Part shown: in pieces, positions 1 to 10,555 of the stretch
Numbering within the stretch: position 1 is the first letter of the stretch
Layout of the letters: the number at the start of each line of letters is the position of its first letter
NCBI GenBank assembly: GCA_042216335.1
Contig: JBDGTY010000007.1
Location: 1 to 10,555, forward strand
Direction: 5' to 3'
Length of the DNA: 10,555 bases
Source: Candidatus Nanohalobium sp.
GTDB lineage: Archaea > Nanohalarchaeota > Nanosalinia > Nanosalinales > Nanosalinaceae
Position numbers and translations under genes: made by a program
Notes under the pieces: generated by a model
Told to the model about the DNA's origin: nothing
Seen by the model: the letters and a program-made list of their open reading frames with translations, nothing else
Databases searched by the model: none

Positions 1-662
1 AGGACAATCATGAGTAGTCCTGCTGCCATCCTCATCTTGGCCTTGTTCATGTGTTTCCATTCCTTCATCTCGCTTACTTTGTAGCTTCCGAGGTATGCGA
101 AGGTCACGATGATTATCAGCGGCATTACGAAGATCAGGTTGTACAGTGCCATCATCAGGTAGGCTGTCATGTTAACTCCCTGCTGTGACAGTACTGTCAG
201 GATCGCCAGGTAAGGTCCTCCAGTACAGGGCAGTTCGACGGCTGCGACGAAGATTCCCATGACTACTGCTGCGGGCGTCGTCAGGTCGTTCATCTTATCC
301 GCTATCTTCTCCGCGTACTCCTCAGGTATCATGAGGGAGGTGCCCTTGCCGTACCAGTAGAAGTCCTTGATCTCCAGCAATCCTCCGAATATCACTATCA
401 GCGCCACGGCTATAGTGACATAGTTCGCTATCTGCACCGGCAGGTTCGCAAGGAAGAACAGTATACCGATCCCTGCGACGAAGTATGTCAGGAATACTGC
501 GGTGATGTAGATCATTCCGACCTTGAGTATGTCCTTCTTCCTGTCCTGCTTGATCAATGTAGCGACCAGTAGAAGAGCGACTCCGATAGCACACGGATTG
601 ATGGAGTCAACTGCCGCAGTGATCAGTACTGCTCCGAGTGTCGGCAGTGTTGCTTCTACCAT
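1..662 (-). CDS. CcdA/DsbD-transmembrane-domain-like protein (cytochrome c biogenesis / thiol-disulfide electron transporter family), 3' end outside window
   Basis: Absent from the ORF track because it has no stop in the window. Manual translation from ATG at 662 is open to the edge: MVEATLPTLGAVLITAAVDSINPCAIGVALLLVATL...GIFVAAVELPCTGGPYLAILTVLS...MRMAAGLLMIV. It has about 6 hydrophobic segments and the two Pro-Cys motifs typical of CcdA/DsbD-beta (NPC, Cys codon 591-593; LPC, Cys codon 225-227). Confidence 0.8.
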   Translation of the reverse strand, partial: MVEATLPTLGAVLITAAVDSINPCAIGVALLLVATLIKQDRKKDILKVGMIYITAVFLTYFVAGIGILFFLANLPVQIANYVTIAVALIVIFGGLLEIKDFYWYGKGTSLMIPEEYAEKIADKMNDLTTPAAVVMGIFVAAVELPCTGGPYLAILTVLSQQGVNMTAYLMMALYNLIFVMPLIIIVTFAYLGSYKVSEMKEWKHMNKAKMRMAAGLLMIV

Positions 663-728
663 GCAGCATCACTCTGCTGATGTTTATCAAAGAAAGCTCG
701 CTTTTGCTTTTCGTCCTGTATCATTTTT

Positions 729-1619
729 TTATCCTCCGTAGCCCTCTCCTGACTTCTTCAGGCCGAATCCCCTGTACTTTCCATCCTCTCTGACGTCCTG
801 AAGTGCTTCTGCTGTGGTTTTGCCGTCGTAGATCACGAATATGTCGTCGAGGCTTGGCCCTCTTGCGTATGGCGAGATAACATATTCTTTTGGACTGTCG
901 GCTGATTTTCCGTGGCTGCTGCATCTGTCTTCTGCCTTGACTTTGCTTCCGACAGCGCACCAGTAGCGGTTGCCGACTCCTTTCCTGACCAGTATCTTGA
1001 GTGTCTTGTTCTCGGTCTCGTACTTCTTGACTACCCCGTCGCCTGTTGGATAGACGAGCTGTGTGTTAGTAAGTTTTCCGTTGAACTGCTGGAAGAAAGC
1101 GCTTAAAGTGGCGTCTTCCCTGTCTTTGAATACTCCTTCGAGGTGTATCCTGTTGTCGTTGTGTTCGTGGTATTCTGTGCTGCCGACTCTGTCGTTCACG
1201 CTGCACATGTAGCTGGATTCATGCCGTGTTTCCTTACAGAAGTTTTCAGGGTCGATAAGCTCCAGCCTCTCCATCTTCCCGGTGCTGTTCTGAACTATCA
1301 CTTCGTAGTCTGCGTGCCAGTGGATCTCTCCTCCGCTCCAGGATGTCTGGCTCTGGTGGACGAAAGCTCCTGCCGTGTAGAGTGATGGAACAAGTACGGC
1401 GACAAGGAACGCGTTCATGAGAATATTCTTGTCCTTCAGTGTCAGGTCGTCTTCCCTGTAGAATGAGGCTGCGGCCAGTACGAGGCATGTGAAGAATCCG
1501 AGTACGATCATGGGTTGAACGTACTGCACCAGTTGCATCTCCGGTACTAGCTGGATGGCTGCGGCTGTCGCCAGAACCGTTGCAAATACTGCGTAGATTA
1601 TCCTGCGTGGTACGTTCAA
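729..1619 (-). CDS. Hypothetical membrane-anchored protein: 3 N-terminal TM helices plus a soluble domain with HWH and HEHxxxxxH motifs and 4 Cys; putative metal-binding protein
   Basis: 296-aa ORF with a TTG start 7 nt after GAGGA. Hydrophobic stretches at about aa 7-25, 36-54 and 66-87. Motifs IHWHADYEV and YHEHNDNRIHLEG..TLSAFF. Cys at 128, 139, 221 and 233. N-x-T sequons at 111 and 204. The start position is uncertain. Confidence 0.8.
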   Translation of the reverse strand: MNVPRRIIYAVFATVLATAAAIQLVPEMQLVQYVQPMIVLGFFTCLVLAAASFYREDDLTLKDKNILMNAFLVAVLVPSLYTAGAFVHQSQTSWSGGEIHWHADYEVIVQNSTGKMERLELIDPENFCKETRHESSYMCSVNDRVGSTEYHEHNDNRIHLEGVFKDREDATLSAFFQQFNGKLTNTQLVYPTGDGVVKKYETENKTLKILVRKGVGNRYWCAVGSKVKAEDRCSSHGKSADSPKEYVISPYARGPSLDDIFVIYDGKTTAEALQDVREDGKYRGFGLKKSGEGYGG

Positions 1620-1634
1620 GTTATCGTCCTCTTT

Positions 1635-1802
1635 TCAGCAAAACTGGCATACCTCTTCTTTTTCGTCCGGCTTCTCCTCGTGCTCGTATGTTTCCTTGCA
1701 GTCCTCGCAGCAGAACTTCTTACCGTCCTCTTCCACTGCATCATCGCCTAATTCCTTTCCGCATACGTAGCATTCGTCGTCCGAACTTCCGAGTAGAGAC
1801 AT
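1635..1802 (-). CDS. Small Cys-rich TRASH/YHS-like metal-binding protein (55 aa) with an extra C-terminal CxxC
   Basis: MSLLGSSDDECYVCGKELGDDAVEEDGKKFCCEDCKETYEHEEKPDEKEEVCQFC shows the CxxCG...FCCxxC pattern of TRASH domains and an acidic composition like the neighbouring genes. The ATG at 1802 is preferred over the GTG at 1838 because a TATA box sits 25-30 nt upstream of it. Confidence 0.8.
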   Translation of the reverse strand: MSLLGSSDDECYVCGKELGDDAVEEDGKKFCCEDCKETYEHEEKPDEKEEVCQFC

Positions 1803-1825
1803 AGAACCGATTTCACATCGCCGCC

Positions 1826-1833
1826 ATTTAAAG
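1826..1833 (-). promoter_or_regulatory. Archaeal TATA box (CTTTAAAT) for the TRASH-like gene, probably giving a leaderless transcript
   Basis: TTTAAA lies at -30 to -25 relative to ATG 1802, inside the 39-nt intergenic gap. Confidence 0.6.
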
Positions 1834-1841
1834 CCCACGGC

Positions 1842-4463
1842 TCAATCGGAAAACACGAAGTCCGTTACGCTGCTCAAAACATAGGAAAGGATCAGGAATG
1901 CTCCGAAACCTGCTCCCAGGTATATCCACGGCTCCGCACCGAGAGCGACGACCTTTAGATACTCTCTTACCGGGGTGTAAAGCACTCCAAGCTGCAGGAT
2001 GGATGAGGATGCCAGCGCCCCTATTAGCCATCTGTTCGAAAGTATGGACTGGTCATACCGTGATCTTATGGTCTGGATACGGACCATCTCGATCATCACG
2101 AGGAAGGTGAACAGTACTGTCTGTGCAACAAGGAGGCTTGAACCTGCGAACCTGAAGAAGAGCGGTAGGCCTATGGCCGCGATTATGAATCCGATTCCTC
2201 CGATTGATGCCAGCATCCTTTTGTTTATGACTGGTTCGTCCTTGCCGCGTGGCTCCCTTTTCATTATGCCCTCGGACTTTGGGTCGGCTCCGAGCGCCAG
2301 CGCCGGAAGCCCGTCGGTTACCAGGTTCAGCCAGAGCAGCATCACAGGAGTGAGTATCAGGGCTTCGGAGTTGGCCTGGAAAACCTGAGGGAACAGGAAG
2401 CTGCCGATAAGTATCCCTAGGAAAACGGTGAGTACCTCGCCAGTATTGGCAGAGAGAAGGTAGTTCACAAACTTCCTGATGTTGTCGAATATAGCCCGTC
2501 CCTCTGCGATCGCATCCCTTATAGTAACAAAGTTATCGTCCTGTAGAACCATATCGCTGCTCTGCTGGGCTACATCCGTGCCTCTCTCACCCATCGCGAT
2601 TCCTACATCCGAGTTTTTCAGTGCTGGGGCGTCGTTGACGCCGTCGCCGGTCATCGCAACGGTCTTACTGTTCTTCTGCAAGGCTTTCAGTATCTCGACC
2701 TTGTTTTCCGGCGATACTCGGGCAAATATCTCCACATCCTCTACCTTCTCCTGGAGTTCGTGTTCCTCCATCTCGTCGACTTCCGGTCCTGTCAGTGCGT
2801 TCTCCGGGTTGAAGCCCAGCTGTTCTCCGATGGCCTTTGCCGTCTCCACATTGTCGCCTGTCGCCATCACTACGTCGATGCCTGCGTCCCTGCAGTCGTC
2901 TACTGCTTCCTTCACTTCGCTCCTCGGCGGATCTATCATGCCCTGCATCCCGACGAACGTCATACCGCTTTCAATATCATCTTTATCCGCATCGGCTTCG
3001 GCGCCGTCTTTCCGGGCGAACGCCAGGACTCTGAGCGCATCCCTGGCGAACTCATCGTTTTTCTCCAGGACTTTCCCCCTCAGGTTATCCGTCAGTTCAA
3101 TCTCCTCGCCCTCGATAAGTATGGTGTCGCATCTATCCAGCACGACGCTCGGCGCACCTTTCATGTAGGCCCTGCCCTCGTCGGAGACGACAGTCATGCG
3201 CTTCCTGTCCGATGAGAATGGTATCTCACGCACTCTCTGTATGCCTGGGTCGAATCCGGCCTTCTCGGCGGAGACCTTCAGCGCTACCTCGGTCGGATCA
3301 CCGTGGTACTCTCCCTTCCTCTTCTCCGCGTTGTTGCATATGTAGCCGACTTCCAGGGCCTCCTGCATTTTCTCCCTGTTCTCCACTTCTCCGTCGGTTG
3401 ACAGACCTTCGCCTGTTACTTTGGAGACTACTCCCTGACTGTAGATCTTCTCCACGGTCATCGTTCCCTCCGTCAGGGTTCCTGTCTTGTCCGTTACGAT
3501 TGTATCTATCGATCCGAGGCTTTCAACCACCGGCAGCTTCCTGACAAGCGCGTCCTTTTTCAGCATCTTCTTCGAACCTAGAGCCAGAGTCAATGTGACG
3601 ACAGCCGGCAGCCCTTCAGGCACTGCGGCGACTGCAAGGGTGATAGCAACGAGAATTATTGATACTGGCTTTGCCGAGGTGAAGAAGAACTGTGTCGCCG
3701 CCACTATAGCTATTACTGCCATTATTCCGTATCCTATGGTCTTGCCGAGCTCGTTGACCTCTTTCTGGAATGGTGTTTCACGGTCGTCGGCCCCGTTTAT
3801 TTCGTCGGCTATCTCCCCGATCTCGGTCTCCATGCCGGTCTCGGTAACTACGGCCTTTCCCCTGCCCTTGATGGCTGTAGTGTTCATGTATACCATGTTT
3901 GATCGTTCAGCAAGCGGTGTATCCTCATCTATTGCTTCGCTTTGCTTGGATTCGCTGCTGCTTTCGCCTGTCAACGCACTCTCATCGGTTTCCAGTGTTT
4001 GAGCGTCGAGTACTCTTGCATCGGCCGGTACGGCGTCTCCCTGCTCCAGGAAGATTACATCGCCAGGCACCAGCTCTTCTGAGTCGACTTTTTTCTTCTC
4101 TCCTCCACGTATCACTGTGGCACTTGGAGTGGATAGATCTTTCAACGCCTCGATCGATTTCTCGGCCTTGTAGTCCTGGATGAAGCCGAATATGCCGTTA
4201 CCGAGCAATATCAGAAATATGAGTGCTGCATCTAGGATCTCTCCGATGAGGCCGGAGAACAGTGCTGCTGCAATCAACAGGTAGATCAGGAAGTCATTGA
4301 ACTGGGAGAAAAATATCCTCAGCGGCGAGATATCTTCTGAACTCCTGATATTGTTCTCACCGTACTTCTCCCGCCGCCTCTCTACATCCTTCTCTGAAAG
4401 GCCGTCCTCACCTGTATCCAGGTCCTCCAGAACTTCCTTGGAATCACGGGAATGCCATTCCAT
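1842..4463 (-). CDS. P-type ATPase, type IIA (SERCA/PacL-like), probably Ca2+-transporting
   Basis: 873 aa with TGES, VAAVPEGL, the DKTGTLT phosphorylation site, KGAP, DPPR, TGD and GDGVNDAPAL. Membrane motifs SANTGE (M5), NLVTDG (M6) and VMIEM (M8). No CPC/CPH motif, so it is not a P1B heavy-metal pump. Confidence 0.93.
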   Translation of the reverse strand: MEWHSRDSKEVLEDLDTGEDGLSEKDVERRREKYGENNIRSSEDISPLRIFFSQFNDFLIYLLIAAALFSGLIGEILDAALIFLILLGNGIFGFIQDYKAEKSIEALKDLSTPSATVIRGGEKKKVDSEELVPGDVIFLEQGDAVPADARVLDAQTLETDESALTGESSSESKQSEAIDEDTPLAERSNMVYMNTTAIKGRGKAVVTETGMETEIGEIADEINGADDRETPFQKEVNELGKTIGYGIMAVIAIVAATQFFFTSAKPVSIILVAITLAVAAVPEGLPAVVTLTLALGSKKMLKKDALVRKLPVVESLGSIDTIVTDKTGTLTEGTMTVEKIYSQGVVSKVTGEGLSTDGEVENREKMQEALEVGYICNNAEKRKGEYHGDPTEVALKVSAEKAGFDPGIQRVREIPFSSDRKRMTVVSDEGRAYMKGAPSVVLDRCDTILIEGEEIELTDNLRGKVLEKNDEFARDALRVLAFARKDGAEADADKDDIESGMTFVGMQGMIDPPRSEVKEAVDDCRDAGIDVVMATGDNVETAKAIGEQLGFNPENALTGPEVDEMEEHELQEKVEDVEIFARVSPENKVEILKALQKNSKTVAMTGDGVNDAPALKNSDVGIAMGERGTDVAQQSSDMVLQDDNFVTIRDAIAEGRAIFDNIRKFVNYLLSANTGEVLTVFLGILIGSFLFPQVFQANSEALILTPVMLLWLNLVTDGLPALALGADPKSEGIMKREPRGKDEPVINKRMLASIGGIGFIIAAIGLPLFFRFAGSSLLVAQTVLFTFLVMIEMVRIQTIRSRYDQSILSNRWLIGALASSSILQLGVLYTPVREYLKVVALGAEPWIYLGAGFGAFLILSYVLSSVTDFVFSD

Positions 4464-4487
4464 CTACACCGTTTTTCCCGCCGCTCG

Positions 4488-4495
4488 TTTTAATA
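4488..4495 (-). promoter_or_regulatory. Putative TATA box (TATTAAAA) for the P2A ATPase gene
   Basis: It lies at -32 to -25 from ATG 4463 in the 35-nt gap after the lpdA stop. A GGTG just before the ATG could also act as an RBS on a read-through transcript. Confidence 0.5.
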
Positions 4496-4498
4496 CCT

Positions 4499-5905
4499 TC
4501 ACTGGTGGATGCACTCGTCCAGAGCGTCCTCACACGCCTCGCCGAACGCCTCAGGGAAGGTAGGATGCGCATGGATGGTGTTCGCCACGTCATCAAGATA
4601 AGCCTGCATCTCAAGAGCCAGAGTTGCCTCCGCTATCATGTCAGAGGCGCGCGGAGCCACGATCTGCGCTCCCTGAATCTTATCGTCTCCTGACGCCACG
4701 ACCTTGATGAAACCGGATTCATGATTGGTAGTCAGTGCTCTGCCGGATGCCGACATGTTAAACTTGCCTATCTTAACTTCATCGAACTCTTCACGGGCTT
4801 CCTTTTCCGTCATGCCGATCACGGCGACCTCTGGATCCGTGTAGATAACTTTGGGAATGTACTGATTGTCGAAAGCCGCTGGCTCTCCCGCAGCGACCTC
4901 TCCTGCGACCTTGCCCTCTCTGTAGCCTTTGTGGGCGAGCATGGGCTGTCCTGCAGCGTCTCCCACTACAAGTATGTTTTCATCATCCGTCACCATCTGA
5001 CTGTCGTGTTTGACGAAGCCTTCCTCAATTTCGACTTCTGTATTTTCTAGACCTAGGTCTTCCAGGTTCGGTTCTGCAGTTCTTCCGGCTGCGACCAGTA
5101 TCAGATCGCCCTCGACTTCGACTTTTTCATCATCATTTTCCGCGACCAGAACAGCCTTGTCGTCCCTATACTTCACTTCCTGGGCCTTATGGTTCTCGTA
5201 TATCTCATCGTTGTAGCAGTCAGAGGTCTCCTGTATCTCGTCGACTATCTCCTGGCTGAAGTTCTGTAGGACTCTGTCCCGTGCTTCGACGACTTTGACG
5301 GTCGATCCGAACTTGCAGAACTTTGTCACGGCCTCCATGCCGATGTAGCCGCCTCCGACCACGACTATCTCGTCCGGAACCTCATCAAGGTTCAGAAGCT
5401 CTCTGGAGGAGATAACTTTGTCCTTGTCGAACTCGAGGCCAGGTATCTCGATCGGCTTGCTGCCCGTTGCGATCACAGCTTTCTCGAACTCTATCTTCTC
5501 CGCATTGTGCTCCTCCTCAACCCTGACCGAGTTAGAGGACTCGAACGTTGCTTCACCTGTGACGTAGTTCACGCCGTTCTTTTCCAGCATCGCCTCGACC
5601 CCACTGTCCAGTCTCTCAACAATGCCGTCTTTCCACTCCTGAACCTCGTCAAAGTTCACCTCGCGGTTCTCGGTGTGGATTCCGATCTCGTTCCAGTGAT
5701 CAAGATCTGACTGGTACTTGGCGGCATGTATAAGCGCCTTCGCCGGTATACATCCGCGGTTCAGGCACGTACCGCCTATCTCGTTCTTTTCGACCAGTGT
5801 AACGTCCAGTCCTTTCTGTGCGCCCCTGATCGCAGCGGAGTAGCCAGCAGGGCCTCCGCCGATGACCAGAAGGTCTGTTCCTGTTGCGATATCTCCTACT
5901 ACCAT
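4499..5905 (-). CDS. lpdA: Dihydrolipoamide dehydrogenase (E3)
   Basis: FAD-binding GGGPAG, redox disulfide GGTCLNRGCIP, NAD-binding GGGYIG..E, and C-terminal HAHPTFPE (HxxxxE dyad). It is the last gene of the E1a-E1b-E2-E3 operon. Confidence 0.96.
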   Translation of the reverse strand: MVVGDIATGTDLLVIGGGPAGYSAAIRGAQKGLDVTLVEKNEIGGTCLNRGCIPAKALIHAAKYQSDLDHWNEIGIHTENREVNFDEVQEWKDGIVERLDSGVEAMLEKNGVNYVTGEATFESSNSVRVEEEHNAEKIEFEKAVIATGSKPIEIPGLEFDKDKVISSRELLNLDEVPDEIVVVGGGYIGMEAVTKFCKFGSTVKVVEARDRVLQNFSQEIVDEIQETSDCYNDEIYENHKAQEVKYRDDKAVLVAENDDEKVEVEGDLILVAAGRTAEPNLEDLGLENTEVEIEEGFVKHDSQMVTDDENILVVGDAAGQPMLAHKGYREGKVAGEVAAGEPAAFDNQYIPKVIYTDPEVAVIGMTEKEAREEFDEVKIGKFNMSASGRALTTNHESGFIKVVASGDDKIQGAQIVAPRASDMIAEATLALEMQAYLDDVANTIHAHPTFPEAFGEACEDALDECIHQ

Positions 5906-7336
5906 TTACAGTTCCACCATCATCTCCTCAGGATTCTCCAGGTTTTCCACAACCTCGTTCACAAACCTGGCGGCTGTTGCGCCGTCCAGAACTCGGTGAT
6001 CGTAGCTGAACGAAAGCTTGACTGTCGTTCGGGCCTCAACTTCTCCTTTCACTACCTCGGCAGTTTCCTGGATTTTCCCGACGCCCATTATGCAGGTCTG
6101 CGGAGGATTGATTATAGGAGTGAAGGCTTCCCCACCTATCACTCCGATGTTGGTGATGGAGAAGCTACCGGGCTGCATTTCCTCGCTGGAGATTTTGCCG
6201 TTTTGCGCTTTCTCGACGGTATCTCCCAGATTCTGGGCCAGTTCAAGCAGGTTTTTCTCTCCGACGTTGTCTATCCGTGGCACGAGAAGCCCTCTTTCCG
6301 TGTCGACGGCAATGTTGAAGTTGTAGGAATCTTTAGTATCTATCTCCATCGAATCACCGTCAAAGTGCGCGTTCGCCCGCGGATACTTTCTAGCGGCCAG
6401 CATACACGCCTTCATGATGAACGGCATGTACGTCAGATGAGCGTCGACATCGCTGTCGGCCTCCTCCCGTATCTCGACCAGCCTGGTAACATCCGCCTTC
6501 TCGATATGTGTGACGTGCGGCGCCGAGAAACGTGACTCCTCCATCTTCCTCGCGATGTTCTTCTCAAGGTTGGATAGTTCCTCTCCACTCACCGAACTCT
6601 GTGATCTTTCTCCAGTATCTTTTTCTTCTGTTTGCGAAGTTTTTGCATCTTCCTCAAAGTCCAGTACGTCTTCACGTGTGACCTTGCCGCCTCTTCCGGA
6701 ACCCTCGATCTTCCCGATATCTACTCCTTTCTCTCTCGCCAGTTTCCTGACTGCTGGAGTGGCATCGACATCCTGACTGGTTTTGACGGAACCGATCTTT
6801 TCTTCGGCTTCTTCAGTTTTGTTTTCCTCTACTGTTTCTGTAAGATTTTCTTCTCCGGCTGCCTCCAGCACTTCGTCTTCGGTAATCCTTTCGCCTGTCT
6901 TGATGGATGCCAGATCCACGTTCTTCTCCTCGGCCAGCTTCCTGACCTTAGGAAGAGCCAGAACATCTCCGGAGGATTCTGCATTATTTTCCCCTAGTTC
7001 CTCCTCCTGATTTGAAGTCTGTTCGTCCTTCTGTTCTTCTTCCTTATCTTTTTCCTCGACTTCCGGTTCAGAACTTTCAGCTTCCTCCGATACGTCTCCA
7101 GCATCCAGCTCCATTATTACTTCCCCAACCTCTACGTTATCGCCTGGAGAAACCTTCAAACTTTCAACGATTCCATCTGCCGGCGCTGGGATCTCCACGA
7201 CAGCTTTGTCCGTCTCTGCTTCCCCGACGACCTGATCCTCATCTATCTCATCGCCTTCTTCCACTTTCCATTCCAGGAACTCTCCTTCTGTTACTCCTTC
7301 GCCAGTGTCAGGGAATTCAAATTTCAATTTTTCCAC
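5906..7336 (-). CDS. pdhC: 2-oxoacid dehydrogenase E2, dihydrolipoamide acyltransferase (one lipoyl domain, two peripheral-subunit-binding repeats)
   Basis: GTG start. Lipoyl domain with ETDKA (Lys codon 7205-7207), acidic linkers, two PxVRKLAxEKxVD repeats, and a catalytic domain with PIINPP and DHRVLDG. Confidence 0.93.
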   Translation of the reverse strand: MEKLKFEFPDTGEGVTEGEFLEWKVEEGDEIDEDQVVGEAETDKAVVEIPAPADGIVESLKVSPGDNVEVGEVIMELDAGDVSEEAESSEPEVEEKDKEEEQKDEQTSNQEEELGENNAESSGDVLALPKVRKLAEEKNVDLASIKTGERITEDEVLEAAGEENLTETVEENKTEEAEEKIGSVKTSQDVDATPAVRKLAREKGVDIGKIEGSGRGGKVTREDVLDFEEDAKTSQTEEKDTGERSQSSVSGEELSNLEKNIARKMEESRFSAPHVTHIEKADVTRLVEIREEADSDVDAHLTYMPFIMKACMLAARKYPRANAHFDGDSMEIDTKDSYNFNIAVDTERGLLVPRIDNVGEKNLLELAQNLGDTVEKAQNGKISSEEMQPGSFSITNIGVIGGEAFTPIINPPQTCIMGVGKIQETAEVVKGEVEARTTVKLSFSYDHRVLDGATAARFVNEVVENLENPEEMMVEL

Positions 7337-8305
7337 CTAGAATTCCAGAACTCTTTCAAGTCCGTTTACAGCTCTCTCCTTGTTAGGCATGTAGAAGTCT
7401 TCAAGGGTGTAGAGCGGGTAGGGTACGTCGGGTGCTGTAACTCGCTCTACAGGCGCCTCCATGCTGAGGATGGCGTTCTCCTGTATTCTTGTTGCTATCT
7501 CTGCCCCGAATCCTGCTGATTTAGGTGCCTCGTGTAGCACCATGGCTCTACCGGTCTTTTCAACTGATTCTATTATCTTATTGAAGTCTGTAGGGTATAT
7601 CGTTCTCGGGTCGACTATCTCCACTGAGGCATCGACCTCATCCGCAGCGTCCTCCGCAACAGGAATCATCGCGCCCCATGCGATCAGCGTCACGTCTTCT
7701 CCTTCCTGGACTACACGAGATTTTTCCAGATCCACTTCTTTCTCCCTGTCGACTTCCTCCTTGAAGGCTCTGTACGTCTTCTTTGGCTCAAGGAACACGA
7801 CCGGGTCGTCTAATTGTATAGATTTTCTGAGCAGTGAGTAAGTGTCCTGTGGCGTACTTGGTATTACGACATGTAGGCCTTCAGCATGAGAATAGTATGT
7901 TTCAGGGCTTTCCTGGTGGTGTTCCAGGGCGTTGATTCCTCCACCGTATGGCATCCTGATTGTCATAGGAACTGTGTAGTCTCCACGACTCCTGATTCTG
8001 AATCTGGCTGCGTGCTCCTTGATCTGGTGGAAGGCAAGGTACCCGAAGCCCGAGAACTGCATTTCAACAACAGGCCTGAAACCGTAGAGGCTCATTCCTA
8101 TACCTGTACCGACTATACCGGACTCGGCTAAAGGACTGGAGAAACATCTTTCCTCGCCGAATTCTTCTTGAAGGCCTTTCGTCGCTCTGAAGACTCCGCC
8201 GTCCTCGCCGACGTCCTCTCCGTACGCTACAACGTCTTCATCATCTTCCATCTCGTCGTGGATCGCCGCATTAACAGCCTCAACGATATTCATCTTATCT
8301 CCCAT
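7337..8305 (-). CDS. pdhB: 2-oxoacid (pyruvate) dehydrogenase E1 beta subunit
   Basis: GEDVGEDGGVFRATKGL, PLAESGIVG, EMQFSGF, EHHQESPE, DPVVFLEPK and SVEKTGR are typical E1-beta motifs. Confidence 0.95.
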   Translation of the reverse strand: MGDKMNIVEAVNAAIHDEMEDDEDVVAYGEDVGEDGGVFRATKGLQEEFGEERCFSSPLAESGIVGTGIGMSLYGFRPVVEMQFSGFGYLAFHQIKEHAARFRIRSRGDYTVPMTIRMPYGGGINALEHHQESPETYYSHAEGLHVVIPSTPQDTYSLLRKSIQLDDPVVFLEPKKTYRAFKEEVDREKEVDLEKSRVVQEGEDVTLIAWGAMIPVAEDAADEVDASVEIVDPRTIYPTDFNKIIESVEKTGRAMVLHEAPKSAGFGAEIATRIQENAILSMEAPVERVTAPDVPYPLYTLEDFYMPNKERAVNGLERVLEF

Positions 8306-9361
8306 CTACTGGTTCACCTCCTTTCTGAGCTGCTCTTTCTCCTTCTGCAGTAGTTCTGGCATCTCATCGTAGACATAATCGAACAGTTCGTCGAAGCCTG
8401 GATCATCTGCATCTATAGCCTTCTCAGCTGCCTTATCTACTTTCTCCTCTGCTTCTTCCTCGAAGTTCTCGAGTTCGTCGTTCCAGATGCCGTGTTCCTT
8501 GAGGTACTCTCTGAAACGTTTGAGAGGATCTTTCTTCTTCCACTCATCGACCTCTTCCTCGTCCCTGTAACGTGTGGAGTCGTCGGAAGTCGTGTGATCC
8601 TCCAATCTGTAGGTCTCAGCCTCGATAAGCACTGGTTTGCCGTTCCTGGCCTTCTCCAGCGCTTCCTCGACCGCTTTGATGACTGCAAGTATATCGTTTC
8701 CGTCGACCTGTATACCCTCGATACCATGTGCAATGGCCTTCTGTGCGATAGTATCCGATTTTGTCTGTTTTTCACGTGGCATGGAGATCGCGTACTGATT
8801 ATTCTGCACGAAGAAGATCGAGTGTGCGCTGTATACTCCGGCAAAGTTCATGGCCTCGTGGAAGTCTCCCTGAGAAGTACTTCCGTCGCCGGTAAATCCC
8901 AGAACAGCGTTTTCATCGCCTTTCTTCTCCATCGCCATCCCTATCCCGGCGAGGTGCTGGTTCTGAGTCCCGACTGGGATCGCGACGGGCAACGTGTTCA
9001 GATCCTTCAGGCCTTTCTGGCCGTTGGCGTCGCCCATCCATCTCTGGAATATCTTGTCTAGCGGCGCGCCTCGTGCGATGAATGCTGCGGTCTCCCTGAA
9101 GCTGGGCACCATCCAGTCCTCGTCGTCCAGGGCAAACATCGCACCTATCTGACAGGCCTCCTGGCCCTTGTGCGGTGCGTAGGTGCTTATCTCACCTCTT
9201 CTCTGGAGGGAGAAAGCTTTTTCATCAAATTTCCTTGCGATTACCATCTGCCGGTAAAGCTCCCGGTACTCGTCCTCCTCCACCCAGGGAAAGTCCTCGT
9301 CATCATCAGTTCCCATAACCTCGATCCGCTGGATAGAGCCATTGTAGACTTCTTCGCGCAT
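8306..9361 (-). CDS. pdhA: 2-oxoacid (pyruvate) dehydrogenase E1 alpha subunit
   Basis: LQRRGEISTYAPHKGQEA, the ThDP-binding motif GDGSTSQGDFHE...NN, VDGND and YRLEDHTTSDD. Pyruvate versus branched-chain specificity cannot be fixed from sequence alone. Confidence 0.93.
   Translation of the reverse strand: MREEVYNGSIQRIEVMGTDDDEDFPWVEEDEYRELYRQMVIARKFDEKAFSLQRRGEISTYAPHKGQEACQIGAMFALDDEDWMVPSFRETAAFIARGAPLDKIFQRWMGDANGQKGLKDLNTLPVAIPVGTQNQHLAGIGMAMEKKGDENAVLGFTGDGSTSQGDFHEAMNFAGVYSAHSIFFVQNNQYAISMPREKQTKSDTIAQKAIAHGIEGIQVDGNDILAVIKAVEEALEKARNGKPVLIEAETYRLEDHTTSDDSTRYRDEEEVDEWKKKDPLKRFREYLKEHGIWNDELENFEEEAEEKVDKAAEKAIDADDPGFDELFDYVYDEMPELLQKEKEQLRKEVNQ
8314..8321 (-). promoter_or_regulatory. 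Shine-Dalgarno GGAGGTGA for pdhB, embedded in the 3' end of pdhA
   Basis: The minus strand reads GGAGGTGAACCAGTAG-ATG, a full archaeal SD consensus 8 nt before the pdhB start. Confidence 0.8.
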
Positions 9362-9387
9362 TATGTTTGAAACAGCTCAGGGCTCGC

Positions 9388-9394
9388 ATATAAA
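9388..9394 (-). promoter_or_regulatory. TATA box (TTTATAT) of the pdh operon
   Basis: It lies at -33 to -27 from ATG 9361, with purine-containing AAACGA just upstream (BRE-like). No SD precedes pdhA, consistent with a leaderless or near-leaderless mRNA. Confidence 0.65.
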
Positions 9395-9399
9395 GAATC

Positions 9400-9408
9400 G
9401 TTTGCGAC
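9400..9408 (+). repeat. 9-bp direct repeat GTTTGCGAC, left copy
   Basis: Exact match to 10000-10008. The two copies bracket the low-GC ORF. Confidence 0.7.
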
Positions 9409-9450
9409 TGAAGAGTGGACATTTTAGATTTAATGTTTTTATTAGGCTTT

Positions 9451-9996
9451 ATGGAAGATGAGGATGTCCTTTATATAGGTATGAAGGAGTTTGCCTATTT
9501 GGATCAGGAGATTGTTAACGAATTGGACTATAGGGCTATAGAGACTCCAGGAGTAGCTTCATGTTTCGGTGTAGGGTTTTACGATTCTGATTCTGGTGCT
9601 GTAGGCCTCATCCATGCTAACAGGAATAAGTTGGATCAGGTGAAAGAGGCTATTCATGTTTTTGATAGGGAGCTAGATGTAAAATTCGATAATATTGAGT
9701 TCTGGACAACTGAGCAAAGTTACAATAGAGAGATGGGTATGCAAGAAGGTTCGACTTGGAGAATAACAGAAGGAGGAAAATTGGTTGAAGAACTGTTATC
9801 ACAGAAGGCTAGAGCAGAGGTAAGAACTAATTTTGCTGATACCTCTGTTTCTATAGGAGTTGAATACGGTGAGGGAATATATCTGTCTGATGTAGAGACT
9901 GCGGAAAGGTTAGATGATCCGCTGGGAATAATCAATGAAGATACTAATGAGTCTGACAAGTTGGTAGTTGATATGATTCATGAATTAAGAAGTTAG
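9451..9996 (+). CDS. Orphan protein with a CheD/NTAN1/CNF1/YfiH-like cysteine hydrolase (deamidase) signature
   Basis: Acidic ORF, open from GTG 9415, with ATG 9451 (MEDEDVLYIG) judged the likelier start. Segment LYIGMKEFAY...IETPGVASCFGVGFYDSDSGAVGLIH gives T-x5-C-x16-H (Cys codon 9562-9564, His codon 9613-9615). The CDS itself is high confidence and the fold call is moderate. Confidence 0.65.
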   Translation: MEDEDVLYIGMKEFAYLDQEIVNELDYRAIETPGVASCFGVGFYDSDSGAVGLIHANRNKLDQVKEAIHVFDRELDVKFDNIEFWTTEQSYNREMGMQEGSTWRITEGGKLVEELLSQKARAEVRTNFADTSVSIGVEYGEGIYLSDVETAERLDDPLGIINEDTNESDKLVVDMIHELRS

Positions 9997-9999
9997 TGT

Positions 10000-10008
10000 G
10001 TTTGCGAC
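10000..10008 (+). repeat. 9-bp direct repeat GTTTGCGAC, right copy
   Basis: Exact match to 9400-9408, starting 4 nt after the ORF stop at 9996. Confidence 0.7.
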
Positions 10009-10028
10009 CTTCCGGTGAACTCAACAAC

Positions 10029-10036
10029 CTAAATAA
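10029..10036 (+). promoter_or_regulatory. Putative TATA box (CTAAATAA) for the acetate-CoA ligase gene
   Basis: TAAATA lies at -29 to -24 from GTG 10059. No SD is visible before the start. Confidence 0.45.
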
Positions 10037-10058
10037 CGAGTTTCTGAAAGTATCCCAC

Positions 10059-10555
10059 GTGACTCTGGACAAACTCTTCAAACCGGAGAAGGTGGCGGTG
10101 ATAGGAGCCTCAAGGGAGGAGGGTAAGACCGGCCACGAGATATTCGAGAACCTTCTGCATGGCTTTGAGGGCGAGGTCTATCCCGTCAACCCGAACGCAG
10201 ATGAAATCGAGGGGTTAGAAGCTCATGATGACGTACAGGATGGAACAGAACTAGTAGTCATAGCAGTCCCTGGAAAGATAGTTCCCAATGTTATAGAGGA
10301 TGCTGGGGAGAAGGGAGTTAAGGCCGCGATAGTTGTATCGGCAGGTTTCTCAGAAGCAGGAAATGAAGAACTTGAGGAAGAAGTCCTGAAAACTGCTGAG
10401 GAATACGGTATAGACCTTCTAGGCCCGAACGTACTCGGACTGATAAATACAGAGAACTCGATGAACGCCTCGTTCGCCTCGAAGATGCCGGAAGAAGGCA
10501 ATATCTCGTTCATGTCTCAGTCCGGGGCATTCTGCACAGCGATACTCGACTACGC
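10059..10555 (+). CDS. acdA: ADP-forming acetate-CoA ligase (acyl-CoA synthetase, NDP-forming), alpha / N-terminal CoA-binding part; 3' end outside window
   Basis: Absent from the ORF track. Manual translation from GTG 10059: MTLDKLFKPEKVAVIGASREEGKTGHEIFENLLHGFEGEVYPVNP...VIAVP...VVSAGFSEAG...LLGPNVLGLIN...MNASF...GNISFMSQSGAF. VAVIGAS, YPVNP, SAGFxE, GPN and SQSGA are ACD-alpha hallmarks. Confidence 0.92.
   Translation, partial: MTLDKLFKPEKVAVIGASREEGKTGHEIFENLLHGFEGEVYPVNPNADEIEGLEAHDDVQDGTELVVIAVPGKIVPNVIEDAGEKGVKAAIVVSAGFSEAGNEELEEEVLKTAEEYGIDLLGPNVLGLINTENSMNASFASKMPEEGNISFMSQSGAFCTAILDY

Follow-up and report, generated by a model that had tools for sequence, protein, structure and literature searches.

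CheD-fold deamidases are known from three settings, namely chemotaxis, the N-degron enzymes of eukaryotes, and toxins of bacteria. The window analysed here, a stretch of 10,555 nt from a nanohaloarchaeon of a salt lake, contains a short reading frame (9451–9996) whose product an earlier note had taken for a divergent relative of these enzymes standing outside any chemotaxis context. The question raised by this locus is what such a protein is, what it may do away from chemotaxis genes, and how its gene came to lie where it does. We have approached it through homologue and profile searches, structure prediction, and a comparison of the locus among strains. The features discussed below are collected in Table 1.

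Table 1. Positions in the window of the features discussed in the text.
Feature	Position	Strand	Remarks
Predicted cysteine amidohydrolase ORF of CheD/NTAN1 fold	9451..9996	+	181 codons + TAG, intact; product pI 4.2
Glu12 codon, first strand (IGMKEF)	9484..9486	+	Aligned with CheD Glu9 of GIGEY
Thr32 codon	9544..9546	+	Aligned with CheD Thr21, third triad member
Cys38 codon, predicted nucleophile	9562..9564	+	Aligned with CheD Cys27
His55 codon, predicted general base	9613..9615	+	Aligned with CheD His44; invariant in family
E1 alpha (2-oxoacid dehydrogenase), left neighbour, heads E1a-E1b-E2-E3 operon	8306..9361	-	Transcribed away from the 9451 gene
ADP-forming acetyl-CoA synthetase (ACS)-like gene, CoA-binding N-terminus, right neighbour	10059..10553	+	Runs off the window
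Inserted 600-bp segment	9400..9999	.	Skipped in related strain's contig (empty site); GC 0.39 vs 0.50 for genome ORFs
Left copy of perfect 9-bp direct repeat GTTTGCGAC	9400..9408	+	
Right copy of 9-bp direct repeat GTTTGCGAC	10000..10008	+	Continues into conserved intergenic CTTCCGGTGAACTCAACAACCTAAATAAC of relatives
A/T-rich TTTTAGATTTAATG, possible archaeal TATA box	9422..9435	+	About 16–29 nt 5' of ATG 9451; inside insert; suggested by sequence

Translation of 9451–9993 reads MEDEDVLYIGMKEFAYLDQEIVNELDYRAIETPGVASCFGVGFYDSDSGAVGLIHANRNK..., and the frame closes with the TAG at 9994–9996. Both LYIGMKEFA and T32-x5-C38-x16-H55 lie inside it, as the earlier note had described; its statements that a signal peptide is lacking and that the window holds no che genes likewise hold, the former on direct reading of the acidic N-terminus MEDEDV.... 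A GTG at 9415 would offer an alternative start and 12 additional residues (the 193-aa form), but the closest homologue, P0002, begins MDEDTLYIGM, and the ATG at 9451 is therefore the likely start. The X1 contig carries the same gene with five differences, of which two are synonymous and three are conservative replacements, and the frame is intact in both versions. The T-x5-C-x16-H motif alone holds little information. It is lifted above chance by three lines of evidence given below, namely the conservation of Cys38 and His55 in the family, the profile register with CheD, and the agreement of the fold searches.

The family of the window protein is small and unnamed, and is new within a known superfold. 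No Pfam family matched it at E ≤ 10, and the NCBIfam CheD profile (positions 21–50) aligned with residues 41–70 of the 193-aa form at 12.2 bits, compared to a cut-off of 251 (E 0.14). When 1.84 billion cluster representatives were scanned exhaustively, homologues appeared in 10 clusters at E ≤ 1e-3, in 4 at E ≤ 1e-10 and in 1 at E ≤ 1e-30; word-indexed searches, including searches by profile, which left out the 'longer' and 'shorter' length classes, added no further members. The resulting alignment, A1, comprises the window protein and 10 relatives that are 23–50 % identical to it. His55 is invariant in A1, and so is Cys38 in the 10 rows that extend over its column, P0007 being N-terminally shorter; very few other columns are conserved. 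The conserved stretch reads LxVGQxEFAYLD...LETGG...C.GV....D.DSG..AL.HAD and is followed later by a LGV...GFY block. In a second set of divergent paralogues, the invariant columns are reduced to C, H and F.

Several individual members match known families below threshold: Pfam N_Asn_amidohyd in 4 of the 11 (best 5.8e-4, 13–19.5 bits against a cut-off of 24; the window protein itself has no such match), Cu-oxidase_4/YfiH in one (2.3e-3), NCBIfam CheD in two and PgeF in one (0.014). These families are exactly those of one structural superfold. The A1 profile found full-length members in just two further genomes, G052 and G064, of the 201 searched. The neighbours there are genes for TFIIB and a nucleotidyl transferase, and no conserved gene neighbourhood pointing to a pathway was found. 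Searches based on alignment A3 confirmed as relatives none of the 36 pattern matches in viral contigs and none of the 43 in metagenome contigs, and profiles A1 and A4 matched no PDB sequence at E ≤ 10. A few candidate relationships were discarded on the way. The marginal single-sequence match of the C-terminal half to the heme-binding protein 6eu8 (E 0.009) was taken as chance, because no fold match lies behind it, and a weak A4 match at G000:C35:2235-2579, which covers the acidic C-terminal half and lacks the Cys and His, was dropped as spurious. Nothing usable came from an ESM Atlas search with the part of P0010 that extends its C-terminus, and ESM Atlas feature matches to AvrXv3 and Imm19 (0.82–0.87) fell under the lead threshold of 0.9.

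The relation to CheD can be detected directly at the sequence level. We compared A1 with an alignment of canonical CheD, consisting of 13 genes from archaeal genomes related to that of the window, whose profile matches Thermotoga maritima CheD (2f9z_C) at 2.9e-53 and in which the Cys and His are likewise invariant. The hhalign match (90.5 % probability, E 1.3e-6) spans the N-terminal 49 columns, ends at column 49, and places E12/T32/C38/H55 on CheD E9/T21/C27/H44 (numbering of 2f9z_C, PMC7022378). Relative to CheD, the window protein has a seven-residue insertion between the first strand and the strand bearing the Thr, which forms helix 19–25 in the model described below. The C-terminal halves differ: the canonical consensus contains LVAKIAGGAxMF, IGxRNVEAV and EDxGG, with AK..GGA, IG.RN and ED.GG..GR invariant among the 13 archaeal sequences, whereas the motifs AK..GGA, IG.RN and ED.GG have no counterpart in the window protein. 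The earlier note had observed this lack, and the catalytic residues that it had listed were also right: PMC7022378 gives the triads of CheD as T21/C27/H44 and of NTAN1 as S69/C75/H92, and PMC8844914 gives C107/H124 for YfiH, together with D89 and H71, and hence the same Cys-to-His spacing.

Sequences intermediate between CheD and the new family are found in related genomes. Over 135 residues, L021, a 164-aa ORF of genome G007, aligns with canonical CheD (E 7.6e-13), and it also matches P0002 (1.4e-7) and the window protein (5.8e-6), all in a small local database. In whole-genome searches, A5, a mixed profile of other divergent paralogues, matches both canonical CheDs and the window protein (7.1e-6). 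The family appears to have diverged from archaeal CheD, with the N-terminal catalytic half kept and the C-terminal half remodelled.

An AlphaFold2 model of the window protein, for which the 11 sequences of A1 served as input, reached a pLDDT of 77.3 and a pTM of 0.77, and is poor at residues 96–106 and 155–181. When compared with the PDB by Foldseek, the model retrieved NTAN1 (1.1e-6), CheD (1.2e-6), YfiH/DUF152 and CNF1/CNFy in that order, with a probability of 1.00 for the top 10 rows. Pairwise VIA-align comparisons gave Z 11.9 for NTAN1, over NTAN1 residues 42–228, and Z 11.6 for CheD (rmsd 2.6 Å, 122 of 154 residues), followed by YlmD/YfiH (Z 7–9.2), CNF1/CNFy (Z 5.7–6.3) and BLF1 (Z 5.5), while unrelated folds scored at Z ≤ 4.0. 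The ESM Atlas model of this sequence has the same two neighbours, with TM scores of 0.57/0.63 for CheD and 0.64/0.41 for NTAN1. The window protein is accordingly modelled as a CNF1/YfiH-like alpha-beta-beta sandwich with CheD and NTAN1 as its nearest relatives, and we consider this assignment solid; other enzymes of the superfold, YfiH/PgeF and YlmD, do not act as protein deamidases. DSSP places Cys38 directly before strand 39–44 and His55 at the end of its hairpin partner, strand 51–56. From these positions and the alignment, the two side chains should face each other. The model of a second paralogue, P0012, was too poor for use (pLDDT 49.4).

The genomic background sets the gene further apart from chemotaxis. 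The genome (1.02 Mb in 74 contigs, 96.2 % complete, with a median ORF pI of 4.7) gave no matches for CheD (PF03975), CheW or CheC, and none for MCPsignal over its cut-off. Its E1alpha gene has its closest matches in records named Candidatus Nanohaloarchaea and Nanosalina. Some related genomes, in contrast, carry a canonical CheD within a cheA-cheC-cheD-MCP cluster, in agreement with PMC9765267, which describes che genes in some nanohaloarchaeotal families. Since canonical che clusters are present in these relatives and none is found here, the 9451 gene represents a separate lineage and not a degenerate copy from a che operon. A chemoreceptor of the organism itself is likewise excluded as the target of the protein, since the genome searches found neither an MCP nor any che gene.

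The gene itself is a strain-specific accessory gene that entered the locus as a recent single-gene insertion. In the X2 contig, obtained from a run of another study (1252 nt, 93 differences, ~93 % identity), position 9399 is joined directly to position 10000, with nine shared letters. In the window, the two copies of GTTTGCGAC sit exactly at the borders of the extra DNA. By chance, 0.06 matches would be expected, and 1 of 200 shuffles reached 2. The window protein was matched in none of three same-genus genomes, and its gene is found at none of 15 named nanohaloarchaeal E1alpha loci, some of which belong to the same genomes as G001, G002 and G004. Among these 15 loci, the spacer between E1alpha and ACS measures 87–106 nt in ten, 178–183 nt in two, and 511 and 879 nt in another two, and one has no ACS within 2.5 kb of E1alpha; in the window the spacer is 697 nt. 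The short spacers read ...TATATAAAAAATC GTTTGCGAC CTCTCGGTGAACTCAACAACCTAAATAAC.... Since a close relative and most outgroups have the site empty, the filled state is the derived one. The composition of the gene is also foreign, with GC 0.394 and GC3 0.337 compared to means of 0.501 and 0.583 for the 738 ORFs of at least 150 aa; with a z-score of about -2.5, it ranks within the lowest 21 of these ORFs.

The same stretch of ~20 bp holds unrelated cargo in other strains, including a 255-aa methyltransferase, a 115-aa ORF that matches no Pfam family, and further insertions. The earlier note had not anticipated that the gene is a single-gene cassette at a hot spot which varies between strains. The insert contains no recombinase. 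It has no terminal inverted repeats at its ends and no second copy in the genome, and an origin as a MITE or IS element is therefore not supported. The 12 bases that follow the left repeat, TGAAGAGTGGAC, agree by eye with TCTAGAGTGAAC of locus L051 at 9 of 12 positions and with the resident CTTCCGGTGAAC at 5 of 12, and are thus closer to the site version of another strain than to the resident one. It is reasonable to guess that the segment was integrated through recombination at a short core, but the hot spot would also arise if selection favoured the sole place that spares both of the divergent promoters, those of E1alpha and of the ACS-like gene, between which the 9451 gene lies. The gene presumably arrived by horizontal transfer, in a segment of 600 bp that brought this one gene and a putative promoter to a permissive site between the two. 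Within the segment, TTTTAGATTTAATG could serve as the TATA box of a leaderless or short-leader transcript.

Taken together, these results make it reasonably likely, by analogy with the characterized members of the fold, that the gene encodes an active Cys-His-Thr amidohydrolase, probably a Gln/Asn deamidase of proteins or peptides, in a new, CheD-derived and horizontally acquired family. The product would be a soluble cysteine amidohydrolase of the cytoplasm, with the CNF1/YfiH-like fold and a competent catalytic site. As in CheD, NTAN1 and BLF1, His55 would activate Cys38 with the assistance of Thr32; Cys38 would attack the amide of a Gln or Asn side chain in a protein or peptide, and ammonia would leave by way of a thioester intermediate, with Glu or Asp left behind. 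According to PMC7022378, the characterized hydroxyl-Cys-His members (CheD, NTAN1 and BLF1) all deamidate a Gln/Asn side chain, and for this reason deamidation of a protein or peptide is the likeliest chemistry. The closest comparison is with CheD (2F9Z chain C; PF03975; PRK13490). The model covers the fold of the whole CheD chain, the G-x-x-E of the first strand and the Thr-x5-Cys-x16-His motif are in register, the lengths are similar (181 aa as opposed to ~155–165 aa), and homology of the N-terminal halves is detectable by sequence, with intermediates in related genomes. Unlike CheD, the window protein has no Pfam match, lacks the C-terminal motifs and contains the helix 19–25 insertion; unlike the clustered CheD of related genomes, it comes from a genome in which no CheA, CheC, CheW or MCP was found. 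The proposal of the earlier note, a divergent CheD-fold Gln/Asn deamidase that is not a canonical CheD, therefore stands as a fairly probable reading. On the three points that the note had singled out as decisive, the model has the sandwich fold of CheD/NTAN1/YfiH/CNF1 (Z 11.9 for NTAN1, 11.6 for CheD, ~9 for YfiH and 6.3 for CNF1, compared to ~4 for unrelated folds), the homologues retain the Cys and His, which the model places at either end of a single beta-hairpin, and the protein stands apart from ordinary CheD, with no Pfam CheD match, an hhalign match over the N-terminal 49 columns and no che system found in its genome.

Two alternatives retain catalysis and change the substrate. A cysteine hydrolase of the same fold could act on a non-protein amide-like bond, either in a nucleotide-sugar-amino-acid conjugate, as for YfiH/PgeF, or in purine nucleosides, as for YlmD/FAMIN, and would then be a small-molecule or cell-envelope precursor editing enzyme. 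The window protein shares with YfiH/PgeF and YlmD (PF02578, Cu-oxidase_4, DUF152) the superfold, at Z 7–9.2, and with YfiH the Cys-x16-His spacing (C107/H124 in PMC8844914), and the weak matches to Cu-oxidase_4 and PgeF, each in 1 of the 11 members, point in the same direction. We nevertheless regard this alternative as unlikely, as the structural scores are higher for CheD and NTAN1 (Z 11.6–11.9), the protein has the Thr used by CheD and BLF1 in the hhalign register of CheD, it lacks a Pfam match, and it is 60–90 residues shorter than YfiH-type chains (240–272 aa). Moreover, residues 1–37 contain no His, so that nothing ahead of Cys38 can correspond to His71 of YfiH. Conversion of N-terminal Asn/Gln to Asp/Glu in the manner of NTAN1 would be suggested by the top structural match (Z 11.9; Foldseek 1.1e-6), by the Cys-x16-His spacing and the hydroxyl residue six positions ahead of the Cys in the human enzyme (6A0E; PF14736), and by the N_Asn_amidohyd matches in 4 of the 11 members and in the divergent paralogue L023 (3.7e-4). 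All of these Pfam matches, however, are under the 24-bit cut-off, with none in the window protein, and NTAN1 is eukaryotic whereas the window protein is archaeal; we know of no N-degron pathway in archaea. The window protein is also ~125 residues shorter than NTAN1, and since it has 181 residues and its alignment is limited to NTAN1 residues 42–228, nothing in it matches the C-terminal region of that enzyme. According to PMC7022378, this appended region (Ser254, Thr255 and Glu260; residues 205–271) is needed to recognize a free N-terminus, and the window protein thus lacks the lid, with Thr255 and Glu260, that reads it. An NTAN1-style amidase is accordingly quite improbable.

We give similarly little credence to the idea that the protein serves in binding or regulation without catalysis, or that the gene is an evolutionarily transient passenger without a selected function. 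CheD does bind its receptor in a non-catalytic role beside catalysis, as PMC3513319 describes, the gene is strain-specific and rare and has a foreign composition, and the five differences from the X1 contig are too few to show selection. Against this stand the intact frame in both versions and the retention of Cys and His down to 23 % identity and across other divergent paralogue sets, which would not be expected of a pseudo-enzyme or a decaying gene. A role in symbiosis is an equally doubtful prospect: by analogy with toxins, the protein could be an effector, a leaderless Gln/Asn deamidase passed to the haloarchaeal host by cell-cell contact, where it would switch a host protein, with the gene circulating as a 600-bp cassette that enters an att-like site through a recombinase supplied in trans. 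The site would consist of the 9-bp core within a conserved intergenic element of ~21 bp and would make the locus an integron-like flexible one in a DPANN archaeon. Precedents for such action are CNF1 and BLF1 in eukaryotic cells and CheD on receptors. The catalytic domain of CNF1/CNFy and BLF1 share the superfold with the window protein (Z 5.5–6.3) and, by analogy, would share its Cys-His chemistry, which PMC7022378 describes for toxin glutamine deamidases of this type, but the structural match is much weaker than that to CheD, the window protein has no delivery or receptor-binding domains, and no sequence similarity to these toxins was detected. A defence role, which the earlier note had also put forward, is likewise speculative. 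No link of the 9451 gene to viruses, phages, plasmids or defence systems was found in viral contigs, phages, plasmids, PADLOC, PHROGs or BFVD: tblastn against phages and plasmids and the PHROGs search gave no matches, PADLOC returned just a 12-bit match to a CARF model (E 0.012) that we took as noise, and the BFVD search gave CheD-fold proteins of giant viruses and none of haloviruses. Proteome-wide acidification is a poor fit, the gene being missing from all three same-genus genomes searched.

The deamidase reading, which we favour, places the window protein in a fourth setting for CheD-fold enzymes, as a very rare family with the catalytic half of CheD. The family occurs in host-dependent organisms with genomes of ~1 Mb, and in this case in one without any chemotaxis system. 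If active, the protein would bring a protein-deamidation activity to a DPANN symbiont, and would represent a natural intermediate in the recruitment of CheD-type enzymes to new substrates. The insertion polymorphism, in turn, marks a defined hot spot of single-gene exchange among nanohaloarchaeal strains, which is useful for the study of gene flow in organisms for which genetic manipulation is not yet possible.

The target ORF lies in the spacer that separates the divergently transcribed E1alpha and ACS-like genes (window 9362-10058). This spacer was compared with its counterparts at loci L044-L047 and L050-L065, and is a strain-variable insertion hot spot in nanohaloarchaeal genomes. The spacer measures 87-106 nt in 10 of 15 nanohaloarchaeal loci. 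One longer example of 879 nt carries a methyltransferase, another locus has an ORF of 115 aa for which Pfam gives no match, and further spacers contain other inserts of about 80-410 nt. Every insert begins no more than about 20 bp past the conserved GTTTGCGAC.

Two members of the target family from other sources, P0005 and P0010, have a common C-terminal extension of about 110-130 residues, for which no match was found in Pfam or Atlas, and several others carry acidic N-terminal extensions of 40-95 residues. An ORF encoded at L021, outside any che cluster and flanked by genes for an Ig-like-domain protein and TrkA, is 33 % identical to canonical CheD over 135 residues.

The window's own genome encodes a further CheD-like ORF, P0012, which is more distant than the target, P0001. 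Its open frame encodes a GVGGEY strand upstream, and the first ATG, GTG or TTG is found only four codons ahead of the cysteine; the gene may have a non-canonical start or may be truncated. Its structure prediction is of poor quality (pLDDT 49). The gene adjoins one for a PduO-type Cob_adeno_trans protein, as do related ORFs in two relatives (G006 and G033), and of 101 relatives, 26 gave hits to the mixed profile A5, built from other divergent CheD-like paralogues, which picks up P0012-type ORFs as well as canonical CheDs.

Features in the window, its genome and a related genome
Feature	Location	Strand	Description
Second CheD-like ORF, P0012	G000:C37:5262-5795 (L048:1351-1887)	+	C-x16-H in GDGCSALAVYDQENEKAYLLHC
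Intermediate ORF, 164 aa	L021 (G007:C3:48396-48887)		Between canonical CheD and target family
296-aa ORF	Window 729-1619	-	N-terminal hydrophobic segment; beside P-type ATPase gene
67-aa Cys-rich ORF	Window 1635-1838	-	CxxC...CxxC...C; beside P-type ATPase gene

At a threshold of 1e-5, Pfam gave no match for either the 296-aa or the 67-aa ORF.

Canonical cheA-cheC-cheD-MCP clusters occur at L041 (G006:C4) and L043 (G025:C64), in two genomes of the same family as the window's. Pfam CheD scores above cut-off in 4 of the 49 genomes of this family, and according to PMC9765267, che genes are present in two other nanohaloarchaeotal families but in none of 14 Nanosalinaceae representatives; the clusters found here, in genomes assigned to the family by code, may extend the known range.

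Among viral structures (BFVD), those closest to the target's predicted fold are giant-virus proteins of 250-306 aa from Tupanvirus, Moumouvirus (annotated 'CheD chemotaxis protein'), Fadolivirus and ChoanoV1; CheD/NTAN1-fold proteins therefore occur in Nucleocytoviricota too.
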